Virus record (IMG/VR): IMGVR_UViG_3300042508_000526
Reading direction: 5' to 3' (one strand)
DNA from: a virus
Taxonomy: Duplodnaviria > Caudoviricetes
DNA: 64,000 nt
In this document: positions 1 through 64,000 of the stretch, in pieces
How the letters are laid out: the number at the start of each line of letters is the position of its first letter
Numbering within the stretch: position 1 is the stretch's first letter
Program-made: the position numbers and the translations under genes
Notes under the pieces: model-generated
Told to the model about the DNA's origin: nothing
Database searches by the model: none
Seen by the model: only the letters and a program-made list of their open reading frames with translations

Positions 1-127
1 GCAACTGAAACACATACGGACCCGGCGCGTTAAATTTTCGATCTAGCTGCCACCAGACGCGCGTTGAGCCGCGGACCATATGATCCACGGAAACACGGCG
101 GAACGGGAAAACAGAAGATTGCGGCAT
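1..127 (-). CDS. partial CDS (N-terminus; runs off window), probable virion neck/head-closure region protein
   Basis: ATG at 127 opens MPQSSVFPFRRVSVDHMVRGSTRVWWQLDRKF..., open to the window edge; follows the 189-1181 gene. Confidence 0.5.
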   Translation of the reverse strand, partial: MPQSSVFPFRRVSVDHMVRGSTRVWWQLDRKFNAPGPYVFQL

Positions 128-188
128 GGTTATTTTTGACGTTCAGATGGGTTGAACATAACAAAATCGTGCTGATCCACACGAAACG

Positions 189-1181
189 TCAATAACGAAT
201 TCTGAGCGCGTCTGTATACGCCGAGTACTTGTAGGTCGAAGAAACCTCGCCGTAGCAGTTTTCAAGGTTGATGCTGGCTTTTGTCGCGCGCACCCATTCT
301 CGATACGCTTGCCAGCGAGCCTGTCCGGCGCGCTCGTAGCTGGACTCTTTGTTTTGATCGTTAATCGCTATTCCGGCCGCGTTGTAGTCGAGCTGATTGC
401 GGCGGAACTGTTCCGCAACCATTAAAAACAGGTTGGCGCAAATGCCCTCTAACCAGTGATAGCGGAATGGGAACGTCTGCGTGTTGTACATCGCGTCTAG
501 CGGCGGCGGGATCTCATTCCAGTACATAACCGGCCGAGAAATAGCCAACGCGATCTCGGCGTCATCAAACATTAAGTTATCAAGCAAAAAGCTTTCGTTC
601 GGCGCTGAGTCGCGCAGGTGTAGCCGAATCTCGGCGATGCTGGGCGGACCACCGTATTGGTTTACGTCGCCAAATGTGCTGCGCGCAATAACGAGCGAAA
701 ACGTATTAGAAAAGATGACGCACGGCTGCTGGCTCGTTAGCGCCGGCACACTAACCATGGCCATCTCAGCGTAGTAAACGCCCGGAACGCCCGTCATCGC
801 AGGCGTAAGCGCCGCAGACACCTGCCCGGTTTCCGCGTTTACAATTGTCGCATCAACCTGTACCGGCGCGTTTTGATTACCTAGCGATAGCTGCTCTTTT
901 AGCCGTAAAACGATTTTAAAGTCGTTGTCGTCAACGCAAGGCGCAAGATTTACAGGGCGACCTTCGCGGTCGTGCATTTGCCACGCAATTGTGGCGCACT
1001 GCCCCTGCGTCACCGTGACGGCCCGCATACGTGTAAGAATGGGCTGGCCATTTACTGCCGAAACTGGCGCGCTGATAACGTTTTGCGTTGCGCACGGTAC
1101 GGGCATAACTTGTTGCGCGGTAGTATTACCGTTGCAACACGGGACAATTGGATGCGCGGCAGGTGAAGCGATGACGACCAT
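189..1181 (-). CDS. putative head-tail connector/neck protein with N-terminal Ig-like (BppU-like) domain
   Basis: 330 aa ORF with RBS GGAGG; beta-rich N-half, helical C-half (EIRLHLRD...FDDAEIALAI) typical of adaptor proteins; downstream of capsid cluster. Confidence 0.5.
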   Translation of the reverse strand: MVVIASPAAHPIVPCCNGNTTAQQVMPVPCATQNVISAPVSAVNGQPILTRMRAVTVTQGQCATIAWQMHDREGRPVNLAPCVDDNDFKIVLRLKEQLSLGNQNAPVQVDATIVNAETGQVSAALTPAMTGVPGVYYAEMAMVSVPALTSQQPCVIFSNTFSLVIARSTFGDVNQYGGPPSIAEIRLHLRDSAPNESFLLDNLMFDDAEIALAISRPVMYWNEIPPPLDAMYNTQTFPFRYHWLEGICANLFLMVAEQFRRNQLDYNAAGIAINDQNKESSYERAGQARWQAYREWVRATKASINLENCYGEVSSTYKYSAYTDALRIRY

Positions 1182-1215
1182 GTAAACCTCCGTATTACAG
1201 CGTAAGTATACAAAT

Positions 1216-1249
1216 AAAAACGGCTGGCCGCTTACGCAGCCAGCCGTTT
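1216..1249 (-). terminator. intrinsic terminator after capsid operon
   Basis: minus strand AAACGGCTGGC-TGCGTAAGCG-GCCAGCCGTTT followed by TTATTTG. Confidence 0.75.
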
Positions 1250-1274
1250 AGGAGAGTTTGACGAGGTTTAACGC

Positions 1275-1595
1275 TCAGTCCCAACCTTCCGGGGTTTTTG
1301 TGCCCAGAGTGTCGGCGTCGAGGTTCACCTGATCGATGCTGCCATCGTCTTCGTCGGTGAGGTAAACGGCCGGCGACTTCGTGATAACCAGCGTGCCGTC
1401 TTCAAGAGCGCGCTCAAGCGCCTTGAACTGCCGCTGACCACCGCGACCACCAGCGCCTACCGCGGCCACGAGATCGCCGGGAACGGTGTACGTTCCGTTG
1501 TTGGCGAGTCGCTTGCCGTGGGCACCGAGAAAACCGAACACGCGGGCGGCGCCCGACGTGTTCTTAACTGTCGTGTATAGACCGGGTACTGCCAT
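1275..1595 (-). CDS. hypothetical virion protein
   Basis: 106 aa ORF with GGAG RBS in capsid operon. Confidence 0.7.
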   Translation of the reverse strand: MAVPGLYTTVKNTSGAARVFGFLGAHGKRLANNGTYTVPGDLVAAVGAGGRGGQRQFKALERALEDGTLVITKSPAVYLTDEDDGSIDQVNLDADTLGTKTPEGWD

Positions 1596-1613
1596 TGTTA
1601 TTTACTCCATTCT

Positions 1614-2000
1614 TCAAGATGCGCTTTGCAGAGCCGCAGCGGCAGCCGCTTGCAGAGTCAGAACAGCCTGCGCGATCGCAGGTTGCTCAGCCGCAATGCC
1701 AGCTACGTCGCTGTAGGCAGCCGCTTTTTCAACTGTGCCGCCAAGGCCCGCGGCCGCAAGCATCGCGTCCAGCTGCTTGTTAGCAGCCGAGAGACCCGAC
1801 ACTTGCGCGGCCGCGGCCTTTTCTTGCTCCGCCGTGTAGAGCACATGAAGCTTGGAAGCAGCAGTCCACATCTCTGTGGCCTCGCTCTCCGAGCGCGGAG
1901 CAATTCCGTGCGCGGCAAGCTTCTCGAAGAAATACGGCGCGGCAAGTTCCGCCACGATGGTGGCATACGCTTGCTCTGCCGCCTCTTTAACGTTGTCCAT
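1614..2000 (-). CDS. hypothetical Ala-rich head protein with K-x-A motifs
   Basis: 128 aa ORF, AGGAG RBS, EKAAAA/EKAAAY motifs. Confidence 0.7.
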   Translation of the reverse strand: MDNVKEAAEQAYATIVAELAAPYFFEKLAAHGIAPRSESEATEMWTAASKLHVLYTAEQEKAAAAQVSGLSAANKQLDAMLAAAGLGGTVEKAAAYSDVAGIAAEQPAIAQAVLTLQAAAAAALQSAS

Positions 2001-2034
2001 AACGTGCTCCTTTTGGTTTAAACCTTACACGGCA

Positions 2035-2976
2035 TCACTTGAAGTCGACGCGGGCGAGACCGTTCGTATGGCCGAACGAGCCGCCGGACGTCTGATACGC
2101 AAAGTACTCAAGCATGTAAGCCTCACGACGGATGTACATCGTGGTGGGCTCCAGCTCGTAGTTCTTACCGATGAACTTCGGGCTGGCGAACATGAAGAGC
2201 GAATCGTCGGGGATCAGGTTGCGCTTGATCGTGACGATCCAACGGCAGTTGAGGAAGTTAGTTTCCGCCCAGCCGTTCTTGATGATGTCTTGCGAGAAGT
2301 CACCACCCATTTCGTCGCGACCAAACTTGAGGAGTTCCTTGATCGTGATGTTATTCACGAGGCAGGTTTCAACCTCAAAGTGACTCGGTGTCCGCGGCAT
2401 GACCTTCAGCGCGTCGACGAGCGTCTCACGGGTGATGCCACCCGAGATCTCTTCGTACTGCACCGTGTCCGACAGGGTCACTATCTGGCCGGGAGCCGTA
2501 AGAACCGCATTGAACGCCGCGATAAACTTCGAGTCCTCTTCGGCAAGCATGTCCTTGATCATGTTGTCGCTGAGAACCTGACGGATGTCGATCACGTACG
2601 TACGCAGCTCGTCGACGTCCTTCACAGCGCGGGGCGACACGATCCGGTCAAACATGACGCGGTAGCGCGGGCCACGGATGTAGAAGTTAATCGGGAGCGT
2701 CGCGAACGGAAGCGACACAGCCGCCGGGGAATCGGGTTCTTTGTCCACAACCTTAACGGGCTTGTCAGTATCAACCTGACGGTCAAGCTCGTCGTTGGTG
2801 ATGGTCAGCGGCGGCATGATCCGCCGGTAGAACCCGTCTTCACGCATCTTGGTGCGCGTGAAGTCGTTAACCGCATCGATGGCCTGCTTCTGCATGCCGG
2901 GGGTATCAAGCTGCTCAAAAAGCGTCTCGTTAAGCAGCTGGATTTCTTGCTGAGTGGGCATTTTGGGAACCTCCAT
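2035..2976 (-). CDS. major capsid protein (HK97-fold, putative)
   Basis: 313 aa, strongly biased codon usage, position after protease-scaffold-decoration genes; REDGFYRRIMPP, AEEDSKFIA, FMFASPKFIG segments resemble large-phage capsids. Confidence 0.7.
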   Translation of the reverse strand: MEVPKMPTQQEIQLLNETLFEQLDTPGMQKQAIDAVNDFTRTKMREDGFYRRIMPPLTITNDELDRQVDTDKPVKVVDKEPDSPAAVSLPFATLPINFYIRGPRYRVMFDRIVSPRAVKDVDELRTYVIDIRQVLSDNMIKDMLAEEDSKFIAAFNAVLTAPGQIVTLSDTVQYEEISGGITRETLVDALKVMPRTPSHFEVETCLVNNITIKELLKFGRDEMGGDFSQDIIKNGWAETNFLNCRWIVTIKRNLIPDDSLFMFASPKFIGKNYELEPTTMYIRREAYMLEYFAYQTSGGSFGHTNGLARVDFK

Positions 2977-3001
2977 GTTCCTGAATTAGTTAGGGATTAG
3001 A

Positions 3002-3589
3002 TCACGGATCAATGGTGGCTGCAGTGCCAGCCGGCAGGTACACGCACCAGAACGATAGCGTGGCCACACCGTTGTGATTCTTCGCTGCGCCGCTGGAAAC
3101 GACACCGCAAACCGGATTCACGTACTGGACAGCGTTGCTCTTGGTCAGCACACCCTCGACGGCAGCGCCGCCGGAAGTGGGAGCCGTAAGCAGGTCGCCC
3201 GGGTTATAAACCACGGCCACAGCAGGACTGCCGGACGTCTTCACGTACTCGGTGGTGGCAATTTCATAACCACCGGTAGCAACAAGACCCGACAGCTTGC
3301 CCGAGGGCGAAACCGCTTGGTGCATGAAGTTACCAGCCGCTGTGGTGCCGGGATTGCTGACGTCAGCATCCGACGAGCCGTTCAGCAAGAAAATCGCGAC
3401 GCCCGTGTTAGAAAGGCCCGGAACGAAAACGTCCTTGCCGCCCTCTTTCGAGAGATGCACGACGCGGCCGCGCGGGACATCATAAGTGACTGTGCTCAGC
3501 AGCTTGGCTGAGTAGTCGAGCGACGCCATATCGAACCAGCCCTTTTTGACGTCAAGGCCGTGTTCAAACATAAGATCGGGAGCAGGCAT
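3002..3589 (-). CDS. putative head decoration/cement protein
   Basis: 195 aa beta-rich ORF directly upstream of MCP (YNPGDLLTA, VCGVVS pattern). Confidence 0.55.
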   Translation of the reverse strand: MPAPDLMFEHGLDVKKGWFDMASLDYSAKLLSTVTYDVPRGRVVHLSKEGGKDVFVPGLSNTGVAIFLLNGSSDADVSNPGTTAAGNFMHQAVSPSGKLSGLVATGGYEIATTEYVKTSGSPAVAVVYNPGDLLTAPTSGGAAVEGVLTKSNAVQYVNPVCGVVSSGAAKNHNGVATLSFWCVYLPAGTAATIDP

Positions 3590-3645
3590 TGTTAGACCTC
3601 CGTGTCTTTAATCAATTGGAAACGTGTTCCGTGAAGGGGACGAAA

Positions 3646-4068
3646 TCAGGCAGTGGGCGGATTGAGACCAAGGCCAGTGAACAACTTCACATCGGAAGCC
3701 TTGAGGCGACCATCGCGGGCACCCACATACCCGCTCGTCAGACTGTTCGTCGGATCATAACCAGCGGTCTTTGTGGCCACCGGCGTACCGAGACGCGCCA
3801 TTTCAGCGGCGTTACGATGCGACGCTAATTTGACGACAAGTTCCATAGTGCGCACCGGATCTTGAAGCGCCGCAGCGAGCGCTTCCTTCTGGTGAGCTTC
3901 AATCCGCTCGTTATCCACGCACGCCTTTACGGCTTCGGGGATCAGGTGAGCGAGCTTTTCAGCAGCCTCATCCTGCGCCTTTTGGGCGGCGGCGGCTTTG
4001 GTCATCGCGGCATCGGAGTAACCGATGTAGTCGATGATTTTCTGTACGAGCGCGTTAGTTTCGGCCAT
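3646..4068 (-). CDS. hypothetical head-assembly protein
   Basis: 140 aa helical ORF between scaffold and decoration genes; TKAAA, TKTAG motifs. Confidence 0.65.
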   Translation of the reverse strand: MAETNALVQKIIDYIGYSDAAMTKAAAAQKAQDEAAEKLAHLIPEAVKACVDNERIEAHQKEALAAALQDPVRTMELVVKLASHRNAAEMARLGTPVATKTAGYDPTNSLTSGYVGARDGRLKASDVKLFTGLGLNPPTA

Positions 4069-4088
4069 AGTAAAAAACCTCCGTGTAA

Positions 4089-5438
4089 TCAGCGATTCAC
4101 AAGTTCAAGCACATGCTGCTTCATCATGTCCCGCAGTTCGCGCGAACGCTTTGTGCGGGCCTCTTTAACTTGAAACCGACCAGCGCGCTTGAAGTTGACA
4201 ACAGCACGACCAATCGCGTCTAAGTCTTTAGCAGCGGCAGTCTTCGGGGCTTCGGGCATCGGGGCAGCTTCGGGAGCGGGGCCGGCTTCGCCGCCCATAC
4301 CGCCACCCATGCCGCCTTCTTGCACAGCTTGCAGCAAGGCTTCGGGCGGGATGCCAAGCTCTTCAAGAGCCATCGCTAGCTCTTGCACAGCCTCGTCTTC
4401 CGACGGCTCGCCACCTTCACCAGCAGCTTCGGGCGCCATCTCGCCGCCTTCGCCGCCCATCATGGCTTCAAGACCAGCCGGAGCGCCACCAGCTTCGGCA
4501 GCCGGGGCGTCACTCATACCAGACGCAGCATCGCCCGGGGCAGAATGATCTTCGCCCTCAGCGGCTTCTTCAGTCGGATCAGCACCGGCTGTCTTAGCGT
4601 TTAAAAAACCGATGAACAGGTCAGCCATTTCATCGGCGTCGCGGAGCGTGTTAGCGCACACCTCGCGAACCGAGGCTTCAGCAGCAGCCTTGTCCATGCC
4701 AAGAGCAGCGGCAAGTTCATAGCCGGCTTTGAAAGCAGCTTCTTTGCCCGACCGCAGCGCAGCGAGATCAGAACCCTCGATCTTACCGTCGTTGTCCGTG
4801 TCGAGCTTGTGCTGATCACCCTTTAAACCGCTGCCGGAGTGCTCGGCTTTCTCCTCAGCGGGAGACTCTTTTTTTTCTTCGGCCTTTTCTTTCAGGAAAG
4901 CCGGCATCTCAGCCGCCTTCTCGTTTACAAGCTTGCCGGTACCGAAATTGATCAGGTTGGCAAGAATATCGTTACCAAGCGAAGCAGCGCGGTCACGAGC
5001 TTCCTTGAACGAGACAGACGAGTACTTCTCGCCGTCATCCGCCTTCACCGGCGAAGAAGTGCCGGGATCGTCTTTCGTGCCCTTAAAGTCTTTTTCATTG
5101 GACGGGTCTTCGCCGGTCGCCTTAGCAGTCACGCCGATGTTTGTCTGCACATCGTCTTGACGACCTTCTTGCGACATCTCCGGTGTGTTGTCGACAGAGA
5201 GAGCACCTTGCTGCTTCTTGATGTCGGACTCGTACTCAGAAGCGCGCGCACCGGTGTTAGCGTTTTGAACGCCGTTGTCGGCGCTAGTAGTCGGGTGCGA
5301 GGAGGCGCCTTGATAACCGCCCGGATCGGCAGGCACGGGGCCAGCAGATTTTTCGGCCGCCGTCTTCACGGGGCTCTGCGAGATCTCTTCGGCGAGAGCG
5401 TTAAGTTGAGCGAACAGTGAACGTTGCATCCGTGCCAT
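4089..5438 (-). CDS. putative capsid scaffolding protein
   Basis: 449 aa acidic low-complexity protein between protease and capsid genes; many K-x-A motifs; one EF-hand-like DTDNDGKIEGSDL segment. Confidence 0.6.
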   Translation of the reverse strand: MARMQRSLFAQLNALAEEISQSPVKTAAEKSAGPVPADPGGYQGASSHPTTSADNGVQNANTGARASEYESDIKKQQGALSVDNTPEMSQEGRQDDVQTNIGVTAKATGEDPSNEKDFKGTKDDPGTSSPVKADDGEKYSSVSFKEARDRAASLGNDILANLINFGTGKLVNEKAAEMPAFLKEKAEEKKESPAEEKAEHSGSGLKGDQHKLDTDNDGKIEGSDLAALRSGKEAAFKAGYELAAALGMDKAAAEASVREVCANTLRDADEMADLFIGFLNAKTAGADPTEEAAEGEDHSAPGDAASGMSDAPAAEAGGAPAGLEAMMGGEGGEMAPEAAGEGGEPSEDEAVQELAMALEELGIPPEALLQAVQEGGMGGGMGGEAGPAPEAAPMPEAPKTAAAKDLDAIGRAVVNFKRAGRFQVKEARTKRSRELRDMMKQHVLELVNR

Positions 5439-5481
5439 GACTTTCTCCTTTAGGGCCTAACCGTTTCCGATTAGCTTCCGT

Positions 5482-6933
5482 TCATGTGACATAATTTTGC
5501 AATACACAGTGGTTTGCTGTCAACCAATGATTCCCGTGTTTTTCACAAATGGCAGCATAAGCAGCAATCTTATACAGCGCGTAGTGTTGTGCAAGAGCTG
5601 TTTCAGCTGCTCCACTGGCTTGTTTATACGACGGAAACTCATCAGACTGAACACCGCGAAGAACCGCTAAATAAGCACGTTTCTCTACGTTGGTCAGTAA
5701 TACGCTATGGGTGTGTGCTAGTTTTTCTGCCCATACACGTGCACTTGGCGACGCAGCAGGAGCAGGATAGTAGGCGTTGTTTTCTAGTAGCTTAACGACA
5801 TCCGCGTCGTTGGCTAACTTCGAAAATATGTTAGGCAGCGCATTAACCACTGCACTAACAAGTCTCGCATCGGCGGTCTTTACTGTCAACGCTAAAAAGT
5901 CCCGCACAGGCAGAACTACTCCGGCGTCGGCAAGGCCGCGCAACACTTCGGATATTTTAACAGAATAGCAGGCATTTACATCAATAGGTGTTTGCACAGC
6001 CGGCGATGACGCCAGCGCCACCTGCGCCCAGCTATGCCCGGCAGTCGCTGTTTTCTCAGCCGCCGCCAGTTGTGTTAACGCCTCTAACTGCTGCTGTACC
6101 CGCGGTAAAAGCGGCTCGCCGCTGAAGTTAATAGGCGCGGTTACACCCAGCTGCTCGGCGAGTTCGGACCCGGATAGACAACCTGCTGCGGCAGCCTTGA
6201 GCTGCCCAGAGACATAAGCGATCCTGTCAGCCGGCCGGAAAACGTGAGAAATATCAAAAAACGTGGGGTTTGGGTTGTCGGCGTGCAGGACGTGCCCGTC
6301 TTCAAGCACGCGCCCCATGTTGTGCCGCAAGCCGCCGGCTTTACAGTGGCCGCCGCGCTCAACAGAGTCGCAGTACTCTGCGCGCGTCTTGGCTTTGTTT
6401 CCGCACGACGAGCACTTATCGAATGGAATCTTGCAGGCCATGGACACAGCGATGTCGTCGCCCTTAGCCAGCTTTTCTAGTTCCTTGTCGGCAATAAGTC
6501 CGCCGTTTCGATCCGCCGCTTCTTTACTTCCGTTTAGAGCGACGACTAACTCAATTCGCTTCATCGGCTCGTGGTACGCCGACGCTTTTACTAAGCCGAA
6601 AGACTTTGCCGGGTTCTTATTGGCGTGGTCGCGATAGAACCGCGCAAACTTCTCAAACGTTTGGTGGTAGTTACGGCAACAATCGCGCGTAAATCCGTCA
6701 CCGTTTCGGTTCGGTCCGTAGTCCTCAGTAGCGCCGATGGCGATCATATGCACCGGCACTTCGTCTTTGGCAAACTTGATGTTCTCAAGTTTATGCGCAA
6801 ATTCAGCGCCGGCGCGCTTAACAAGCTCTTGGCGATCAGTGCCGATAATGCCGCGGCTTGATACTTTTATCAAAGCGGCTACGGGCTCGCTAAAATCCTG
6901 CGCATGCGGTTGAATGACTTTAATCATGCTCAT
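5482..6933 (-). CDS. putative prohead (maturation) protease
   Basis: 483 aa; GPNRNGDGF, YRDHANK, VSMAC, FFDISHV pattern of prohead-protease-type folds, with a CxxC..C..C insert; canonical position upstream of scaffold/MCP. Confidence 0.6.
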   Translation of the reverse strand: MSMIKVIQPHAQDFSEPVAALIKVSSRGIIGTDRQELVKRAGAEFAHKLENIKFAKDEVPVHMIAIGATEDYGPNRNGDGFTRDCCRNYHQTFEKFARFYRDHANKNPAKSFGLVKASAYHEPMKRIELVVALNGSKEAADRNGGLIADKELEKLAKGDDIAVSMACKIPFDKCSSCGNKAKTRAEYCDSVERGGHCKAGGLRHNMGRVLEDGHVLHADNPNPTFFDISHVFRPADRIAYVSGQLKAAAAGCLSGSELAEQLGVTAPINFSGEPLLPRVQQQLEALTQLAAAEKTATAGHSWAQVALASSPAVQTPIDVNACYSVKISEVLRGLADAGVVLPVRDFLALTVKTADARLVSAVVNALPNIFSKLANDADVVKLLENNAYYPAPAASPSARVWAEKLAHTHSVLLTNVEKRAYLAVLRGVQSDEFPSYKQASGAAETALAQHYALYKIAAYAAICEKHGNHWLTANHCVLQNYVT

Positions 6934-6935
6934 AG

Positions 6936-7916
6936 TTATTCACCTGCGGCTGCGCCGCTGCTAAAGCTGTTCAATGCCGCCGGCCCGGCCAGCGCGCCTA
7001 GCAGCGGCAGACCTAAACCCACAAGACCGCCGCCGCGACGGGGTAACCGGCGCAGCGCCTGTCGCAGCTGCGCGCCCGTTAGCTTGCGGCCGGCAGTGCC
7101 GACGCCAGCAGCCGGTTCGGCGGCGATGGCAGTTAAAACGTTTGCCGCGTCATCTGCGTTGCGTCCAAAAAGGCCGCCAAAGAAGTTACCGCGAGCAGTA
7201 TTTCTCGCGGACTGTACGCGCCCCGCTACGGCAGACGGCGACGTAATACCGGCATCTTCTAGGTGCATGCCGACGTCGCGGGCAAGATGATCTTGTCCGC
7301 GCGCCAATGCCTGCAACCGGCCCATTAACGTTGGGTTGTTTACTGGCGGAGCGGCGCGGAGCCGATCTGTTAAATTTTCTGTGATTTTTGTAGCGCCGCT
7401 GGTTGAACGCAGGCTGTCAACGGTTGGCTGCAGTTGTTTGGCAATGGCTGGATCAGCTGCGAGCAGACGGTCTAACTTGCCGTGCGCGTCGATTGCATTG
7501 GCCACTTGCCGGCCGCCGTAAGCGCCAGCACCGGATGCCGCAAGGCCGGCGACTGCGTTAGCCGGGTTATTGTCGTACTTAGCTTCCGCTACAGCTGCAG
7601 GCGGTGTTGCCGGCGTTAGCAGCATGTTCTTTGCCGCCGTAGCCCCGAGTCCGCCGAGGCCGCCCATGAGTGCGTAGTCCAGCGTGGCGCGGCGCTTCTT
7701 CTTACCCTGCAGCATGCCAATAAGCCCACCAGCACCGGCGCCGATCAAGGCGTTTTGGGTGTACGGGCTGCTGAGCACGTCTTTCAGCTCAAGCGCCTCT
7801 TTTTCAAAGTGCAGATCAACTACAGCGGCAGCAAGTTTACTGCGTTCGGGCACCGGTTCGCCCAGCGCAATGCCGGACAGGCCACGAGCAAGTTGTTTTG
7901 CGTCATCTGTGTGCAT
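6936..7916 (-). CDS. Gly-zipper virion (internal head) protein
   Basis: 326 aa; EKEAL motif then GAGAGGLIG/GGLGGLG hydrophobic helices. Confidence 0.6.
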   Translation of the reverse strand: MHTDDAKQLARGLSGIALGEPVPERSKLAAAVVDLHFEKEALELKDVLSSPYTQNALIGAGAGGLIGMLQGKKKRRATLDYALMGGLGGLGATAAKNMLLTPATPPAAVAEAKYDNNPANAVAGLAASGAGAYGGRQVANAIDAHGKLDRLLAADPAIAKQLQPTVDSLRSTSGATKITENLTDRLRAAPPVNNPTLMGRLQALARGQDHLARDVGMHLEDAGITSPSAVAGRVQSARNTARGNFFGGLFGRNADDAANVLTAIAAEPAAGVGTAGRKLTGAQLRQALRRLPRRGGGLVGLGLPLLGALAGPAALNSFSSGAAAGE

Positions 7917-7925
7917 GGCTAAATC

Positions 7926-9305
7926 CTAGATCAGTTCGCGCGCCTTGGTTTGCGCTTCGAGGTTGGCCTTTAGACTTTCAGCGCGCAGCTTTTCCATCTC
8001 AATCATCTGCTTAACGTCGAAATCGGCGAGCTGACCAGCTTCTAACCGCTTGCGCAAAAGAGCCTGCATAGCCGCGCTAGATCCTGTGAAATTTGGCGCC
8101 ATCTCGGCAATTTGGTTATACGCGCTGGCCACTTCGTGCGGATCGTAACCCGAGATAACTGGGTCGTTTAAAATCAGATCATTTAACACGCCGCGCGACT
8201 TTATCTGCTGCAACCTGTTCTCATGATCAGAGTCCGAAATGCGCATGTATGCTTTTTCTTTTTGCGCTTTCGGGTCGCCTGCCGCATCCGCTTTCGCGAG
8301 GGCAGCTTGAGGGCCCATGATTTTGCCCATGTGCGAAATTACACCGCTATACGAGCCTAGCGGGGCCGGTTCGGGTTGCTCAGGTTTTTTTTTACCTTTA
8401 GCGGCGACGGCGGCCACTTTTAGGGCCAACGGCGCAGTTTTAGCGTCGTATAGAATTGAGCCAGTTACTACTTCCGGCGCAGCCTTCGGGGTTTGCGCAG
8501 AAGCCGTTTTTTGCGAAACGTTGCGCTGGGCGTCGTTGTACGCTGTAACGTCGCGCACTACCTGCTCGACTAACGTCACAACAGGCAACGTACCGAAGTA
8601 GTCGTTTTTCGTCGTAGCCTGTTTTGCTAGGTGCGGATAAACAGCCGCAACTTTCTGCAACACCGATACGCCGGTCTCGCCAAGACGCAAGCCGACTTCG
8701 CGCAGCGCATCGTTAAACGACATGTTGCCGGGCACACGGAAATACTCGCAGAGCTTTTCCATGCTCGCAGCAGCTTTCGAGTGCGCGGCGGTGGCCTGTC
8801 GCCGCAGTTCTTCAGCGGCGCGCTTTTCCGCGACGCGCTGGCTGTACTCGCGGCGAGCTGCGGACAGCTCATCACGCGGCGCGGGCGTCCACGTGCTGGC
8901 GGGCAACTCATACTTAGCCGCAGCCGCTTTTTGCTGCGCGGCAGCGCGACGACCAATAAAGCCGGCCGGCGACACAGCGTATTCTGTTGAAACTGTCGTG
9001 TCTTGGCGCAGCTCTGCTGACGTTTTAACTTGCGCCGGATACAGAGCAGCCATTACCTTATTCGCGTCGGCTAACTGAAAATCAGCCGCCTTCTCTACTG
9101 CGTCTTCGCCCTGTTCGCGCTGTTTGTTTGTGCGGCCTGTGTTGTACGCGTGCACCATAAGATTAATGTGCCCGGCGGGAACATTAGCGTCGCTGGCGCT
9201 TTTGATGATGGCGTCATTCGGCGACGCGCCATCGTTTACAAGTGACGCCGCGCGCTCAATTGCGCTGATCAGTTTCTGCTCAGCTTCTTTACTTAATGCC
9301 CGCAT
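7926..9305 (-). CDS. putative virion structural protein with multiple K-x-A motifs
   Basis: ORF track 7926-9374; likely start MRALSKE at 9305 after GGAG; IKSAS, EKAAD, KTSAE, QKTAS motifs. Confidence 0.65.
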   Translation of the reverse strand: MRALSKEAEQKLISAIERAASLVNDGASPNDAIIKSASDANVPAGHINLMVHAYNTGRTNKQREQGEDAVEKAADFQLADANKVMAALYPAQVKTSAELRQDTTVSTEYAVSPAGFIGRRAAAQQKAAAAKYELPASTWTPAPRDELSAARREYSQRVAEKRAAEELRRQATAAHSKAAASMEKLCEYFRVPGNMSFNDALREVGLRLGETGVSVLQKVAAVYPHLAKQATTKNDYFGTLPVVTLVEQVVRDVTAYNDAQRNVSQKTASAQTPKAAPEVVTGSILYDAKTAPLALKVAAVAAKGKKKPEQPEPAPLGSYSGVISHMGKIMGPQAALAKADAAGDPKAQKEKAYMRISDSDHENRLQQIKSRGVLNDLILNDPVISGYDPHEVASAYNQIAEMAPNFTGSSAAMQALLRKRLEAGQLADFDVKQMIEMEKLRAESLKANLEAQTKARELI

Positions 9306-10236
9306 TGTTAATCTCCGGATAATGCAAAGCTTCGATGGTTGTTTGGTTATCCAACTTCCCGCCGACAGCCACAACCATTAGTTCATCGTTTCTTAATTCA
9401 GCGGCGTTATTATCATAAGGTAACATTTTTCTGGCTTCGGAATCTAGCTTTGTACCGACGCCAAACGGCAGCGACGAGAGCATTGCGCCTATATTTTCAA
9501 CAATTGTGGTGTGGGCTTTGCTCGCGTTGTCCGTGTTCCGCTCGATCTCGACATATTTTACAAAAGAATCGATTAGCGGTAACTGGGTATGAGTATTAAC
9601 TGGCACGCTGAGGCTGGCAAGGGCGGCTTTGTACTTCATGCAGCTAACCGCCATGTCCTGAAAGTAACTAGAAACGCCGTCCGGCCCTTCTGGCCGCGGA
9701 ATTGCGCCAAATTTATTTATCACCGCATCAATGACATGCGTGCCGCCACGAAACCCCAGCAATTTCCACAGTAAGTCGTAGTGCCGCTCCTGAAGCCCGC
9801 GCGTCACCGCCTCAGCCATGATTACATTTTGCACGTAATCCATGTTGTCGAGCTTTTCGCGCACGTCGAAAAACGTGTTGATATAAGCGGCGATTACCTC
9901 TGTTTTTGTGCCAACGCGTTGAGCGATTTCTTCGTCCGTCTGCCCCGCCAAAACACGCGCCTCGATTCCCCAGCGTGTTGGCGTTTTATCTTCACTCCAA
10001 ATTGTGTGCGCCCAGTACAGGTCGGGGTCTCGGTGAAGGATGGCGTAAAGAGACTGCGGGCGATTGTTTGCGCGCTCAAAGTGCCGTTTAAGCGTCACGG
10101 CACGGCGAATCCATTTAAAACCGTCCGGCCCGTCGATTGTCCGTGACGCGCGAAAACCACCGCTATCAATTTCAATCGCGCGCAGCCACCTCCAGTTTGG
10201 CGCGCGGCGCGGACTGTCGCGTAACGAGTTGTTCAT
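9289..10236 (-). CDS. hypothetical protein
   Basis: 315 aa globular-looking ORF, translationally coupled to neighbours. Confidence 0.7.
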   Translation of the reverse strand: MNNSLRDSPRRAPNWRWLRAIEIDSGGFRASRTIDGPDGFKWIRRAVTLKRHFERANNRPQSLYAILHRDPDLYWAHTIWSEDKTPTRWGIEARVLAGQTDEEIAQRVGTKTEVIAAYINTFFDVREKLDNMDYVQNVIMAEAVTRGLQERHYDLLWKLLGFRGGTHVIDAVINKFGAIPRPEGPDGVSSYFQDMAVSCMKYKAALASLSVPVNTHTQLPLIDSFVKYVEIERNTDNASKAHTTIVENIGAMLSSLPFGVGTKLDSEARKMLPYDNNAAELRNDELMVVAVGGKLDNQTTIEALHYPEINNAGIK

Positions 10237-10620
10237 TTAGCGCAGCGTCGGGGTGTCGACCGTGACCGAAAACACGAGCGTCTTCGTGGCGGCCGGAGTA
10301 ATTTTCAAATACAAATAACGCTGCGGATTTGTCGGCGTGCCGTCTCGGTTTAAATACGATACGTCTAAGTCGTTTTTGAACGGCGTCGACTGATCAAACG
10401 ACAGCACTTTAAAAGTGTCTGCGGGTAATGTGCTATTTGGCGCCTTATCTTGCTTGCTCGAATACAGCGTCGCAGAGAAGTTGCCAGTAGCCCCGCCGGC
10501 AGCCTCAACAAGGCTATACCCGCGCAATACGGCGCGATGCGGCATCGGCACGGCAATTGTGTTAGCTTGCCCGCCAGTGGCTTCAAATGTAACGCTGCCA
10601 GACCAAACTGTACTTGGCAT
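10237..10620 (-). CDS. hypothetical beta-rich protein
   Basis: 127 aa ORF. Confidence 0.65.
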   Translation of the reverse strand: MPSTVWSGSVTFEATGGQANTIAVPMPHRAVLRGYSLVEAAGGATGNFSATLYSSKQDKAPNSTLPADTFKVLSFDQSTPFKNDLDVSYLNRDGTPTNPQRYLYLKITPAATKTLVFSVTVDTPTLR

Positions 10621-10629
10621 ATTTCACCT

Positions 10630-13008
10630 TTAGACGTTTGCAACAGCGCTAAGATCAACGTTTTGCGCCGCTTCTTCGGGATACGGTTCAACGGTTTTTT
10701 GCTTAAGGAACAGGATCACGTCGCCCAGCATTTCAAACGCGTTGCGCAGCGAATCCTCAAGCTCGGGCATGTCGGCTTTGCCGTAACGCTCAGCAAACCG
10801 ATCGCCGTGCCAGTAAAACATAAACAGGATACGGCCCAGCTTGTCGAGCCCCTTTGTCAGTTCGCCCATATACCGATCGACCAACGAGTCATCGCGGACG
10901 GCGCGCAGCATCGAACCGACCATGGCCGTGTCAAACACTTCACGCTGCCCGCTCTGCGCGGCGTCGATGACGGACCGCACATCCTTTTGGTCAAACATCG
11001 GGTTGGGGTTGTAAATCTGCCGATCCGTGTTGCTGGCGCTCATGCCAGATACCGGCAAGCCAACGTCGATGCCAAGCTGCGTCGGCACGCTTGTACCCAT
11101 GATGCTTTCGCCGCCCATAACGGCACCCGGATCAGACGGCGCGTTCGGCGCGCTGTTCACAAGCATCGGCCCGCCATACGGATCAGCGTACTTCACGCGG
11201 CACTCAAACTTACGTTTCGCGGAAGCCTGCTTTAAGATCTCGCGGGCAGCTTCTTCACGCAGACCGTGATGCTCAACAAGCGTAACGAGCGCTTTGATCG
11301 GGCTGACCGCCGCGGCTTTGTTAATCGTGACTTCGGTGCCGGTGTGGTACACCGTCAGCGACGCTGTCTTCTGGAACAACGCCAGTTGCGCGTCAACAAG
11401 ATTGCCGGGCTGCAGAGCCGGCGGATCACTCTCGCCGCAACCGCAGGCGCTTTGATCTTCGGCTGTTTCCTTGTCGTCTTCTCCGCGGCTGACGTTCAAC
11501 AGCTTAAAGCCTTCGGGGACAAAGATGTCGCCCATGCTCGCCCGCAGGCTGGAGCCCTTCTTGCCGTTTAAATGCAGACGGACACCGTCGCGCCACTTGT
11601 CGTAGTTTAACGGGTCGTTGTAGCAGCAGGGCGAAATCGTGCCTTTCGGCGGATACTTGGAGTGATCTTCTAGATGCACTTCGTAGCATGTATCGCCGTC
11701 GCCTTTGCCGTATTCTTTGATAACACGAAACGGCGCGGTTGTGTCACCGCGTCGGCTCAGCGCTACATAACGGCTCGACTTGTTCGGAACACTGTTGGCG
11801 TCGGGCAGGCCATCAAACCACTTGTCGAACTCTTCGCCTTCGATCCGCGATAGCGCAAAGACCTGATCGGCACGGGTGTTAAGCCAGTTACGCGCGCCCT
11901 CGACGCGAATAACGGTCACAAAGTTTTCGCGCTTTGCGGCACCCTGCGGATGAACGGCGACATAGCAGCGCTCAACTCCACCCGGCTTGACCAGAATCTC
12001 GTACAGCCCGCTCTCGGTCGGGTTAAACAGTTTCTTTTCGACTTGGATATGATACGGTACCGATACGTTATCACGATCACGCTGGTCGAGAATCAGTACG
12101 CCGTCGCGCAGCAGCTTTTCTTGATCTTCTTCCGTATGGCCAGCCGGCAGCTTGGTCTGCACTGTGGCGTCATACGTGATAACTTTCAGTCCCGTTGCCG
12201 ATTCGGGCTTTTCGGGTGCTTCTGAAAGTACGCTCGCTACTTTCGGCTGATTTTCGCGCGCCTTGGCCGACGCGATAGCTTGCTTAATAACATCTAGCCC
12301 GTGGAACTCGTCGATAGCCGCGGCAATTTGCGGCGCATGCTTGCAGGTGTTAACAAGCGTGCTGATCATTTGCAGACCAGCTTCTTTGAGCAAAAACGTT
12401 TTTAGATTCAGCGCGTCGCCAATTTCTTTAAACGTCTGTTCGGTGTTCAGGGTTGCCGACTTCGCAAACGCACCGATGGCGGCGGCCATCATCTCTTTGA
12501 GCGTCGGCTGCGCCGATCCAAACTTTGCCGGGCTCCGCGACAGCTGCGTAAAGTCTGGCTGGCGCTGACCAAGCCGCGACAACGACCGGTCGACGCCGCT
12601 ACCGAGAATGTTCGGCTTGCGGTTGATTAGATAATTAATCCAGTTTTCCTTGAGCGGCACGAACATGTCCTGATTCTTGATGTACAGGAGTTCGTGGCCC
12701 TTGAGGTCGCCATTGAGGAAGAATACCGGCGCATACAGCCAGTTAGAGCCGACCTTAAACGCAAAGACGCCAACGGCCTTTGTGTTTTCTTTGTTGCGGT
12801 CGAGAAGCTGGAAACCGATTTCGTGGTCGAGCAGTTTGGGCGCTGAGTCGCGCAGATAGGCGTGCGCCAAGTTGCTAAACGACTGCTCAAAGGACGTGTC
12901 GTCGCCTTTTCCGCCGAGATCAGCATATTTGGTTTGCGTGCGATCGTACGACCGCATTACGTTTAACCAATGCTTTACAGACGACTCTTTAGCTTTTTTG
13001 TTGTACAC
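10630..13008 (-). CDS. large virion structural/internal protein
   Basis: ~790 aa; GTG start after GGAGG; many K-x-A/S motifs (AKSAT, PKVAS, QKTAS, LKQAS); conserved-looking helical C-terminus. Confidence 0.65.
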   Translation of the reverse strand: MYNKKAKESSVKHWLNVMRSYDRTQTKYADLGGKGDDTSFEQSFSNLAHAYLRDSAPKLLDHEIGFQLLDRNKENTKAVGVFAFKVGSNWLYAPVFFLNGDLKGHELLYIKNQDMFVPLKENWINYLINRKPNILGSGVDRSLSRLGQRQPDFTQLSRSPAKFGSAQPTLKEMMAAAIGAFAKSATLNTEQTFKEIGDALNLKTFLLKEAGLQMISTLVNTCKHAPQIAAAIDEFHGLDVIKQAIASAKARENQPKVASVLSEAPEKPESATGLKVITYDATVQTKLPAGHTEEDQEKLLRDGVLILDQRDRDNVSVPYHIQVEKKLFNPTESGLYEILVKPGGVERCYVAVHPQGAAKRENFVTVIRVEGARNWLNTRADQVFALSRIEGEEFDKWFDGLPDANSVPNKSSRYVALSRRGDTTAPFRVIKEYGKGDGDTCYEVHLEDHSKYPPKGTISPCCYNDPLNYDKWRDGVRLHLNGKKGSSLRASMGDIFVPEGFKLLNVSRGEDDKETAEDQSACGCGESDPPALQPGNLVDAQLALFQKTASLTVYHTGTEVTINKAAAVSPIKALVTLVEHHGLREEAAREILKQASAKRKFECRVKYADPYGGPMLVNSAPNAPSDPGAVMGGESIMGTSVPTQLGIDVGLPVSGMSASNTDRQIYNPNPMFDQKDVRSVIDAAQSGQREVFDTAMVGSMLRAVRDDSLVDRYMGELTKGLDKLGRILFMFYWHGDRFAERYGKADMPELEDSLRNAFEMLGDVILFLKQKTVEPYPEEAAQNVDLSAVANV

Positions 13009-13088
13009 GGCCAGCCTCCATGCGGCACACAATTAACAAACCGCTGTAATTTACCGACTTGCGGTCCCTATATCGTACAAAAACTAGC

Positions 13089-14969
13089 TCAGGGCTTCCA
13101 CCCGCTAGTTGTACCCGTCACGCCAAACTGCTCGCCTTGGGCTAAAGACGGCACATAACTGCTGCCGGCTGTATCGCTACTTAACCCCCGGTGAACGCTA
13201 TTCATAAGCCCCTTTTCCTGATATGAGCCCAGCATTCGGGTCATCCAGTCAGGGTCGTTCGAAATGTTTGCCATGCCGCGCACCATTTCGGGTTGGAACG
13301 GCGGCGGCTCTTTGTGGGCTTGTATGTTTTTAATTCCGTACTTATTCAGGTTGTTCAATACCCCGCGCCCGATTTTTGTGCCGATCGAGTAGTGCAGCAC
13401 CGGTTTTTCGAGGTAATGGCCTGTTAGCGTTTGCGGGGCGCCAGCCACACTACCTTCACGCGGCGTCCAGTTTCTCTCCAACATCGCGTACGGCACAATG
13501 TCGTCCGGCGCATAATTCCCGTACTCGTCTGTGAGGCGCACGTGATTTACAAGTCCGCGGGATAGCAGCTCAATATTGCGGCGATGCGCTCCGATGCCGC
13601 TATTACCCATAACTTGGCGCATAGCTTGCACAAAATAGCGCCGCCCTTCGCCGATACCCTTGTGCTTTACGATTTCCGACGGATTCGGCATTCCGTCAGA
13701 TAGAACGTCGCCAGCCTCCAGATCATCACCCTTTTTGATCGCCAACGATCTTTCCGTCGGCACATAATGATCTTGGCCGTTAATTTGCACGTAGTATCCG
13801 CCCTGCGGAGCCGGCCTGATTTCTTGCACGCGGCCATCAGTTTGGGCGTGTGCGGCGCCGTCCGGGTATTTCTTCGGGACCTGTACAAGGGCGTTGAGCG
13901 CTTTAAAACCCGAGATTGCGCCAGCGCCTCCGACGCCGCCAGAGTGTTTCGAGCTAATCTGGCTCTGTGTGACAGGTTCAGACAGCGCTTGGGCCGCAGC
14001 GATACCCACATAATCTCCAGCCGGCGGTAAACGGCCTTTTTCTCTAAAACCGACATCGCGCGCGTATACGCCGCCATCAGCCGGGCCTCCTACGATTGGG
14101 CTACGCACAAGAATATCTTTTGTGCCCATCTCTTTGATGTCGCGCAGGATCTTGGGCGTTAATACGGTGTTGCGCTTGTACGGCCCGACAGGACGCGCAA
14201 GTAACGCGCCTTCGTTGTCCGGGTCGTCAACATCGGTCGGATAACCACGCTCTAGCGCATCAGCTTTTCGGTCTTCATCATCGTCGTCATCGTCGTCGGC
14301 CGTGACCAGCAAACGATGCGTCATCTGCGCGAGCTGTTTACCGTAGAAACCAGCGTCCGCAGTCGCCGTCTTAAGATCGATAACACCTTTGCGCGTGCCG
14401 AAAGCGCCGGCAAAATACTCGACAGGTCGTAGCCCCTGCCCGTAGCCGCGAAGAACGGGAATTGGAATTGGATCGCCGCGGTGATCCAGATACTGCATGT
14501 CTGCGCCGATCAGCGAATTCAATTGATATTTATTGCCAACGCCAGAGCCAGTGATTTGATGCACAAGCGGATTGTCTTGCGACTCGGCTTCTTTGTACAC
14601 CTTGTCGAGTAGTTCCGACTGCGTGTTAGCGGCTAATTCCAGCAGTTTTACTTGCTTTTCTTTGTCGCCCAATTTCTTGTTCGACAAGATTTCTTGCATT
14701 GCGTGCTGCGTGCGGATCTGCGCCGCTTTAACGGCCAATGTCGGCCGAATGTGCTTCAGGCTAAACGACAGCCCTGCGCTAGAATATCCCGCGTCCTTGC
14801 CGACGTCGTGCAGCCGCTTCATTACATCCCGGTACTTGTCGGGATGCTTTTGTGCTAGCTCAGTGGCTAGCGCGCCCATGCTTTTCTTGGTTAATACCCG
14901 ATCGTAATCCCGCATTTCTGGCGGGAGCGCGTCGTTAATCAGGATTTGACCAAGCGTTGTTTTAAGCAT
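13089..14969 (-). CDS. rpoC: DNA-directed RNA polymerase beta' subunit, C-terminal part
   Basis: LKTTLGQ; GYGQGLRPVEYFAGAFGTRKGVIDLKTATADAGFYGKQL (bridge helix); GIAAAQALSEPVTQSQISSKHSGG (trigger loop); RRNIELLSRG. Confidence 0.9.
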   Translation of the reverse strand: MLKTTLGQILINDALPPEMRDYDRVLTKKSMGALATELAQKHPDKYRDVMKRLHDVGKDAGYSSAGLSFSLKHIRPTLAVKAAQIRTQHAMQEILSNKKLGDKEKQVKLLELAANTQSELLDKVYKEAESQDNPLVHQITGSGVGNKYQLNSLIGADMQYLDHRGDPIPIPVLRGYGQGLRPVEYFAGAFGTRKGVIDLKTATADAGFYGKQLAQMTHRLLVTADDDDDDDEDRKADALERGYPTDVDDPDNEGALLARPVGPYKRNTVLTPKILRDIKEMGTKDILVRSPIVGGPADGGVYARDVGFREKGRLPPAGDYVGIAAAQALSEPVTQSQISSKHSGGVGGAGAISGFKALNALVQVPKKYPDGAAHAQTDGRVQEIRPAPQGGYYVQINGQDHYVPTERSLAIKKGDDLEAGDVLSDGMPNPSEIVKHKGIGEGRRYFVQAMRQVMGNSGIGAHRRNIELLSRGLVNHVRLTDEYGNYAPDDIVPYAMLERNWTPREGSVAGAPQTLTGHYLEKPVLHYSIGTKIGRGVLNNLNKYGIKNIQAHKEPPPFQPEMVRGMANISNDPDWMTRMLGSYQEKGLMNSVHRGLSSDTAGSSYVPSLAQGEQFGVTGTTSGWKP

Positions 14970-14970
14970 G

Positions 14971-15210
14971 TTACTTTGGCCAGATAATTTGCTGCATTGG
15001 CTTTGGCTTGAAATCAGATACGACAACCGTTTTTTCGATGCCAAGCGCCCGCAACATCGAATGGAAATCTGGCTCACCCGGCGTGGAATACACGATCGCT
15101 TCGTCTACTTGAATAGCGACGAAGATCGGATTGCCCAGATCGTCTTCAACTACAACACTGTGCGCTTTCTGCTCAGTAGGTTGTAATTTGTGCTGCGTTT
15201 TAACGAGCAT
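14971..15210 (-). CDS. small hypothetical protein between RNAP genes
   Basis: 79 aa ORF coupled to flanking genes. Confidence 0.6.
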   Translation of the reverse strand: MLVKTQHKLQPTEQKAHSVVVEDDLGNPIFVAIQVDEAIVYSTPGEPDFHSMLRALGIEKTVVVSDFKPKPMQQIIWPK

Positions 15211-15928
15211 TGCCGTTGAGACTCCGAACCATTGCAGCTATAGCGTTTGCTTTAATCTGCATGTCGGTCGGCTCATCGGGATTTTGCCGGTCAACGGGAT
15301 GCCCGATATACGACGCCGACTTTGTTTCAGTCTGCTGCCACCACGCAGCCTTCGCGTTGGGATCGGGTTGTGGCGCATTGGGCGGAAGCGGACCGCCGGG
15401 AGGAAGCGGACCACCGGGCGGCTGCATACCGCCGCCTTGTGCGTTCGGGTCTTGCGGCGGCGGTGCCATCGGTCCGCCGGGCAGCGCTGTCTCAGCCGGC
15501 GGGGCACCTGTCGTTCCCGGGGGCAGCACAAGTGACTCCGGCGGAACTTGAACACCCATCGCGTTCATAATCGCGGTGAGCTGCTGCTGCATGTTGTAAA
15601 GCCGGTAGTCGAGCATCTGCATCATTTGCTCGGGCTTGAGTTTCTGCTGAGTGGCTGGAGCCATCCCCGGTGCCGCCGGGGCGGCAGGCGCAGCTGGCAT
15701 CGCGGGAGGAGCGGCACCCATCGCAGCCGGATCTACCGGCGCGGCACCACCAGCCATCATGGCCGGATCGGCAGGGGGCGCAGCTGCGGCTGCCGCGGGA
15801 TCAGCCGCCGGATCTACCGGCGGTGCACCACCTGCGGCGGCCGGATCAACGGCGGCACCGGGGACGAAAGCGGCTTTTTCAAATCGCGCTTTTGCAAGCG
15901 CAATTAATTCTGGATTGACTGTAAACAT
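15200..15928 (-). CDS. Pro/Ala/Gly-rich hypothetical protein between RNAP genes
   Basis: start MFTVNPE after GGAGG; EKAAF motif; low-complexity arms around a short helix (QMMQMLDYRLYNMQQQL). Confidence 0.65.
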   Translation of the reverse strand: MFTVNPELIALAKARFEKAAFVPGAAVDPAAAGGAPPVDPAADPAAAAAAPPADPAMMAGGAAPVDPAAMGAAPPAMPAAPAAPAAPGMAPATQQKLKPEQMMQMLDYRLYNMQQQLTAIMNAMGVQVPPESLVLPPGTTGAPPAETALPGGPMAPPPQDPNAQGGGMQPPGGPLPPGGPLPPNAPQPDPNAKAAWWQQTETKSASYIGHPVDRQNPDEPTDMQIKANAIAAMVRSLNGNAR

Positions 15929-15950
15929 GTGACCTCCGTGTGCGCCAAAG

Positions 15951-18900
15951 TTACTTATTATCTTCCACAATATGAACCGGGGTGTCTACCTCTATTTCGC
16001 CGCGCCGATACGCCAGCACGGCGTCTTGCCGGTTTCTAAACACGCGCGGCTTGGCTTTGTTATTGATGCGGCTAGACGCCACGTATAAGCCAGTTTGATA
16101 GTCTTTATTGGGCACGTAGTGCGCCCGGAAGCTCGACGCCGCGAACAGATTTTTACTCGGCAGCATCTTGTCGACAGCTTCTTTTGCTGCATCTTCAGTC
16201 GACGGCACGTGATACTGCATAGCGTCGCCGTCAAAGTCGGCGCCGAATCCCTTTGTGATAACGGGGTTTACTTCCATGACCTTGTTCTTTGTTAGCCGCG
16301 GGTAGAACGCCATCATTCCATAGCGATGCAGAACCGGCGCGCGATTGATGATAATTGGCCGGGAATTCATTTGCTTGTCTAGCTCGGCCGCTGCTTCTTT
16401 GTTCTTTTTCTCAACCGCTTCCAATGCTTGCATGCGCGGTAACCCACGGCGCACTAGCCCGCGCACCACAAACGGCTTGTAGATATCCCACGCCTTTTCT
16501 TCGGGCAAGGCCACCTGATCCATGTCTAGATCGGGGTTTGGCGTAATTACCGCGCGGCCGACGAGGTCGACCGTCGAGCTTAATAATTTGCGCTGCACAG
16601 TGCCGTACTTTGGTGACGCCCCAAAAATGTGGCGTAAAAACCCTTTTACGTTTCGTTCAGCGTTTTTGGGCTGCTGCGGTTCGCCTAGGCCAGTCACGCC
16701 CTTCATTGCGTCGTACACACTGAGTCGCTCGTCGCCGTACTCAGCTAGTGCGCCGGACGTATCTTTCAGCGTGTTGTTGGCGTCCAGCAACTCCTTGTAT
16801 AAGTAATTTGCGTCAGCTACGAGCGGCAGCTTTTTGCTGCCCATCGTACTAACGGGCCGAAACAGAGGCGGCAGCACCGGCACGCGTGTTAGCATCCAGT
16901 CTTTTGGATGCACGCCGGTAGACTCCGCACTCTTTAAAAAGCCAAGCCGTCGTACCGCTGCGTCGCGTAACGTTTTTCGGCCGGATTTGATATCTTCGCG
17001 CGCCTGTTCAATGGCCTTTGGCAAATTGATTTTGGCTAGCGCGTCTGCAATCGCTTTTGGGCCGGTTTGGTCGCCAAGCTGGTCCGTACCCGCTAACACG
17101 CCGCGAAATTTTTTCTCCGTCAAGCCCAGCACGCGGCGGATCGGATCTTCCATCACCGGATTCGGCATGGGCTCGTGTAATGTTATTTTTGACCATCGGT
17201 TACCGCCGTGGCCGCCAGTAAGTGACTCGTCGAACAGGCCGCCCTTGATCGGCTTAAGCCTGCCCTTCCAGTCAACCGTCTCGGCGTTTTCGATTTCACG
17301 TGCGCCGGCTAATCCGTCGACGTCTTTGTCTGTAAGCGCCATAACGTTTGTGCGTGTACCGCTGCGCACAACGTTAATGCCAGACGCCTTCAGCTGCCCG
17401 ACAAACTTTTCGTATACGTGTGGGACGCGCGGAAGCGGCGGCGTGTAACCGGCCATGAACTGCGACCAGTACTCTGGATTAGCTTGGCCGCGCACCATCT
17501 TGGCGTCACGAATTACTTTGCCAGCGCCGTGCGACAGCAAGGCGCCAAGATCCAACATGCCAACCCGCTTAGCGCCTTCTGATCCACCCTTCGCCGGAGT
17601 GCCTTCCGCGGTGTATGCGCCCGTTGCACGCCCCTGCGCTTTGGACTCGCTGGTGTGATGCAGTTTCATAAAAAAGCGCGAGCCGGTAAGCACACCCGGA
17701 ATCTTTCGACCTGTCTCCGGGTCGGTTAAGTCTTCTGTATCAGATAACCCGTTCCTGTCTAATTCTTTCTGCGCAAACTCGACAAGATCTTTCTGGTCAT
17801 CGAAGTCTTTGATCTTAAACGGCTTGCCAGTCTTTGCGGCAACTTTGCCCAACGCCGCCTCAATAACCTGCGCCGGATTAACACGCGAAATTAAACCTAG
17901 CGGGCTAACCAGCACCTCGAACGGATTGCCGTCTTTGTCTTGCGGCATCTGGTCATCGGGGATGATGTCTGCCACAACGCCTTTATCGCCAAAGCGGCCT
18001 GTAAGCTTGTCGCCAACGTCCATCGCGGCTTGGTTTTTAACAACGACGCTCACGCCCTTTTTTGTGTGCACAACGTCCGTAACGACTCCGGGCGCATGGT
18101 GTTCCCACGTCACCGTCTCGTTGGTGAAGCTGCCCGCGCGGCCGCGATGCACTTTGCCGTAAACCGTGTCTTTTTTCTTAGCTACCAGCACCAGCGGATC
18201 GCCAAAGTTAACTGTGGTGCCCTTTTTAATTGCGCCCTGATCGTCAAAGTTGTCCAGCATCTTGCGCTCGTATTCGCGGGGGAAAAGACTCACGAACGCC
18301 TTTTTGCCAACGTGAGTGTTATCGTCCCATTCCGCTTCGTGCTGGTACATGTGCTCTGACGTAAGCCGCTTGGCCGCAGACTCGGAGATCACTACGGCGT
18401 CTTCGTAGTTTTTGCCGCGAAAGGGCAGATAAGCTACGCGCATGTTCAGACCCAGCGCGGCGCTCCCTTGATCGTCCGTAAAGTTCGACTTGGCAAGCAG
18501 CTGTCCCGGCTTTACGTAATCGCCCGGTTTAACCAGCGGCGTTTGATGTAAAAACGTTTTTCGGTTGTACGGCATCTCGTTGTACAGCTCGATCGTTTTC
18601 TTTTCGCCGTTCTTGTCGCGCAGCACGATCGCATCTGGCGTAACGTCGACAACCTGCCCGGCTTCAGCCGCTCTCGCCGCGCCAAGCTTTTCGCCCATCT
18701 CGTCTTCGTGCGATACGTTTTCATCGTCAAACTTGGCCGACTGCACAAGCGGCGTTTGGGCGCCAACGAGCGGAAGCGCCTGCGTAAACATGCGACTACC
18801 CATGATCACGCGCTGCCCTTTAACCATGGCTTTCATCGGCACCATGTTTGTGAGCGCAGAAAACGTCGAATCCATGTTTGACAGGCTGTACTGCGCATCT

Positions 18901-20378
18901 TTGCGGTCGACGTACTTCATCTTGCCGTTTACAAGCGCAGCCACTACCGGCATTTTGTTATTTGTCTCGCCCGGGAACACGAGCGGCGTATCCGCTAGTT
19001 CCTGCGGCGTCTTGTATTCCGTCTCACCTGTTTTCATGTTGATCACAGGCGTGTACACCTTCCCATCGGCGCCCTTCATAGCGCCCCGCGCAAACCGCAT
19101 ATCAACGCCAACTTTGCCGGACTCAGGCGTGCGCAGATAGTCGATAAAGCCCAGATGGCTGGGCTGCACACTGCGCGACTCTGCCGGCACGGCGTCGAGT
19201 GACGCGATGCCGCCTTCGCCCATTCGCGTAACGCGTGTTTGGTGGTCAAAAATTTCGGCGGGGTTGATCTCTTCAAGACTCGATCCAAGACCAGACCCGA
19301 TCAGCGCAGCAGAAATCGCTTTATCGAAGACGCCGCTCGGAATGTGATCAATCGACTTCTTCGCCGTGGCTTTCCACAGCAACTTGTTTAAACCCTGCCG
19401 ATCTTTGGTGAAGCGCTCAGAGATGAGATCCTCTGGCCCGACGACAGATTGAAACACCATGTTGTCGCGGTCGTCACTCTCGGCTTCGCGTCGGTTAACA
19501 GCTAGCAGCTTTTTTGTAATTGCCAGAATGGTGTCTGGCGTCATGTTTTTGTATTCGCTACCTAGCGTGCGGCGTGTGACTTCAGGATCAAGCTCTGTTT
19601 TGGCAAACTCTTCAAGCAACGCCTTGGCTTTGATCGTGGCGTCTGCTCCGGCGACTGGTTTATTCACAAAGCGACTGTACAGCTTGTCGAGCGTACCGGC
19701 GTCGCCTTTTTCCATATTGACGGCCGTTATCTCGTTGCCCCACGCCTCGCGGATCTGGCTGTCCGTAACGCCCATGGTTTTCAGCAGCGGCATTAGCGGA
19801 ATCTGCGCCTGTCCGACGCTGATTTTAAACACGCCCGTTTTCGGATCTAAAAAGTAACGGTGCGAGCGGCCTTTGCCCGGCAGTGTGTTTACGTGCGCTT
19901 CGATTTCGCCGTTGTCTTTTTCGCGGGTGAAGACGCCGGACTTAAGCCGCATCTGATGCGCCAGCGTGTACTCGACACCGCCGTTGACGAACGTGCCAGC
20001 ATCTGTCAGATAAGGCACATGCGCGATAGTTGCACGCTTCTGCCCAAGCGGCTGTCCGGTTTTGTTATCAACTAGCGCCCACGTACCCTGTAAACGACGC
20101 GACAGCGAGCCGCGCGAGAGCACTGCCTTTTTTTGGTCGGCCCGCGTAAATCGTTCGGGCCCCGTGTAGCCGACGTCTTGCAGCTGCAGCGTATACAAAT
20201 CGTTTTGCAGCGGGCGCAAACCCTGCGCGCTTGTCAGCGCCTGATTGAAGATGTTGTCGCGCATCGAGCCGATGTCGCCAAACGTCCGCATTGGTGGCGG
20301 CGTTGTCGGCGGCGCTGTCGGCACCGCGGGCGGCTGGCTGCTGAACTGCTTCAGCGGCGGCAATTCAGGCGCTGGCAT
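15951..20378 (-). CDS. rpoB: DNA-directed RNA polymerase beta subunit fused to beta' N-terminal half (catalytic DFDGD)
   Basis: beta motifs GTFVNGG, RTPESGKVG, GKNYEDAVVIS, GDKLTGRFGDKGVV, KLHH; then beta' motifs GLFD, VPVLPPLFRP, NRAPVLHR, GADFDGD. Confidence 0.92.
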   Translation of the reverse strand: MPAPELPPLKQFSSQPPAVPTAPPTTPPPMRTFGDIGSMRDNIFNQALTSAQGLRPLQNDLYTLQLQDVGYTGPERFTRADQKKAVLSRGSLSRRLQGTWALVDNKTGQPLGQKRATIAHVPYLTDAGTFVNGGVEYTLAHQMRLKSGVFTREKDNGEIEAHVNTLPGKGRSHRYFLDPKTGVFKISVGQAQIPLMPLLKTMGVTDSQIREAWGNEITAVNMEKGDAGTLDKLYSRFVNKPVAGADATIKAKALLEEFAKTELDPEVTRRTLGSEYKNMTPDTILAITKKLLAVNRREAESDDRDNMVFQSVVGPEDLISERFTKDRQGLNKLLWKATAKKSIDHIPSGVFDKAISAALIGSGLGSSLEEINPAEIFDHQTRVTRMGEGGIASLDAVPAESRSVQPSHLGFIDYLRTPESGKVGVDMRFARGAMKGADGKVYTPVINMKTGETEYKTPQELADTPLVFPGETNNKMPVVAALVNGKMKYVDRKDAQYSLSNMDSTFSALTNMVPMKAMVKGQRVIMGSRMFTQALPLVGAQTPLVQSAKFDDENVSHEDEMGEKLGAARAAEAGQVVDVTPDAIVLRDKNGEKKTIELYNEMPYNRKTFLHQTPLVKPGDYVKPGQLLAKSNFTDDQGSAALGLNMRVAYLPFRGKNYEDAVVISESAAKRLTSEHMYQHEAEWDDNTHVGKKAFVSLFPREYERKMLDNFDDQGAIKKGTTVNFGDPLVLVAKKKDTVYGKVHRGRAGSFTNETVTWEHHAPGVVTDVVHTKKGVSVVVKNQAAMDVGDKLTGRFGDKGVVADIIPDDQMPQDKDGNPFEVLVSPLGLISRVNPAQVIEAALGKVAAKTGKPFKIKDFDDQKDLVEFAQKELDRNGLSDTEDLTDPETGRKIPGVLTGSRFFMKLHHTSESKAQGRATGAYTAEGTPAKGGSEGAKRVGMLDLGALLSHGAGKVIRDAKMVRGQANPEYWSQFMAGYTPPLPRVPHVYEKFVGQLKASGINVVRSGTRTNVMALTDKDVDGLAGAREIENAETVDWKGRLKPIKGGLFDESLTGGHGGNRWSKITLHEPMPNPVMEDPIRRVLGLTEKKFRGVLAGTDQLGDQTGPKAIADALAKINLPKAIEQAREDIKSGRKTLRDAAVRRLGFLKSAESTGVHPKDWMLTRVPVLPPLFRPVSTMGSKKLPLVADANYLYKELLDANNTLKDTSGALAEYGDERLSVYDAMKGVTGLGEPQQPKNAERNVKGFLRHIFGASPKYGTVQRKLLSSTVDLVGRAVITPNPDLDMDQVALPEEKAWDIYKPFVVRGLVRRGLPRMQALEAVEKKNKEAAAELDKQMNSRPIIINRAPVLHRYGMMAFYPRLTKNKVMEVNPVITKGFGADFDGDAMQYHVPSTEDAAKEAVDKMLPSKNLFAASSFRAHYVPNKDYQTGLYVASSRINNKAKPRVFRNRQDAVLAYRRGEIEVDTPVHIVEDNK

Positions 20379-20382
20379 ATAA

Positions 20383-21255
20383 CTACCCCGCCTGCGCTTG
20401 TTCGGCTCGCTGCTTCAGGGCGACAATCTCGTCGGGATCTACGTACGTCGGCAGAATACCGGCGATACGCGCCTTGGATTGCGCCGCCTCTTCTACAGCC
20501 TTGGCACGAGAACGCTCGCGGGCCCGGTCGTACATTAACTTGGCCGCAAGTCCGCCCAGTCCTAAACCAGTGGCCACATAGGCGCCACCCACGGCCGACG
20601 GAACACGTTTGGCGGTGTCCCACATGCTCGTCAGCATCTCTAGCGGGTTCGCCTGCTTCTCCGCAGCGGCCTTTTGCCCGGCGAGGTCATACACACCGTC
20701 TAGTTTGTTCGCCGACGGGCCGACCAGCGCGGCATAGTACTCTTTTTCGGCCGCATCAATCTCGGCCTGCCGATCGCGTTTCTTCTTACGGTTGTGCAGC
20801 GCTTGAATAAGTTTATAGCCGCCGTATGTGCCTAGTGCACCGGCGCCCAGCGTAGCAGCCGTACCAAACGACGAACGAATAACGTTTGGATCGTACGAGT
20901 TCGGCGCTTTGGGTGTAACCGCCGGCGTAAACGGCTTTAGAAAATCAACAACGGAGTCGGGCAGTGCGCGGCCAATACCGCCAGCGACGTCGTCGTAGGC
21001 ACCGGCCATTTTGTTGCCCGGCACTACAGCTTCCGCTGGGTTTTCGTCTTCTTCGACTTCGGGCTTGCGGTCGCGAATCGCTTGCGACAAGCCGCGGGCA
21101 AGATAATAAAGCCCTGCAGCGCCAGCGCCGAGACCGAGACCACCAACACCAGTGCGCAAAATGCGATCACCCCAAAAACGCTGGAAGTCTTGGGGCGTAG
21201 GTTTGCCAGCAACGGCGGGTTGAACGTCATTTGCGAGCTTTGCGGTAGTCGTCAT
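20383..21255 (-). CDS. Gly-zipper virion protein
   Basis: 290 aa with three Gly-rich hydrophobic helices and KMAG/EKQAN motifs. Confidence 0.6.
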   Translation of the reverse strand: MTTTAKLANDVQPAVAGKPTPQDFQRFWGDRILRTGVGGLGLGAGAAGLYYLARGLSQAIRDRKPEVEEDENPAEAVVPGNKMAGAYDDVAGGIGRALPDSVVDFLKPFTPAVTPKAPNSYDPNVIRSSFGTAATLGAGALGTYGGYKLIQALHNRKKKRDRQAEIDAAEKEYYAALVGPSANKLDGVYDLAGQKAAAEKQANPLEMLTSMWDTAKRVPSAVGGAYVATGLGLGGLAAKLMYDRARERSRAKAVEEAAQSKARIAGILPTYVDPDEIVALKQRAEQAQAG

Positions 21256-21267
21256 TTTAGCCCCTCA

Positions 21268-21615
21268 TTACAGTTTCGGCGGAAGCATGCCGTATACCTG
21301 CGCCCACTCCAACCAAACGCGAAAATGTTTTTTTTCGTCGTCCCAGTTGTCGCTGCGCTTCAACAGCCGATACCAGCCGTTCACTATCTTATCATTTATG
21401 TCGTCAAATTCTTGCTTTTGCTGCTCGTCCCACAGGTCGAACATACGCGACTTGTAATCAAACCGCAGATCTATATTTTCCAGTTCGTCCTGCTTTAAAT
21501 CAGCGCGAAACCCATTGCCGACGACGGGAAAACCCTCCATCGTGCCCGGCCAGTTTAACTGATCGCCGCCGTGCTGCGGGCCGCCTAACTCAGCGTGATA
21601 TTTGCGCAGGCTCAC
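21268..21615 (-). CDS. hypothetical protein
   Basis: 115 aa ORF. Confidence 0.65.
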   Translation of the reverse strand: MSLRKYHAELGGPQHGGDQLNWPGTMEGFPVVGNGFRADLKQDELENIDLRFDYKSRMFDLWDEQQKQEFDDINDKIVNGWYRLLKRSDNWDDEKKHFRVWLEWAQVYGMLPPKL

Positions 21616-21618
21616 AAA

Positions 21619-21975
21619 TTACCTTTCTGGTCGATACAGCCGTAACTTCCGATTTGTCTTGGCCCGGGCGGCGTAGGCTTTGTACGCCGCGGCTAGTTCT
21701 CGCGCCTTAAGGTCATCTTCATCGACATCGGGCTCGGTTAATTTCCCGGCCAGATGCCCCGCCAACCCGCCACCAGCCGTCGCTAAAAGCAGCGGGGCGT
21801 AGGCAATATTGCCCGCCCAGCTGCCCACATTGGACAGCGAATTCATGTCAAAGCCGCTTTTTGCGAAATCTTCTGCGGCCTTAATGCGCCCGTTTAACGC
21901 GTCGCCCGTCAGGGCTTCTTCGGCGCACCTGTGTAAAAAGCCCAGCCTAAAGGCTTCCTTTTCCGTGACATCCAT
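21619..21975 (-). CDS. Gly-zipper virion protein
   Basis: 118 aa; EAFRLGF leader, AKSG motif, AGGGLAGHLAG helix. Confidence 0.6.
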   Translation of the reverse strand: MDVTEKEAFRLGFLHRCAEEALTGDALNGRIKAAEDFAKSGFDMNSLSNVGSWAGNIAYAPLLLATAGGGLAGHLAGKLTEPDVDEDDLKARELAAAYKAYAARAKTNRKLRLYRPER

Positions 21976-21976
21976 G

Positions 21977-22468
21977 TCAAAAGTCTCCGGGCAGAATAAG
22001 TTTCTTTGGCTGCGACCCGACGCTAAAGTCGGGCGTTACGTGCTTACCGGTATCCTTTCCGATAGGCAGCGCACCGGGCAGCGAAGTTGCAAAATTCGCG
22101 CCGCTCGCCATGGATATCTTACTCTTTCGACCCGGCCTGTGTCGCCTAAACCACGCGTCAACAGCCGGATCGTCCCGGTCGCCCTGCTCTTGGGCTTCTT
22201 TTGTTACCTCGATCATATTCTCGATCGCCCGCTGTAAGTCCATGCGGTCCGCGGCCATCCACGGCGCCTGCATCGGATTTTCAGCCGCCATGGTCCGTAA
22301 ACGCCGCGCTTCTTCGCTGATAGCCTGCGCGCGCTGCAAAAATTCTTTACGCGTTAAAACAAAAAACTCGCCGGTCTGTTCGTCGTGCAGACAGACGAAT
22401 CCATTTTTGGCGTAAAATTTGAGACCGCGATAGCTGTAACATTTACCGGTTTTTTGGTAAGCCGACAT
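21977..22468 (-). CDS. hypothetical protein
   Basis: 163 aa ORF. Confidence 0.65.
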   Translation of the reverse strand: MSAYQKTGKCYSYRGLKFYAKNGFVCLHDEQTGEFFVLTRKEFLQRAQAISEEARRLRTMAAENPMQAPWMAADRMDLQRAIENMIEVTKEAQEQGDRDDPAVDAWFRRHRPGRKSKISMASGANFATSLPGALPIGKDTGKHVTPDFSVGSQPKKLILPGDF

Positions 22469-22476
22469 TCAACACC

Positions 22477-22830
22477 TTACGCGTGGGGAATCTCACAGCC
22501 GTTCTCGTCGCACTTGCTGGACTTCGCCGGCGGTACGGGCGGGAGCGGTTTGACCTGCAACTTCATCGACGGCATCGGGCCAGCCTCTTTCATGCCGCCC
22601 TCTTTCGGCTCGCACTCGGGGCAGTCCGTCCAGCCCTGACCGTCGCCCGTGCGAACCTTGCCGACGCCATTACACCGCGTGCAGTCTTTTGTGTCTACAA
22701 GCGGTTTGACTACCGGCGCAGCAGGAAGCATAGAAGCGTAAGCAGCCTCTGCAGCGACCACACCGATATAGTCTTTTTTGGGCGGAGCTGCATGAGACGA
22801 CGGAGCCATTAATAAAAGCCAATCGAGCAT
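22477..22830 (-). CDS. exported protein with DnaJ-type CxxCxGxG zinc finger
   Basis: N-terminal hydrophobic segment; CTRCNGVG...DCPEC. Confidence 0.65.
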   Translation of the reverse strand: MLDWLLLMAPSSHAAPPKKDYIGVVAAEAAYASMLPAAPVVKPLVDTKDCTRCNGVGKVRTGDGQGWTDCPECEPKEGGMKEAGPMPSMKLQVKPLPPVPPAKSSKCDENGCEIPHA

Positions 22831-22845
22831 GTTAACCCCACTGAT

Positions 22846-23871
22846 TTAGATATTACCAAGCGCGCCGAAACTACGCAGCTTCTTCGGCGGCCAACCGTTT
22901 ACACCCGAAATCGCCACCATGTAACGATTTTTGATATCAGACCAGCGAGCCCAGAACGCACCAACTGGAATGTCAATGTTCGTGCCGAAGATGCGGCGAC
23001 TTCCTTCATTCCACGCGCCCCAGCTGTTTTGGACCAACACCAGCGGCTCGCCGTATAGCTTTACTATTTCTGCGCGATCGTCAACACCAAGATAGGCGAG
23101 CGCATGCGCCCAACTGCCTTTGCGTTTACTTACGCCGTTTGCATCGCGTTGATCGGAGAAGCCCTCGCTGCCGCACGAGCTAACGCAGTAACCGTTTGCT
23201 AGCAGGTCGCGAAGCGCCTCGTACTCTTCGACTTCCGTAATTGTTTGCACGCGATGGTTTTCACCAATCTTGCGCCACGACTCAGGCGGCGTTCGAGAGC
23301 CGTATAGTCCGGCATTGCGCGCGCTGTATTGTGTAAAATCAACATCAATTTCGTCGTACTTCTTTCGCAGCCACAAGCCGGAATCGTTTAACGCGACCTG
23401 CGCCGCCTCTGCGCAGCTCCAGCCGTCCCCGCCGTGCCGCCGCCAATTGTAAAACGCTTCAGTGCTGAGCACGCCGTTCAGTCGCGCCGTATCACTGACG
23501 TCGGGCGCGCCCTCTAGACGACCACTGTTCGGGTCCGGCACACCGCTTGTGATCTCGCAGCACATCGTGCCGAGGCACGCGTTGCGCGTCGACCAACTTA
23601 CGCAGTCGCCGCGTCCCTGCGCGCCACCCGGTAAGGAGTCGGGGTACAGCTTGAGTACTTCCAGCACGGGCAGGCTTAACTTGCCTTTGCCGGTTTCCTC
23701 AAGGCTGTACTCCGCGCACGCCATGGCGCCGTCGGGGATACCGCCGGCGTTTTTAATCTGATCTCGAAGTGCTGCGGCAGCTTCCGGGTTGCTGTAGGCG
23801 CCAACGAAGCCGCCTTCATAAGCTGCCACAACGTCGTAAACGTTCGAGAAGAACTGTTCATTATCAGCCAT
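22846..23871 (-). CDS. papain-like (C1) cysteine peptidase
   Basis: QGRGDCVSW (catalytic Cys), WAHAL (His), QNSWG (Asn). Confidence 0.85.
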   Translation of the reverse strand: MADNEQFFSNVYDVVAAYEGGFVGAYSNPEAAAALRDQIKNAGGIPDGAMACAEYSLEETGKGKLSLPVLEVLKLYPDSLPGGAQGRGDCVSWSTRNACLGTMCCEITSGVPDPNSGRLEGAPDVSDTARLNGVLSTEAFYNWRRHGGDGWSCAEAAQVALNDSGLWLRKKYDEIDVDFTQYSARNAGLYGSRTPPESWRKIGENHRVQTITEVEEYEALRDLLANGYCVSSCGSEGFSDQRDANGVSKRKGSWAHALAYLGVDDRAEIVKLYGEPLVLVQNSWGAWNEGSRRIFGTNIDIPVGAFWARWSDIKNRYMVAISGVNGWPPKKLRSFGALGNI

Positions 23872-23891
23872 GACGTGCCTCCAAACTTAAC

Positions 23892-24380
23892 TCAAGCCGT
23901 CGGCTCTTCGGGCGTAACCGGAGCTTCAGGGGCCGGCGACTCGCTAACAAGCGTGACACCGAGGAACCCGGGCTGCGCCGGCGGAAGCGTGTCGACCGCT
24001 GTAAACTCATACTCAGCGGCCGGCGAAACGTTGCCGGCATCGTCGACGTCAACCAGCGAGAGCTTGACCACGGCGTCTTGCGGTACAACCACAACGCCGA
24101 GATCTTCGCTCACCGGGTAAGACGTCGAACCTTTTTCTTCACCATTCACGGTCACCGACAGAATACGCGACACGACATCGCTGTCGACGGGCGCACCGGC
24201 GGAAACACGATACGTAAGCACATCAGCCATATTTACATTGCTCCTGATCTGCACTACTGTTAAGCCAACCGGCTCCGATGGCCCGTGCAGGGCAAGCCAT
24301 TCGTGTAACACTACCAACAACCAAAAGACGAGACATACGAGCAGTACGGCAACGCTGAGCGCCATGTTATTTCTTACCAT
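23892..24380 (-). CDS. membrane-anchored Ig/fibronectin-like protein
   Basis: N-terminal TM helix; LVDVDDAGNVS..TAVDTLPPAQP Ig-like signature. Confidence 0.55.
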   Translation of the reverse strand: MVRNNMALSVAVLLVCLVFWLLVVLHEWLALHGPSEPVGLTVVQIRSNVNMADVLTYRVSAGAPVDSDVVSRILSVTVNGEEKGSTSYPVSEDLGVVVVPQDAVVKLSLVDVDDAGNVSPAAEYEFTAVDTLPPAQPGFLGVTLVSESPAPEAPVTPEEPTA

Positions 24381-24825
24381 TAGCGGAATTGGCTACCGTG
24401 ACACATGCTTCAATAAGTTTTGCGCGAGTGGCGTCGTTTGCAGGCACAACGTCGTCCGTACCAACAGCCCGCAAAAATACCGCCTCAATTGCCTTGTCGA
24501 GGTCGGGGTATTTGCCCGGAGTGTCGATAGCCATGTTGAGCGTACGCGCCTGTAACTCAGCCCATTGCTCTGTCGTAACAATACGCTTGACCGGCTGACC
24601 ACCGTCGCGCCGCAGTACTTCCGCAAGGCCGTTGTACACGCCGTTAATTCGGTCGGTATCGACGGTGTCTGCGTCAACAAGCAGCTCGACAATCTTGGTG
24701 TCTGTTGGCCCCGCGGGCGTGACTGGCGCGACAGGCTTTACCTGCGGAATTAACGACGGCACGCCGTTCGGAAACACGAACGACAAAGCGAGCAGCAAAC
24801 CAAAGACCCAAACAAGCTTTTTCAT
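24367..24825 (-). CDS. exported/membrane hypothetical protein
   Basis: signal-like N-terminus MKKLVWVFGLLLALSFV. Confidence 0.65.
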   Translation of the reverse strand: MKKLVWVFGLLLALSFVFPNGVPSLIPQVKPVAPVTPAGPTDTKIVELLVDADTVDTDRINGVYNGLAEVLRRDGGQPVKRIVTTEQWAELQARTLNMAIDTPGKYPDLDKAIEAVFLRAVGTDDVVPANDATRAKLIEACVTVANSANGKK

Positions 24826-25097
24826 ACAACACCCTTTGACGGTTGCTCATACTCTACGATCACACGCAGTAGCGACGTGCAGGCTTCGACACCGGCCCCG
24901 CAGCCCTCCGCGGCAAGCTTGTCGCGCAGCTTGGTGACGGCAATGATATCGTCCACAAGCGGCACAGCGATCGACGCTGTCACGCCGCCCGTTACCGTTT
25001 TGTCGGCGCGGCGGATGAGGCTAAGCAGTTTGTCGCGGTATGTTACCGCCAGCGCAACTACGAACAGACCAGCCAGTACCAGTTGAACCGTATTCAT
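24822..25097 (-). CDS. membrane hypothetical protein
   Basis: N-terminal TM helix; GGAGG RBS. Confidence 0.6.
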   Translation of the reverse strand: MNTVQLVLAGLFVVALAVTYRDKLLSLIRRADKTVTGGVTASIAVPLVDDIIAVTKLRDKLAAEGCGAGVEACTSLLRVIVEYEQPSKGVV

Positions 25098-25130
25098 AGA
25101 ACCTCCAATTGAAAGTAACACCCTAGTTTA

Positions 25131-25952
25131 TCAAGTTTGCGGCACCAGTACATACGGCCGACCGTTAATCACAATAGTGCCGTTAATTTGCAGTCCAGCA
25201 TCTTTTGTAATCGGATAAACCGCGGTGCGCTTTCCGTAAAGTTTTATGATTTCGGCGATATCGCCTTCTTGCGGTTTTGTTACGTTCGGATCGTAGTAGG
25301 GCGCCATCAGGTTACCCGCGTTTAAATGCGGTAGCCCCAACGCGTGCCCCAGCTCGTGACAAATAACAGCAACAGCCATGTTGAACGACCAGTCTTCCGC
25401 TTCGTCGAACATCTGATCAAGCTGGACGTTTTCGGCTACACCGCACGGCAACTCGCTCCACGCCAGTGTGCCGCCCTTGTTATCTAAACCGTTTTTCTTT
25501 CCGACACCGGAGCGCGCATAAATGTTCGCCTTGGTGTGCGTATCGACGCGCTGCGGCTCCAGCGCACACACCTCTGCCCACTGCGAAAACGCAATGTCGT
25601 AGGCTTCGGCCACCTGCTGTTCTGTCAGCCCCGGCAAATGGATTTTGTGATAGTACGTCACATTCGGCATCGGCCACTTGCACGGATCGCCGCCCGGAGC
25701 GGTGATATTGAAGTCCGGCAGACCGCAGCGCCGCTTGTTGATGCGATGCGCTGTCTTGGGGCCCACAGTACCTGTGGGGTTTAAGCCGTTAAACGACTGG
25801 AAGGCGCGGATCGCTTTTTGCAACTCCGCGCCTTTAATCTTCTTGACCTGCGCCAGCGTTTTATCGCCGAAATACCCCAGCGCATGCAGCCGCGTGAGAA
25901 TCTCGCTGATCGGTAAAACGTGGGTTTCGTGAGCGGTTGGCTTCCGTGCCAT
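25131..25952 (-). CDS. matrixin (M10) metallopeptidase with peptidoglycan-binding-like prodomain
   Basis: AIRAFQSFNGL..TGTVG (PGBD-like), RRCGLPD (cysteine switch), HELGHALGLPH, LMAPYY (Met-turn). Confidence 0.9.
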   Translation of the reverse strand: MARKPTAHETHVLPISEILTRLHALGYFGDKTLAQVKKIKGAELQKAIRAFQSFNGLNPTGTVGPKTAHRINKRRCGLPDFNITAPGGDPCKWPMPNVTYYHKIHLPGLTEQQVAEAYDIAFSQWAEVCALEPQRVDTHTKANIYARSGVGKKNGLDNKGGTLAWSELPCGVAENVQLDQMFDEAEDWSFNMAVAVICHELGHALGLPHLNAGNLMAPYYDPNVTKPQEGDIAEIIKLYGKRTAVYPITKDAGLQINGTIVINGRPYVLVPQT

Positions 25953-25973
25953 CGTGCGCCTCCGTGCTTGATG

Positions 25974-26381
25974 TTAGCGCGCGGGAGCCAGTTCCATTAG
26001 CCCAGCAGCCGCGGCATCATCAATTGTATCACTTAGGCTGTACACAGCACCCACAACTGGATTATCACGCGTATAGGTCGTGCCAGTCTTTGCGCAATGT
26101 TCTCGCCATAAATTATTTAACCGACGGCGCAAGCGCATTAACTTCCGCGGCGGCAACGTGCGAAGCTCACGCATGTTTTGCGCAATAGATTCGTCCGAGT
26201 TTTGCTCGCGGCAGTGAATGATTACCTGCACCAACACCGAGATAATCATGATTACGAGAATCGGATCAAACTGGCAGTTCTCGTTATCTGCCTGCAGCAC
26301 AAGCTCATCCGTGAGCTTGCGTTGCAGGTCTTGCAAAGCCGGAGACGCAGCGATCCGCTGCTGCAGTTCTTCGGTGGTCAT
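25974..26381 (-). CDS. hypothetical membrane protein
   Basis: 135 aa; hydrophobic DPILVIMIISVLVQVIIHC. Confidence 0.6.
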   Translation of the reverse strand: MTTEELQQRIAASPALQDLQRKLTDELVLQADNENCQFDPILVIMIISVLVQVIIHCREQNSDESIAQNMRELRTLPPRKLMRLRRRLNNLWREHCAKTGTTYTRDNPVVGAVYSLSDTIDDAAAAGLMELAPAR

Positions 26382-26752
26382 CAGTTCGCAGTCCTTTCAG
26401 CGCGCATCTTCTCGACAGCCACGGCTTCCATGTAGCGATACCGCGCATCAATCATCTGGGCACGCAGCTCAGTGCGACCAGCCAGATACTTCCAAATCAG
26501 CGCGCTATTGAGCACAACAATCTGCGTTGCGCCGACAATCGCCGTCACAGCCTTGGTCAGCGTCTCGGCCTGCGAGGTGTCAACCCATCCAACCAGAACG
26601 CCCACCGCGATCAGATTGCTGACAGCGCCCACAGCCATGGTCCAGAATTCCGGCGTCAGCCAGTTTCCGGTATCTACGTTCACATCGTCAGCGGCGCTAT
26701 TTAAAACGCGCAGCTCTTCGCGGACAGTTTCAACGCTTTTTTTGATCGCCAT
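26381..26752 (-). CDS. holin-like membrane protein
   Basis: WLTPEFW motif followed by two TM helices; within peptidase cassette. Confidence 0.5.
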   Translation of the reverse strand: MAIKKSVETVREELRVLNSAADDVNVDTGNWLTPEFWTMAVGAVSNLIAVGVLVGWVDTSQAETLTKAVTAIVGATQIVVLNSALIWKYLAGRTELRAQMIDARYRYMEAVAVEKMRAERTAN

Positions 26753-26818
26753 AACACGCTCCTTAAGTAACGAGGAAAGCACATTATGCCCCGGATATGT
26801 TCCGGCTGCAATACGTTT

Positions 26819-27853
26819 TTATCGCCCAAACAGACTGGGTACGACGGCGTGCATCATACCGCCCCATAACCCCAGATCTTGTAACTTTGCTTGCCCAGCT
26901 GGTGTTAATCCGGCCATGGCTGACAGCGCTTTACCCGCCAGCGTCGCCGTGGCAAGCCCGACGCCCGCCGAGGCAATACCGTGAATAACGTCAATGGGCC
27001 GGATAATCGGGGATTGCATACTAGTGCTGATGCCACTCATTAAACCGGTCGTGGCCGCGGCGTAAGCTGGCGGCGTGTAATTGCTGAAGTTACCCGCCCG
27101 CATGCCGCGATTTACGTCTTGCCACGCGGCCTGATTAAACTGCGGCACGCTTACAATGGGGCTGTAGAGCGCTGGCGGCTGCCCCGGAAACATGCTGCTT
27201 TTTTCGCGCTCTTGCATCTTTTTTTCATACGGGTACACAACCGCCGTATTGTTATTTGTGATCAGGCCACGCGGAAAGCTTGTACGCAGCGCGCGGGCAT
27301 TGGCATAGCCGCCAAGCCCCGCCACGGCAGCGCCGCTCAGCGCGCCGAGTAAACCCAGCGTGCGGCGCAGTTTTCCGCGCTCGATATAGCGCTCTGGAAA
27401 CAGCTGCTCCGCGAGCATACCGGCGCCGTATCCAGTTCCGCCGGCAAGTAAGCCGGTCATAATGCCGTTCGACAGCGGCGATGGTCCCGCCAGCAGGGTG
27501 TTGCCCGTGTTCCACACCGCTGGCAAGCCGGGAACCAAGGAACCACGTTTGACGACGACCTGCTGCGCAAAATCGGGTGTTGCAGAAGACAACAAATGCG
27601 CCGCGCAGCTATATCCGCGTTCCGCCATAACCGCGGCGTACTTTTCGCGGGCATCGGCGGCGATCTCAATCGGGCTGTATAGCGTAACGGCGTTTGTGGT
27701 GGGATTCCAAGCCGCTACGGTATGCGACAGCACGTGCGTAGCTGCGCCTGCCTGCTCGTGCGCAACTTTGACCGCATGCGCACACGGCAACAGCTCTGCT
27801 ACTCGCGCCGGCACACGCTGCCAGTCCTCGACGGTGTAGATACTGGTTGTCAT
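26819..27853 (-). CDS. Gly-zipper virion protein
   Basis: ~345 aa with several Gly-rich hydrophobic helices; EKSSM motif. Confidence 0.6.
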   Translation of the reverse strand: MTTSIYTVEDWQRVPARVAELLPCAHAVKVAHEQAGAATHVLSHTVAAWNPTTNAVTLYSPIEIAADAREKYAAVMAERGYSCAAHLLSSATPDFAQQVVVKRGSLVPGLPAVWNTGNTLLAGPSPLSNGIMTGLLAGGTGYGAGMLAEQLFPERYIERGKLRRTLGLLGALSGAAVAGLGGYANARALRTSFPRGLITNNNTAVVYPYEKKMQEREKSSMFPGQPPALYSPIVSVPQFNQAAWQDVNRGMRAGNFSNYTPPAYAAATTGLMSGISTSMQSPIIRPIDVIHGIASAGVGLATATLAGKALSAMAGLTPAGQAKLQDLGLWGGMMHAVVPSLFGR

Positions 27854-27854
27854 A

Positions 27855-28118
27855 TTAGTGCGCAACTGAAAAAACGAAGCGAAGTGCCAGCGAAATCCAC
27901 GCAAGAAGTCCGCTGATAGCTAAAAAAACAATAATCGCAGTCAGCAGCGCCACGCTACCCAGTTTTTCGAACGGAATTTTTTTAAACAGGTTCCACGCGC
28001 GCAGGTAATCAATCGCGTTTGGGGGTTTAGGCGGCGGTGCGGGCGCAGGTACAGGCTCGGGTTTTTTGGTATCGATCCCTAGAGCTTTTTTGATCATGTC
28101 GAGCAGCGGTGTGGCCAT
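27855..28118 (-). CDS. small membrane protein
   Basis: Pro-rich linker then long C-terminal TM segment. Confidence 0.55.
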   Translation of the reverse strand: MATPLLDMIKKALGIDTKKPEPVPAPAPPPKPPNAIDYLRAWNLFKKIPFEKLGSVALLTAIIVFLAISGLLAWISLALRFVFSVAH

Positions 28119-29425
28119 TATTTCTTCCCCCAACGAGAGATAGTGTCAAAAATATCATTGCCGTAAAGCTGCACAATCTTGTCCGTGGGGTTCATTTGCG
28201 GCAGCGTGCCGTTAATCGCCATCTGCGCCACTTGATAACGATAGTTTGGGTCAAGCTGCGACCGGTACAAGTGTGATTTATGCCGCGCCGCCATAATAAA
28301 GTCGCCGCGCTGTTTGGCCTTGAGCAAATGATCGGTCACGTTTTGAAAAACGGGCTTACTGTGGTCGTAGATAAGCGGCTCGCGGAAGTTCAATAGGTTG
28401 CGAAACTGTTGCCCGTACACGCTAGCGCCAGCTTTCTCTATTTTTTGGACTTTTTTGTAGTAGTCGGGGTCTTCGGACAAGTGATCCTTGGCAATTTCTT
28501 TGGCAACTTGACCATTGTCTGTGTGTTCGCGCTCATGTTTAGCTCCTTCAGCTAAAGCAGGTTCAGAAAAATCCCGATCGGGTAAATTATCGGCTTCACC
28601 GCCCGGTAACAGGTCTTTTTGTCCCGAACGGGAAAGTGCGTTTGGCTGCTGTTTTTCTGCGGCAGATACCTTCTCGGCGGCGCAGCGGCCGGATTTTTTA
28701 CACACGCACGTTTCAGGGCACATGCACGGACCGGAGCAGCCACAGTCGTACGTGGTCTTATCATCCGCGGCGGCTTTGAGTTCTCCCCTGCTGATGGGGT
28801 TACTAAACCTATGCTCGTCGGCGCTTTCGGCCGAGGTTTCGGAACCCTTGGCCGTGCCGTTGTCGCGTAAAACGCCTTTGCGCCGGACAGCGAATGTGAT
28901 GTGAAACGGTTGATCGTCCTTGGGCAGCGCCGAAAGGCCGTAACTCTTGCGCAAGGCAGACAGCGCCGGACTGAGCACATGTAGCGCCCATACTTTGCTG
29001 ACGCCGCGCACGTTTTTGACGTCAATTTCTTTTAGGCCGCCCAGCGTATAGCCGAACATGTGACCGCGTTCGTTAATCTTGTCGCCGCCGATTGCTTCTA
29101 CTTCAGCCGCCGTCATCACCGAGATGTGCGCATTGACCAACTCGCCATCGACGTTTGGTACATTCATCACGCCGGCAGTCGGCAGCTCAGTGCCGGGCTC
29201 GGTAAGGGCGTCAAATACACCGCGGACGAGCGCGTTGGGCACCGCCAGCAGCAACCAGCCGCTTTTTGCGAGATATAGCCGACCCGAAAGCGGGTAGCTC
29301 GTGGCGGCGTTCTTGTCGCCGCTCATATACAGCCAGCCTAGCGCGTTGCCAGCAGCGTAGGCGGGGTGCTCGCGGAAGTATTCCGAGTCCCACGCGAGCG
29401 GATCTAAAGCGGATAGCGTATCCAT
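28118..29425 (-). CDS. multi-module protein: 2H phosphoesterase + Cys-rich module + DUF5661-like module
   Basis: AHISVM and FHITFA (two HxS/T motifs); CGCSGPCMCPETCVC; EREHTDNGQVAKEIAKDHLSEDPDYY; modules separated by KNAA/KAAA/KAGA. Confidence 0.75.
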   Translation of the reverse strand: MDTLSALDPLAWDSEYFREHPAYAAGNALGWLYMSGDKNAATSYPLSGRLYLAKSGWLLLAVPNALVRGVFDALTEPGTELPTAGVMNVPNVDGELVNAHISVMTAAEVEAIGGDKINERGHMFGYTLGGLKEIDVKNVRGVSKVWALHVLSPALSALRKSYGLSALPKDDQPFHITFAVRRKGVLRDNGTAKGSETSAESADEHRFSNPISRGELKAAADDKTTYDCGCSGPCMCPETCVCKKSGRCAAEKVSAAEKQQPNALSRSGQKDLLPGGEADNLPDRDFSEPALAEGAKHEREHTDNGQVAKEIAKDHLSEDPDYYKKVQKIEKAGASVYGQQFRNLLNFREPLIYDHSKPVFQNVTDHLLKAKQRGDFIMAARHKSHLYRSQLDPNYRYQVAQMAINGTLPQMNPTDKIVQLYGNDIFDTISRWGKK

Positions 29426-29441
29426 GCGGGACTCGTCCTTA

Positions 29442-29517
29442 TGGCTGCCTGAGTAGGACTCGAACCTACGACCCGGCGGTTAACAGCCGCCTGCTCTACC
29501 AACTGAGCTATCAGGCA
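29442..29517 (-). tRNA. tRNA-Asn(GUU), CCA encoded
   Basis: canonical cloverleaf: TGCCTGA/TCAGGCA acceptor, GCTC-AGTTGGTA-GAGC D arm, CTGTTAA loop, TTCGAGT T loop, G-CCA end. Confidence 0.95.
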
Positions 29518-29523
29518 ATTTTG

Positions 29524-29670
29524 TCACGGGTGCGTAGTCATCGTTGGCATGTCAGTATGCCCGTGACTGTGCGCTACTGCGGCTAGCGCAGACACGAACA
29601 GAAGCAGACAAAACATAGCGGACGCGCCCCACGCCGCTACGCTCAATTGTTTACGAATTGTCATTGTCAT
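29524..29670 (-). CDS. small membrane peptide
   Basis: 48 aa with one TM helix, overlapping end of holin-like gene. Confidence 0.4.
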   Translation of the reverse strand: MTMTIRKQLSVAAWGASAMFCLLLFVSALAAVAHSHGHTDMPTMTTHP

Positions 29671-30007
29671 GCTCGTGATCTCCTTGACGATCGCGCTCGT
29701 GCACAATAGTGACTTTGATACCAGCTCCGGCTAGCAAAGATATCACAAGATCGGTCATTGTGGAGCCGCCCATACCGGCGAGCACACAGATTCCGATCAA
29801 ACCGTAAACGTTCTCTGCTTTTCGGTAGTTTTGGTACCAAATCAGCGCAATGGCCAAACCCAGAAAACCGGCGTTGAGCATGGCGCTGACAACAGCTAGT
29901 TTAGATAACTTCTTGGCAAACCGCAAAAAGGTCGCCAAGCCTGCAAAAGCAGCAGCGCCAAATGCGCTAAAAAGCACCGACAACGAATGTAGTGTTTCGT
30001 CGCCCAT
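29651..30007 (-). CDS. holin-like protein (3 TM)
   Basis: 118 aa, three hydrophobic helices, charged C-terminus; LAGMGG motif seen in LydA-type holins. Confidence 0.55.
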   Translation of the reverse strand: MGDETLHSLSVLFSAFGAAAFAGLATFLRFAKKLSKLAVVSAMLNAGFLGLAIALIWYQNYRKAENVYGLIGICVLAGMGGSTMTDLVISLLAGAGIKVTIVHERDRQGDHEHDNDNS

Positions 30008-30039
30008 GTTTAATAACTGCCGACTGTGTAACGATTTGT

Positions 30040-30320
30040 GAAATGTGAATGTACGCCAAAAGCCCCTGCGATCCCCTGTCCGCAGGTCCGTGTCCCGACC
30101 GAAGTCAGGACTCCGCAGCAACTTTCAAGGACAAAATTTATCCTGTGTGGCATTTGCTGCTCCTCCGCCCGCGTGCCCGACAGAATCTGACCGCGGAACC
30201 TGTAACCCCGTTGGCATCCATGCCGCCGAAGAAACGCCTAACCAGCCGGCCACCACGACTAACTTTTGACGCACATACAGTAATTTTAACACTCGCGGTA
30301 TGCAGTAACTACAGACCGCT
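30040..30320 (-). ncRNA. structured non-coding leader/RNA candidate upstream of holin-like gene
   Basis: GTCCTGAC-TTCG-GTCGGGAC, GCAGCAA/TTGCTGC, CCTGCG/CGCAGG and GCGGT/ACCGC stems; no convincing ORF. Confidence 0.4.
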
Positions 30321-30356
30321 AAACAGATTTTCAAAGAACAAAAATACCGGCGCAAT

Positions 30357-30815
30357 TTAGATATAACGCGCCGGTTCGTTACTGCATAGCCCGGCTGGCT
30401 CGTAATTATCCAGCCAGCTGGGCTCGGCCAGCTCGGGAAACGCCGCGATTGAGCGCGGCGAAAGTTCGCGCGGCGGCATCGTCCAGATAAATTGCGCCGT
30501 GGTCAGCGACAGCGGAATTTCGCCGCCCATAAACGCGTGCGCGCCAATTGTGCACAGCGCGTCGAGCGTTTCGGCGTTGTAACAGCGCGACCAGACCCGC
30601 TGCTGGGAAAAGAAACTGGGCGGCGCGACACTGAAACCATTTTCGTTGGGCAGCACAAATCCGCCATTTAAAAGCTGCACATCGACGCAAACATGCCAGC
30701 CAGCTTTCAAACTCGCCTGCACATATTTCAGCGTATTTTCCAGCTCTGGTTGCCGGCCGTCGATGTTGCCCAAGTGCGAAATGATAATCCCGTCGAAGCG
30801 CGCCCTGCGTCCCAT
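30357..30815 (-). CDS. glycerophosphodiester phosphodiesterase-like protein (degenerate motifs)
   Basis: IISHLGN..PELENTLKYVQASLKAGWHVCVDV resembles SHRGN..ENT..A...G...EIDV with R and E replaced. Confidence 0.6.
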   Translation of the reverse strand: MGRRARFDGIIISHLGNIDGRQPELENTLKYVQASLKAGWHVCVDVQLLNGGFVLPNENGFSVAPPSFFSQQRVWSRCYNAETLDALCTIGAHAFMGGEIPLSLTTAQFIWTMPPRELSPRSIAAFPELAEPSWLDNYEPAGLCSNEPARYI

Positions 30816-30901
30816 ACACTGGCCTTTTTTTTGTTAACAGCCGCCACAATTGCATGTGACGTATCGTACCGACGTTCGTGACCTATGTCCACGAACCTGT
30901 G

Positions 30902-31918
30902 TCACAAAATCTTGGCCGCAATGAGACAACCGCGCGCGACCGCATGCAGCGGATCATTGGCGTGACGTACTTCTTTGACCGGCAGCGGAAAACCATGCTC
31001 GTCAAGTTTCTTTTGAAACATTTCAACGAAGCCTTTAGCGCGTGTCGTGCCGCCGGCCAATGTTATCAGAATCGGCTCTTTGAACTTGGGCAGAGCTTTG
31101 TGGCCCTGTAACGCGTGCGCAAGCATCTTCACGGTGTAATCGATCAGACGCTCGTAGTACACGCTAACAGCAGACAAAATTGCGCTGTCACTCTGCTCGC
31201 CAATCACAAACGTGCCGTGCTCTTTCTCTGCCTGCACAACTGAATCCGGCTCATTTGTGGCAACGGCCGTCATGCGGTCAATCCAGTCGCCGGACTTCGT
31301 TGTCGAAAACAGCACGGTGGGTTCGCCGTTGAGCATGACACAGCAATTCACCATGCCCGCGCCCCACGACAAGCCAATGCCGGTGTAATCATCGTTTTCC
31401 AGCTCCGAGTAGCACAGCGCTTCGGCTTCGTTAATCGCCCGGGCCGTGTAACCCTGCTCCGCCAGCACCGTGCGCACAACGTCTTCGTGATACGCGACGT
31501 CAAAATCATCGTCTTCCTGATCGACGGGCTGGGCCGGCACGCAAAAGATCAGCTTTTCGTGCGGCTCGCTGGCGGTGCCGACAACTTCCTTGAGGATAAA
31601 CGCCAGCACGCGCTTGGCTTCTTTTTCCTTGGGGCTAACCACGCCGCGATACATGGGGCGCTTGGCCGAGTCATTGCGCTCAACGGCCTTTTCGATGGCG
31701 TCTTGGCCGAGAATAATAAACGTGCCGTCGGCGTCGCGCACAAATACCTTACCCTGTAGACCTTTTTCGATCATCTTGGTGGCCACGGGGGTCGTCGGCT
31801 TGATGACGTAAAACGCATCGCGGAAATCTTTGTATTGAACGCTGGCCGCGACGGCAGAGTCCAGCGCGTCTTGCGCCAGCACGATAAACGATGTTCCGAC
31901 GTCTAAACCCTTAGCCAT
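30902..31918 (-). CDS. actin-like ATPase (MreB/FtsA/ParM superfamily)
   Basis: GLDVGTS (phosphate 1), EAEAL (connect 1), SWGAGMVN (phosphate 2), LAGGTT (adenosine), DPLHAVARGC (connect 2). Confidence 0.88.
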   Translation of the reverse strand: MAKGLDVGTSFIVLAQDALDSAVAASVQYKDFRDAFYVIKPTTPVATKMIEKGLQGKVFVRDADGTFIILGQDAIEKAVERNDSAKRPMYRGVVSPKEKEAKRVLAFILKEVVGTASEPHEKLIFCVPAQPVDQEDDDFDVAYHEDVVRTVLAEQGYTARAINEAEALCYSELENDDYTGIGLSWGAGMVNCCVMLNGEPTVLFSTTKSGDWIDRMTAVATNEPDSVVQAEKEHGTFVIGEQSDSAILSAVSVYYERLIDYTVKMLAHALQGHKALPKFKEPILITLAGGTTRAKGFVEMFQKKLDEHGFPLPVKEVRHANDPLHAVARGCLIAAKIL

Positions 31919-31920
31919 AA

Positions 31921-32037
31921 CTACTTACCTTTCTTCTTGAGTTTCTTTTCCAGCTGCTTAATGTACTTGTTTTGCTTCTGCAGCTTATCGCACTGTTTTT
32001 TAATCTTTTTTTTCGTCCACTTGTCCCAAAACGACAT
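31921..32037 (-). CDS. 38-aa Lys-rich peptide (not in ORF track)
   Basis: MSFWDKWTKKKIKKQCDKLQKQNKYIKQLEKKLKKKGK; ATG overlaps upstream TGA (TGATG) and stop lies 2 nt before the actin ATG. Confidence 0.6.
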   Translation of the reverse strand: MSFWDKWTKKKIKKQCDKLQKQNKYIKQLEKKLKKKGK

Positions 32038-32369
32038 CACTTACCTTTCAACTGCGCCAGCTTTGACACTGACGAATTAATATCATCTTGCGTCTGCGTG
32101 GTTTTGCCAAGCGTGACATCCTGTGTTTTTTGCATGCTGGACGTGTTAATCTCGCCCACGTACTTGCCGGCGTTGATTTCTATTTTAGCTTTTTCAGCCG
32201 CAGGATTGTCGCGGAGCGCCGCCCGTAACGTATTGGCCGCGGGCGCCACGTTCTCAGCGCGCTGAACTAGCGTAACGTACAGTAAATTCAGCCGCCCGGT
32301 CAGATAGCCCAGCGCAAACCCGGTAAAGAGCAGCACCAATGCGTTGGTATACAGCGAATACAATTCCAT
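32037..32369 (-). CDS. membrane-anchored protein upstream of actin-like gene
   Basis: N-terminal TM helix; C-terminus DINSSVSKLAQLKGK. Confidence 0.7.
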   Translation of the reverse strand: MELYSLYTNALVLLFTGFALGYLTGRLNLLYVTLVQRAENVAPAANTLRAALRDNPAAEKAKIEINAGKYVGEINTSSMQKTQDVTLGKTTQTQDDINSSVSKLAQLKGK

Positions 32370-32377
32370 GACTTTGC

Positions 32378-32815
32378 TCACTGTGCGTCCTGATCTGCAA
32401 ATGTTTTGGGCTGCCACACAGTATACGGGTTTACGGCCTTGGGCGTGAAGATCGGCAGCGTCTCGCACACATCGAACTGGTCTTCGAGTTTTTTAAACAC
32501 TTTTGGATCAGTCGCGCCGACGCCCTCTGGCAAATCGTCAATCCAGATGTCTATCTTGTAGCCCAGCTGCTGCGTTTTTTCGCGCTTTGGAGAGTGGTTG
32601 CAGAAGATACACGCGCTGAGCAGTTTGTACGTCTCCTCGCCAAAGACCTGCGCCAACTGCAGACGATTAGCCGTCGAGTCCGTGCGGCCAGTCACGCACA
32701 ACACACGATGCCCACGGGCTGTAAATAACTTAATCGCCATGCGCCACATATCGACGTCGCTGGTGAACGTGCGATCGAAGTCGATGGCGATTGTGGTCGT
32801 GCGGTATGGGTTCAT
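32378..32815 (-). CDS. HAD-superfamily phosphatase
   Basis: IAIDFDRTF (motif I), VTGR (II), WIDD (IV). Confidence 0.85.
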
Positions 32816-33279
32816 GCTGTCTTGAGCACGTGCCACGCGTTGGCCCATTTGCTGGCGCGATCAAACGTGATCCAGTGCCGGCGGAAATCCAACTCAGCCG
32901 CGGGCACAATAAAAAACCGCTTGAGCCGCACGTGTACAAAAATAAACACGTCTACGTCAGTGGGCCGATACGCCCGCCGTTTGGTCATAGCCGCTGAACC
33001 ACGCCGCGTCTTGCACGCCTTGCTTTTGCATAGCGAAAACCGTGTGGAATCCGGTCGCGCGGTATTAATCGTCGTGGTCGCTTTAACTTGAATGCGTTTC
33101 ACCACATCGTCATAGCCAGATACGAGATCGTACCCGATGTCGATCAGCGGCACGCACGGCACGATCTTATGCCGTAACAACTTTGCAATCGCCAGCGAAA
33201 CGCCTTCGGCGCCGATGGCAATCGCGTTTGGCCATGTTTCTTCTTGTATTCGCACGGGCAAACAACTCCTTTTGTTCAC
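32812..33279 (-). CDS. PD-(D/E)xK endonuclease (PDDEXK_5-like)
   Basis: GAEG...YDLV...RIQVKATT...[12 protein letters not shown]. Confidence 0.8.
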
Positions 33280-33563
33280 TCGTCAAAAAAGTCATCGGAC
33301 AAGATTTTTCCGCCAGAACCAATCCACGCCAGCGTGACAAGAAAACCGAGCCCCGCCGCGACGGCGCCAGCGATTTTGCCGCAAAGTATCGCGACCGTCA
33401 GAATTGCTTGCCAGTTCTGCTCGTTAGCCGCAAACGGCAAAGCGTGCCAGATTACAACACCGATAAACCAAAACATTAGCGTGCGCAGGAATAAACGTTC
33501 CAAAAAACGCTCTCGCGCCCACTCACGATCGAGCCGCTGTCGTGTTTCTTCGTCAATCGCCAC
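33276..33563 (-). CDS. membrane protein
   Basis: two TM helices; GTG start after GGAG. Confidence 0.55.
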   Translation of the reverse strand: MAIDEETRQRLDREWARERFLERLFLRTLMFWFIGVVIWHALPFAANEQNWQAILTVAILCGKIAGAVAAGLGFLVTLAWIGSGGKILSDDFFDE

Positions 33564-33879
33564 GGCTCGACTCCAGCGCGGCAATGCGGTCTTTTAACTT
33601 GTCGTTCTCTGTCCGTAACGCCTGCACGTTTGCAGCCGACGTCACAGTTAAATTCGCGAGCGTGGCTTGCAGCTCTGTAATTTGTGCATCTAGTCCGGGC
33701 GTTGAGACTGGCTGCACCGCAGGAGGCGGCGTAAACCGCGGCGCTGCGTTTGCCAGCATTTGCGTTAAATCAGCCACGTGGAGCACGAGCCGGTCTAACT
33801 CGTCGGCGGCAGCGGTGTTGAGCCGCGCATCGACTAATCCTGTCGCGTCGCGGAGCGCCTGACTGAGGGGATGTAGCAT
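33553..33879 (-). CDS. coiled-coil hypothetical protein
   Basis: heptad-rich C-terminus; start uncertain. Confidence 0.55.
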   Translation of the reverse strand: MLHPLSQALRDATGLVDARLNTAAADELDRLVLHVADLTQMLANAAPRFTPPPAVQPVSTPGLDAQITELQATLANLTVTSAANVQALRTENDKLKDRIAALESSRGD

Positions 33880-33899
33880 CGGATGTTCCATAAAGTGCG

Positions 33900-34140
33900 G
33901 GCTGGATACTGGCAACAAAGCCGCTCGTGCTCTGTTTGTGCTCGTATGACGTAGGGGCGAAGGAGGCGCTTGGACACGTTTAAAACCCAGCCACCAGTAT
34001 CCGGCACCACGGCTATCCAAGTGTGGTGCGAACGCTGTTGGGACAGACAACGTTCTGCGGCGTCACTGCCTGACCGGCGCTGTGTAAGTGGGAGTGCCTT
34101 ACACGCGGCCAATATCAAACCACCATGCCGCAACTTTCCC
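33900..34140 (-). ncRNA. structured non-coding RNA/leader candidate
   Basis: 13-bp helix GGATACTGGTGGC/GTTGCCAGTATCC, three upstream hairpins, possible 8-bp pseudoknot CTTGGATA/TGTCCAAG. Confidence 0.45.
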
Positions 34141-34151
34141 GCACAAGACGT

Positions 34152-34685
34152 TCACCTATCCATAATGTTTAGTTTACGCAGCTGACGTTTGTCAACATCA
34201 GCCAGAATTCTTTGAATGTGTTGCGCGTCTTCATAACTGTCTTGCAGTTGATTTTCGTAAAACACTTCGAGGTACTTGGCGGCCACTTGATCGTCTAGCG
34301 ATCCGGCCTGCTCAATCCGCTTGGCGTAATTAACAACTACTTGGCGCTCCAGCGTATGCGCCTCAATCAGAATGTCTTCCACGCGCGTATAAGTCGCAAA
34401 CGTGTGCCCGCCCGCTGCCGGCAAGACAAAGTTAAAGCCATGCAGGCAGTCGAGAAACTGCTGCACGTGCTCCAGCTCTCCCTTGGCCGCGTCGGTCAGG
34501 AACTCCTTGTATTCCTCGGCGTGCAGGCCTGTGACAGCGCTGGAGTGATACAAGTAAAACGCGAGATGGGTCCACTCGTTCTGCAGGTCCGCGTTCATCA
34601 GGGTTAAGAACTGCGGCAGCGTAAAACGGCCGGGTTCGCCTTCAGGACCGGGCAGCCCCGGATCGTCGATGTGTTCGTTTGTCAT
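34152..34685 (-). CDS. ferritin/bacterioferritin-like di-iron protein
   Basis: LQNEWTHLAFY, GELEHVQQF, LERQVVVNY, ENQLQDSYEDAQHI four-helix pattern. Confidence 0.75.
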   Translation of the reverse strand: MTNEHIDDPGLPGPEGEPGRFTLPQFLTLMNADLQNEWTHLAFYLYHSSAVTGLHAEEYKEFLTDAAKGELEHVQQFLDCLHGFNFVLPAAGGHTFATYTRVEDILIEAHTLERQVVVNYAKRIEQAGSLDDQVAAKYLEVFYENQLQDSYEDAQHIQRILADVDKRQLRKLNIMDR

Positions 34686-34686
34686 A

Positions 34687-35316
34687 TCAACTGCTCCTAC
34701 CTTCTGGGAAATGGGTTAACTGCAACGCGTGTAGCTCAGCCGCACTCGCCGGCGGAGCTATTATGTCCTTGACTGCTAAATTCCAGCAATCCTCTTTGAA
34801 ACACCAGCCGTTGTGACTTGTCGGATCAAGCTCGCCCTTTAGATATTTTTGCGCCGAGCTAAAAAACAGTGGCTTGGGCATAAAGCCAAGAATCCACGCT
34901 TTTTCGCACAGGTGATGCACGCGCACGAAACAATACCAGTCGCAATCTTGGTGAATGTTTTTGTCGCACACGGTTACGAAATAGTGTGCCTGCGGCGGCT
35001 TGGGATATGTCTGCGACTTTGTTTTTACGTCAATGCGGCCGTGCGCTGTATTAATCAGCCGCAGATCCCAGTGATAGGGATTGTCGGCCGGCGTGCGCTC
35101 AAACTGCCCCGGATAGTAGTCGTACAGCACCTCTTCGCCGAGCATGCCGATAAAGTCACCGGAGCCGCTCCGAATCGAGTTTTTTAGGTGTGACCGCCCA
35201 CGCCGCTGCAGCATGTGCTTGAACTCATCGTCGCGAGCCAGTGCGCGCTCCAGCTGATCGGAGGTAACAGCCACCTCGATCAGCCCGGTATTGGGCTCGA
35301 CGCCGCAAACGTCCAT
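34687..35316 (-). CDS. putative PD-(D/E)xK nuclease-fold protein
   Basis: GMLGEEVL, WDLRL, IDVKTK. Confidence 0.6.
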   Translation of the reverse strand: MDVCGVEPNTGLIEVAVTSDQLERALARDDEFKHMLQRRGRSHLKNSIRSGSGDFIGMLGEEVLYDYYPGQFERTPADNPYHWDLRLINTAHGRIDVKTKSQTYPKPPQAHYFVTVCDKNIHQDCDWYCFVRVHHLCEKAWILGFMPKPLFFSSAQKYLKGELDPTSHNGWCFKEDCWNLAVKDIIAPPASAAELHALQLTHFPEGRSS

Positions 35317-35331
35317 GTCGCACTCCTGTAA

Positions 35332-36084
35332 TTAAGCCACATACGGTTCTAGGACAGCCGGGTCGAACTCCGCGTCGTAATACCGTTTGTCGTGGTGATC
35401 AAAGGCCGCGTCGCGCATAACACACCACTCCAGCCGGGGCCATGTCAGCTCTGATACTTCTGCCCATTCGCTGTACTGATAGCCGTGCATGAGAAACAAG
35501 CACGTAAGAAACACGTCCGGCGCGTAGTACACGTTGTCGTCGAGAATGTTCAGCAGGCGCATGTCCGTGCCGCGACGACAACAATCCAGAAACAACTCAC
35601 GACTAAAGCAGCCGCCACCACACAGACCGTAGCAGTACTGTTTTGTCGTGCCGTGAATCAAATTGAAATACTTGTTCAACTGCGCGGATACGGGATTTGA
35701 CCGGGCGCCAGCGCATGCGGTCGGCGGAAATTGCAGCGCGCGACGTTTAGTCATCACGTCTTCTTCGAGCAGCACCACCCAGTCGCTTGTGACTGTCTCG
35801 CAGTGGGTCCGCATGCGATTTAGATATGTGTCCGCCGCAGCTTTGCCCGTGAAATAGCCGCCGGGAGCCACCTGCTCAGCAGCATGCGTATAGCGCAGGT
35901 TGAACTTCCGGGCAAAAGCCGAGAAGTCCTGCCCATTGTCTGACACAAAAGAAATGTCAGCCTCGGGGTAATGCGCGCGAAACGAGCTGAGCGCCTCGTA
36001 TACCGCGCGCGGCCGGGCATAACATTGCATGAAAGCCGACAGCGTCATGCCGCAAAGTGTAACCGCGCTTATTATCGCTGGCAA
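35332..36084 (-). CDS. glycosyltransferase family 2-like protein
   Basis: FVSDNG, WVVLLEEDV (DxD-like) GT-A pattern. Confidence 0.65.
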   Translation of the reverse strand: MPAIISAVTLCGMTLSAFMQCYARPRAVYEALSSFRAHYPEADISFVSDNGQDFSAFARKFNLRYTHAAEQVAPGGYFTGKAAADTYLNRMRTHCETVTSDWVVLLEEDVMTKRRALQFPPTACAGARSNPVSAQLNKYFNLIHGTTKQYCYGLCGGGCFSRELFLDCCRRGTDMRLLNILDDNVYYAPDVFLTCLFLMHGYQYSEWAEVSELTWPRLEWCVMRDAAFDHHDKRYYDAEFDPAVLEPYVA

Positions 36085-36091
36085 TACACTT

Positions 36092-36796
36092 TTACAGTTT
36101 TTTGAGCACCGCGCTTACGATGGGATGGCGTACAACGTCACTATGGGCAAAATGCACAGTATCAATACCCGCCACACCTTTTAACTTCTGCACAACTTCG
36201 TTTATTGGCGGAGGTGAAAACGGTAAATCACTCTGATGCGGGTCGCCGGTAATAACCATCTGCGTGTTCTGCCCAAAACGCGACAACAACAGTTTGAGCT
36301 GCATATACGTCGCATTCTGGGCTTCGTCAAATACAACGACTGAATCGTTAAACGTACGGCCGCGCATATAACACAGCGGCGCCAACACGATGGCTTTATT
36401 TACAAATTCGCGCTTGGGATTAAATTTGCCCAGCAGCGTGTCCATCGTGTCGTACAGCGGTTGCATGTACGGATTGACTTTTTCGCCAAATGAGCCGGGA
36501 AGATAGCCGAGTTTTTCACCGGCATCAACGATCGGCCGCGTAAGAATGATCTGGCTTTTGCGCTTGGCGAGGATCTCATTGATCGCATACGCCATCGCCA
36601 AAAAAGTCTTGCCAGACCCCGCTGACCCAAGCAGAAATGTGACGTGGTTATCCAGTAACGTTTGCCACGCGCGTTTTTGACTGTCGGTGCGCCATTCGAT
36701 TTCACACGGCGCTAATGCGACTTTTGCCCGCTCCTGTTGATCTTGTTTTTTCTTTGCCTTTTTCTCCGCTCTGTTAGACGAGCGCGATGTAGCCAT
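36092..36796 (-). CDS. phoH: PhoH family ATPase
   Basis: GSAGSGKTFLA, LTRPIV, LGYLPG, MRGRTF, DEAQN, ITGDPHQSDL, DVVRHPIV. Confidence 0.95.
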   Translation of the reverse strand: MATSRSSNRAEKKAKKKQDQQERAKVALAPCEIEWRTDSQKRAWQTLLDNHVTFLLGSAGSGKTFLAMAYAINEILAKRKSQIILTRPIVDAGEKLGYLPGSFGEKVNPYMQPLYDTMDTLLGKFNPKREFVNKAIVLAPLCYMRGRTFNDSVVVFDEAQNATYMQLKLLLSRFGQNTQMVITGDPHQSDLPFSPPPINEVVQKLKGVAGIDTVHFAHSDVVRHPIVSAVLKKL

Positions 36797-36814
36797 ACAA
36801 TCCTACCTTCCTTG

Positions 36815-36848
36815 GTGTGGATCTAGCGGCCGATGTTTTGTTATTTAG
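36815..36848 (-). promoter_or_regulatory. degenerate copy of CTAAAT promoter upstream of phoH
   Basis: CTAAAT-AACAAAACATCGGC-CGCTAGAT, same spacing as the consensus but weak -10. Confidence 0.35.
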
Positions 36849-36854
36849 ACGCGA

Positions 36855-39068
36855 TCAATTCCCCCACTTAATCGGAGACTGAAGTTGGGGCATACCCTTC
36901 GGCATCATGCCGCCCAGCTGCGACGCGCCGTAGATACCAGCTGCCGCCGTCGGAACTGCGGTGTACGGGCTCTTGGCGGCCATGGAGAGCGCTTTGCCAG
37001 CCATGTTGACGCCACTGCCGAGTCCTTGCGCCACGGCACCTGCGCCGCCGACCATACCTTGCGCCAGCGGAGCCACGCCACGGGCAATGTTCATACCAGC
37101 TTGGCCAGCGCTTTGTAATCCGCGGGCAATGTTCTGCCCTGCGCTATAGGCACGCGAAGCGCCTTCCGACACGCCGCCAACAACGCGCTGACCCAACGAC
37201 TGCGGAATATCTGCGCCGCCGCGACCAGCCATGGCGGGGTTATACGGCGCGTTCCAACCCGGCGGATCAGGCAGCGGCGGACGACCAGCCGCACCAGCAG
37301 TCGCAGCGGGACGAGGCGCAGCAGCCGCGGCCGGGCGAGCAGCACCAGCGCCAGCCTGCGCACCACCAGCCGGAGCAGCAGCCGGAGCGACACGATACTG
37401 CCGCGTCATGCCCGGATACTGCACAGTGGCCATACCGTCAGCAACGTTTTGCACCGTGCCCGAGCCGTAACGATTGTGCTGCAACGTCTTCCCAGCCTGA
37501 ATGTTCGACGGCAGCACTGTGCGGCCCTGTGTCATCGGCGCCGCTTTCTGCGCCATCTGCGCCGCGTTATCAGCAGCGCCGGCGACGGCACCCGTAGCTT
37601 TCTGCGCAACGTTATCAGCGGCACCCGCGACAGCACGACCAGCGCCTTGCGCGACACGACCGACAAGCTTGCCCAGAAACGCAGCTTTTTCGGCGCTGCT
37701 CTGTTGCGCGTTAGTCGCATCAGTCGGCACGGGGCAGCATGTTTCACGCTGCTTGTCGTCCACGAGGCGCTGACTTCCGCGGCTAGACGGCGTGTCGTTC
37801 ATCGTGGTCTTGCCCTGTCCCGCCACACCAGCTTTCTTGACTTCTTTCTTTTTCTTCTTGCCCACAGGCCGGCACGAGTCGTTGCTGTAGGGCTTCTTGC
37901 CCGGAACCGGCTCATAGCCTTCCCAGCAGCGCGCCATCTTGTAGGCAAACGCCGCGCCAGCTTTTACAGCCGATGTGCTGTTCGCCTGTAGTTGTGGCAT
38001 CAGTCGTTCGATCGCGTCTTGGTTGTTTGTTAGAAAGTCGTACATGCCGCGTGCCTGTTGTGAACTCATGTTAGGATCACGACCCATCAGCGCCGTAGTA
38101 CCGAACTCCGGGCTCAGGCCGCGCAATGTATTCATCTGCGAGCGAATATCGCCACCACCGCCACCGGCCAGCCCGTAGAGCGCATTCGCACCCTGACCAA
38201 CCAGCCGACGCGGGCCATCGCCAAACATGCCGGCTCCAGCAGCACCTAAGCCAGCCGCGCCGAGACCAAGCGCGCCGAGCGTGCCGCCCAGTGCACCTTG
38301 ACCGCGACCACCCATAAACGCGCCAGCAAGCGCCAGCGGAACACCAGCGCCAATTGCGTACCGAGCTTCAATCGGCAGGCTGTTCCACGCGCCCATCAGA
38401 CCACCACCGCCAGCCGGTTGGCCGCTTTGGGTGTCCATGCTGTGCTGCATACCCGACGCCATCTGCGTCTGCTGATTAATACCAGCCGCCGAGGGTTCGT
38501 CGCCACTGCCGATAAGCCCAGTCGCCCGGGCTCCGCCGTACAGCGTACCGCCGCCAACGGCTAAGTTCAGCGGGTTGAGCTTGTCGCCGACGGGGCTTGT
38601 ACCGAAGGCGCGGCCAGCTTCTGTTTGAATGGGGCGCACTACCTTGTCGCCGAGCTTGTTGCCGGCCGGCGCTGCTTTGCCCGGCCCGCTCATGGCCCAT
38701 CGGCCGGCGTCATCGGCTGTGTTCAGTAGATTACGCGCGGTGTTGGTCGTAAACTGCCCAACGCTACCTACACCCTCGCCGACCGATCGCGCGGCGCCTA
38801 CTACGCGGTCTTTCGCGCCCTGCACAAACTTGTTGCCGCCGACGCGCGACGCCACATCGTCCATCACGCCTTTCGCCTGCGTCGCGTACGGCGTGGCTTT
38901 CTGCACGACGTTATCAACCATGGGCGCGGCTTTTTCGACAGCTTTCGTCGCGGCGCCACGGATCGCCGGGATGGCGCGCGTCGTGGCGTAATTAACAAAC
39001 TTGCCCAGATACGCGTCTTTTTCCATTGCTTCGCGGGCAGCAGCGCCGAATGCTTGTACGTCGTTCAT
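36855..39068 (-). CDS. large Gly/Ala-rich virion cargo protein
   Basis: QAFG...EKDAYLG leader; Gly-zipper helices; CWEGYEPVPGKKPYSNDSC module; EKAAFLG internal motif. Confidence 0.7.
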   Translation of the reverse strand: MNDVQAFGAAAREAMEKDAYLGKFVNYATTRAIPAIRGAATKAVEKAAPMVDNVVQKATPYATQAKGVMDDVASRVGGNKFVQGAKDRVVGAARSVGEGVGSVGQFTTNTARNLLNTADDAGRWAMSGPGKAAPAGNKLGDKVVRPIQTEAGRAFGTSPVGDKLNPLNLAVGGGTLYGGARATGLIGSGDEPSAAGINQQTQMASGMQHSMDTQSGQPAGGGGLMGAWNSLPIEARYAIGAGVPLALAGAFMGGRGQGALGGTLGALGLGAAGLGAAGAGMFGDGPRRLVGQGANALYGLAGGGGGDIRSQMNTLRGLSPEFGTTALMGRDPNMSSQQARGMYDFLTNNQDAIERLMPQLQANSTSAVKAGAAFAYKMARCWEGYEPVPGKKPYSNDSCRPVGKKKKKEVKKAGVAGQGKTTMNDTPSSRGSQRLVDDKQRETCCPVPTDATNAQQSSAEKAAFLGKLVGRVAQGAGRAVAGAADNVAQKATGAVAGAADNAAQMAQKAAPMTQGRTVLPSNIQAGKTLQHNRYGSGTVQNVADGMATVQYPGMTRQYRVAPAAAPAGGAQAGAGAARPAAAAAPRPAATAGAAGRPPLPDPPGWNAPYNPAMAGRGGADIPQSLGQRVVGGVSEGASRAYSAGQNIARGLQSAGQAGMNIARGVAPLAQGMVGGAGAVAQGLGSGVNMAGKALSMAAKSPYTAVPTAAAGIYGASQLGGMMPKGMPQLQSPIKWGN

Positions 39069-39229
39069 GGTTTGTCTTCCGTTTTGTTATCTAGTGGTTT
39101 GGGTTGTGGTTTTGAGTAATCGCAGCGGCCGCCTTCACAGCACGTCTCGATGATGATGTGGCAAAAGGGGCAGACAGCTTTCCCGCGTATCTCCACCGAC
39201 GGGCTTTCGCACACCGGGCAGACACTCAT
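39065..39229 (-). CDS. 54-aa zinc-ribbon protein (not in ORF track)
   Basis: MSVCPVCESPSVEIRGKAVCPFCHIIIETCCEGGRC...; start and stop overlap flanking genes. Confidence 0.6.
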   Translation of the reverse strand: MSVCPVCESPSVEIRGKAVCPFCHIIIETCCEGGRCDYSKPQPKPLDNKTEDKP

Positions 39230-39861
39230 CACCAATTGACCTCAATGGGATTACGCGTCTTGTAGCTGAAGTCCAGATCGACGGGTGAGCGGAGTTTAAC
39301 GTTAGGTAGCGGCAGCTTCGGCGCCACGGCCGCAGTTCCGCCCAGCAAACCAGCTGCTGCCAGCGTCGGCACACCGTACGATGTTTGCGACAGCGCATTA
39401 AGCCCGCGGCCAGCAGCTTGTAAACCTTCGCCGGCCATGTTGGTAGCGTGACCGACGCCACGGACAGCGCTGCCGCTGAGACGCGAGCCGTGGCCAACCA
39501 TGCCATACAGATCTCGCAGCCAACGGGGATTTGTTCCCGGCACAGAATCAATCATCTTCTTGCCGCCCGTCTGCATGCCGCGGCCCAGACCCAAGAACAA
39601 TCCGCCAAGACCTGTTGAGTTGCCAAGGCTTGTACCGGTTGTGGGCGAAAACGATGTGCGGGCTTTCGTGCCGACCATCTTGCCGATACCTTCGGTCAGG
39701 CCGCCAAAACCTTTCACGATGTGCTGCGAGCCGCGATCGAGCGTCTTCGCGCCGGAAGCAACGCCGCGCAACGCATTCATGATGCGCCCACCCACACTGG
39801 TAGGATTAATCGCGGCCTTTTCCATTTCACCGACGGCTAAGCCAAATTCATACGGATTCAT
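39229..39861 (-). CDS. Gly-rich virion cargo protein
   Basis: MNPYEFGLAVGEMEKAA leader; amphipathic Gly-rich helices. Confidence 0.7.
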   Translation of the reverse strand: MNPYEFGLAVGEMEKAAINPTSVGGRIMNALRGVASGAKTLDRGSQHIVKGFGGLTEGIGKMVGTKARTSFSPTTGTSLGNSTGLGGLFLGLGRGMQTGGKKMIDSVPGTNPRWLRDLYGMVGHGSRLSGSAVRGVGHATNMAGEGLQAAGRGLNALSQTSYGVPTLAAAGLLGGTAAVAPKLPLPNVKLRSPVDLDFSYKTRNPIEVNW

Positions 39862-39871
39862 GTATCACTCC

Positions 39872-40582
39872 TCAAAAGTTTGCGATCGGTTGCGGCCGGA
39901 ACGCTGTCGGCGCCATCGGCCTGTTTAAGTTTGGCACTTGCGGGGCTGGCGTCGCCGGAAGCGCCTCTGCCGTAGCAGCAGCGGCGTTATGGGGCGCACC
40001 ACCCGAGCCGTTTAATACCATCGGGCCAGCGATCGTGGCCGTCGTGGCCGGATTGCGAATAGCAGCGTCGATTGTTGAACGGACCGGAGCAGCCTTGGTG
40101 ATTGCGCCATATTGCTGCGGCACGATCTTCTGCAGACCCTTGGTGACAGCCTGCTGGCCCTGCGTGGCTGCCCGACCGCCAGCCTGCACGAACTTCTGCG
40201 CGGCCACACCGCCTTGTCGCAACGCTTGGTTGCCGACAGCTTTGCCAGTGGCGCTCAAGCCCTTGCCGATTGTTTTGCCAACCGCGCCACCCACACCGGG
40301 CAAGAAGCTCAGCGCGGTCATGCCCGCAGCGCCAAGCGCGCTTCCAAAACGACCGTTGTACAGATGTCGCGCCATGTCGTTCACACCGGTTGCGACGCCC
40401 GTAAACGGATTCGAGTACAGCGCGATGTCTTGTGCTAAGCCGCGCTGTGTGGGGTCGAGCTGATTCAGGCCGAGCGCCGGCCCGCTGCCTAGCGCGATTT
40501 CGCCCGCAACTTGTCCGACGTCACCCCAGCTGGCGCGCTTTGTGTACGTACCGACGGCGTAACCAAACTCGTACGGCTGCAT
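39872..40582 (-). CDS. Gly-rich virion cargo protein
   Basis: likely start MQPYEFGYAVGTYTKRAS; FGSALGAAGMTALSFLPGVGG segment. Confidence 0.7.
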   Translation of the reverse strand: MQPYEFGYAVGTYTKRASWGDVGQVAGEIALGSGPALGLNQLDPTQRGLAQDIALYSNPFTGVATGVNDMARHLYNGRFGSALGAAGMTALSFLPGVGGAVGKTIGKGLSATGKAVGNQALRQGGVAAQKFVQAGGRAATQGQQAVTKGLQKIVPQQYGAITKAAPVRSTIDAAIRNPATTATIAGPMVLNGSGGAPHNAAAATAEALPATPAPQVPNLNRPMAPTAFRPQPIANF

Positions 40583-40589
40583 AGTAAGC

Positions 40590-40967
40590 TCACTTTTTGT
40601 ACTGCTGGCATTTACGCACCAGCATCTTTGCGCGGAAGCTTCTGGCCATCTTGCGAACGTCCTTATTGTAACAATGATAACTAAAAAAGTGCCCAAACAT
40701 GAAGTGGCAGGGCGTATCGCAGAGTGTAATCAGGTTATTTTCCGTTAATTCCAGCTCCGGCGCAATGCTCACTGGAAAAATATGGTGCACGATAACATTG
40801 GCCGTGCGCCCGCAGACTTCACAGGCGGGATGCGCTTTTAAATGCGCGGCGCGAACTTTCTTCCACGCCAAAGCACGTTCGCGATACGCCAGAATATGTC
40901 GCGGGCGTAACCATAGAGGAAGCCACGTGATGCAAAACTGCCAGAATCGCGACAAGAAGTTTTGCAT
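40590..40967 (-). CDS. HNH endonuclease
   Basis: CEVCG, VHHIFP, NNLITLC..CHFMFGH. Confidence 0.85.
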   Translation of the reverse strand: MQNFLSRFWQFCITWLPLWLRPRHILAYRERALAWKKVRAAHLKAHPACEVCGRTANVIVHHIFPVSIAPELELTENNLITLCDTPCHFMFGHFFSYHCYNKDVRKMARSFRAKMLVRKCQQYKK

Positions 40968-41086
40968 GAGGCCACCTGCGTACTGCCGGCTGTGTGTCGC
41001 GGCAGATAGGGGCAATTAATACATCGCCGGCCGCAACATTGTTTTCTCGATAACAAAAACTCCCGCGACAGTGGTTCCGGCGTCAT
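40838..41086 (-). CDS. small Cys-rich protein (DUF5522-like)
   Basis: FLLSRKQCCGRRCINCPY; C-terminal part overlaps the HNH ORF so boundaries are uncertain. Confidence 0.5.
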   Translation of the reverse strand: MTPEPLSREFLLSRKQCCGRRCINCPYLPRHTAGSTQVASCKTSCRDSGSFASRGFLYGYARDIFWRIANVLWRGRKFAPRI

Positions 41087-41436
41087 AGCACAGTAGCGTG
41101 CTGCGTAAATAACTTCTCGTACACGACGTAGATTTCAGCATACGCTACACCCCACGCAGCGTCGTGCGCTAACTTATTAAAATCCTCGTCGGTGACCGCG
41201 GCATCGAGGCGATGGTTCCACGCCCTCGCGTGTGCCCACTCATGGAGCAGCACATCCATGGCCCGGGACTCATCCAGACTCTTGTCAATCTGAATGTGAA
41301 AGCGCTTGCCGTGTTTCCAGCAGCGACCCTCTAACTTAGAAAGCTTGACCCGGCGAACTGTCACCGGAAAAGCAGCCGGACTGAGCTTTTTCAGCGTCCG
41401 GAGGAGGGCCTGATAATATTTAAACTGAGCCGCCAT
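41083..41436 (-). CDS. zincin (SprT/ImmA-like) metallopeptidase
   Basis: LLHEWAH HExxH motif, downstream AHD..WG. Confidence 0.7.
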   Translation of the reverse strand: MAAQFKYYQALLRTLKKLSPAAFPVTVRRVKLSKLEGRCWKHGKRFHIQIDKSLDESRAMDVLLHEWAHARAWNHRLDAAVTDEDFNKLAHDAAWGVAYAEIYVVYEKLFTQHATVL

Positions 41437-41513
41437 GCTCCATCCTCCTGAAGGGCGTCCTTGCCACATCAGGCCGATTATACCGGGCGGCGCAACGTTT
41501 GCCTGCACGCTTT

Positions 41514-42956
41514 TTAAGCGTTTTTCTGTAGCTGCGCTAACACGCGGGCAGCGCTCTCTTTAATTTCTTCTTCTTCCTTTTTGTCGTCTTTTTCGTCGTC
41601 TTTTTTCTCGCTCTTTTCGTCGTCCGGCTTTTTCTTCTTGCCGATGCTGGAACCAATATTACCCCCCAGATGAGCGCCTGCCCCGAGCCCCAGCGCGCCG
41701 CCACTTAACAAACCCAGTCCGGCACCCGGAGCGCCGCCGAGCGCACCACCCGTCAGCGCACCCATCAGGCCGCCACCCACGCCGCCGGCCAAACCACCGA
41801 CGCCAGAGCCCAGCACGCCGCCGAGCAGCGACGCCTTCTTGCCTTCCCACGACGGAGCGCCCATCGCAGCATCAGCCATCGAATAGCCGGCGCCACCACC
41901 CAGCGCTGCACCGCCGACGCCGCCTGTAAACAGCGTGTTCATAGCCTGTAAATGCGACGCCGGAGACGAACCGGGACCGCCGGCACGACGAACTAACTGC
42001 CCTCTACGCGCTAGTGATTTGAGGTAATCCCCGAGCTGGCGAGCTGACGGCGCAAAGAACTTTTTCGCCAGTCGCGGATTGGTCGACGCTAAAAGCAGCG
42101 TGCCGAGCGCGCCAATGGGCGCACCTACCATCATGCCGGCGCCAGTTGCTGTGCCCTTGACCGCGCCGCGGCCGACACCTTCCATGCGGTGGCCAGACGG
42201 CGCTGTCGCCGCGCCAAGACCAGCGCCAATACCGGCCGACGGCAGCATCAGCGCCGCCATCTTGTCGCCTGCAGCGGCTGCGGCTTCCTCTGGCGCAGGT
42301 GTCGCGGGCGTCTGCGGATTGCGGAACACGCCATCAGAGCCAATAAGATTGCTGCCGTGACCCTGCGCGGCGAGCATGGGATTGATAACGGCACGCTCCA
42401 ACGGATTCATCGTTTTCTGCCCCTTAGCTTTTAACATTGCGTCGCCAAGCATGCCGCCAACCAGCGCTGATTGCTTCATCTGCTGGCCTGCCATCAAGCC
42501 AGCACCAGCAACACCACCGGTCACCGCAGCCCGAGTCGGCGTACCAAACATTGTCTTGCCCATGCGACCAGCAATGTCAGAGCCCATTTGATTTACCTCT
42601 TTCACAAGCGGTTGCGCCGCATTCTGCAGCCGATTCGTGGCCCGCTGCGCTTGAATTCCGAGTCCGCGCATCTGTGTGGTCGCGGTGTTCGCGACTTGAT
42701 TGGCCGCGTTGCCGAGTTCACTGCCGACTTCATTGACGGCGGCACCTAGCGCACGCTCGCCAGAACGGATACCGGCACCAACGCCGCGCATGCTGTTGCC
42801 GAGACCAGAGACAGCATTGCCGACCATATTGTTACCCAGATTCTTCGCGGCAAAGTTAGCAATACCTTTTCCAGCGGCGTTGACTGCGCGACCCAGAAAC
42901 GCTTGCTTTGTCTGCTGACCAACTTGCATACCAAATTGCTGGGGCGTAACGGCCAT
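41514..42956 (-). CDS. Gly-zipper virion cargo protein
   Basis: MAVTPQQFGMQVGQQTKQAFLG leader; repeated KQSA/KMAA/KKAS/KESA motifs, each preceding Gly-zipper blocks. Confidence 0.7.
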   Translation of the reverse strand: MAVTPQQFGMQVGQQTKQAFLGRAVNAAGKGIANFAAKNLGNNMVGNAVSGLGNSMRGVGAGIRSGERALGAAVNEVGSELGNAANQVANTATTQMRGLGIQAQRATNRLQNAAQPLVKEVNQMGSDIAGRMGKTMFGTPTRAAVTGGVAGAGLMAGQQMKQSALVGGMLGDAMLKAKGQKTMNPLERAVINPMLAAQGHGSNLIGSDGVFRNPQTPATPAPEEAAAAAGDKMAALMLPSAGIGAGLGAATAPSGHRMEGVGRGAVKGTATGAGMMVGAPIGALGTLLLASTNPRLAKKFFAPSARQLGDYLKSLARRGQLVRRAGGPGSSPASHLQAMNTLFTGGVGGAALGGGAGYSMADAAMGAPSWEGKKASLLGGVLGSGVGGLAGGVGGGLMGALTGGALGGAPGAGLGLLSGGALGLGAGAHLGGNIGSSIGKKKKPDDEKSEKKDDEKDDKKEEEEIKESAARVLAQLQKNA

Positions 42957-43050
42957 ACGGTCACCTGTGGCTTGAATAGAGTTTTGGATCTTCTTTTTTG
43001 TAACGTGCTGTGCAATGCGCTCGAACAACTTGCGGCGAGATAGTAATAAC

Positions 43051-45555
43051 TCAGCCGCCCGGGCTCCCGGTTGCGTCGACAGTAAACTCGATATCGGAAA
43101 CGTCGGCATCGCTGGGCCCCAAAATACTTCTAATTACCGGCTTGGTCGCGTTTAACACAGCCTTGTCGGGGAGCTGGTATTTTACAAGCTTGCGGCGCTT
43201 CCGTGAAAGCGGGCGTTTGGCTGTGCGCGTAATGTGCTGCTGGAGCACACGCAGCAGATCATCGCCGGCACCCGTAATTCCAGCTTGTTTGTCACCGGCC
43301 TGCTCTTTGCGGCGGCGCTTTAGATATTTTTGCAGCTCTTGCTCTTGGTATTCCTGCAGCATGGTCTTAACATCGCCGGCCTGAACTTTAGAGACCAGCT
43401 TTTCGGGGTTAATCGCCCAGTGTCTAAGCGCCCAGCCACGACGAGGTGTAGGATTGCTGACAAACGGTCCGCCATGCCGCGCTTTGAAGCTCGCCCAGCG
43501 CTTGATCTGTCGCGTGTCTTCGTCGGGGATTCTCCGCCCAGAGTTATAGTTCTGATACCACTCCAGCCAGCCCTTGGGGTCATGCTCTGTCACCCACTCT
43601 GGCTTCCATTCGCCCAGACTGGCTAACCGCGGCCCGTCTTTCTCGTACAGCGACTTGTACACACCCATGGCATGCAACTGCCCGGGCGTATAGTCAGGCT
43701 GAAAGTCAGGAAGTTCCGCGCCGAGCTTTTCTTGTTGATAGCGCGAGCCCTCTTCTTTCAGGAGCTGCCGGAAGGCTTCGTTGAGCTGCTCTTTCTCAGC
43801 CGTGAGGCGTTCCAGCACTTCGTCGCCCGTGCGTTCGCGCTTGTAGCCCATGAGCTTGCCAACAATGCTGGGCTCTTCGCTGGCGCTTAGATATCTTTTG
43901 ACGGCGACGTTTTTGAGTTCCTCTGGCAAATCCCGGTGCGAGTCAAAACGCAGGCCACGGCCTTTGGCTTGCTGGCTGCGCGATTCATGCCAGTGCGGGT
44001 CGAGCAGCTGAATCAAGCTCGTGCCGCGGGTGGACAAGCCTTCAGCGCCAGCCGGGCCAATGAGCAGCGCCCGCAGCTTGCCTTGGTTGTACGCATCGAC
44101 GGCCGCTTGGCGCGCCTTGGGTGTTACGCCGCCGTGGAAGAACGCATGCGGAACTTTGGCTTTCTCCAGCGCGGACGCATACGGCGCCAAGCCAGAGTCA
44201 ATAAAGTTCGAGTAGATAATCGCCTTCTTGCGCTTGTCTTCCGCCAGCGTCTTCTGCAAGTCTTGAAACGCCTTTTGTAACTTAGCGCTTTGCGAAAACG
44301 CCTTAGACGGATCTTTATCGGCGCGAAACGGCTGCGTCGACAGGCTCACTTGGCGCAGGCCCGTCATAAAGCTATTTAATTTGGCCAGCTCATCGCGGGA
44401 CAATGGAAACTCTTGGTCCAGCTTCCAGAGAAAGCCCGGCGGAATCTTCGTGCGGATGGCGTTCTGAATCTTCTTTTGTTCAGCACTGAGCGGGACTTTG
44501 ACCTGCTCTTCTTGAACGTTCACGCCTTCGGGTGTCTTGCTGGGCTGATAATCGACTTTGCCCTTCAGCAGCTGGCGCAGTTCTTTCTCGTTCTTAACAA
44601 TCGGCTTCACGCCGGGCTTCACCCCACGCAGCCAGCCAAATAAACCCGGCCGCACGGTCTTGTAGCCCACGTAGCGCTTCTCAAACTCTTCGGGCGACAG
44701 CTGCTTGTTGTGCAGCATGGCCAAGAGATTCGCCATGTCGCTGGGCGAGTTGGTAATCGGCGAGCCTGTTAATAACAACAGGCGCTGCGCTTTGGCCGCG
44801 GCTTCAGCAGCGCCGACAGAACTAGCGCTCCCGGGATTACGTAATCTATGCGCCTCGTCCATGATGAGCGTGCTGGGCTGCTGCTGGAACTTCTTGCCCA
44901 ACGCCAAGCCGGTGTAGCTCATGATCTCCGGATTGGAGTTGCGCGTGAACTTCTTGACTTCTTTGTCAAAGTTCCCACGCAAGCTCGCCGGCACAACCAC
45001 GCCATAGTCTTCGCCGGTCTGCTTCTTGGCTTCTTCAGCAGCCGCGAGTGACGACAGCGATTTCCCAGAACCCAGTCCGTGATACACCAGTAGTCTGGGA
45101 TCTTCGCCGGTAATGCGATCGGCAATGCGCTGCTGGTGCTCTTGCAGCTGCAGGTCGGGGATGAGTTCCGCGGTTTTGTCTGCTTCTATCTTTGCCCACG
45201 CATCGTCTTTGCTCATGCCGTTTTCTTGCAGCATCCACGCTTTATGGATTTGATCACGTTTTGCTGTTGGATAAAAGCTTAAATCTGTGTTGTTGCCAGA
45301 AGCGGTTAAAAACCCGCCCGGTCGTTGCTTGAGTTTATAGCCGTGTTTTTGCGCAAGGGTGTGCAAAAGTTTCCGAAAACGTTCTTGCTGCGCGACATCA
45401 TCCGTAAACGCAATGTAATCATAGTCGCGCCCCTGCGGCGCCGGACGGCCGTACATTTTTGCGCGGCCCCGCGAACCCATAAGCTCGGCATCGCGCATAA
45501 AACTCGCTGCCGGCTTCGGTAATGTATCGTCGAGAATGCTGTTAATTTTGCTCAT
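43051..45555 (-). CDS. multi-module protein: minimal nucleotidyltransferase + SNF2-type helicase + conserved DPxGW domain
   Basis: GSRG..DYDY..TDL; LVYHGLGSGKS, MDEAH, LLTGSP, AEGLS, QAKGRGLR; HDPKGWLEWY..GRR..DEDTRQIKRW; junctions KTA, KLGA, KQAG. Confidence 0.8.
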   Translation of the reverse strand: MSKINSILDDTLPKPAASFMRDAELMGSRGRAKMYGRPAPQGRDYDYIAFTDDVAQQERFRKLLHTLAQKHGYKLKQRPGGFLTASGNNTDLSFYPTAKRDQIHKAWMLQENGMSKDDAWAKIEADKTAELIPDLQLQEHQQRIADRITGEDPRLLVYHGLGSGKSLSSLAAAEEAKKQTGEDYGVVVPASLRGNFDKEVKKFTRNSNPEIMSYTGLALGKKFQQQPSTLIMDEAHRLRNPGSASSVGAAEAAAKAQRLLLLTGSPITNSPSDMANLLAMLHNKQLSPEEFEKRYVGYKTVRPGLFGWLRGVKPGVKPIVKNEKELRQLLKGKVDYQPSKTPEGVNVQEEQVKVPLSAEQKKIQNAIRTKIPPGFLWKLDQEFPLSRDELAKLNSFMTGLRQVSLSTQPFRADKDPSKAFSQSAKLQKAFQDLQKTLAEDKRKKAIIYSNFIDSGLAPYASALEKAKVPHAFFHGGVTPKARQAAVDAYNQGKLRALLIGPAGAEGLSTRGTSLIQLLDPHWHESRSQQAKGRGLRFDSHRDLPEELKNVAVKRYLSASEEPSIVGKLMGYKRERTGDEVLERLTAEKEQLNEAFRQLLKEEGSRYQQEKLGAELPDFQPDYTPGQLHAMGVYKSLYEKDGPRLASLGEWKPEWVTEHDPKGWLEWYQNYNSGRRIPDEDTRQIKRWASFKARHGGPFVSNPTPRRGWALRHWAINPEKLVSKVQAGDVKTMLQEYQEQELQKYLKRRRKEQAGDKQAGITGAGDDLLRVLQQHITRTAKRPLSRKRRKLVKYQLPDKAVLNATKPVIRSILGPSDADVSDIEFTVDATGSPGG

Positions 45556-45800
45556 CAGCTCACCGTAATGTTGCGAGCTGTTTTATACATTGCCCAGAGG
45601 CCCAAACCAGCTGACACCAAGCCCAGATATTTAAACGACGTGTAGACCGTGACAAAGAAGTAAATCCCCAGCCAGCATGAAAGTGCGCCGATCACCACCG
45701 CCAGCACATGCCAGCGATTGATTGCGCATAGGGCGGCGATCGGCCCGCACAGCAAGACCGCGCACACAATCAGGAATACCATGAAGGCCAAACTTTCCAT
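45555..45800 (-). CDS. membrane protein (3 TM)
   Basis: 81 aa, almost entirely hydrophobic. Confidence 0.6.
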   Translation of the reverse strand: MESLAFMVFLIVCAVLLCGPIAALCAINRWHVLAVVIGALSCWLGIYFFVTVYTSFKYLGLVSAGLGLWAMYKTARNITVS

Positions 45801-45808
45801 GCCACACC

Positions 45809-46144
45809 TCAAAACGCGCTACGGCTGACACGTTTGGTCACAGCCGGCATCGTCGGCTTGGGTGCGGCAGGTGCGGCGGGCCTTGTCACCGGCGCGGGCG
45901 CAGCAGGCTTCGCGGCCACTGGCGGAACGCGCGTTCCGGCACCAACGCTCGTCACTTGTCCGCGGGACAGCGTGCCCTGCAGCGGCTGCCCGGCAGGAAT
46001 ACCAGCTTGACGGCCGGCTGCCTGTAGCTGCTGCGCTTTGCCCTCCAGTGCCGCGTCTTCGCGCTCCATGCGCGCCCACTCCGCGTCAAAGTCGCCCATG
46101 GCTAATTTAATACGTTGCCCAAATTCAAACGGCGTCATAGACAT
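45809..46144 (-). CDS. small virion cargo protein
   Basis: MSMTPFEFGQRIKLA leader; Pro/Ala-rich tail. Confidence 0.65.
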   Translation of the reverse strand: MSMTPFEFGQRIKLAMGDFDAEWARMEREDAALEGKAQQLQAAGRQAGIPAGQPLQGTLSRGQVTSVGAGTRVPPVAAKPAAPAPVTRPAAPAAPKPTMPAVTKRVSRSAF

Positions 46145-46154
46145 AACTTTCTGT

Positions 46155-47012
46155 TTATTTGTCAGCCGGAAACACCAGATTCAGATCCGATGCGGTGGTG
46201 CCCTTGCCGGCAATGCGCAATTCGTGCGCTGTGATCTGTGATTCTATCCAATCCGCGTACAAACTGATACGGGTGTGCGCTGCTTCGTCGCCATACGAGC
46301 CGTTGGGTTGCTTATCCGCCGCCATGAGAAATGAATTAATTCCCGCCAATTTGTTGCCAATAAACATTCCGCCACCAGAATCGCCCGGCGTAATCAAAAA
46401 TTCGAGCGGATAACGATTTTTTACGTCCGCCCGGCAAATCAACACGCCCCGCTCCGTGCCTTCGACCGCATTGTGCCCGCCCCGACGTTTGTTATCGGCT
46501 GTTTGGGCGCCGGTGTGAAATGTGCCCGCAAAGCCGTAGCCCGCAATGGTCACAGCTTTGCCCAGCTCATCGGTGTCGCGATACAGCTCCGGATAAAACT
46601 CTGCTTCGAAATCTTTGTCCGAATAGCACAGCGCCAGATCCCCGTGCCCAAAACTCTCATCTTTGAAGTCGTGGTGAATGACAAAATACGGCACCGCATG
46701 TTTCTTGTCGTCGGCCAGCATGATCTCCGGCTCGCGCGTGTCATGGAGCACATGCGCCGCCGTAAGCGCCCAGTTCGGCCGGATTAAGACAGCCGAGCCG
46801 TACTGATGCAGCGTAATCTCGACGCCGCTTTTCTTATCTTTAATCGTCGTCAGCGCACGAATGCGCACGACATTGGGAAACTGCTTGCCGAATTCGACGT
46901 ATTTCTCGTCTGGCGTGTTCGGATCACGAGTGCCGGCCAAAGCTACAGACGAGCCGGCTAGGATTAGAACTATGTAGCGAAGCAGGTGGGCAAAGGTTTC
47001 TCGCACGTTCAT
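46155..47012 (-). CDS. exported trypsin-like (S1) serine protease
   Basis: signal peptide; LTAAHV, GDLAL, PGDSGGG. Confidence 0.92.
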   Translation of the reverse strand: MNVRETFAHLLRYIVLILAGSSVALAGTRDPNTPDEKYVEFGKQFPNVVRIRALTTIKDKKSGVEITLHQYGSAVLIRPNWALTAAHVLHDTREPEIMLADDKKHAVPYFVIHHDFKDESFGHGDLALCYSDKDFEAEFYPELYRDTDELGKAVTIAGYGFAGTFHTGAQTADNKRRGGHNAVEGTERGVLICRADVKNRYPLEFLITPGDSGGGMFIGNKLAGINSFLMAADKQPNGSYGDEAAHTRISLYADWIESQITAHELRIAGKGTTASDLNLVFPADK

Positions 47013-47053
47013 GGCGCGCCCCCGATCGTATGTTAAATAGTTAGCATCTCATT

Positions 47054-49039
47054 TCACGCAGTGGGTCGTAAAAGTTTCTGAGCCTGTGCAAACATGTGCG
47101 GATCTAACTGTGGCGGCATGGGCTTGGCCGGCGACGCTTTGAGCGCATTGCCGACAGCGCCGAGACCATAACCAGCCGCGCCCATCAGTCCGGCCGCACC
47201 CAGACCGAGGACCGTACGTTTGTTGGCGCTGCGCATCAGGTCTTTCAGGACCTTTGGTTTGTGCGTCACGCCGAGAATCTTTACGCCGTCATCCAGCAAC
47301 GTTGTGCTGGGCAGCGTGTCCGTGTGCGGAATCGGAGCTTTGCGGAGGCCCATGCCCTCCATCACCGCAGATGGCATCGAGCCACAGTGATTGCCCCAGC
47401 ACGTCGAACCGCCGGGTCCACGACCGCCGATGTAGGGCAGCTTTTGCGTCCACGGAAACCACCGCCGCAGCATGTTAATACCAGTGACTTCTTTCCCGCC
47501 GGCGCCTACCGCGTCTGTCGTGGCGTATGACTTGCCGACTTGCGCGCGGAGATTATTTGTTAACTTTTCTGGCGTGGCAGCAATTCCACGGTCATCAGGC
47601 CGGAACCATGTCGTGCCGCGTTCGCCGCCATAGGCGCTGCCGGGCATATCAGCCGGCCGGACACGCGAACCTTCGTTGACCAGATCGTGGTACACCGTGT
47701 CGGTCATGCCGCCATTGAACGTGGGATACAAGAACGAGTTGGGCGCTTTGCTCAGCGAACGCCGATCCGCCGCCATTTGCTTGGCGTTCTCACGCAGATA
47801 CTTGCGCAGCGTGCTCACACTGCTGCCGACGCCACTGCGATACGCTTCTTGCAGCGACTCAGGAAGCTTGGTTGCCATGGCCAGCAAGGGATCACTGGCC
47901 GAGCCCATCGCGCCGCCGTGATGCAACGACGGCACAAAGCGCTCGAACGCTCGCGGTTTAAATATGTTTGACCGCGGCATGGCGCCTGTGCGGGACGGCG
48001 CTTCCCGAGCAATGCGCTTGATCTCTTCCGCCAGCGCCCTAGACTTCGGCCCGCTGCGCTGCGCAAACTGTTCTGAGAGCGCCTGTAGTCTTTTTTGCGC
48101 GGCTAATCCAGCCTGATTGCCGCCTTGTAACTTACGAATCTCATCTAAGTTACTAGCAGTTTGAGCCTGCGGCGTGCCACCAAAGAATTCGCTGATGCCT
48201 TCTGCGCCCAGTAGCTGCTTCAGGTTGGTGACGCCGTCGGTCTTGGCGCGGCGCACACTCTTTAACTCACGCAGACTGGGCCGCTTGCCTTCTGGCTTGG
48301 GCACATCTTTGCCGGCTTGGCGTGCGGCATCATATGTTTCCCACGCTTTGCGGCGCGCGCTTAGCTCTCGGAACTCACGCGAGCGACCGCGAATGTGTTC
48401 CTTCATCAGGCCGTAGTCATAGATCTCGCCCGTGGTGCCCGGCGAGAATTCTCCATAACCCGCCACGAAATCTTTGTAGCCCTTTAGTTCAGCCTTCGTG
48501 GGTTTCTTAACTGTTGGTTTGACAGCCGCTTGGCCTTTGGACTTGGCTGCCTCGTAGTCAGCCCACGCTTTCTGGCGCGCCCGTAAGTCTTGCTGGCCAG
48601 AATACTCAGCCGCGAACTGCGGCCCGAAGGCTTCGCCGCGGCTATTAAATAACAATGGCAGATCGGGCGTTGTAGCTCCGGGCGCCATACGGGCAATGTC
48701 ATGCGGCGTGCGAATATTGGGCCCGACAATCTGGCCGTGCGCACCGGGACCGCCAGACGAGCTAGCCGAGCCCTCGATGAGAAAATCTACAAGAGGATTA
48801 CGCTCCGCACTGCGCTGCAAACCAGCCACGCCTACGTCGCCGGGCCGTAATGTCTTGAGCGCGGTGGCAATATCGACGTCGCCGTTCGCCAGCGTCCAGT
48901 CCGGCGCGTCTTGGATCATCTTTTTGTAGCGCGGCAGCGTACGGAACAGATATTCCAGCAGGCTCGCCGACGGAAGCGCAGCACCGGCAACCGCGCCAAC
49001 AGGACGTAGATCTACGCCATTATTATCGTCTGGGGGCAT
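47054..49039 (-). CDS. large virion-type protein, possible permuted NlpC/P60 fold with insertion
   Basis: LRPGDVGV..AHGQIV near N-terminus; QVGKSY..HCGSMPSAVMEGMG near C-terminus; terminal Gly-zippers. Confidence 0.45.
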   Translation of the reverse strand: MPPDDNNGVDLRPVGAVAGAALPSASLLEYLFRTLPRYKKMIQDAPDWTLANGDVDIATALKTLRPGDVGVAGLQRSAERNPLVDFLIEGSASSSGGPGAHGQIVGPNIRTPHDIARMAPGATTPDLPLLFNSRGEAFGPQFAAEYSGQQDLRARQKAWADYEAAKSKGQAAVKPTVKKPTKAELKGYKDFVAGYGEFSPGTTGEIYDYGLMKEHIRGRSREFRELSARRKAWETYDAARQAGKDVPKPEGKRPSLRELKSVRRAKTDGVTNLKQLLGAEGISEFFGGTPQAQTASNLDEIRKLQGGNQAGLAAQKRLQALSEQFAQRSGPKSRALAEEIKRIAREAPSRTGAMPRSNIFKPRAFERFVPSLHHGGAMGSASDPLLAMATKLPESLQEAYRSGVGSSVSTLRKYLRENAKQMAADRRSLSKAPNSFLYPTFNGGMTDTVYHDLVNEGSRVRPADMPGSAYGGERGTTWFRPDDRGIAATPEKLTNNLRAQVGKSYATTDAVGAGGKEVTGINMLRRWFPWTQKLPYIGGRGPGGSTCWGNHCGSMPSAVMEGMGLRKAPIPHTDTLPSTTLLDDGVKILGVTHKPKVLKDLMRSANKRTVLGLGAAGLMGAAGYGLGAVGNALKASPAKPMPPQLDPHMFAQAQKLLRPTA

Positions 49040-49112
49040 GCGCGGCCTGCTTGTAAATATCTAAAGCGCCCATTGTAGAGAAGTTTATTCTACCCCAAAA
49101 GCGCCAATAGCT

Positions 49113-49158
49113 AAAAAAAAGCGCCGTGCTTGGGGTTACCCCCGAGCCGTGCGCCTTT
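49113..49158 (-). terminator. intrinsic terminator (possibly bidirectional)
   Basis: GC hairpin flanked by an A8 tract and a T tract; followed on minus strand by TTTAGCTATT. Confidence 0.7.
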
Positions 49159-49159
49159 T

Positions 49160-49480
49160 TTACTCAAGATCGACGAGCGCTGCCAGATTTTTAATCAGCG
49201 CGCGCAACACTTCGATCATCTTCTCGATCCGGGGCAGTTCGTCAGCGGGCACGAACTTTCGCAGATCTTCCACGGCCTGCAGCTGATTCTCGGTGAACGC
49301 GATTAACTCCTTGTTGGACACGGAGTTAAAGTTCTCACCGAAGATCTGCATATGAATGCTGTCCAGCCGGTCTACGATCGAGTCATACTCGGCCGTGGAC
49401 GCAGCGGGAGCAGCCGCAGGCGTGGGAGCGAAGAAATCACTGTCGAACTCGAAATCGAAGCTGACCATGTGGTCCTCCAT
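49160..49480 (-). CDS. acidic hypothetical protein
   Basis: ~100 aa ORF with very high GC3. Confidence 0.65.
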   Translation of the reverse strand: MEDHMVSFDFEFDSDFFAPTPAAAPAASTAEYDSIVDRLDSIHMQIFGENFNSVSNKELIAFTENQLQAVEDLRKFVPADELPRIEKMIEVLRALIKNLAALVDLE

Positions 49481-49505
49481 GAATGCCGTCTCGAAAGGAA
49501 TAGCT

Positions 49506-49538
49506 AAAAAAAGGCGTGCACCCTTTCGGATGCACGCC
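49506..49538 (-). terminator. intrinsic terminator
   Basis: GGCGTGCA/TGCACGCC stem + T7, then AGCTATT. Confidence 0.75.
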
Positions 49539-49593
49539 CCAAAACCTCACAACAAGTGATGTTTTTACGCCGCCAGAAATGGCGGCGTCAGGA

Positions 49594-50343
49594 TCACGAG
49601 ACGGCGACCGCGTTGACCACGGTGACCGGCTTCGACTGCTGGGTCTCGGCCTCGACCTGCGCTTCCGCCTCCGTCAGGCAGGTGGCGAGCAGCTCACGCC
49701 GCACGCCAGCCTGAAAGAACGCGTACGCCACTTCGGCCACGCAGCCAGCGGTCACGGCGCCGAAGAACACGGCGGTGATCTGCTGGACGAGCGTGCTGCC
49801 GCCGAGGCTGGCCGCGACACCGGCCATCGCACCACCGGAGAGCACACCGGCCACGACCGAGATACCGATCGTAGCGGCGGCCACCATGAGGTTGATGGCG
49901 ACGTTGTTCACGGCCACCCAGTCCACGTTCATGGAGCTGATCAGCTCCTTCACGTAGGACAGGGCCTCGCGGACCTTGCCGACCGCAGCCGTCGCCATCT
50001 GGCCGAGCCAGTTGACGACCGCCCGGACCGCATCAGCCGCGCTGGCGTAGATGCGGCCGAGGAACGTCCAGACACCGGACGCGATCGCCTTGAGGGCGCT
50101 GAACGCCTTCTCGGTGATCGTGTAGATGCCCTCGCCGATCCCACCCAGCACCGCCGCCGTGCCGTCATAGACGCGCACGAGCGGGCTGTTCGAGTGGACC
50201 GTCTCCTCGACGATCTGCTCGATGTCCTCCCGGGTGAGGGGCTTGGACTTGGTGCGCGTGCGAGTGGCCGAGGCCTTCTTCGTGGCCTTGACCCGACGGG
50301 CACCGATCTTCTCACGCATCGACATCTTGACCTTCGTTGTCAT
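49594..50343 (-). CDS. membrane protein with basic N-terminus
   Basis: 249 aa, GGAG RBS, own promoter and terminator; Lys/Arg-rich N-terminus, amphipathic middle, 2 TM helices. Confidence 0.75.
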   Translation of the reverse strand: MTTKVKMSMREKIGARRVKATKKASATRTRTKSKPLTREDIEQIVEETVHSNSPLVRVYDGTAAVLGGIGEGIYTITEKAFSALKAIASGVWTFLGRIYASAADAVRAVVNWLGQMATAAVGKVREALSYVKELISSMNVDWVAVNNVAINLMVAAATIGISVVAGVLSGGAMAGVAASLGGSTLVQQITAVFFGAVTAGCVAEVAYAFFQAGVRRELLATCLTEAEAQVEAETQQSKPVTVVNAVAVS

Positions 50344-50429
50344 CTGAGCAACTCCTAGAACGTGGAAAGAAACCTAGTTACGCAGAAACCCATGTAACTC
50401 ATATGGGGACACGAATAACACATTCGCAT

Positions 50430-50463
50430 CACTAGATATACCCGGCTTTTGGCTTTTATTTAG
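50430..50463 (-). promoter_or_regulatory. conserved phage promoter copy 1
   Basis: CTAAATAAAAGCCAAAAGCCGGGTATATCTAGTG. Confidence 0.75.
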
Positions 50464-50466
50464 ATA

Positions 50467-51549
50467 TCAGCCGTCATTCCGGGCTTTCACCACCATCTGC
50501 CCCTTCGCAGGCCACAATACCATCTGTTGCATTGTGTCCTCGTCAGTTACATCTTTCAGTAACTGCAGAGCTGTTACTGGACGCTGCGCGATCTCTTCCT
50601 TGCGCTTGTCATTGAGCTTGTCGCGCAGGACGAGCTTCAGCGCGTCATACCGCGGATACGTGTTCCATTCCCAGCCGTCCTCGTTGACCGGGTTGTACTC
50701 AGCGTACTTCCCAGACACGTAATGGTTGGTTTGCGCCATCGCATGTCGCTTGGTGCGAATGGTCGACGTATCCCCGACATGAGTTACAACAGTGTGTTCT
50801 TTGGACTTGGTACCGACCACGTGCGCAAAAAACGGCACCATGGTTTCGTAGTTACGCAAGCCGAGAACTAACCCGTTGTAACTTGGCAGCTGATCACACA
50901 CGGCTCTGACCCGCTGTAAGGCAGGCCATTTGAAGAGCAGTGTGGGAGCTGCCAGCCAACCAGACCAAGTGTTAAGCTTGTTAACAATTGGCGCCTGATT
51001 GACCGTGACTGCCCAGTTGTCAGCCATTGCAGATATCACGCCCACCATGCCAGCAACGCCCACAGATGTGTAGGACTTGTTGCCACGGTGAAAGCGCAAG
51101 ATCTTGGTGTGCCGGCCTGTACTGCGCGGCACCACCCAGTCCATGTTCCGGACCAGCAATGGCGTGTTATCAACCTCGAAGCTGATACTGGAGCACCCAC
51201 AACCGTACATCTCGGCAAGAGATGTAAAGTCGTAGATGAGGTTCCCCAGCATCAACTTACCCACAGGGACATCAGCGTGCTGGGCAATGCACGCCAGTTC
51301 CTGTGTGTACTCTTCACCAAATTGATTGACAACTTGGCGAAGTAACCAGCCGGTGCCGGAAGCCAAAGCATGCAGCGCGGTACAGAGCGTGCTGCCCAGA
51401 TATGGCTCCAGTTCTTCTGAGACGGCGGTTTCCACGTCGTCCAGAAGCTCAGCGATGGCTCCGGCTTCACGCTGCGCGAATGTCGCCCAGCGTGTGTCGG
51501 CCGGCTCGTCGAGGTCGATGTCATGAACCCGCCGAGGACTTGTAAACAT
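50467..51549 (-). CDS. Ntn-hydrolase (C45/acid ceramidase/NAAA-like)
   Basis: helical prodomain, CGCSSI (nucleophile Cys), LLVRNMDW, VGVISAM, TVNQ, QTNH. Confidence 0.8.
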   Translation of the reverse strand: MFTSPRRVHDIDLDEPADTRWATFAQREAGAIAELLDDVETAVSEELEPYLGSTLCTALHALASGTGWLLRQVVNQFGEEYTQELACIAQHADVPVGKLMLGNLIYDFTSLAEMYGCGCSSISFEVDNTPLLVRNMDWVVPRSTGRHTKILRFHRGNKSYTSVGVAGMVGVISAMADNWAVTVNQAPIVNKLNTWSGWLAAPTLLFKWPALQRVRAVCDQLPSYNGLVLGLRNYETMVPFFAHVVGTKSKEHTVVTHVGDTSTIRTKRHAMAQTNHYVSGKYAEYNPVNEDGWEWNTYPRYDALKLVLRDKLNDKRKEEIAQRPVTALQLLKDVTDEDTMQQMVLWPAKGQMVVKARNDG

Positions 51550-51554
51550 GATGT

Positions 51555-52109
51555 TTAATTCCTCGATGGTGACAAAGAACGGCAGGCATCCAGCCCATCG
51601 AGCAGGGCCTGCAGCTTGGTGTCCCGAACCTTGGCCTGTGCATCTCGCACTCTGTCAGCCGGGGTTTCGGGCAGCACGGGGCCGACGAGGCCACCATGCT
51701 TGTTGAGCACCAGCACCACCACCTCCACGGGCACCCAGCCGAAGACGTCGCCAGTGCCGTCTTCAGTGCCCATGTCGGAGTACGGCGCCAGCAGCGGCTC
51801 AGGCTGCGTGGGGAAACCGATCTCCACTGCGTTCCACGGGCCGGTGTCCCGGCGCGGGGAGCAGTAGTGACTCTGGCTGGCCTGCACCGACATGCTGAAG
51901 CCGTCTCGGCAGAGCATGGGCCGGCGCTGGTACAACCCGGACTCGGGCTTCCAGTACCGGACGTTGTTCATGTCGTTGAGGTACCCGTTCACCAGCGCCA
52001 GCGCGTTTTCGAGCTGCGCGATCTTGGCGAAGTGATACCCCATGACGACCAACATCGCCACGACAGCCGCGACCAGACCGGTGACCACGATGTTAACATC
52101 TGCGAACAT
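51555..52109 (-). CDS. conserved phage hypothetical protein with N-terminal TM
   Basis: CRDGFSMSVQASQSHYCSPR..VEIGFP..KHGG motif. Confidence 0.7.
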   Translation of the reverse strand: MFADVNIVVTGLVAAVVAMLVVMGYHFAKIAQLENALALVNGYLNDMNNVRYWKPESGLYQRRPMLCRDGFSMSVQASQSHYCSPRRDTGPWNAVEIGFPTQPEPLLAPYSDMGTEDGTGDVFGWVPVEVVVLVLNKHGGLVGPVLPETPADRVRDAQAKVRDTKLQALLDGLDACRSLSPSRN

Positions 52110-52199
52110 ACAGACTCTCCTTCAAGCGCTGCGAGAATGCAGCAGAAGAGCCGCCAAAACCCGGGCAGCCCTACGGGGATGCTGATTACACGTCAGCAT

Positions 52200-52233
52200 C
52201 ACCGTATATGCCCGCTTTTGGTCTTTTATTTAG
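52200..52233 (-). promoter_or_regulatory. conserved phage promoter copy 2
   Basis: CTAAATAAAAGACCAAAAGCGGGCATATACGGTG. Confidence 0.75.
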
Positions 52234-52236
52234 CTA

Positions 52237-54462
52237 TCAGGAGGCGGCCGCAACTCCAGCCCCTGCGCCACCCACAGCAGCCGCTCCGCCAGCCCCATAG
52301 GCCAAGCGTTTCCCGGCCGGCACCATCGGCGACGCGACCGTCATGCCATACTGGAGCATGGGCTTGTACACATACTTGCCAACCGCGGGCATAACGCCGG
52401 ATTCATGCGGCTTGTACACCATGCTGTGATCCGCGGCCGACAGCCCTTGCAGCCGGCGCGGTGAAAGCTGGAACTCCACGGGTGTCTGGCCCAGCGTGCC
52501 CTTGATGTTCCAGCCGTGATAGCCCGGGCGCTGGAGCATTTGCGATTTACTTATGTTTACGCCGGCCTCTGTCAGCTGCTTCGTTAAGCTATCAATGACA
52601 GGTTGGTCATAACCGCCCTGCGATGTGAGCCGAAAGCCCAGCAGGTCATTGGTTATTGTGTCGCCGTGGCCAGCAATACTTTGCGGTGTCTTTACCCGGC
52701 CGGCATACACTTGGAACCCTTTGGGCTGAAATGACTTCAAGAACTCATTGCCGGCCTGTAACGCCTGCTCACGTTCTTTCTGGAAAACGCCTTGGGGCAC
52801 ATTGTCGCCCAGCGTTGTCATGGGGCCACGAAATGCGCTTCGAGCTGCGCCCACAGCCTTCGAGATACCCTTGAGACCAATGCGCCGGCCGAACTCCATG
52901 AGATTCGCCGACTTTTCTTTTTCGTCGGGCCAGCCGGGTTGCAACTGGTATTCGTACACGGGCTCGCCATGCAGCAGTTGTTTCTTGGCGAGGGCTGGAA
53001 CTTTGCCGACCATAGCGCCGGACGGATCGGGTTGCAGGCGATAGCGTTCCTGCAGCCATTGTTTTTTGTATTCCGGATCTGTTTTGGCCAGCCGCATGAA
53101 CCCCTGTGTCTGCACAAAGTTTTCGATATCTTTGGGCGCAAGGGAAACATTATGTAATCTCTCGGGCGGCACGCTCAGGGGCGTAATCTTGTAGTGTGTG
53201 CCTTCTTCTAACTGGCGCTTGTGTGTCCGCTCCGCCAGATGTTTACGCAGCCGGTCGAGAACTTCCTGCTGTTTCTTCTTGTTCCCGGGAATGATGGCGC
53301 GCGCTTCCCCTGTCCGGGCATTGTTGTAGGCCAGTCCGGGGTGCTGCAGCTCATCAAGAATCTGGTGTAAAGACTTGCGCAGGTTCACGCCCTGCACATT
53401 GCCCTCAAAGCTGTACACGGCAGACTGCTTGCCGAACTCATAGGCGCTGGAGCATTTGCAGTTCCACTTGCGCAGAGATTTGTTAATGCGCGAGTCAGGA
53501 TCTTTGGCCGTGCTGGCGCCAGTGTTAACTCGACGCATGCCGCACATACGGGAGCAGAAAGAATTCTGGCGCTTGGCCCGGTCGCCCTTGGGGTTACTTT
53601 CGGTCACAGGGGCTTTTAAGTTCCCGCCGTGCTCCCGTTCGTAGCTCTTGCGCCCCTTCTCGTTGAGGCCGCCAGCTTCGTTTTTGCCCTCGCTGCGCTG
53701 CCATGCCGGAGTTGACGATATCTTTTCGCTGCTATTGGCGGTCCCAAAAGACGCATTGCCGTTAATATCGCCGCTGGACGAGATAGCCCCATAAGAATTA
53801 ATGGGATTGGCGTTGGGAGAGCTACCGCCGCCTACTGGAGGAAGCTGCCCGGATTGCCCTTGGGCGCTCGCTTGGCCGCCAGCAGGGGCCGCCGGGGCTG
53901 CAGGAGCCTGTGCCATACCCATTGGGGGCGGCGTCGCGGCAGCTGGCATGGCGTATCGTTTAATTCCACTGTTCATCGGCTGTAACTGGGCGTTTCGGGC
54001 CTCCTGTTCAGCCTTTTCATTCTCGATCGCCTGCATAATCGGCTGGGACAAGACGACCGAAAGCTTTTTAAACAAGCTATTTTCCGCTTTTTCCGGCATT
54101 TTTTCGCAGATATGGTTTTCCCCCACGGTTTCTGCCGGCTGGACGGGTTTTTCACCTGCCGCCATGGGTTTATCACTCTGGGGGAGCGTAACTTTAACCG
54201 TTGTAGACTCGGCTTTCTTGCAAATTTGGCTGTAAATACTTACCGCTAATGACTTTGCAGAAAAATCCCAGTTGTTTGGCACCATGGCTGTTTTCTTATT
54301 TGTATCGTCGTCGCTGGACTCTGGCTTTTTGTCTTCTTGAGCCTTGTCAGAGACGTACAGAGGGAGCTTTTTAGGCTTCGGATACTCATGCGCCCAGCGT
54401 TTGGCAATATCTGGGTGCGCAGCCCAGAGAAACCGTCGCTGTTTTTCTGAGCGAAAGGGCAT
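52237..54462 (-). CDS. multi-module cargo protein incl. acylphosphatase-like and RelA/SpoT-like synthetase domains
   Basis: MPFRSEKQRRFLWA module; AWQRSEGKNEAGGLN..SFCSRM..LRKWNC module; GNVQGVNLR; GRVKTPQSI, DLLGFRL, GYHGWN, VEFQL, DHSMVYKP. Confidence 0.75.
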   Translation of the reverse strand: MPFRSEKQRRFLWAAHPDIAKRWAHEYPKPKKLPLYVSDKAQEDKKPESSDDDTNKKTAMVPNNWDFSAKSLAVSIYSQICKKAESTTVKVTLPQSDKPMAAGEKPVQPAETVGENHICEKMPEKAENSLFKKLSVVLSQPIMQAIENEKAEQEARNAQLQPMNSGIKRYAMPAAATPPPMGMAQAPAAPAAPAGGQASAQGQSGQLPPVGGGSSPNANPINSYGAISSSGDINGNASFGTANSSEKISSTPAWQRSEGKNEAGGLNEKGRKSYEREHGGNLKAPVTESNPKGDRAKRQNSFCSRMCGMRRVNTGASTAKDPDSRINKSLRKWNCKCSSAYEFGKQSAVYSFEGNVQGVNLRKSLHQILDELQHPGLAYNNARTGEARAIIPGNKKKQQEVLDRLRKHLAERTHKRQLEEGTHYKITPLSVPPERLHNVSLAPKDIENFVQTQGFMRLAKTDPEYKKQWLQERYRLQPDPSGAMVGKVPALAKKQLLHGEPVYEYQLQPGWPDEKEKSANLMEFGRRIGLKGISKAVGAARSAFRGPMTTLGDNVPQGVFQKEREQALQAGNEFLKSFQPKGFQVYAGRVKTPQSIAGHGDTITNDLLGFRLTSQGGYDQPVIDSLTKQLTEAGVNISKSQMLQRPGYHGWNIKGTLGQTPVEFQLSPRRLQGLSAADHSMVYKPHESGVMPAVGKYVYKPMLQYGMTVASPMVPAGKRLAYGAGGAAAVGGAGAGVAAAS

Positions 54463-54586
54463 GGCGAAGCTCGTATGTCAGGCGCTGCTGTTTCCCAAGC
54501 TGAATACGCTTATTGTGGCATATGAAACGTGGGAAGAAAAGGGCATGCTATACTGGCGCGCTGGGGAGTTACAAAAGGAGGCCGCC

Positions 54587-54916
54587 ATGCACGCGCTCAA
54601 GACGAGTTTTATTTCGCTGGCGTTGATTCTGTGGGCTGGGGAAGCCTACGCAGAAACCTTAGAGATGTTTTCGGCTGACTGGTGTAAATACTGTCAGCAG
54701 GCGAAAGCAGATTTACTGCCTGAAGATGCGCTGGTGGATAAATACCGGCTGGAAATCATCGACGTGGACCGGGCCAAGGAACTCGCCAAAGATAACAATA
54801 TCAAAACCCTGCCCACGTTTATCCTGCGCGATGACGAGGGGAAAGAAATTGCCCGCCAGACCGGATATCACGGCCTGCGAAAGTTTAAACGCTGGCTAGA
54901 AAATCACACCCGCTAA
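54587..54916 (+). CDS. exported thioredoxin-family protein
   Basis: signal peptide, WCKYC, LPTF cis-Pro motif; AGGAGG RBS; TGCTATACT -10 upstream. Confidence 0.85.
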   Translation: MHALKTSFISLALILWAGEAYAETLEMFSADWCKYCQQAKADLLPEDALVDKYRLEIIDVDRAKELAKDNNIKTLPTFILRDDEGKEIARQTGYHGLRKFKRWLENHTR

Positions 54917-54975
54917 AATGGCAGGCCGCAAAGCTTTGTGCCAATTAGGCAGTGCTGTCTTGGAGCGCTGATATC

Positions 54976-55005
54976 TAAAAAAAGAGGGTACGGTGTATAC
55001 CCTCT
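54976..55005 (-). terminator. intrinsic terminator closing ncRNA candidate 1
   Basis: AGAGGGTA/TACCCTCT stem + T tract, then AGATATCAG. Confidence 0.8.
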
Positions 55006-55580
55006 CCGCGTTAACGTACGCGTTCCACGGGCCTATCTCTGACTCATCGTCAGTTGGGACCACCCATGCGTTTTCTCTAGAGGTTCTGCACCTCTAGCTA
55101 CCGCTTGGACATTACATCCGCGCGCTTCTACCAGTGAGGTTGCCCATACCCAAACCTCACCAGTTCTAGCGGCACAACACGACGTGCATAACACTCGTGC
55201 CACACCCTGTGCTAGATTCGATTGGCCAACGCAAAACCGCATGGCTCTACACCGTAAGAAACGGAACAAGAAAAATTAGAAACCACCTGCTTTAGACTTT
55301 CTTGCGAAAGCTATCACATGGCGTTTCTCCCGATTGGAGCAGCGCGCCAATCACGCGTCACTGTGCGTAGTTGCAGAGTGAAAATAAGTGCGATGTAGAT
55401 TTCTCCGGCATTACGGAGACCGCTACAACACGGCTTGGTACTGCGACCAACTTTACTGCTGCACTGAACAGCGCTGTCTGTATGATTTCCTCGGGGATAT
55501 ACGAGGACCGCATACTCGGCCAAGCACTCCGGCTTGCTTTACCGTGGACAGGCATTGCACGATTGATAGGTATTCCCCAT
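54977..55580 (-). ncRNA. large structured ncRNA candidate 1 (~600 nt)
   Basis: lies exactly between promoter copy 3 and a terminator; no credible ORF; >10 hairpins, GCAA tetraloop, G-U pairs on minus strand, 5'/3' end pairings. Confidence 0.7.
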
Positions 55581-55614
55581 CACTAGATATACCCGGTTTT
55601 TGCCCGATATTTAG
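55581..55614 (-). promoter_or_regulatory. conserved phage promoter copy 3
   Basis: CTAAATATCGGGCAAAAACCGGGTATATCTAGTG. Confidence 0.75.
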
Positions 55615-55679
55615 CTGGGCCCTGATAGCTAAAGAAAGCTTGCGCTTTGCGGAGCCGTCGCCTCCGCTGCCGACATGCT

Positions 55680-56063
55680 TTAGCTCGCCGTGAGCCGCTC
55701 GAAGATCGCGAGGACCTCCGGCATCTTGGTGTTGACGATTTCCTTGATTTCGTCATTCACCGCGACTTGAATCGGACCGGCGTTCTCAACCCACTTCTGC
55801 CCGACACCGGCGGCGAAGAAGTCGGCCAGCGCGGCCATCTCTTCGTCGGTGAAGTTTTCACGCAGGTGGCGCGCCATTACGGGCGCGAACGTGTCGATCG
55901 TGAAGACCTCCAGAAAGGCGGCCTTCATTGACTCGACCATCTGGGCTGGCAACAAGCCATTGCCCATGTTTTCGATCATGTTCTTCACCATCGTGTCGAA
56001 CATGTCACCGGCACTGATCACCGCCAGAAGCCGATCAACCGACGTCGCAGTTTCCATCGTCAT
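55680..56063 (-). CDS. DUF2059-like helical protein
   Basis: FTDEEMAALADFFAAGVGQKW resembles the DUF2059 core. Confidence 0.65.
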   Translation of the reverse strand: MTMETATSVDRLLAVISAGDMFDTMVKNMIENMGNGLLPAQMVESMKAAFLEVFTIDTFAPVMARHLRENFTDEEMAALADFFAAGVGQKWVENAGPIQVAVNDEIKEIVNTKMPEVLAIFERLTAS

Positions 56064-56174
56064 TTCTCCGTGAAAGCAGGAGTAACCACAGCTTCAGCAT
56101 GCAACGCGCATGTGAACTCCAACCGGGTTACCGTGAGAGCGCCGCAGGGCAAGCCTACAGCATATCGACATCGC

Positions 56175-56396
56175 TCAGTTCCGGCCGTCCCACTCGAAGG
56201 TAGCTTCGAGCGGATTGGCTGCCGGACGAACCTTCCGCGGTTTGCGCGAAGGCTTGGGGGCTGGCTTGGACGCCGGTGGTGGCGGCGGCTCAGACCAGCG
56301 CTGCGCTAGATCCACATACTCGGAATACTGCTGAGACGCAGCACCAATCCAATAAAGAACCGCGCAGGCAACCACGATCCAGACGAACGCTGACAT
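56175..56396 (-). CDS. small membrane protein
   Basis: N-terminal TM helix, Pro/Lys-rich tail, AAGGTG RBS. Confidence 0.6.
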   Translation of the reverse strand: MSAFVWIVVACAVLYWIGAASQQYSEYVDLAQRWSEPPPPPASKPAPKPSRKPRKVRPAANPLEATFEWDGRN

Positions 56397-56470
56397 ATTT
56401 GCACCTTTCTCATGGGGTGTCCTTCATACAGGTTACTGGGGCGTAATATTTATGGCTTACGCCCATCGTT

Positions 56471-56504
56471 CACCTAATATGCCCGCGTTCTGGCGCAAAT
56501 TTAG
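56471..56504 (-). promoter_or_regulatory. conserved phage promoter copy 4
   Basis: CTAAATTTGCGCCAGAACGCGGGCATATTAGGTG. Confidence 0.7.
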
Positions 56505-56617
56505 AGCGTCAAAAAGATGATCAGGTCGAGGTCGTCTTCGTCCTCGTAGTCCCAATCTTCGCTCCCACGAGCGGAACGGGGCGGAATGGCGCAGGGCTGG
56601 CTCGTTGTCGCTGGCAT
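56501..56617 (-). CDS. 38-aa acidic peptide (not in ORF track)
   Basis: MPATTSQPCAIPPRSARGSEDWDYEDEDDLDLIIFLTL; GGAGG RBS; high GC3. Confidence 0.4.
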   Translation of the reverse strand: MPATTSQPCAIPPRSARGSEDWDYEDEDDLDLIIFLTL

Positions 56618-56688
56618 GGTCTAGCCTCCGGATTTAGATATTTGGACCGAAGGGCTATTTTACAAACCAGCCTGCTCCAGATTGTTAT

Positions 56689-56716
56689 CTAAATCGGCTA
56701 CAGGCACCGGCGATAT
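56689..56716 (+). promoter_or_regulatory. plus-strand copy of the promoter motif
   Basis: CTAAAT-CGGCTACAGGCACC-GGCGATAT, same spacing. Confidence 0.5.
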
Positions 56717-56722
56717 ACGCAA

Positions 56723-56807
56723 TTTGACGTAAGTGTTTGCAACACAAAGACTTACGTCAAAAAGGTATTCCGGTTTGACGTAACATGTTGCGGCACAAGG
56801 ACTTAGC
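56723..56807. repeat. two imperfect 34-bp direct repeats (51-bp period); the first is a 12-bp inverted repeat
   Basis: TTTGACGTAAGT-N15-ACTTACGTCAAA at 56723-56761; TTTGACGTAACATGTTGCGGCACAAGGACTTAGC at 56774-56807. Confidence 0.75.
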
Positions 56808-56817
56808 GCTAATAGCT

Positions 56818-56843
56818 AAAAAAAGCGGCGCCGAAGCCCGCTC
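56818..56843 (-). terminator. intrinsic terminator closing ncRNA candidate 2
   Basis: GAGCGGGC-TTCG-GCGCCGCT-TTTTT then AGCTATTAG. Confidence 0.75.
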
Positions 56844-57600
56844 GTGTCCGGTTTCATCACATGGTCGGATTCCACGCCACTGGGACAGACTAATGCGCTA
56901 GCCCGCCCGGTGGTGTTATATGCGCTTAAGGGCAACAGCAAGTAAGTGCGCAGTTACTTGTCGGCAGCAACGATGCGCATACCGCACCGCCTATGCTGTT
57001 GGGTCAGCCACTCACACCCATAGGGTCTTCTATGGGTGGAGCCTTTGAGGCCGCTGACCAGAACCTTCGCATTGCCGAAGCGAACGCGTCTAGGTTGTTA
57101 ACACAAGCAACGCCCACGGAGCAGGTACTACTACCCGCCTTGACCCCGTGATCCGTTTATTAGGCTACGTATACCATTGGGCTCAACTTATTAACGCTGA
57201 TCAGGCGTTAGTTTGTCGGGCTATTGATATACCGCAGGACTTTCACCTGCACCCCCCGCTCTCCTAAGTACTTTTTTATGAGCACAGTCGAGGAAGGAAC
57301 GCTCGTTTGCACACCATAGCACTCGCTTGTATGGCTTAACAGGGCGCTACCCCCGTGCAAACTCCATTGCCTTAACGCCTACCCCCACGAAATTCAACCA
57401 CCAAGGTTGCTCCCCATCCCTTGCGGAATGGGCCTCAGTGTGCGTGCACCCAGAGATTAGTTCATCTCACACGCTTCCGTAGGCGCTGCTTGTGTTAACA
57501 ACGCTAATAAATCCGACGCATTGCCATATTTCCACGTTACGCGTCGGACGTACATGGGGCCGGGCTTCGACCCCAGCGGACTGATGCTCACCCAGTTCGT
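56818..57600 (-). ncRNA. large structured ncRNA candidate 2 (~700-780 nt)
   Basis: ORF-free; 27-bp long-range helix 57476-57502/57094-57120; many nested hairpins; ends in UUCG terminator; 5' boundary uncertain. Confidence 0.7.
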
Positions 57601-57610
57601 GTAAAACTCC

Positions 57611-57802
57611 TTAGTTACGATTGACGTGAATGATAAACCCCTCGCCGAACGGTAGACGAAAAGCAGGGTCTGCAATAATCTTGCCATTGACCTCGACTCT
57701 TTCCTCGACGATTAGCCGCCGAGCAATGTGCTCGTCGACAGGCGTTTTGGAAAAAGGACCTACCTCGACCAGATAGTCTACGAGTGTTTGTTCTTTGGCC
57801 AT
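57611..57802 (-). CDS. stand-alone S4 RNA-binding domain protein
   Basis: ARRLIVEERVEVNGKIIADPAFRLPFGE = S4 signature; AGGAG RBS. Confidence 0.75.
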   Translation of the reverse strand: MAKEQTLVDYLVEVGPFSKTPVDEHIARRLIVEERVEVNGKIIADPAFRLPFGEGFIIHVNRN

Positions 57803-57845
57803 TTGAAACTCCTTGTGGTTGTTTAACTAACGTCCCAACCGTGCA

Positions 57846-57879
57846 CACAATATATGCCAGCATTTGACCGGTTATTTAG
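57846..57879 (-). promoter_or_regulatory. conserved phage promoter copy 5
   Basis: CTAAATAACCGGTCAAATGCTGGCATATATTGTG. Confidence 0.7.
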
Positions 57880-57882
57880 TTA

Positions 57883-58086
57883 TCAAACCAACCGGTCAAT
57901 TGCTGCCACAATTGCGGCCGAATACCGCAACCCGATATCTTCGGCCTCACTGCCCTCGCCGTACGCCTGCTGCAGTTCTTCCTGCATCTTGAGTACGGCG
58001 GCCCTCGTCTCAGCCAGCGTCCGGCGCATGTCCTTGAGCTGGATTTCCGGCGCTGTCTTGTACCGCAACCCCGCCTTCGTCGTCAC
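57883..58086 (-). CDS. hypothetical helical protein
   Basis: C-terminal part of track ORF 57883-58269; probable GTG start after AAGGAG; start uncertain. Confidence 0.5.
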   Translation of the reverse strand: MTTKAGLRYKTAPEIQLKDMRRTLAETRAAVLKMQEELQQAYGEGSEAEDIGLRYSAAIVAAIDRLV

Positions 58087-58321
58087 TTGCGGTTCCAAAT
58101 CGCTCTCCTTCTTTCTCACACAGGTCGTCCACCATTGGTTGTTCCAGTTCGTCGCCGCCTGATGCGTTGCCATGTTGCGTCTCTTCGAGGAAATAAAGAA
58201 TGTCGCTGATCGCGCCATCGACAGCACTGACCGCTTGTCGAATCTTGGTCTCAGCGACGCATAGTTCACGTTTTGTTTTAATCATCGTCTTCAGCGTGTC
58301 AACTAAAACTCGCCTTGTCAT
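58010..58321 (-). CDS. hypothetical protein
   Basis: helical N-terminus, acidic tail; overlaps next ORF, so boundaries uncertain. Confidence 0.45.
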   Translation of the reverse strand: MTRRVLVDTLKTMIKTKRELCVAETKIRQAVSAVDGAISDILYFLEETQHGNASGGDELEQPMVDDLCEKEGERFGTASDDEGGVAVQDSAGNPAQGHAPDAG

Positions 58322-58333
58322 GTGCACTTCTTT

Positions 58334-58618
58334 CTAGCGCAGAGCATCGAACGATTCTTGCAGGCCTACCGCGCGGTCGGCCAGAAACCGAGCCACGCGA
58401 TCCATCACGTCGATGATGCCTTGGTTTTTGTATACCCGCCGGGCCTCCGTCGGCGAGTACGCACCAAAGCACGTGACTTTCAGCAGTATGGGCGAGCCGC
58501 GGTCGGTCACCTCGACCTTTTCGATGTGACACATTTGGTCGCCCACGATGCCATCTTCCAGTGCGCGATTGCATGTATCGCGCAGCGCCTCAATGAACCA
58601 GCGCATGTTGTTGTCCAC
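58334..58618 (-). CDS. hypothetical protein
   Basis: 94 aa, AAGGAG RBS. Confidence 0.65.
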   Translation of the reverse strand: MDNNMRWFIEALRDTCNRALEDGIVGDQMCHIEKVEVTDRGSPILLKVTCFGAYSPTEARRVYKNQGIIDVMDRVARFLADRAVGLQESFDALR

Positions 58619-58633
58619 TTGCTACTCCTTTGG

Positions 58634-59047
58634 TTATTCGACCACCACGGACTTACCGGCGTACGAGATCTCCGCGAAGGGCGTGATCACAGCCGACAAA
58701 TCCTCGACCACAGCGCCATCCACCGCCACACGGCCCATCACGATCTCCCTGCGCGCGATGCTCGCCGGGATCTGATACGCGCGCGTCAACGCCTCCACGA
58801 GATACACCGCCGGATACGCCTCGGGCGGCTTTCCCAGCTGATCGTCCAAAAGGATCAGCGCCGCCTCGATCGAAAACTCGCCCGACACCGCCGCCTTATC
58901 AGGCGAAACCACACCGTGCAGGCTGCAGGCGTACGACCCGTTCTGCTGCAGAAATCGGATCAGGCTGCGGGCCGTTGTGCTATCAAAAGCCCGGCCCACC
59001 GCCTCGTTGTTGTACGTTCCGCCGATGCCATAGATCATCAGGTTCAT
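58634..59047 (-). CDS. protein with C-terminal S4 domain
   Basis: SIARREIVMGRVAVDGAVVEDLSAVITPFAEISYAGK = S4 signature. Confidence 0.7.
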   Translation of the reverse strand: MNLMIYGIGGTYNNEAVGRAFDSTTARSLIRFLQQNGSYACSLHGVVSPDKAAVSGEFSIEAALILLDDQLGKPPEAYPAVYLVEALTRAYQIPASIARREIVMGRVAVDGAVVEDLSAVITPFAEISYAGKSVVVE

Positions 59048-59051
59048 GATA

Positions 59052-59708
59052 TTAATCCCAGAGGCCCTCAAAGTACTTACCAAAGAGCAAGAGTCCACGA
59101 GACTTCCTGCTCTGCCACTCCATGTGGCCGTCCCTGTCGTACCCACCGCGGCGCATCGCGTCCTGAAACGAAAGCCCCGGTTCAGTCCGCGGTTTCGCCG
59201 GGTCCAGATCGTAATGAAACTTGTCTTCGGCGTTCGGGTCGACCATCTGCTCAAACGCCCAGATCATTTCATTCATCACCCAGTCCCACCGCTTGTGGGT
59301 GTTATCATCCGAGTACCCCATGTTCTGCTGTTCGGCAGTCAGGGGCGGCGCATTAACACTCTTCAGCTCGTCTGGTACGTCTTCGTCTTCCACGTGCGGC
59401 GAGCCGTGCTTGGTCTCTTTCAGCTGCTTGAGCATGGGCAGGACAATAAGCGCGAGCGTATCGTCCATGCCCCACGTGTCGTACGCGTCAATGCGAATCT
59501 TGACCTTGCGTGGCCAGCGGTGATTGATCCAGTTCTCCAACCGGTTTAAATAATAAAACCGCTTGAACACCCACGAATCGATCTGCTCCTGCTTGTCGTA
59601 CTCTTCTTCGTTGCGGGCGTTATACACGCCGTACCAGCGCTGGACGGCCCGCTTGAGCCACGTGTACGGCCGAAACCAGTGATCGTACGGGCCGATGTAA
59701 ACCTTCAT
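59052..59708 (-). CDS. conserved phage hypothetical protein
   Basis: MKVYIGPY; IRIDAYDTWGMDDTLALIVLPMLKQLK; WDWVMNEMIWAFE; GLLLFGKYFEGLWD. Confidence 0.8.
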   Translation of the reverse strand: MKVYIGPYDHWFRPYTWLKRAVQRWYGVYNARNEEEYDKQEQIDSWVFKRFYYLNRLENWINHRWPRKVKIRIDAYDTWGMDDTLALIVLPMLKQLKETKHGSPHVEDEDVPDELKSVNAPPLTAEQQNMGYSDDNTHKRWDWVMNEMIWAFEQMVDPNAEDKFHYDLDPAKPRTEPGLSFQDAMRRGGYDRDGHMEWQSRKSRGLLLFGKYFEGLWD

Positions 59709-60013
59709 CGCTTCCTCCGTGAAAGAAACCGGGGCCATTGGTGCCGACAATATGGGCACTGCCAGTAGCTTACGCCGTCGTAATGCTCTGGATGATCATG
59801 CGGCAGCTCAACACCCACGATCCGGCTGAACCGGTATGGCGGGCTGTAATGATCTTCGATGTACTTCTGCAGTTCCTCGTCGGACTTGTCGGCGCACCAA
59901 TCCTGCGTCCGTAACACGTCGAAGATCGCGCCGCCATCCCAGCTGGCATTGCAGCTAGGGCAGCGACCGTGATGATCCAGCTCTATCGGCTTGTCGTCCT
60001 TAGAAACTTTCAT
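59705..60013 (-). CDS. Cys-rich (Zn-binding) phage protein
   Basis: CPSC...YDGVSYWQCPYC. Confidence 0.7.
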   Translation of the reverse strand: MKVSKDDKPIELDHHGRCPSCNASWDGGAIFDVLRTQDWCADKSDEELQKYIEDHYSPPYRFSRIVGVELPHDHPEHYDGVSYWQCPYCRHQWPRFLSRRKR

Positions 60014-60264
60014 ACGGGCAACTCTTCTTTCGCTGGGAGTAAGCAGTACCGATCCTTGTACGGGAACACGCCGAGTGACCTCCCGTTATCCCATCGCACG
60101 CTTATCTGATGCCACTCCGGTGGACCCTCGAAGTTAACGTGCACAATCGTGCCTTCAAGCCCGGCCGGCATATCTTTCTCCACGGGCATCCATGTGGAGC
60201 CGGGATTGACCATCTGAGACAGCAACCGAATCCGCAAACCAACCGCAGGCGCAAGCGACGCCAT
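60010..60264 (-). CDS. DUF4314-like SH3-fold protein
   Basis: GLRIRLL..PAGLEGTIVHV..QISVRWDNGRSLGV. Confidence 0.7.
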   Translation of the reverse strand: MASLAPAVGLRIRLLSQMVNPGSTWMPVEKDMPAGLEGTIVHVNFEGPPEWHQISVRWDNGRSLGVFPYKDRYCLLPAKEELPV

Positions 60265-60470
60265 TAGAAACCCTCCGGAAAGACACGAACACTTCCTGCG
60301 TTCTGCCGAAACGCAGCGATCATGGGCTTGTAGACCGACTCGCACAGCCCGTGCTGCGCGCAGAGGTCTTCGGCCCAACCCATCCCCATCCAGACGACAT
60401 CCTCGCTCGCCGTCAGGCTAGCGAGGCCGACGAGCATGCACATCAGCGTTTCAACCACATCATTGCTCAC
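60264..60470 (-). CDS. hypothetical protein
   Basis: C-terminal part of track ORF 60264-60743; probable GTG start overlapping upstream stop. Confidence 0.4.
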   Translation of the reverse strand: MSNDVVETLMCMLVGLASLTASEDVVWMGMGWAEDLCAQHGLCESVYKPMIAAFRQNAGSVRVFPEGF

Positions 60471-60747
60471 GTAGGATGCGTGCTCGATCCCGGTTGAAGA
60501 GCGGACTGCAGCAACCCGCGCCGAAAGCTGGTTCAATTTCCCAGCCTTTTTGGGATGTAATGTGATCATAGATCCCGCAGAAGTATCGGGGCTGTTTTCC
60601 ATCGTCTTGTTGAACCTCCACAAGATGTTTACACGCTGCATCAGCCGCGCTGACGCTCTCACCAAAGCTGCAAGGCCGCCGCTTGCAGCAAAAACCAGAA
60701 TGCACACACGGCACAGCGCCGGGGTACAGCGGCAAAGGGGCAACCAT
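60460..60747 (-). CDS. Cys-rich YkgJ-like Fe/Zn-chelating protein
   Basis: CVHSGFCC..PC..CKHL..CGIYD..GAGCC. Confidence 0.65.
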   Translation of the reverse strand: MVAPLPLYPGAVPCVHSGFCCKRRPCSFGESVSAADAACKHLVEVQQDDGKQPRYFCGIYDHITSQKGWEIEPAFGAGCCSPLFNRDRARILREQ

Positions 60748-60794
60748 CAGATGCTCCTTCGTGGTTAAGAACGCTAATGGCACAGCGCCAATAG

Positions 60795-61140
60795 CAAAGA
60801 AAAACCGGGCGGGTCGATTTACGCGTTCCCAACCCTATAACCCAAGACGAGCTGCAGCTCTTCTTGGAACCCCTCCACGCCGGAGTCGCCGCCACGATAT
60901 TCACCGCAACGGTTCCGGAAGGTAAGGAGTACCCGGTTTACAACGGCGCGCTCAGGTATGCTAGCTGGCGCTGGATACAGGACTTTGGGATCGCGCATAC
61001 CATTCCACCCTAGTTTCCTGCACCCCCGTTGTTGGCTTAGACCCGGCTGTTAATTCAGCGCTCTTACCCGATGAGGGATAAGATACGACCGCCATGTCGT
61101 AGCGTTAATTCGCGCCGCTACCCGATGAAGGATAGCTCCG
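60795..61140 (-). ncRNA. structured ncRNA candidate 3 directly downstream of tmRNA
   Basis: tandem double-hairpin repeats with compensatory changes, crossing helices, terminal T tract. Confidence 0.55.
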
Positions 61141-61146
61141 GGCGAG

Positions 61147-61494
61147 TGGAGCCGGCGGGAATCGAACCCGCGTCCAGAGATGTCTCCAATAAAGACGTCT
61201 ACATGCGTAGGTTGTTGCTACTTGCGCTACAACCAAAGCCAGCCGATTATCGGCGTCAGGTGGGTTACCACCATCTTTGCGTGTCTTTCCACGCCGCCTG
61301 CTGTCTTCCCAGCGGCCAACCTGATTGGGCGATGAGGCTCAGGTCGCCTCACCCGATCACTGCGTCAAGCAGCGAGAGCGGGAGCGCTGTTGAGGGCGCC
61401 AACTAACAATGTGGGCGATTTTTAACGTGGCCCTTCGTCCAACCACGGCATGCAGTCTAGATCTTCCTCATCCTGTCGAAACCAGTACGGCCCC
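61147..61494 (-). ncRNA. ssrA: tmRNA (standard one-piece); tag (A)GALNSAPALAA*
   Basis: 5' GGGGCCGTACTGGTTTCGAC; 3' GCGGGTTCGATTCCCGC-CGGCTCCA with G3-U70; tag ORF 61400-61365 after TAGTT. Confidence 0.93.
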
Positions 61495-61500
61495 TAAATT

Positions 61501-61689
61501 TCACGCAACTGCGCTGGGCAGTGGCGTTACTTCGTAGGCGCGGCCATAAAAATAGCCGTGCCAAAAGTCGTCAACGTGTTTGTCTTGCAACAGCGCATTC
61601 TGATCCGCAACTGTTGCAGCCTCTTCCTTGTTTAGTTTCAACACGCGGCAGTTGTTGCCGAGAGTTTCCGCATACACAAGCGGTGTCAT
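61501..61689 (-). CDS. small hypothetical protein
   Basis: 62 aa, AAGGG RBS. Confidence 0.55.
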   Translation of the reverse strand: MTPLVYAETLGNNCRVLKLNKEEAATVADQNALLQDKHVDDFWHGYFYGRAYEVTPLPSAVA

Positions 61690-61775
61690 TTCGTTTCCCT
61701 TTTGTGAAAAATGAAACCAGCACGGCCACAATTGTATTAGAAACTCACCGCAAAACGTTGAGTTTCCAATATGAA

Positions 61776-61849
61776 TAACCCGGGTGGGAGTCGAACCCAC
61801 AACAAGTAGATCCTAAGTCTACCGCCTCTGCCAATTGGGCTACCGAGTC
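61776..61849 (-). tRNA. tRNA-Leu(UAG) with short variable loop; no CCA
   Basis: GACTCGG/CCGGGTT acceptor, GTAGA-CTTAGGA-TCTAC anticodon arm, 5-nt variable region, GTGGG-TTCGACT-CCCAC. Confidence 0.85.
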
Positions 61850-61922
61850 ATTAAATGTGGCTGGTTGAGAAGGCAACCATTTAACCAAGCCCAACACCTT
61901 GCGAATGCGTTGGCACCACACA

Positions 61923-61994
61923 TGACCCCACGGGGATTCGAACCCCGATTATCGCCGTGAAAGGGCGGTGTCCTAACCATTAGACGATGGGGCC
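61923..61994 (-). tRNA. tRNA-Glu(UUC); no CCA
   Basis: GGCCCCA/TGGGGTC acceptor, CTTTCAC loop, CGGGG-TTCGAAT-CCCCG. Confidence 0.92.
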
Positions 61995-61998
61995 GCGG

Positions 61999-62160
61999 TC
62001 AGGCAAGTCCAACATACTCTGCTTTGCGCCAGAAGTACATTGGCATGCCGATTTGCATATGCCCGTCGCGGACGCGTGTATCCAGCGGGGCATTGTTCGA
62101 ATTTGCCCACGCAATGATACTCGTCACCGCATCGTCGCTCTGCACTGTTCTGTAAAGCAT
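61999..62160 (-). CDS. 53-aa hypothetical protein (not in ORF track)
   Basis: MLYRTVQSDDAVTSIIAWANSNNAPLDTRVRDGHMQIGMPMYFWRKAEYVGLA; GGAG 7 nt upstream. Confidence 0.55.
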   Translation of the reverse strand: MLYRTVQSDDAVTSIIAWANSNNAPLDTRVRDGHMQIGMPMYFWRKAEYVGLA

Positions 62161-62196
62161 TGGTACACTCCATTGTTATCAGAACACAAATCACAG

Positions 62197-62267
62197 TAGC
62201 CCGCCGAGGAGTCGAACCCCGCGTTGCGAGTTAATAAGACTCGCTTGCCAACCGGTTTCCGCGGGCC
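62197..62267 (-). tRNA. atypical tRNA, anticodon UAU (Ile), degenerate D arm
   Basis: GGCCCGC/GCGGGCT acceptor, CGAGT-CTTATTA-ACTCG, CGGGG-TTCGACT-CCTCG; no recognisable D stem, U at 37. Confidence 0.6.
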
Positions 62268-62353
62268 GGAACGAGCGGGTGCCGGAAGCTTGGGCTTCTC
62301 CCGGCACCCGCCCTACCAGACGCGACGCGCTTTAGCGTTTCGCGGCCAGTGTG

Positions 62354-62689
62354 CTATCGGTAGCGCTTGCAGGCGAACCAGCGGCCATTTGAGCCGCGTG
62401 CTACGCCTTGGTCAACTACCCGCATACCAGACCGAGAAAAGCAACAGTTACCCAACGCGGCTTCGGGAGTGCTCCCGCTGCCGACGCCTTCGTAACCGCT
62501 GTTGCCGCCGAAGTGGCGGCACTGCCCGCATCGAGCCTGCATCTCCGCAACGCCCTGCGCAGTCGCGTTGGTAGGCTGATAGTATCGCATCGGTTGATGC
62601 GACGTGTAGCTCTCGATGATGACAGGTCCGTCAGCGCAGGCAATCCCAGCAAGCACTGACAGCACAGAAAAAACACAGACGCGAATCAT
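62354..62689 (-). CDS. exported CAP/SCP-like Cys-rich protein
   Basis: signal peptide; HFGG..YEGVGSG...CC...GVARGSNGRWFAC resembles truncated CAP proteins. Confidence 0.6.
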   Translation of the reverse strand: MIRVCVFSVLSVLAGIACADGPVIIESYTSHQPMRYYQPTNATAQGVAEMQARCGQCRHFGGNSGYEGVGSGSTPEAALGNCCFSRSGMRVVDQGVARGSNGRWFACKRYR

Positions 62690-62760
62690 AGATCCTCCGT
62701 GAAGAGCTGCAGGTGCGCGCAGCCCAAAAAGATCAGCCCCGCACCGGGCTTTCTGACACT

Positions 62761-63123
62761 TCAGCAGCCAGCCGGCTGCAGCACGCGGCCTTTGATGACG
62801 CGGCTGCCCGGTTTCCGGCCGGTGTTACGCACCTTATGCGCAACGCCCATCCGAATCAACCGGTTGGCCCGGGCGGCGGTGAAGATGTAGTTGTTACCGA
62901 TCATCCTGTTGGGGAGGAACGGGTTACGGTCCAGTCCCTTGTTCCCATGGCGACGCGACTCATGCGCCTCCAAGAACTTTTCGGCCGCCGCTGCGCGAAG
63001 CCCGTAAAAACGGTTCATGGTCAAGGGGCGCAAACCCAACAACTCACGACCGAAGTTAATACGAGCCCGAATCTCACGCATTGAGATCGAGCAGCTGCAG
63101 AGCCACGGATCGTTCTTTGCCAC
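62761..63123 (-). CDS. basic hypothetical protein
   Basis: GTG start after AAGGAG; Arg-rich. Confidence 0.6.
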   Translation of the reverse strand: MAKNDPWLCSCSISMREIRARINFGRELLGLRPLTMNRFYGLRAAAAEKFLEAHESRRHGNKGLDRNPFLPNRMIGNNYIFTAARANRLIRMGVAHKVRNTGRKPGSRVIKGRVLQPAGC

Positions 63124-63226
63124 GATGGTCTCCTTATCATCCCTGATGTACAGCCGCACAGCGACTGTGTCCACTGAACAGCAAGTTACACCGTGTAACC
63201 TGCTTGCAGCCAAACGCTAGCTGCAA

Positions 63227-63299
63227 TGGCCGCGGGGGGACTCGAACCCCCGCCCTCCTGCGTGTAAAGCAGGCGCTCTACCAACTGAGCTACGCGGCT
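63227..63299 (-). tRNA. tRNA-Val(UAC); A1-C72 mismatch; no CCA
   Basis: GCTC-AGTTGGTA-GAGC, CCTGC-TTTACAC-GCAGG, GGGGG-TTCGAGT-CCCCC. Confidence 0.92.
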
Positions 63300-63307
63300 A
63301 CCGTACG

Positions 63308-63676
63308 CTATTCAGCGTCGGGTTTGATGGCGTCGAGCATGTCAACGATCTGCCGCATGTACCCACGCGGCGGAAGCGGTACCCAGCTTTTTGCGCGTTC
63401 TGGGTCGTACGGTCGCCAATATGGCGCATCGTCAGCGTCCACCACACCCCAATCGTTGTTAACAAACTTGTTGTGGTTGATGGCGTCGACAAGCCGTTGC
63501 GGCATATCTTCGTACACGAGTTGCCCGTCTGGGCCCTCGTAGCAGCACTGCGTTTGCACCGTGCTGTCGAATTTACCGATGTGGATTCCGATATTCGGAC
63601 CGAAGTAATAAACCATTTGGTTTTCTTCTGGCAGCCGATCGATACACCGAATCCATCCGTCGTTGTCCGCACTCAT
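63308..63676 (-). CDS. hypothetical protein (DUF551-like N-terminus)
   Basis: GWIRCIDRLPEENQMV motif. Confidence 0.65.
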   Translation of the reverse strand: MSADNDGWIRCIDRLPEENQMVYYFGPNIGIHIGKFDSTVQTQCCYEGPDGQLVYEDMPQRLVDAINHNKFVNNDWGVVDADDAPYWRPYDPERAKSWVPLPPRGYMRQIVDMLDAIKPDAE

Positions 63677-63954
63677 TCGTCTTCTTCCTCGTCGGGCGGG
63701 AACATGGCGTTCCAGCAGGTGTTGCAGATGCCGGACAGAAGAAACTCACGCTCGCTAGCGGGCAAGTACGGGAAACAATCCTGCACGTAATTGCCCGCTT
63801 CGAACCGCGCGTAGTCCTGCGGCTTGACGGTCACAGAGACCACCGTACCGCAGGAATAGCATGGACCCTCAATGAGGATCTGCTGCTCGCCACCATCGGT
63901 TACCTCTTCCGTGGTGCAGTTCCCGCGGAAGACGTACTTTGTTATCAAAGCCAT
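63673..63954 (-). CDS. Cys-rich hypothetical protein
   Basis: CYSCG..VQDCFPYLPASEREFLLSGICNTCW. Confidence 0.7.
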   Translation of the reverse strand: MALITKYVFRGNCTTEEVTDGGEQQILIEGPCYSCGTVVSVTVKPQDYARFEAGNYVQDCFPYLPASEREFLLSGICNTCWNAMFPPDEEEDE

Positions 63955-63984
63955 TGAGCACCTCCCGTGAAAAAAAAAACACAA

Positions 63985-64000
63985 TAGGAGCGGTGGGACT
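63985..64000 (-). tRNA. probable 3' end of a tRNA truncated by the window edge
   Basis: minus strand AGT-CCCAC-CGCTCCT-A = T-arm end plus acceptor strand. Confidence 0.4.

Follow-up and report, generated by a model that had tools for sequence, protein, structure and literature searches.

The minus-strand interval 54977-55580, here called winA, is on balance probably an accessory, lineage-specific non-coding RNA gene of a freshwater jumbo phage, folded as a chain of hairpins and containing one module under selection. The window analysed (64,000 nucleotides) spans positions 80270-144269 in a virus record of 203,206 bp that has direct terminal repeats, and given these repeats the phage is a complete jumbo phage; a near-identical stretch was present in public sequencing runs from lake-water metagenomes only. 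Almost all long ORFs of the window are carried on the minus strand, and a tmRNA and three tRNAs are located within 55-64 kb (Rfam / ARAGORN). According to the favoured reading, a promoter of the phage's own type would give rise to a minus-strand RNA of ~600 nt, ended by a strong intrinsic terminator and encoded in the hypervariable cassette-exchange region of the phage group. This RNA would present a selected 90-nt module: two hairpins, then a canonical ribosome-binding site and a start codon with a stop codon immediately after it. It may act in trans, binding a protein or the ribosome via the module, and the hairpin array may supply stability or further binding sites.

A predicted promoter-to-terminator transcription unit

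The elements that delimit the unit are as follows.

56063-55680, minus strand: DUF2059 gene, upstream of the winA unit
55616..55668, minus strand: terminator module of the upstream DUF2059 cassette, consisting of a GCGGAG/CUCCGC hairpin, a GCAA hairpin and a T-rich tail (read from the sequence)
55581..55614, minus strand: phage-specific promoter, with CTAAAT, a 17-nt spacer and TATATC within CCGGGTATATCTAGTG (from recurrence in the genome and in relatives)
54977..55580, minus strand: body of the predicted ~600-nt non-coding transcript, winA (no coding signal, MFE and z-score, no Rfam match)
55007-54981, minus strand: intrinsic terminator, GAGAGGGUAU / GUACCCUCUU, with an 11-bp stem, a 5-nt loop and U7 (terminator scan and MFE fold)

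The promoter motif, in the form CTAAATA-N12-CCGGGTATATCTAGTG at 55614-55581 (minus strand), places the predicted transcript start at ~55580 +/- 3 on the minus strand, and the terminator lies ~575 nt downstream of the promoter. A generic sigma-70 scan found no promoter at 55581-55614. Further copies of the motif are located at 56504-56471, 52233-52200 and 50463-50430 (all minus strand), with one more outside the window (4-5 in this genome); with small variations the motif stands before four of the window's units and before a fifth outside it, and it fronts many cassettes in about ten related ~200-kb phages (loci L003-L017). Because of this recurrence in the genome and before the cassettes of about ten related phages, the motif is, on the evidence of sequence, a real promoter type of the phage group. 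The group consensus reads CTAAAT-N17-(C/T)ATAT(C/T), embedded in CCGGGyATATCTArTG, and the promoter usually stands directly after a terminator whose T-tract runs into TAGCTATCAGCGC. Since promoter, T-tract and TAGCTATCAGCGC usually abut in this way, conserved terminator-promoter junctions delimit the cassettes, and these junctions are likely points of recombination.

Upstream, the terminator module of the DUF2059 cassette sets the DUF2059 gene apart from the winA unit, and the same module, GGCAGCGGAGGCGACGGCTCCGC, also closes cassettes in L006, L007 and L009. Downstream, a TAGATATCAGCGCT motif follows the winA terminator (54977..55007 element), as it does two other terminators in the window. 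These features support winA as a separate predicted transcription unit running from promoter to terminator, and the boundaries given in the preliminary description, from its own promoter to a terminator, were right: the recurrent group promoter is at 55614-55581 and the terminator at 55007-54981. The unit is single-copy, with no paralogue found in the rest of the genome, and it has no match or complement there longer than 14 exact nt (17 nt with one mismatch), which is at about the chance level.

A thioredoxin-fold protein with a probable signal peptide, encoded at 54587-54916 (plus strand), converges on the winA terminator from the opposite strand; its probable start is Met82 of a 190-aa ORF. 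No close relatives of this protein or of the flanking DUF2059 protein were found in IMG/VR.

Search for protein-coding content

Absence of protein-coding content from winA is supported by several sequence-based analyses. Log-odds of codon usage, for which 20 long genes of the window served as training set, were 0.4-0.7 for the flanking genes, versus at most 0.03 in the minus frames and at most 0.14 in the plus frames of 55580-54980, such that no codon-usage signal was seen in any of the six frames of 54980-55580. Chance ORFs of 55-101 aa in winA had codon scores of -0.46 to 0.08, no Shine-Dalgarno sequence and no PHROG match. A blastx comparison with 16,444 ORFs of related loci revealed no gene remnant in winA, and neither genetic code 4 nor reading TAG as Q opened a plausible ORF. 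Neither an ORF with a ribosome-binding site, nor a codon signal, nor homologues that would identify a protein-coding gene were found. The earlier statement that the interval has no RBS-supported ORF agrees with the lack of coding signal in six frames and needs one amendment, namely an RBS-backed start codon directly followed by a stop codon at 55319-55314.

Known RNA families and the search for relatives

A scan of the whole window with Rfam at gathering score gave no match of winA to a non-coding RNA family, and at E<=10 over 54800-55800 it returned only four chance matches (E 2-8) to unrelated eukaryotic and sRNA models. The assignments to GOLLD and to ROOL were both rejected, having no covariance-model match at gathering score or at E<=10, as were those to OLE, raiA, HEARO, RNase P, group I/II introns, 6S, tmRNA and tRNA (Rfam / ARAGORN). 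The preliminary description, which could place the interval in no known family, is borne out by these results, including those for ROOL, GOLLD, OLE, RNase P and introns even at E<=10. A type III toxin-antitoxin RNA (ToxI-like), defined by tandem direct repeats of ~34-36 nt adjoining a toxin gene, was rejected, with no tandem repeats at a score of at least 30 and no direct-repeat family in winA. A Csr-type sponge was rejected likewise: a hand count gave 7 GGA motifs where roughly 10 are expected, which is no enrichment. With regard to an anticodon-loop decoy, no hairpin with a 7-nt loop is present in the MFE fold.

Related ~200-kb phages and loci were retrieved via a neighbouring 741-aa protein (52237-54462, minus strand), which contains a DUF6321 domain and has an acylphosphatase-like match at E 6e-4, sub-threshold with respect to the Pfam gathering cut-off. 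Its N-terminal 350 aa form the conserved anchor of the phage group, with 230 relatives in IMG/VR and 442 in JGI metagenomes; these relatives share at most 66% identity over the conserved N-terminal half, and more only in short segments. winA was present in none of the relatives of the 741-aa protein retrieved from IMG/VR and JGI metagenomes. Searching the winA region with blastn against 50,697 phage records, which should include cultured jumbo phages, gave no match, and BLAST of winA against five whole related genomes matched the promoter only. When nhmmer was run with winA against 80 and then 168 related loci, the only match was a 90-nt module in L097/L098, two contigs from a distant relative; otherwise winA was missing from the syntenic region of 80 IMG/VR loci and of 80 metagenome loci. 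Two covariance models were built, R1 for the 90-nt module and R3 as a single-sequence model of the 3' hairpin domain; neither had further matches in 58 loci, nor in whole relatives (n=10 for R1, n=4 for R3). Exact-pattern scans of IMG/VR for hairpin 2 of the module and for its Shine-Dalgarno-start-stop arrangement returned 0 matches. The 23 matches of the hairpin-2 pattern in 185,579 prokaryote genomes were rejected as chance hairpins, scoring 13-20 bits with R1 as compared with 101-103 bits for the true copies. Collecting homologues, which had been proposed earlier, hence yielded one partial homologue with covariation in one helix and no homologue of winA as a whole, and winA as a whole is probably specific to the phage lineage and nearly orphan.

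Predicted fold of the minus-strand RNA

Two parts of the predicted fold are referred to below.

55297..55310, minus strand: CUUUC-GCAA-GAAAG hairpin with a GNRA tetraloop (MFE fold, pair probability 1.00)
55038..55216, minus strand: 3' array of six local hairpins, among them one of 22 bp with a bulge and five G-U pairs in a row, one of 12 bp and one of 8 bp (MFE fold)

The minus strand has an MFE of -245 kcal/mol (z -6.8), which is 38 kcal/mol lower than the -207 kcal/mol (z -3.9) of the plus strand; for winA on the minus strand the values ranged from -234 to -245 kcal/mol and z from -5.9 to -6.8. The z of -5.9 compares with a background of -1.7 +/- 2.3 in 71 windows of the same phage and so falls in the tail. 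Three other windows had a z below that of winA, one covering the neighbouring RNA winB and two covering long ORFs, and because two of the three lie over long ORFs the MFE z-score alone is weak evidence. The windows starting at 49501 and 50401 (minus strand), with z of -9.1 and -7.6, overlap the long ORFs 49594-50343 and 50467-51549, and structured mRNA or a composition artefact could explain their values. The number of hairpins is a better test of structure than the MFE z-score: three hairpins with at least 8 Watson-Crick pairs were observed in winA as compared with 0.13 expected from 500 dinucleotide shuffles, and the count of local stems of at least 7 bp was reached in 0 of the 500 shuffles. 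Long-range complements of at least 7 bp numbered 6, versus 7.1 +/- 2.8 in the shuffles, and the helices that would close the molecule had ensemble pair probabilities of 0.06-0.41.

Nearly all of the local helices listed in the preliminary description are present in the MFE fold, most with a pair probability of at least 0.9; those confirmed include CCUCG/CGAGG, UCUCCG/CGGAGA, a 12-bp CUGGUGAGGUU hairpin, CUAGAGGU/ACCUCUAG and CUGAC/GUCAG. In the 3' array pair probabilities are 0.9-1.0, except for a 4-bp UGGG/CCCA stem at 0.58. The long-range elements of that description fared differently. The TCCACGG/CCGTGGA and CCTATC/GATAGG pairings, proposed as a pseudoknotted closure, are present in the sequence but have P <=0.41 or are absent in the ensemble; likewise, the long-range CCATGC-GTTTT/AAAAC-GCATGG helix has low or no ensemble support (P <=0.41), and long-range pairings overall occur at the chance level. 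Because local hairpins exceed chance while long-range pairings do not, the modelled molecule is read as stable local hairpins strung in a chain, and a globally closed, "ornate" fold describes it less well.

GOLLD and ROOL are large ornate RNAs of phages and prophages whose structures have been studied by cryo-EM (PMC12286853), and the preliminary description had likened winA to them. We consider it quite unlikely that winA is a true ornate RNA of the GOLLD/ROOL type, with a global and possibly multimeric tertiary fold closed by 5'-3' pairings and a pseudoknot. The likeness holds for kind and setting: winA and these RNAs are non-coding and phage-carried, 0.6-0.8 kb in length, often adjoin tRNA genes and have no known function, and winA, at ~600 nt and near tRNA and tmRNA genes, has many helices and a GNRA tetraloop hairpin. 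It does not extend to family or architecture, as the Rfam models have no match at E<=10, the long-range pairings are at the chance level with low ensemble probability, many stems are of the long, near-perfect sort and not short ones with conserved junctions, and there is no covariation for any multi-helix junction and no conservation among relatives. GOLLD and ROOL have many conserved members, whereas winA is almost an orphan with no sign of a conserved multi-junction core or of oligomerisation. Covariation was found in one 90-nt module only, since the rest of winA has no detectable homologue, and the pseudoknot-closed architecture is accordingly not upheld.

Several inverted repeats, a local strand switch at the converging thioredoxin-like gene and a GC content slightly lower (0.50-0.53) than in the flanks would also fit an element acting at the DNA level, for example an origin of replication, a site for packaging or recombination, or inverted repeats bound by a protein (GC was 0.48-0.53 across 54000-55600 versus 0.55-0.62 in the flanks). 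This is highly improbable, however, as no iterons or tandem repeats were found, the structure is strand-specific owing to its many G-U pairs, winA fits exactly between a promoter and a terminator of its own, and cumulative GC skew does not turn here.

A 90-nt module with compensatory changes

The only conserved module of winA is shared with L097/L098 (metagenome contigs Ga0114968_10000011 and Ga0209400_1000846), which come from a phage whose homologue of the 741-aa protein is 45% identical.

55305..55395, minus strand: conserved module common to winA and L097/L098 (nhmmer, alignment A1, covariance model R1)
55358..55381, minus strand: hairpin 1, a 9-bp stem with the conserved loop GCAACUNCGC (alignment A1)
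55331..55353, minus strand: hairpin 2, UGAUUGG / CCAAUCG, with an invariant stem and a variable loop (alignment A1)
55314..55330, minus strand: start-stop mini-ORF, with the Shine-Dalgarno sequence GGAG (55330-55327), a 7-nt spacer, AUG (55319-55317) and UGA (55316-55314) (alignment A1)

The module comprises winA positions 186-276. Reciprocal nhmmer searches between winA and L097/L098 gave E 8e-4 and 1e-3, the two-sequence alignment A1 has 77% column identity over the module, and R1 gave the two copies scores of 101 and 103 bits, with no match in other places. In hairpin 1, five of the nine pairs are changed on both sides between winA and L097/L098 with pairing kept, and the G-U pairs of the hairpin in L098 fit the transcribed (minus) strand only. 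Of the module cells, 96.9% were paired, versus 28-41% with slid partners, and RNAalifold recovered hairpins 1 and 2 independently on a wider alignment. This covariation comes from two sequences and one helix. As the compensatory changes keep the module between phages that are 45% identical in the shared protein and whose surroundings are unalignable, the comparison indicates selection on the 90-nt module. Against the non-coding RNA gene reading as a whole, most winA helices are without comparative support, because there is no homologue of the whole RNA in 58 loci or at least 10 complete relatives.

In L098 the module lies within an 807-nt promoter-to-terminator unit (L098:1544-2345 = L097:100-901) with the same promoter type, no coding signal and an MFE z of -9.5, located upstream of the homologue of the 741-aa protein. 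This cassette is a mosaic: two of its blocks (74 and 20 nt) recur in L014, one of 52 nt recurs in L016, and the 90-nt module recurs in winA. It resembles winA in its promoter type, non-coding character, strong predicted structure, compensatory changes in the module and start-stop; it differs in that the two are unalignable outside the module and that its other blocks are common to L014 and L016 and not to winA. The conserved L014/L098 block is in different reading frames in the two phages, and is for this reason conserved at the RNA level. An Rfam scan of L098, L014 and L016 returned nothing, and the L098/L016 block pattern matched only L016's own contig. The jumbo phages of this widespread freshwater group would thus swap not just small protein genes but also RNA-only cassettes in their hypervariable cassette region, and short conserved RNA modules can be combined in such cassettes as a mosaic.

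A start-stop ribosome-binding site and its interpretation

The winA module ends in GGGAGAAACGCC-AUG-UGA, and L097/L098 has GAGGAGAAAGCC-GUG-UAA in the same columns (GGAG, 6-nt spacer, GUG, UAA). Both sequences hence have a Shine-Dalgarno sequence 5-9 nt from a start codon and a stop directly after it, and in these two sequences start and stop have both changed without loss of either function. Across 406 kb (both strands) the pattern is present four times, and on the gene strand in winA only; 0.006 occurrences are expected in 604 nt. It was noticed post hoc, in two sequences. The helix that encloses the start-stop in winA is not conserved in L098. As a lead, the start-stop is the only concrete functional feature found in winA and a candidate ribosome site, and the coupling of two hairpins to a conserved start-stop ribosome-binding site offers a concrete, testable handle.

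Lambda bar minigenes and bacterial start-stop elements are known elements, and phage minigenes that act through the ribosome are known. The bar minigenes have two sense codons and act via peptidyl-tRNA drop-off. We know of no established function for start-stops inside bacterial or phage non-coding RNAs. The predicted winA site is like these elements in having a Shine-Dalgarno sequence, a start and an almost immediate stop on a phage transcript, and unlike the two-codon bar minigenes it would allow no elongation.

If winA were a ribosome-engaging minigene RNA, its core would be the Shine-Dalgarno-start-stop or, here, a 13-codon frame from an overlapping GUG, with no productive elongation. Its action would lie in making the RNA more stable, in parking or titrating ribosomes or initiator tRNA, or in gating something downstream, on the model of lambda bar minigenes or bacterial start-stop elements. 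The canonical Shine-Dalgarno sequence with 6-7-nt spacing, the kept start and stop in the only homologue, and the rarity of the pattern (the sole gene-strand occurrence in the genome) point this way; the enclosing winA helix, not being kept in L098, does not explain conservation of the site, sequestration of tRNA by minigenes is a documented mechanism (PMC2490762), and the region contains a tmRNA, tRNAs and an S4-domain ORF. We nevertheless regard this explanation as unlikely, given that both codon differences are purine transitions in a conserved block, that the AUG is partly paired in the MFE fold, that peptidyl-tRNA drop-off, the route taken by bar minigenes, is not open to a start-stop, and that the feature was seen in only two sequences, after looking.

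A further step, which we regard as speculative and improbable, is that winA and the L097/L098 cassette represent an undescribed class of phage "ribosome-parking" RNAs, which would be long, nuclease-resistant hairpin arrays with a conserved module of two hairpins that presents a Shine-Dalgarno-start-stop. Such RNAs, transcribed from a phage-specific promoter adjoining phage tmRNA, tRNA and S4-domain genes, would capture ribosomes, initiation components or a translation-sensing host defence factor during takeover.

The same module could be read as the surviving leader, ribosome-binding site and start codon of a lost gene, in which case winA would be a transcribed relic, a decayed or scrambled cassette that kept its promoter and terminator, lost its gene content and contains functionless hairpins. 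The relatives' cassettes with the same promoter and terminator modules mostly hold small protein genes behind structured leaders, the conserved module resembles leader hairpins with a ribosome-binding site and start codon, and winA is absent from all close relatives. This interpretation is nonetheless somewhat unlikely: blastx detected no protein-level remnant in any frame, the hairpin excess and strand asymmetry would be unexpected from decayed coding sequence, the module was kept with compensatory changes while its surroundings became unalignable, indicating selection, and two independent decays would not both place a stop directly after the start. The non-coding RNA gene reading is the one we prefer.

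Contigs covering winA

One freshwater metatranscriptome (X20) contained a 164-nt contig that matches 55017-55155 with 1 mismatch in 139 nt, at a depth of 3.4; its 12-13-nt ends do not fit. The other X20 contigs listed across 15 kb are tRNA look-alikes with 3-8 mismatches, and the chance of a single random contig landing in winA is about 4%. The contig is a weak hint of winA abundance and not proof of transcription, as DNA carry-over is possible, and the parts of winA without RNA-contig cover in X20 carry no evidential weight. At the DNA level, 19 runs contain at least half of the stretch's sampled words, and contigs from three such runs show no differences; the DNA runs from lake-water metagenomes thus gave no polymorphism in the region with which to test selection.

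The neighbouring RNA winB

A second ORF-free region of ~0.8 kb, winB (57610-56816, minus strand), has the same promoter and terminator modules as winA and is directly preceded by an S4-domain ORF of 63 aa (57802-57611, minus strand). Conservation of winB extends to at least 8 related phages, with nhmmer E 1e-12 to 1e-18 in L004-L011 and L016. In an alignment of 8 phages (A5), RNAalifold predicted 205 pairs, of which 63 show compensatory changes; the predicted helices include a closing one of 25 bp (columns 133-157 with 519-543). An Rfam scan of winB gave no match, not even at E<=10. At about columns 600-700 the alignment reaches, in the relatives, the terminator and next promoter; winB of the window has an extra ~250 nt before its own terminator that are without counterpart there.

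winA and winB share strand, region, promoter and terminator modules, lack of ORFs and lack of an Rfam match, whereas winB, with its 63 compensatory pairs, occurs in at least 8 related phages that lack winA. The two had no sequence in common by blastn, and a profile nhmmer search with 8 winB sequences (~420-nt core) matched only the terminator/promoter junction before winA, not the winA body. winA belongs to no catalogued family and is by kind a large phage non-coding RNA, with support much thinner than that of winB. Large phage non-coding RNAs such as GOLLD and ROOL are among the least understood RNAs, and each example widens the set available for finding their function; being nearly orphan, winA adds little comparative power, and the well conserved winB is the better structural target.

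In a DNA run (X14), a 1667-nt contig from a related phage differs from winB (57113-57477) at 21 positions in 157 nt and 13 in 117 nt, and the 91 letters between these two pieces are exchanged for 85 others, suggesting that winB contains a variable sub-domain. Between the winB terminator and the next cassette, at 56723-56818 (minus strand), lie two adjacent 45-nt imperfect palindromic units (TTTGACGTAAG...CTTACGTCAAA), and a similar unit is present in L006 at about 4800-4890.

Follow-up and report, generated by a model that had tools for sequence, protein, structure and literature searches.

Stable RNAs of phages and related systems

In the tRNA region of phage T4, small stable RNAs of about 120-140 nt (species 1 and 2, the T4 RNAs C and D) are co-transcribed and processed with tRNAs. 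Among RNA-binding proteins, stand-alone S4-domain proteins are represented by Hsp15, RqcP/YabO and YbcJ. The large RNAs GOLLD and ROOL are often found near tRNAs and in prophages; ROOL has a length of about 580 nt and GOLLD is longer (PMC5737381). GOLLD and ROOL assemblies have been described by cryo-EM (bioRxiv 10.1101/2024.12.08.627333). In huge phages, tmRNAs occur and SmpB has also been reported (PMC7162821).

Organization of the locus

The locus is an 8-kb stretch that forms part of the 203-kb genome of an uncultured lake phage. Coordinates refer to the window, which is the whole stretch of 64,000 nucleotides that was analysed. The features are the following:

54981..55585, minus strand: RNA A, orphan ORF-free unit of ~600 nt (terminator 54981-55007)
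55586..55614, minus strand: phage-type promoter preceding RNA A (CTAAAT, 16 nt, GGGTATATC), from the motif scan
56817..57093, minus strand: 3' extension of the RNA B transcription unit, with a UUCG-loop terminator at its end (56817-56843)
57094..57502, minus strand: RNA B core, 16 helices; inverted repeat I1
57503..57610, minus strand: leader from the S4 gene to the RNA B core, partly common to the L135/L138 relative (blastn, nhmmer)
57611..57802, minus strand: 63-aa stand-alone S4-domain protein (Pfam S4 28 bits, cut-off 22.8)
57851..57879, minus strand: phage-type promoter preceding the S4 gene and RNA B (CTAAAT, 16 nt, GGCATATA)
58634..59047, minus strand: 137-aa protein with an S4-like C-terminal half (Pfam S4 E 0.015, genome scan E 5.7e-4, both below cut-off)
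60798..61040, minus strand: RNA C core, ~240 nt, ending in an intrinsic terminator (alignments A2 and A3)
61041..61143, minus strand: spacer between tmRNA and RNA C with two repeated hairpins (repeat family D8; fold)
61144..61494, minus strand: full-length one-piece tmRNA (Rfam RF00023, 130 bits, cut-off 47, model positions 1-374)
61775..61850, minus strand: tRNA with UAG anticodon ('Leu') (ARAGORN; Rfam 56.5 bits)
61923..61994, minus strand: tRNA-Glu (UUC) (ARAGORN; Rfam 61.9 bits)
62196..62281, minus strand: atypical tRNA-like element, ends read as 62198-62266 (T-arm repeat family D1; ARAGORN at lowered threshold)
62273..62313, minus strand: conserved hairpin of ~17 bp directly 5' of the tRNA-like element
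63226..63300, minus strand: tRNA-Val (UAC) (ARAGORN; Rfam 71.9 bits, first pair marked non-standard)

The comparison of relatives reveals that the order and content of the block are conserved among 80%-related phages of ~200 kb. Their helicase is 77-83% identical and the shared order is tRNAs, tmRNA, RNA C, small ORFs and RNA B. The initial annotation had described an RNA-centred cluster acting as a single module. The cluster is largely real and its RNA block is conserved in order, whereas the single module is unsupported. Core components co-occur across relatives and at least one of the RNAs (B) is present in RNA libraries. Concerning the three large RNAs that had been left unexplained, B and C are conserved structured RNAs without known family, whereas A is an orphan with no homologue. 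None of the three has an Rfam match at E<=10 or displays a tRNA-like or tmRNA-like module, nor does any of them contain a tag reading frame.

We favour, with modest confidence, the reading that the locus is not one machine but an island of stable-RNA genes in an uncultured lineage of freshwater jumbo phages, and that it includes two new RNA families. The members of the island would be individual RNA genes with small unrelated ORFs between them, an arrangement that can be likened to the T4 tRNA region or to the contexts of GOLLD and ROOL.

tRNA genes and tmRNA

Four tRNAs had been noted, three of them as deviant. Three pass both ARAGORN and Rfam, the fourth is atypical, and the deviations are real but mild. 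In tRNA-Val, which is kept in all relatives, an A1/C72 mismatch tops the acceptor stem, and the anticodon stem of tRNA-Glu contains one non-standard pair. Bacterial tRNA-Leu usually has a long variable arm; the tRNA with the UAG anticodon has a short variable loop instead. It is 97-100% identical in relatives, where its flanks are only ~70% identical. The fourth element is detected by ARAGORN only with the threshold lowered, as 62196-62281. Its acceptor and T arms are normal, its D arm is reduced, and its anticodon loop CUUAUUA displays a UAU anticodon, which would read AUA. The element is conserved and its acceptor stem covaries among relatives. In G003, G004 and G008 the homologous element is a 101-nt tRNA (53.9 bits), and in G001 its place is occupied by a tRNA with a CAU anticodon. 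In an alignment of eight phages, the hairpin 62273-62313 keeps its pairing while both arms change, and it is possibly a processing helix. These tRNAs for A-ending codons (GUA, GAA, CUA and probably AUA) would supplement the host pool.

The tmRNA call is borne out by a match to the full RF00023 model and by a readable tag frame (GALNSAPALAA-stop); the 3' CCA is not encoded. ARAGORN missed this tmRNA in the window, yet it calls a tmRNA in six relatives. A tmRNA is present in 11 of 11 related loci, with all tags ending in ALAA or AIAA. The full one-piece form and the ALAA-type tag are common to the tmRNA genes of huge phages and mycobacteriophages (PMC7162821; RF00023), and as in these the gene adjoins tRNA genes in a phage of more than 200 kb. 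Unlike the huge phages (PMC7162821), this phage has no SmpB in its complete genome and has a conserved second RNA (C) 3' of the tmRNA. Because the phage genome encodes no SmpB, the tmRNA would have to work with the host SmpB, freeing stalled ribosomes in the infected cell.

RNA C and RNA B

The non-coding RNA proposed at 60795 is real, with a conserved core at 60798-61040. RNA C is located 3' of the tmRNA in 10 of the 11 related loci; the gene after it varies among relatives and the tmRNA before it is constant. The spacer 61041-61143 of this phage recurs only in G002 and G004, and with nhmmer positions 1-110 of C are covered only in L105 and L107. The fold contains a loop-loop pseudoknot (GUAUGC with GCAUAC) that covaries, and the model R1 recovers RNA C in L129 and L155. 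RNA C would be co-transcribed with the tmRNA, carrying the next terminator, and probably released upon trimming of the tmRNA 3' end. The RNAs of the T4 tRNA region, compared by description, have the same layout as RNA C behind the tmRNA. They are smaller than B and C, and in relatives a dedicated promoter and terminator flank B.

The candidate at 56818 also corresponds to a real RNA, but what is conserved and expressed is the core of ~400 nt (57094-57502) rather than the whole 780 nt. RNA B has 12 members of 345-400 nt in related contigs. Its ends are closed by a 27-bp helix (57476-57502 with 57094-57120), and this terminal clamp is of 21-27 bp among members. The folding z of the core is -7.9. 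The model R2, built without this phage, recovers its RNA B with 106.6 bits (E 3e-30), and the closest homologue is 86% identical. The main-type members are ~90% identical to each other and have neighbouring proteins 40-65% identical to those of this phage. The sequence of RNA B is strongly constrained, unpaired parts included. In relatives, RNA B is preceded by its own sigma-70-type promoter (TTGACG, 16 nt, TAGAAT), with conserved -35 and -10 boxes and a variable spacer, and is followed by a terminator.

Base pairing is maintained in both families. In RNA C, 95.9% of cells are paired and 19 of 63 pairs are compensatory (7.6 in shuffles, <=4 in slid controls); in the 12 members of RNA B, 98.4% of cells are paired and 45 of 115 pairs are compensatory (20 in shuffles, <=11 in slid controls; 42 compensatory pairs in alignment A1), B and C being confined to one narrow clade of about 13-15 contigs in which many compensatory cells may reflect few events, chiefly the divergence of the window type from the main type.

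Positions 57113-57479 of RNA B are matched with full identity by contigs of freshwater metatranscriptomes from three studies; the runs were chosen for holding B words, and as assembled contigs they give no levels, ends or strand. On the rest of the compared 9 kb, these metatranscriptomes contain no identical RNA contigs. The leader 57503-57610 is uncovered, and no identical contig reaches the 3' extension (depth 0 in three runs and 0.42 in X31). RNA C, RNA A and the phage's own tmRNA were not seen in the runs holding RNA B. The S4 gene has an RNA depth of zero, as have nearly all of the flanking genes, and this speaks against DNA carry-over as the source of the RNA B signal. RNA B, presumably processed from its transcription unit in this phage, would accumulate as a stable RNA, apparently well above phage mRNAs.

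One hairpin loop of RNA B is palindromic and is carried by covarying stems; it reads CCGUACA in 10 members, the other 2 having CUGAUCA, which is the loop of this phage. Because either sequence type, GUAC or GAUC, makes this loop complementary to itself, RNA B may pair with itself to form a dimer or a larger particle; it would then represent an RNA of the GOLLD/ROOL style, acting in trans. GOLLD and ROOL are large multi-junction RNAs, and RNA B likewise has many helices in a complex, pseudoknot-free branching. Like them, it sits beside tRNA (and tmRNA) genes in phage DNA. Its self-complementary loop could mediate a comparable self-assembly, the oligomers of B being predicted from this loop. RNA B differs from GOLLD and ROOL in that it matches the Rfam models neither in sequence nor in structure, in its shorter length and in its range, which is one freshwater phage clade. 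The self-pairing rests on one loop with two sequence types, and GTAC/GATC may serve otherwise, for a protein or as a DNA-level site.

RNA A and the 3' extension of RNA B

The third candidate, at 54977, stands as a unit without ORFs, bounded by a promoter and a terminator, that has an extreme folding z but no homologue. The z values are -5.1 and -5.7, versus -3.4 or weaker in 16 coding controls and -3.5 for the tmRNA, and the fold of the minus strand is 36 kcal/mol more favourable than that of the plus strand. RNA A displays no coding signal and no ORF with a ribosome-binding site, and the JGI gene callers leave its region empty in nine strain contigs. In the motif scan, the phage-type promoter has five minus-strand copies between 50 and 58 kb and is also found ahead of protein genes at 50463 and 52233. 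In G007, about 85 nt separate the DUF2059 gene from the thioredoxin gene, and for this reason RNA A is considered as an insertion. It would be an orphan transcript of ~600 nt, acquired by this phage only.

Possibly, though doubtfully, neither RNA A nor the 3' extension of B (56817-57093) is functional; both would be recently acquired or decaying spacer that is transcribed only through its position between promoter and terminator. Consistent with this, neither has a homologue in the relatives or in any collection searched, the extension being specific to this phage. Neither has an identical RNA contig, the fold of the extension is no stronger than that of coding DNA (z = -1.9, within the coding range), and the short gap in G007 designates A as an insertion. 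However, the z of -5.7 places A beyond all 16 coding controls and the tmRNA, A has a full phage promoter together with one of the strongest terminators of the region, and it is 99.8-100% identical in the nine strain contigs, which derive from different lake samples.

S4-domain proteins and the question of a single module

Of the two S4 domains initially annotated, the one at 57611 is confirmed by Pfam and by its structural model; the one at 58634 is weaker and is backed by paralogy and position. The AlphaFold model of the 63-aa protein (pLDDT 80) is matched by Foldseek to the S4 domains of TyrRS, RluD, RsuA and uS4 with TM values of 0.67-0.73. Only three homologues were detected among 5.8 billion proteins. 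The protein at 58634 is its paralogue (BLASTP E 2e-5), and relatives carry S4 ORFs of 69-82 aa at the same position. The 63-aa protein shares the alpha-L RNA-binding fold with these modules and with the known stand-alone S4 proteins, and its size is that of the stand-alone forms. It differs from known S4 proteins in that its sequence is similar only to the generic Pfam S4 and its family is almost private to the phage clade.

It was proposed that the locus is an integrated translation-takeover or anti-defence module, with decoys, hibernation factors or RNA cages as putative functions. That the large RNAs, the tmRNA, the odd tRNAs and the S4 proteins form one such module, with the S4 proteins as partners of the large RNAs (for example in an S4-B ribonucleoprotein), is unlikely, as the parts come and go separately among relatives. 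All of them lie within 8 kb, the tRNA-tmRNA-C order is conserved, the genome scan finds both S4 matches of the 203-kb genome here and none elsewhere, the S4 gene and RNA B are under a common promoter in this phage, and S4 domains bind tRNA or rRNA in the solved structures matched by the model. However, no S4 ORF accompanies B and C in G003, G004 and G007, B is missing from G006 and the L144 relative although both carry S4, the tmRNA of G010 stands without B and C, and RNA A is restricted to this phage. The S4-then-B arrangement is also seen in this phage alone. Behind the nearest S4 homologue (86%) comes a protein gene, an ORF of 95 aa, and not an RNA. The nearest B (86%) keeps the promoter and leader, with S4 replaced by a 110-aa ORF of no known family, and in relatives RNA B is under its own promoter. 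The intervening ORFs have no translation-related domains, and no SmpB, Ro/TROVE protein or other translation factor was found in or near the block. The conserved tRNA-tmRNA-C order and the presence of both S4 copies leave room for a looser functional link. Within a gene island, the S4 proteins would be small general RNA binders, gained, lost or moved independently of the RNAs.

Other roles of the large RNAs

Phage tRNAs are an established counter-defence, replacing or shielding tRNAs cut by anticodon nucleases. By analogy, RNA B, and perhaps C and A, could be decoys or sponges for a host RNA-binding defence nuclease or regulator, which we judge quite improbable. In the assembled contigs of the B-selected runs, RNA B appears far more abundant than phage mRNAs, it sits in a tRNA/tmRNA island, and its sequence is strongly constrained also where it is unpaired. 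Against this, A, B and C lack any tRNA-like or tmRNA-like module, and RNA B has no conserved complementarity to tmRNA or RNA C. RNA B is not an obvious copy of a host RNA, because a pattern scan found it absent from bacterial genomes, except in the phage-like contigs of one MAG.

That B and C act as cis-regulatory leaders or at the level of DNA, as a protein-binding array, a packaging site or a replication origin, is very improbable: the terminator of C just before an ORF has the layout of a riboswitch and the long inverted repeats of B could form DNA cruciforms, but pairing in B and C is preserved on one strand by G-U wobble and compensatory changes, B comes with a promoter and a terminator of its own and is found in RNA libraries without its flanks, and it is the tmRNA before C, not the gene after it, that is constant among relatives.

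Composition and conservation of the RNA island

The RNA-gene block is a real, conserved RNA island which contains two new structured RNA families and one orphan candidate. The window corresponds to bases 80270-144269 of a complete IMG/VR virus record of 203,206 bp with direct terminal repeats, and the genes of the block are located on the minus strand. A codon-usage scan of all six frames gave no coding signal at 54.9-55.65, 56.4-57.6 and 60.8-61.5 kb. The main features of the block are the following:

54981-55585 (-), RNA A, orphan candidate
56817-57093 (-), extension of RNA B
57094-57502 (-), core of RNA B, an RNA of 16 helices
57611-57802 (-), ORF of 63 aa with an S4 domain
58634-59047 (-), second, putative S4 ORF
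60798-61040 (-), RNA C, an RNA of ~240 nt
61144-61494 (-), tmRNA
61775-61850, tRNA with anticodon UAG
~62198-62266, tRNA-like element

Many lake metagenomes contain the phage in abundance, and at least 24 metagenome runs from lake water include near-identical DNA. Across A and B, identity reaches 99.8-100% in nine strain contigs that originate from other lake samples; both of these stretches were left empty by the JGI gene callers in the strain contigs. The helicase of the phage detected eleven related contigs (69-83% identity), seven of which measure 157-205 kb. The conserved gene order of the relatives (labelled G or L) is tRNA-Val, orf111, the tRNA-like element, tRNA-Glu, tRNA-Leu, tmRNA, C and DUF4314, followed by a 102-aa ORF, phrog_11543, sometimes S4, sometimes a 94-aa ORF, a 128-aa ORF, B, a variable stretch and thioredoxin.

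Table. Occurrence of the components in the 11 loci that cover the region.
tmRNA: 11/11
C: 10/11
B: 9/11 (missing from G006 and G010)
S4: 6/11
A: 1/11

The initial annotation had proposed that three large RNAs, the tmRNA, atypical tRNAs and two S4 proteins compose one integrated module of translation takeover or anti-defence. Co-occurrence does not support this proposal, since S4 comes and goes separately from B and C, and A is limited to this phage: S4 is found without B in G006 and also in L144, and B and C are found without S4 in G003, G004 and G007. No translation-related domains are present in the remaining ORFs of the block. The parts thus behave as cassettes that are independent of one another within a conserved island of RNA genes.

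RNA B, a family of 16 helices

Positions ~100-540 of an ORF-free stretch of 782 nt were matched by nhmmer in eight relatives, where the homologous segment comes immediately behind the 128-aa ORF. The alignment reveals a -35/-10 pair upstream (TTGACG, 16 nt, TAGAAT or TACAAT) and an intrinsic terminator downstream. The closing helix varies on both arms, CACAAGAAGCGCUCGUGAG being replaced by CACAUGGCAUGCCUGUAAG while the other arm changes to match, and RNAalifold predicted 150 pairs, of which 42 have compensatory changes. The model built from seven relatives, this phage being left out, recovers the segment 57100-57496 here with 106.6 bits (E 3e-30). Further members were obtained by pattern scan in L135 and L138, which share the sequence type of this phage (window type, 86% identical), and in L137, L141 and L129. 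From the model alignment of 12 members, we observe that 98.4% of the cells are paired (89% in shuffles, 34-46% in slid controls) and that 45 of 115 pairs have a compensatory change (20 in shuffles, at most 11 in slid controls). The folding z is -7.9, while 16 coding windows average -0.6 and reach -3.4 at the lowest. Members of the main type are ~90% identical among themselves; the neighbouring proteins are 40-65% identical to those of this phage. With its 16 helices, its 45 covarying pairs, its presence in environmental RNA of three studies and this conservation within the main type, against a much greater divergence of the neighbouring proteins, B is a strong new candidate for a large RNA of intricate fold, and the RNA initially annotated at 56818 is genuine in its conserved, covarying core. 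The 3' extension (56817-57093) occurs in this phage only, and its folding does not exceed that of coding DNA.

One hairpin loop has the sequence CCGUACA in ten main-type members and CUGAUCA in two window-type members, and the stems covary freely. Both loops centre on a self-complementary tetranucleotide. These two sequence types suggest that B may form a homodimer by loop-loop contact.

The closest B sequences (L135 and L138, 86%) have the same promoter and leader, and a 110-aa ORF of no known family replaces the S4 gene. In these two contigs (Ga0007796_10011595 and Ga0207954_1003620), a gene for a papain-like amidase of family C92 comes after B, at the place occupied in this phage by the extension, a micro-ORF and DUF2059. 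Pattern scans for the core motif of B recovered, from viral contigs, no others than the known relatives and, from metagenomes, six contigs, namely the records of three known relatives and L135, L137 and L138 of the same clade. The scan of bacterial genomes recovered one MAG contig only, and the tRNA-Leu pattern was found in the same MAG only. Two contigs of ~5 kb of this MAG, "bacterium isolate WB9_2_064" (L141 and L155, accession numbers RGVZ01000266.1 and RGVZ01000259.1), carry B, C and the UAG tRNA of a related phage; they are either phage contigs binned with the bacterium or a lead to the host.

RNA B in environmental RNA

Contigs from four freshwater metatranscriptome runs belonging to three studies, picked by words of B, were placed on 54400-63400. 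RNA contigs identical to the window match across 57113-57479 only, and they come from libraries of all three studies. In the four runs the S4 gene, the leader and almost every other gene have zero RNA depth; the B extension, A, C and the protein genes are not covered by any identical contig, and there is essentially no depth on A, the extension and the protein genes. RNA C has no depth besides the bin common with the conserved 3' end of the tmRNA, and no identical contig represents the tmRNA of this phage. Conserved parts of other organisms account for the depth seen at the 3' end of the tmRNA and over the tRNAs, as is shown by loose ends at 61178-61183. Since the runs were picked by B words, they are silent on the expression of the other parts.

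DNA carry-over would cover the flanks too; B therefore appears to be far more abundant or more stable than the phage mRNAs. The RNA contigs stop recurrently at 57113-57115 and 57473-57479, positions which, in assembled contigs, cannot give ends and which at most weakly hint at trimming or processing inside the closing helix. Among the sequencing runs listed for the whole 8.4-kb stretch, none is an RNA run.

The tmRNA and RNA C

The tmRNA is recognized by the Rfam model RF00023 with 130 bits (cut-off 47) over model positions 1-374 of 374. Its tRNA-like domain is present, with the acceptor strands GGGGCCG and CGGCUCC paired and the T arm GGGUUCGAUUCCC, and the tag frame reads GALNSAPALAA-stop. 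In all 11 related loci the tag ends in ALAA or AIAA. Huge phages are known to carry tmRNAs (PMC7162821). No PF01668 match was obtained at E<=0.1 across the complete 203-kb genome, which is thus without SmpB, so the SmpB of the host would be needed by the phage tmRNA.

Within the region, DNA conservation is highest in the stretch that follows the tmRNA (73-86% identity). The core of C (60798-61040) is composed of two domains. The closing helix of the 3' domain runs into the terminator, and the 5' domain contains two hairpins joined by loop-loop pairing (GUAUGC with GCAUAC; CACGC with GCGUG in G002 and G006). In nine sequences 95.9% of the cells pair, two pseudoknot positions covary, and compensatory pairs amount to 19/63 (7.6 in shuffles, no more than 4 in slid controls). 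The candidate initially placed at 60795 is real in this conserved core. The covariance model R1 detected further copies of C in L129 and L155, and a pattern scan gave 8 extra stretches, one of which is real. G010 has the tmRNA but lacks RNA C.

The spacer between the tmRNA and C varies from ~100 to ~580 nt across relatives, and we infer that the two are co-transcribed. The gene downstream of C differs among relatives, and C is therefore no leader of a single gene. As far as could be found, C is without precedent as a conserved RNA associated with the tmRNA gene of a phage. A search for conserved antisense pairing between the tmRNA and B or C gave inconsistent, G-U-rich matches only, and such pairing was rejected.

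RNA A, an orphan candidate

RNA A is preceded by a phage-type promoter (CTAAAT, 16 nt, GGGTATATC) at 55614-55586 and closed by a strong terminator at 54981-55007. No ORF with a convincing ribosome-binding site and length was detected in A, nor in B or C. The folding z of A, -5.1 to -5.7, is beyond all controls and beyond the tmRNA, and the fold of its minus strand is more favourable than that of the plus strand by 36 kcal/mol. No homologue was found in the relatives or in any collection searched (blastn, nhmmer and one exact-pattern scan), and the nine strain contigs, 99.8-100% identical in A, give no covariation signal. In G007 the two genes that flank the site of A are ~85 nt apart. All this makes A, the candidate annotated at 54977, a plausible RNA, unproven and specific to this phage: it has a promoter, a terminator, no ORF and an extreme z, and lacks a homologue.

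tRNAs and the tRNA-like element

Three tRNAs, Val-UAC, Glu-UUC and Leu-UAG, pass both detectors (ARAGORN and Rfam), with RF00005 scores of 71.9, 61.9 and 56.5 bits, respectively, above the gathering score. tRNA-Val has an A1/C72 mismatch, tRNA-Glu one odd pair in the anticodon stem, and the UAG tRNA (61775-61850) a short variable loop in place of the long arm of bacterial tRNA-Leu. The UAG tRNA is 97-100% identical across relatives, where its flanks are ~70% identical. The tRNAs with a Leu anticodon (UAG here; UAA in L104, L106, L108 and L110) measure 73-76 nt with short variable loops; they are unlike class II bacterial tRNA-Leu, and the amino acid that they carry is uncertain.

The fourth element (~62198-62266) has a normal acceptor and T arm, the anticodon loop CUUAUUA (UAU) and a reduced D arm. 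In this phage it scores under the RF00005 threshold and is reported by ARAGORN solely at a lowered threshold. The element is conserved, its acceptor stem covaries and a conserved 17-bp hairpin precedes it. The homologous element of G003, G004 and G008 is a 101-nt tRNA accepted by Rfam with 53.9 bits; in G001 a tRNA with anticodon CAU occupies its place. The deviations from the canonical structure that were initially described for three of the four tRNAs are real, though mild, and three of the four pass RF00005. In a search of 54000-64000, the YrlA model gave a sole match of 29.4 bits (cut-off 69), situated on tRNA-Leu, and the Ro protein domain PF05731 (TROVE) is absent from the genome.

S4 proteins

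The 63-aa ORF (57611-57802) matches the Pfam family S4 (PF01479) with 28 bits (cut-off 22.8). Its structural model (pLDDT 80) has a Foldseek probability of 1.0 to S4 domains and matches the S4 modules of TyrRS, RluD, RsuA and uS4. The ORF at 58634-59047, a weaker paralogue, scores 15.4-18 bits with PF01479, under the cut-off; its putative S4 assignment draws solely on this paralogy and on the alignment with the S4 ORFs of the relatives. These two ORFs are the sole S4 matches in a scan of the whole genome, and peptide patterns recovered no S4 relatives from viral contigs. The S4 gene of the relatives comes after phrog_11543 and not after B, as does the closest homologue of the 63-aa protein (86% identity).

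Comparison with known RNAs and possible roles

Comparison of A, B and C with 4227 Rfam families gave nothing at the gathering score, at E<=1 (54000-64000) or at E<=10 (each RNA alone), a result that covers RNase P, group I and II introns, 6S, SRP, riboswitches, GOLLD, ROOL, Y RNA and tmRNA variants. Identity with a known family was consequently rejected for the three RNAs. A tmRNA-like tag RNA lacking the tRNA part was likewise ruled out, as none of the three contains a tag frame ending in ALAA-stop with pseudoknots behind it. Neither near nor distant mode revealed similar DNA in 50,697 phage records. A, B and C are without paralogues in the genome, and neither B nor C was found in 59 more distant phage loci that have phrog_11543 in common. 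In the index of the wider scan, look-alikes of A, B and C come from this genome only.

Non-coding RNAs of large size and intricate fold are seldom met in bacteria and phages; in the past they have proved to be ribozymes, cores of ribonucleoproteins or, in the most recent cases, cages made of RNA only. The tRNA region of T4 encodes stable RNAs, and the island may be likened to its species 1 and species 2 RNAs in layout only. These T4 RNAs are among the nearest known kinds, together with GOLLD and ROOL, large ornate RNAs that are often located near tRNAs and in prophages (PMC5737381). The island resembles GOLLD and ROOL in its genomic context, close to tRNAs in phage DNA; the covariance models of these two families do not match A, B or C at E<=10.

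The sole hint at an RNA-only homo-oligomeric assembly of B is the palindromic loop, kept in both types. A scheme in which B would be a new class of large, abundantly expressed phage RNA, forming a homo-oligomeric particle held by this loop or acting as a ribozyme, and C a dedicated companion of the tmRNA seems to us unlikely as a whole; if true, B and C would represent a layer of RNA through which the translation of the host is reworked by lake jumbo phages. The length of both RNAs is suited to in-vitro transcription, native gels and cryo-EM. More generally, new stable RNAs accumulate in the "tRNA islands" of phages, which offers a practical guide for RNA discovery.

Other features of the neighbourhood

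The phage promoter-like motif CTAAAT, 16 nt, GG[GC][TC]ATAT is present in five minus-strand copies (50463, 52233, 55614, 56504 and 57879). Copies of this type precede RNA A, the unit of S4 and B, a 73-aa ORF and two protein genes (52233 and 50463), and the region of the motif (55577-55691) is multi-copy in every relative. Another motif, TTTAGCTAT[TC]AG[CG]GC, is found after the terminators of A, DUF2059, the B unit and C (54964-54987, 55618-55641, 56805-56828 and ~60784-60800). In the relatives it reads TTTTTTTAGCTATTAGACGTAA, and inverted repeats of TTACGTC come next; the motif may represent an operator or UP-like element.

The conserved, ORF-poor stretch 56400-56828 (-) contains a 38-aa acidic micro-ORF (56501-56617), kept as a protein in relatives, and a nearly invariant leader of ~60 nt with the hairpin GGCGUAAGCC directly ahead of the 73-aa ORF; a sigma-70-like TATAAT is present in the relatives. 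At 57883-58327 (-), ORFs of 105 aa and 128 aa in different frames overlap by ~260 nt. Both frames match relatives by tblastn in the same overlapping arrangement, which may represent nested genes or a programmed frameshift. Finally, a fifth tRNA, Asn-GUU (29442-29517 (-)), is located 32 kb from the island, among structural-type genes.

What the first reader, a model, noticed from the sequence alone, without database searches (positions are those of the whole stretch)
56818..57879. Operon of a stand-alone S4 RNA-binding protein followed by a ~700-780-nt ornate RNA: candidate novel ribonucleoprotein
Seen: promoter copy 5, then a 63-aa S4-only ORF, then a long ORF-free region, then a UUCG terminator. 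The RNA has a 27-bp closing helix and TTTGCAC/GTGCAAA. It also has GCAGG-TGAAAGT-CCTGC, TAACGC/GCGTTA, CTTCG/CGAAG, and a 3-way junction GGTCAGC/GCTGACC with CACCCATAG/CTATGGGTG. CAACAGCA/TGCTGTTG encloses GCGGTGCG/CGCATCGT (two G-U) and CAAGTAA/TTACTTG. The latter's loop TGCGC is complementary to the downstream GCGCA loop (kissing loop). Established: S4 domains bind structured RNA, and large ncRNAs such as OLE work with small partner proteins. Inference: a co-transcribed RNA-protein system that I do not recognise as described.
Basis: partly seen in the sequence, partly recalled or inferred. Interest (0 to 1): 0.88.

Follow-up and report, generated by a model that had tools for sequence, protein, structure and literature searches.

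The report
New structured phage RNA, not S4-bound
Behind a small S4-domain gene this lake phage carries a real, expressed, about 400-base folded RNA of a family not in Rfam, but related phages keep the RNA without any S4 gene, so the proposed S4-RNA particle is unlikely.

Summary
The S4 ORF (57802-57611, minus strand), the ORF-free stretch, the listed helices and the terminator are all present. The "700-780-nt RNA" is a composite.

- **57600-57544:** a start-less remnant of a neighbouring protein gene.
- **57500-57096:** a conserved RNA core closed by a 25-27-bp helix.
- **57095-56843:** a 3' tail (3-way junction, "kissing loops") with no homologue anywhere.

The core defines a family of 12 distinct sequences, mostly from about 200-kb uncultured freshwater phages. 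In the consensus fold, 45 of 118 pairs show compensatory changes, against 5-11 in slid controls. Wobble pairs are strand-specific. No Rfam family matches at E<=10.

Four lake metatranscriptome runs from three studies hold exact contigs of 57113-57479 only.

In eight relatives the RNA has its own sigma-70-type promoter and terminator and no adjacent S4 gene. Three near-complete RNA-bearing genomes have no detectable S4 domain, and two S4-bearing relatives show no RNA. In this phage the adjacency comes from a rearrangement.

A 95-aa "NWNNQWW" protein gene co-occurs with the RNA far better than S4 does.

Verdict: a new, autonomous, large structured phage RNA of unknown function. The S4 ribonucleoprotein reading is not supported.

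The parts
57883..58173 (-). Gene for a 96-aa 'NWNNQWW' protein with no known family. It is the gene that co-occurs with the RNA in relatives.
   Evidence: ORF. It has no Pfam, NCBIfam or PHROG match. Homologues lie directly upstream of the RNA in all main-group loci and in L140/L141, and none is found in the 78 RNA-less relatives. The predicted fold is a beta-hairpin plus a helical hairpin with no significant structural match.
57850..57899 (-). Palindromic promoter-like motif overlapping the end of the NWNNQWW gene (TTGACC...GGTCAAA, then ...CATATAT). It sits where relatives have the RNA's sigma-70-type promoter.
   Evidence: Searches find two copies in the window, more than chance. Alignment to L059. 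No sigma-70 match by the scan.
57611..57802 (-). Stand-alone S4-domain protein, 63 aa.
   Evidence: Pfam PF01479 at 28 bits, E 1.8e-6. It is 86% identical to the S4 protein of L004. Its weak best PDB sequence matches are ribosomal uS4 proteins.
57544..57600 (-). Remnant of the first 19 codons of the 95-110-aa gene that normally follows S4. ACG stands in place of the ATG start.
   Evidence: tblastn and BLASTP show 72-78% identity over 18 residues. DNA colinearity with L004 and L128 is shown.
57506..57547 (-). A 42-nt block (7-bp hairpin, then AUUUAUU) identical between this phage and L128. It lies where the main group has its promoter. It may be a weak promoter or a 5' element.
   Evidence: Its function is inferred.
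57096..57500 (-). Conserved RNA core, about 405 nt. The closing helix pairs 57500-57476 with 57120-57096 and encloses a multi-helix domain.
   Evidence: nhmmer homology in 12 distinct sequences. RNAalifold gives 118 pairs, 45 of them compensatory. Fold z is -8.2. No Rfam match.
57113..57479 (-). The part recovered as contigs from freshwater metatranscriptomes. It may be the mature RNA.
   Evidence: One search shows exact contigs at 57113-57389, 57391-57478, 57161-57459 and 57229-57473. Contig ends cluster at 57477-57479 and 57113-57115 in two studies. Nothing else in 8 kb is covered except conserved tRNA and tmRNA pieces.
57234..57250 (-). Nearly invariant hairpin GCAGG-UGAAAGU-CCUGC (5-bp stem, 7-nt loop with U1 and A5, T-loop-like).
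   Evidence: Nearly invariant in A5. The same hairpin occurs in a separate small tRNA-like motif.
56843..57095 (-).
   Evidence: No homologue by blastn, tblastx or nhmmer. Fold z is -3.2. Relatives have a different tail of about 90-110 nt.
56818..56843 (-). Intrinsic terminator: a C(UUCG)G hairpin plus U7, followed by AGCUAU as in relatives.
   Evidence: Sequence. Terminators of relatives end in the same T-run plus AGCTAT. The end motif recurs elsewhere in the genome.

Best explanation
The locus holds an autonomous gene for a new, large, highly structured non-coding RNA. The core is about 405 nt, and about 370 nt is seen as RNA. The family is shared by a clade of about 200-kb freshwater phages.

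Shown:
- The core fold is kept by compensatory evolution on the minus strand.
- The RNA is present in environmental RNA libraries while its flanks are not.
- In relatives it has its own strong sigma-70-type promoter and an intrinsic terminator.

Inferred:
- The primary transcript runs from the upstream promoter, through S4 in this phage, to the terminator at 56818.
- The 25-27-bp perfect duplex that joins the two ends serves as a processing stem of the RNase III or rRNA type. It releases a compact core from the S4 mRNA and from the variable 3' tail.
- The core then acts in trans through its three-dimensional fold (T-loop-like hairpin, GNRA-type loop, multi-way junctions). It would work as a scaffold or decoy linked to the phage's tRNA/tmRNA island, in the manner of other large phage RNAs such as GOLLD and ROOL.

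The S4 gene is a lineage-specific neighbour brought in by rearrangement, not a dedicated partner.
For: **Family and structure**
- There are 11 full-length distinct sequences plus one partial.
- Of 118 consensus pairs, 45 carry double compensatory changes, and 94.8% of cells are paired. Slid controls give 5-11 compensatory pairs and 36-43% paired.
- In the closing helix 16 of 25 pairs covary. Departures from Watson-Crick pairing are G-U on this strand only, apart from one A-C and one G-G in single sequences.

**Expression**
- Exact RNA contigs cover 57113-57479 in three runs, and diverged variants appear in others.
- The other 7.6 kb laid have no cover, so DNA carry-over does not explain it.

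**Own gene in relatives**
- L077 has TTGACA-16-TAGAAT (11 of 12 matches) just before the helix and a 12-bp terminator after it.
- L114 has the same arrangement.

**Not S4-dependent:**

**Rearrangement origin of the adjacency:**

**tRNA/tmRNA island:** it lies 2.4-3.7 kb upstream on the same strand in the window, L097, L112 and L121.

**Not a known family:**. There is also no match in 50,697 GenBank phage records.
Against: - The function is not shown by anything here.
- The processing step rests only on contig ends, which are a weak hint. Low-depth contigs lose transcript ends, and the two ends are not the 2-nt stagger expected of a single RNase III cut.
- All members come from one phage clade. 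The compensatory changes are therefore few independent events, spread over three subgroups.
- In this phage no good promoter was found for the RNA itself. S4 and the RNA are therefore probably co-transcribed, which leaves room for an interaction.
- Five of eight well-covered RNA-bearing phages do carry an S4 gene within about 1.5 kb.
Confidence: 0.72

Rival explanations
1. One reading: the 63-aa S4 protein and the RNA form a dedicated, co-transcribed ribonucleoprotein.
For: S4 domains bind structured RNA (established knowledge). The ORF is intact and has a good ribosome-binding site. In this phage it lies between the conserved promoter position and the RNA. S4 genes sit about 1.3-1.8 kb upstream of the RNA in L059, L077, L097 and L102.
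Against: - There is no S4 gene next to the RNA in any relative.
- No S4 domain is found in three RNA-bearing genomes that are 95-98% complete. The same search worked on five positive records.
- S4 occurs without the RNA in L004 and L006.
- A truncated fragment of the neighbouring gene was carried along with S4.
Confidence: 0.1
2. The RNA works with the co-inherited 95-aa NWNNQWW protein as a two-part module (a different ribonucleoprotein).
For: - The protein gene lies directly upstream of the RNA in all nine main-group sequences and in L140/L141. Those two loci were reached through the protein alone.
- Its stop codon overlaps the RNA promoter.
- Neither the gene nor the RNA is present in 78 related loci that share the neighbouring 218-aa gene.
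- A 66-kb contig with a 74%-identical protein has about 1.1 kb after it with no forward-strand gene call.
Against: - All cases belong to one clade, so the adjacency may be plain synteny.
- L128/L131 carry the RNA without this gene on their 3-5-kb contigs.
- The protein has no recognisable RNA-binding fold or family.
Confidence: 0.25
3. A purely cis-acting transcript element. The long stem and hairpins would only process, stabilise or terminate the polycistronic mRNA, with no trans-acting RNA product.
For: A long duplex suited to RNase III is present. Several terminator-like hairpins follow it. In L128 the next gene starts about 90 nt after the stem.
Against: - About 350 nt of conserved, covarying, multi-helix interior is far more than a processing site needs.
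- Relatives have a dedicated promoter and terminator with no ORF between them.
- The interior is what accumulates in RNA libraries.
Confidence: 0.08
4. A DNA-level element: a miniature mobile element with terminal inverted repeats, a replication origin, or decayed pseudogenes.
For: There is a 27-bp terminal inverted repeat. Presence among related phages is patchy. A gene remnant lies next to it.
Against: - It is single-copy in the genome.
- It always sits in the same gene cluster, and no target duplication is seen.
- Mismatches in the repeat are G-U on one strand only.
- It is present as RNA.
- Insertions and deletions are not multiples of three, and no ORF is conserved.
Confidence: 0.04

Closest known systems
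GOLLD and ROOL RNAs (large ornate RNAs of phages and prophages)
   Same: This RNA is phage-encoded, several hundred nucleotides long and densely structured. It is independently transcribed, lies near a tRNA island and has no known protein partner. The tRNA-island association, the unknown function and the homo-oligomeric cages of GOLLD and ROOL are stated in bioRxiv 10.1101/2024.12.08.627333.
   Different: It does not match their covariance models or any other Rfam model. It is shorter, at about 400 nt against about 600-800. It is closed by a 25-27-bp duplex. It is known only from one clade of freshwater phages. Self-assembly has not been tested.
OLE RNA with its Oap proteins (large RNA working with small partner proteins)
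   Same: It is a large structured RNA encoded next to small proteins that might bind it.
   Different: OLE partners are conserved neighbours, whereas here S4 is not. There is no Rfam match. The only consistently linked protein is the uncharacterised NWNNQWW protein.
Precursor processing stems of 16S/23S rRNA and RNase III sites of phage early transcripts (own knowledge)
   Same: A long, near-perfect duplex formed by sequences flanking a structured RNA. The RNA contigs lack most of the duplex.
   Different: Cleavage has not been shown. The observed contig ends are not a clean 2-nt stagger. The enclosed RNA is not ribosomal.
Bacterial Y RNAs (YrlA) bound by Rsr/Ro60 (own knowledge)
   Same: A long terminal stem plus an internal module with a tRNA T-arm-like hairpin.
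   Different: There is no Rfam match. The phage genome has no TROVE/Rsr gene and no RtcB gene. This RNA is 2-4 times larger. Loop positions 2-3 are GA, not the canonical UC of a T-loop.

Membership tests
   Pfam PF01479, 28 bits, above the 22.8-bit cut-off.
   In nine main-group sequences the RNA directly follows the NWNNQWW gene. In L128 it follows the 110-aa gene.
   Three RNA-bearing genomes that are 95-98% complete have no PF01479 match, while five other RNA-bearing records do. S4 occurs without the RNA in L004 and L006.
   This needs EMSA or CLIP.
Any described RNA family (Rfam 15: GOLLD, ROOL, OLE, raiA, HEARO, RNase P, tmRNA, 6S, SRP, Y RNA, introns, riboswitches) | Match to the family's covariance model | tested here: not met
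   No match at E<=10 on the window stretch or on the L059 homologue. No gathering-level match appears at the RNA in any of the 19 loci scanned, several of which carry it.
Large ornate phage RNAs (GOLLD/ROOL kind) | Phage-encoded, near a tRNA island, independently transcribed, with extensive covarying structure | tested here: met
   The tRNA and tmRNA genes lie 2.4-3.7 kb upstream. Relatives have their own promoter and terminator. Forty-five pairs covary.
Large ornate phage RNAs (GOLLD/ROOL kind) | Protein-free homo-oligomeric assembly | not testable with these tools
   This needs cryo-EM or light scattering on the transcribed RNA.
RNase III-processed RNA | An uninterrupted duplex of 20 bp or more joining the 5' and 3' flanks | tested here: met
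   The duplex is 25-27 bp and 99% of cells are paired across the family.
RNase III-processed RNA | Mature ends lie inside the duplex | tested here: inconclusive
   Contig ends at 57477-57479 and 57113-57115 recur in two studies. Contigs cannot fix RNA ends.
Y RNA / Ro60 system | An rsr (TROVE) gene in the genome | tested here: not met
   No PF05731 match in the complete phage genome. A host copy cannot be excluded.
Intron or miniature mobile element | Flanking exons or target duplications, or several copies per genome | tested here: not met
   It is single-copy. In relatives it lies between a stop codon with promoter and a terminator. There is no intron model match.

The most novel reading that the evidence does not exclude
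The roughly 370-nt core is a new class of large functional RNA. It could be a ribozyme, a self-assembling RNA or a binder of tRNA elbows. It would act with the co-inherited NWNNQWW protein on the host or phage translation or tRNA machinery. Its T-arm-like hairpin would link it by descent or by a shared partner to a second undescribed family of small tRNA-like RNAs in unrelated phages.
Probability: 0.2. Interest if true: 0.85.

Novelty: new variant of a known kind. Interest (0 to 1): 0.6.

Why it matters
Bacterial and phage RNAs above about 350 nt with dense conserved structure are few. The ones understood so far are ribozymes, ribonucleoprotein scaffolds or self-assembling cages. This one is abundant or stable enough to be assembled from lake metatranscriptomes when none of its neighbours is. 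It comes from phages found in many lake data sets (24 runs, 22 studies). It now has a defined core, a consensus fold, a promoter and terminator, and a candidate partner gene. In vitro folding, cryo-EM and binding tests can therefore be set up directly. The work also removes a tempting but unsupported S4 ribonucleoprotein story.

Tried and rejected
- **Intron idea.** I considered that the core interrupts the 95-aa gene. A weak C-terminal resemblance lay after the 3' arm. I rejected it because in relatives the same helix arm lies in non-coding DNA after a stop codon and promoter.
- **Near-identical contigs.** L008-L016 are 99.9-100% identical over the region and give no covariation.
- **Exact-pattern scans.** Window-specific 19-24-mers found nothing in viral contigs. 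The S4 protein gave no viral locus.
- **Parts without RNA cover.** In one search the S4 gene, the 3' tail and this phage's own tmRNA have no cover. I do not use that as evidence that they are untranscribed.
- **NWNNQWW protein.** The model had pLDDT 75.7. Foldseek against PDB and the AlphaFold clusters gave nothing below E 0.4. Pfam, NCBIfam and PHROGs gave nothing.
- **Y RNA idea.** The genome has no TROVE or RtcB gene.
- **RNase P idea.** It was prompted by GAAAGUCC. There is no model match, and the motif is a local hairpin rather than a P4 strand.
- **Literature.** I found no description of this RNA. The supplement of the 10,006 viral candidate RNAs (PMC10690425) is not held, so overlap with that list could not be checked.
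- **Models not built.** I did not build a full-length covariance model because it lies at the size limit for calibration. I did not use the count of structure pairs because it needs a typed 424-character structure string. My own script replaced it.
- **'Promoter copy 5'.** A TAAA-N15-...CATAT pattern matched only once in the window.

Full report
**Setting**

The window lies in a complete 203,206-bp virus record with direct terminal repeats. All genes around the finding are on the minus strand. A tmRNA gene (61494-61144) and three tRNA genes lie 3.6-6 kb upstream on the same strand. The same DNA occurs in lake-water metagenomes from 22 studies.

**What is in the sequence**

- The 63-aa ORF at 57802-57611 carries a Pfam S4 domain (28 bits, E 1.8e-6). 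It has the usual ARRxIVxxRVxVNG core.
- A second, weaker S4 domain ends a 137-aa ORF at 59047-58634.
- Downstream of S4 no minus-strand ORF exceeds 52 aa until the terminator at 56843-56818.
- The 27-nt inverted repeat has arms 57094-57120 and 57476-57502. Its two mismatches are G-U on the minus strand and would be A-C on the plus strand.
- Folding energies are far below shuffles. The 813-nt stretch gives z -5.7, the 412-nt core z -8.2 and the 286-nt tail z -3.2.
- No Rfam family matches the stretch even at E<=10.

**The stretch is a composite**

The closest diverged relative of the S4 protein is in L004/L005, at 86% identity. There S4 is followed at once by a 95-aa gene and a sugar-kinase-like gene, with no RNA.

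- The first 19 codons of that 95-aa gene are recognisable in the window at 57600-57544, with 72-78% identity. ACG stands where the relatives have ATG.
- Homology then stops. A 42-nt block begins (57547-57506) that is identical in another contig, L128.
- So the first 65 nt or so of the "RNA" are a gene remnant. S4 and this remnant were joined to the RNA by a rearrangement.

**A conserved RNA family**

I fetched 80 loci through the neighbouring 218-aa gene. Only two of them (L059, L077) held DNA similar to the stretch. The similarity covered exactly the part bounded by the long helix.

- Conserved blocks from that three-way alignment then retrieved more members from viral contigs, metagenomes and one MAG contig.
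- Two further short contigs were reached through a neighbouring protein.
- In all there are 11 full-length distinct sequences and one partial, in three subgroups: the window, L128/L131 (about 90% identical to the window core), and a main group of nine.
- Most lie on contigs of 194-205 kb.
- None of the members matches any Rfam family. GenBank phage records hold nothing similar.

**Structure**

- RNAalifold on the 11-sequence alignment gives 118 pairs. Of these, 45 keep pairing through changes on both sides.
- In my own count 94.8% of sequence-pair cells are standard pairs. Sliding the 3' partner by 1-3 columns drops this to 36-43%, and the compensatory pairs to 5-11.
- The closing helix (window 57500-57476 with 57120-57096) has 16 covarying pairs of 25.
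- Its departures from Watson-Crick pairing are G-U on this strand, apart from one A-C and one G-G in single sequences. This points to selection on the RNA rather than on a DNA palindrome.
- Inside are two 5' hairpins and a long-range helix enclosing a multi-way junction.
- Also inside are a nearly invariant hairpin GCAGG-UGAAAGN-CCUGC (57250-57234), a strongly covarying variable hairpin (57212-57190) and a 3' hairpin capped GUGA in most members.
- CTTCG/CGAAG, the 3-way junction, CAACAGCA/TGCTGTTG and the "kissing loop" lie in the tail.

**The tail**

Positions 57095-56843 have no homologue in any relative or elsewhere in the genome. Main-group members instead have a tail of about 90-110 nt with two hairpins and a strong terminator. 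L128 runs into the next gene about 90 nt after the helix. The window's terminator shares the T-run plus AGCTAT ending with the relatives. The tail is therefore probably transcribed, but nothing supports a conserved function for it.

**Expression**

I laid four freshwater metatranscriptome runs from three studies on 8 kb (54500-62500).

- They cover only 57113-57479, apart from short conserved pieces of tRNA and tmRNA that carry mismatches.
- Several contigs are exact: 57113-57389, 57391-57478, 57161-57459 and 57229-57473. Others differ at 8-13 positions and so come from other family members.
- The silent flanks argue against DNA carry-over.
- Contig ends recur at 57477-57479 and at 57113-57115 in two studies, without loose ends. 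This is a weak hint that the mature RNA lacks most of the closing duplex.

**An autonomous gene in relatives**

- In L077 a sigma-70-type promoter (TTGACA, 16 nt, TAGAAT; 11 of 12 matches) ends 6 nt or so before the helix. A 12-bp terminator with T8 follows about 90 nt after it.
- L114 is built the same way.
- The -35 box overlaps the stop codon of the upstream gene.
- The window keeps the matching TTGACC motif at the end of that gene (57899-57894). S4 and the gene remnant are inserted between that motif and the RNA.

**S4 is not the partner**

- No relative has S4 next to the RNA.
- A search of whole records with PF01479 found S4 in the window genome (two copies) and in four RNA-bearing relatives.
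- It found none in three RNA-bearing genomes that are 95-98% complete.
- S4 occurs without the RNA in L004 and L006.

**A better-linked gene**

- The 95-aa NWNNQWW protein gene (window 58173-57883) lies directly upstream of the RNA in every main-group locus and in L140/L141.
- It is absent from the 78 RNA-less loci that share the 218-aa gene.
- L128/L131 are exceptions, on short contigs.
- The protein has no family and no structural match.
- This link may be plain synteny within one clade.

**Reading**

The best-supported account is an autonomous, stable, highly folded trans-acting phage RNA. It is released from a longer transcript at a processing stem, sits near the tRNA/tmRNA island, and resembles GOLLD and ROOL in kind but is unrelated to them in sequence (for their properties). 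Its function remains open. The S4 ribonucleoprotein model gets about one chance in ten.

First-stage notes of this scan had independently flagged RNAs of about 350-430 nt closed by a 24-27-bp stem in other genomes. Those stretches share short sequence words with the L059 family member. This agrees with the family found here.

Noticed in passing
L105:4110-4303(-), L116:1396-1589(+), L118:2750-2943(-), L120:11230-11423(-), L115:844-1021(-), L101:3344-3537(+): A separate motif of about 130-150 nt occurs mostly in phage contigs of about 35 kb. It has a 7-bp closing stem, a conserved AGAGCGCC...AUUUUGC segment, and the same hairpin GCAGG-UGAAAGN-CCUGC directly before the 3' strand of the stem. The stem is often followed by ACCA and then a ribosome-binding site. 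It looks tRNA-derived or riboswitch-like. It has no Rfam match and no ARAGORN call.
   Followed up: partly
L113:2322-2410(-): An atypical tRNA-like gene sits inside a phage tRNA array. It has acceptor, D, anticodon and T arms, but its T-loop reads UGAAAGG and its D-loop lacks GG. Neither ARAGORN nor Rfam calls it.
   Followed up: partly
window 58010-58327(-) and 57883-58173(-): Two ORFs overlap by 164 nt in different frames, and both are conserved in relatives. The same DNA reads DELEQPMV in one frame and NWNNQWW in the other. They may be overlapping genes or a +1 frameshift product.
   Followed up: no
L006:3851-4120(+): In this relative the S4 protein is 89 aa long. It continues in frame into the HWV..SP motif that begins the separate downstream gene in other phages. 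This looks like a gene fusion or split.
   Followed up: no
window 56713-56760 and 57850-57899: A palindromic TTGAC...GTCAAAT motif followed by ...TATAT occurs after the RNA terminator and before S4. Related elements occur in relatives. It may be a phage-specific promoter or operator.
   Followed up: partly
window 58634-59047(-): A 137-aa protein has a C-terminal S4 domain with a faint likeness to the N-terminal S4 domain of RsuA (16.5 bits). It sits where relatives have their only S4 gene.
   Followed up: no
window 61144-61494(-): A phage-encoded tmRNA (Rfam 130 bits) that ARAGORN did not report.
   Followed up: no
window 57138-57269 (run X19, record 2): A metatranscriptome contig matches the core with 13 differences and then continues into unrelated sequence beyond 57138. 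It is a further family member with a different 3' part.
   Followed up: no
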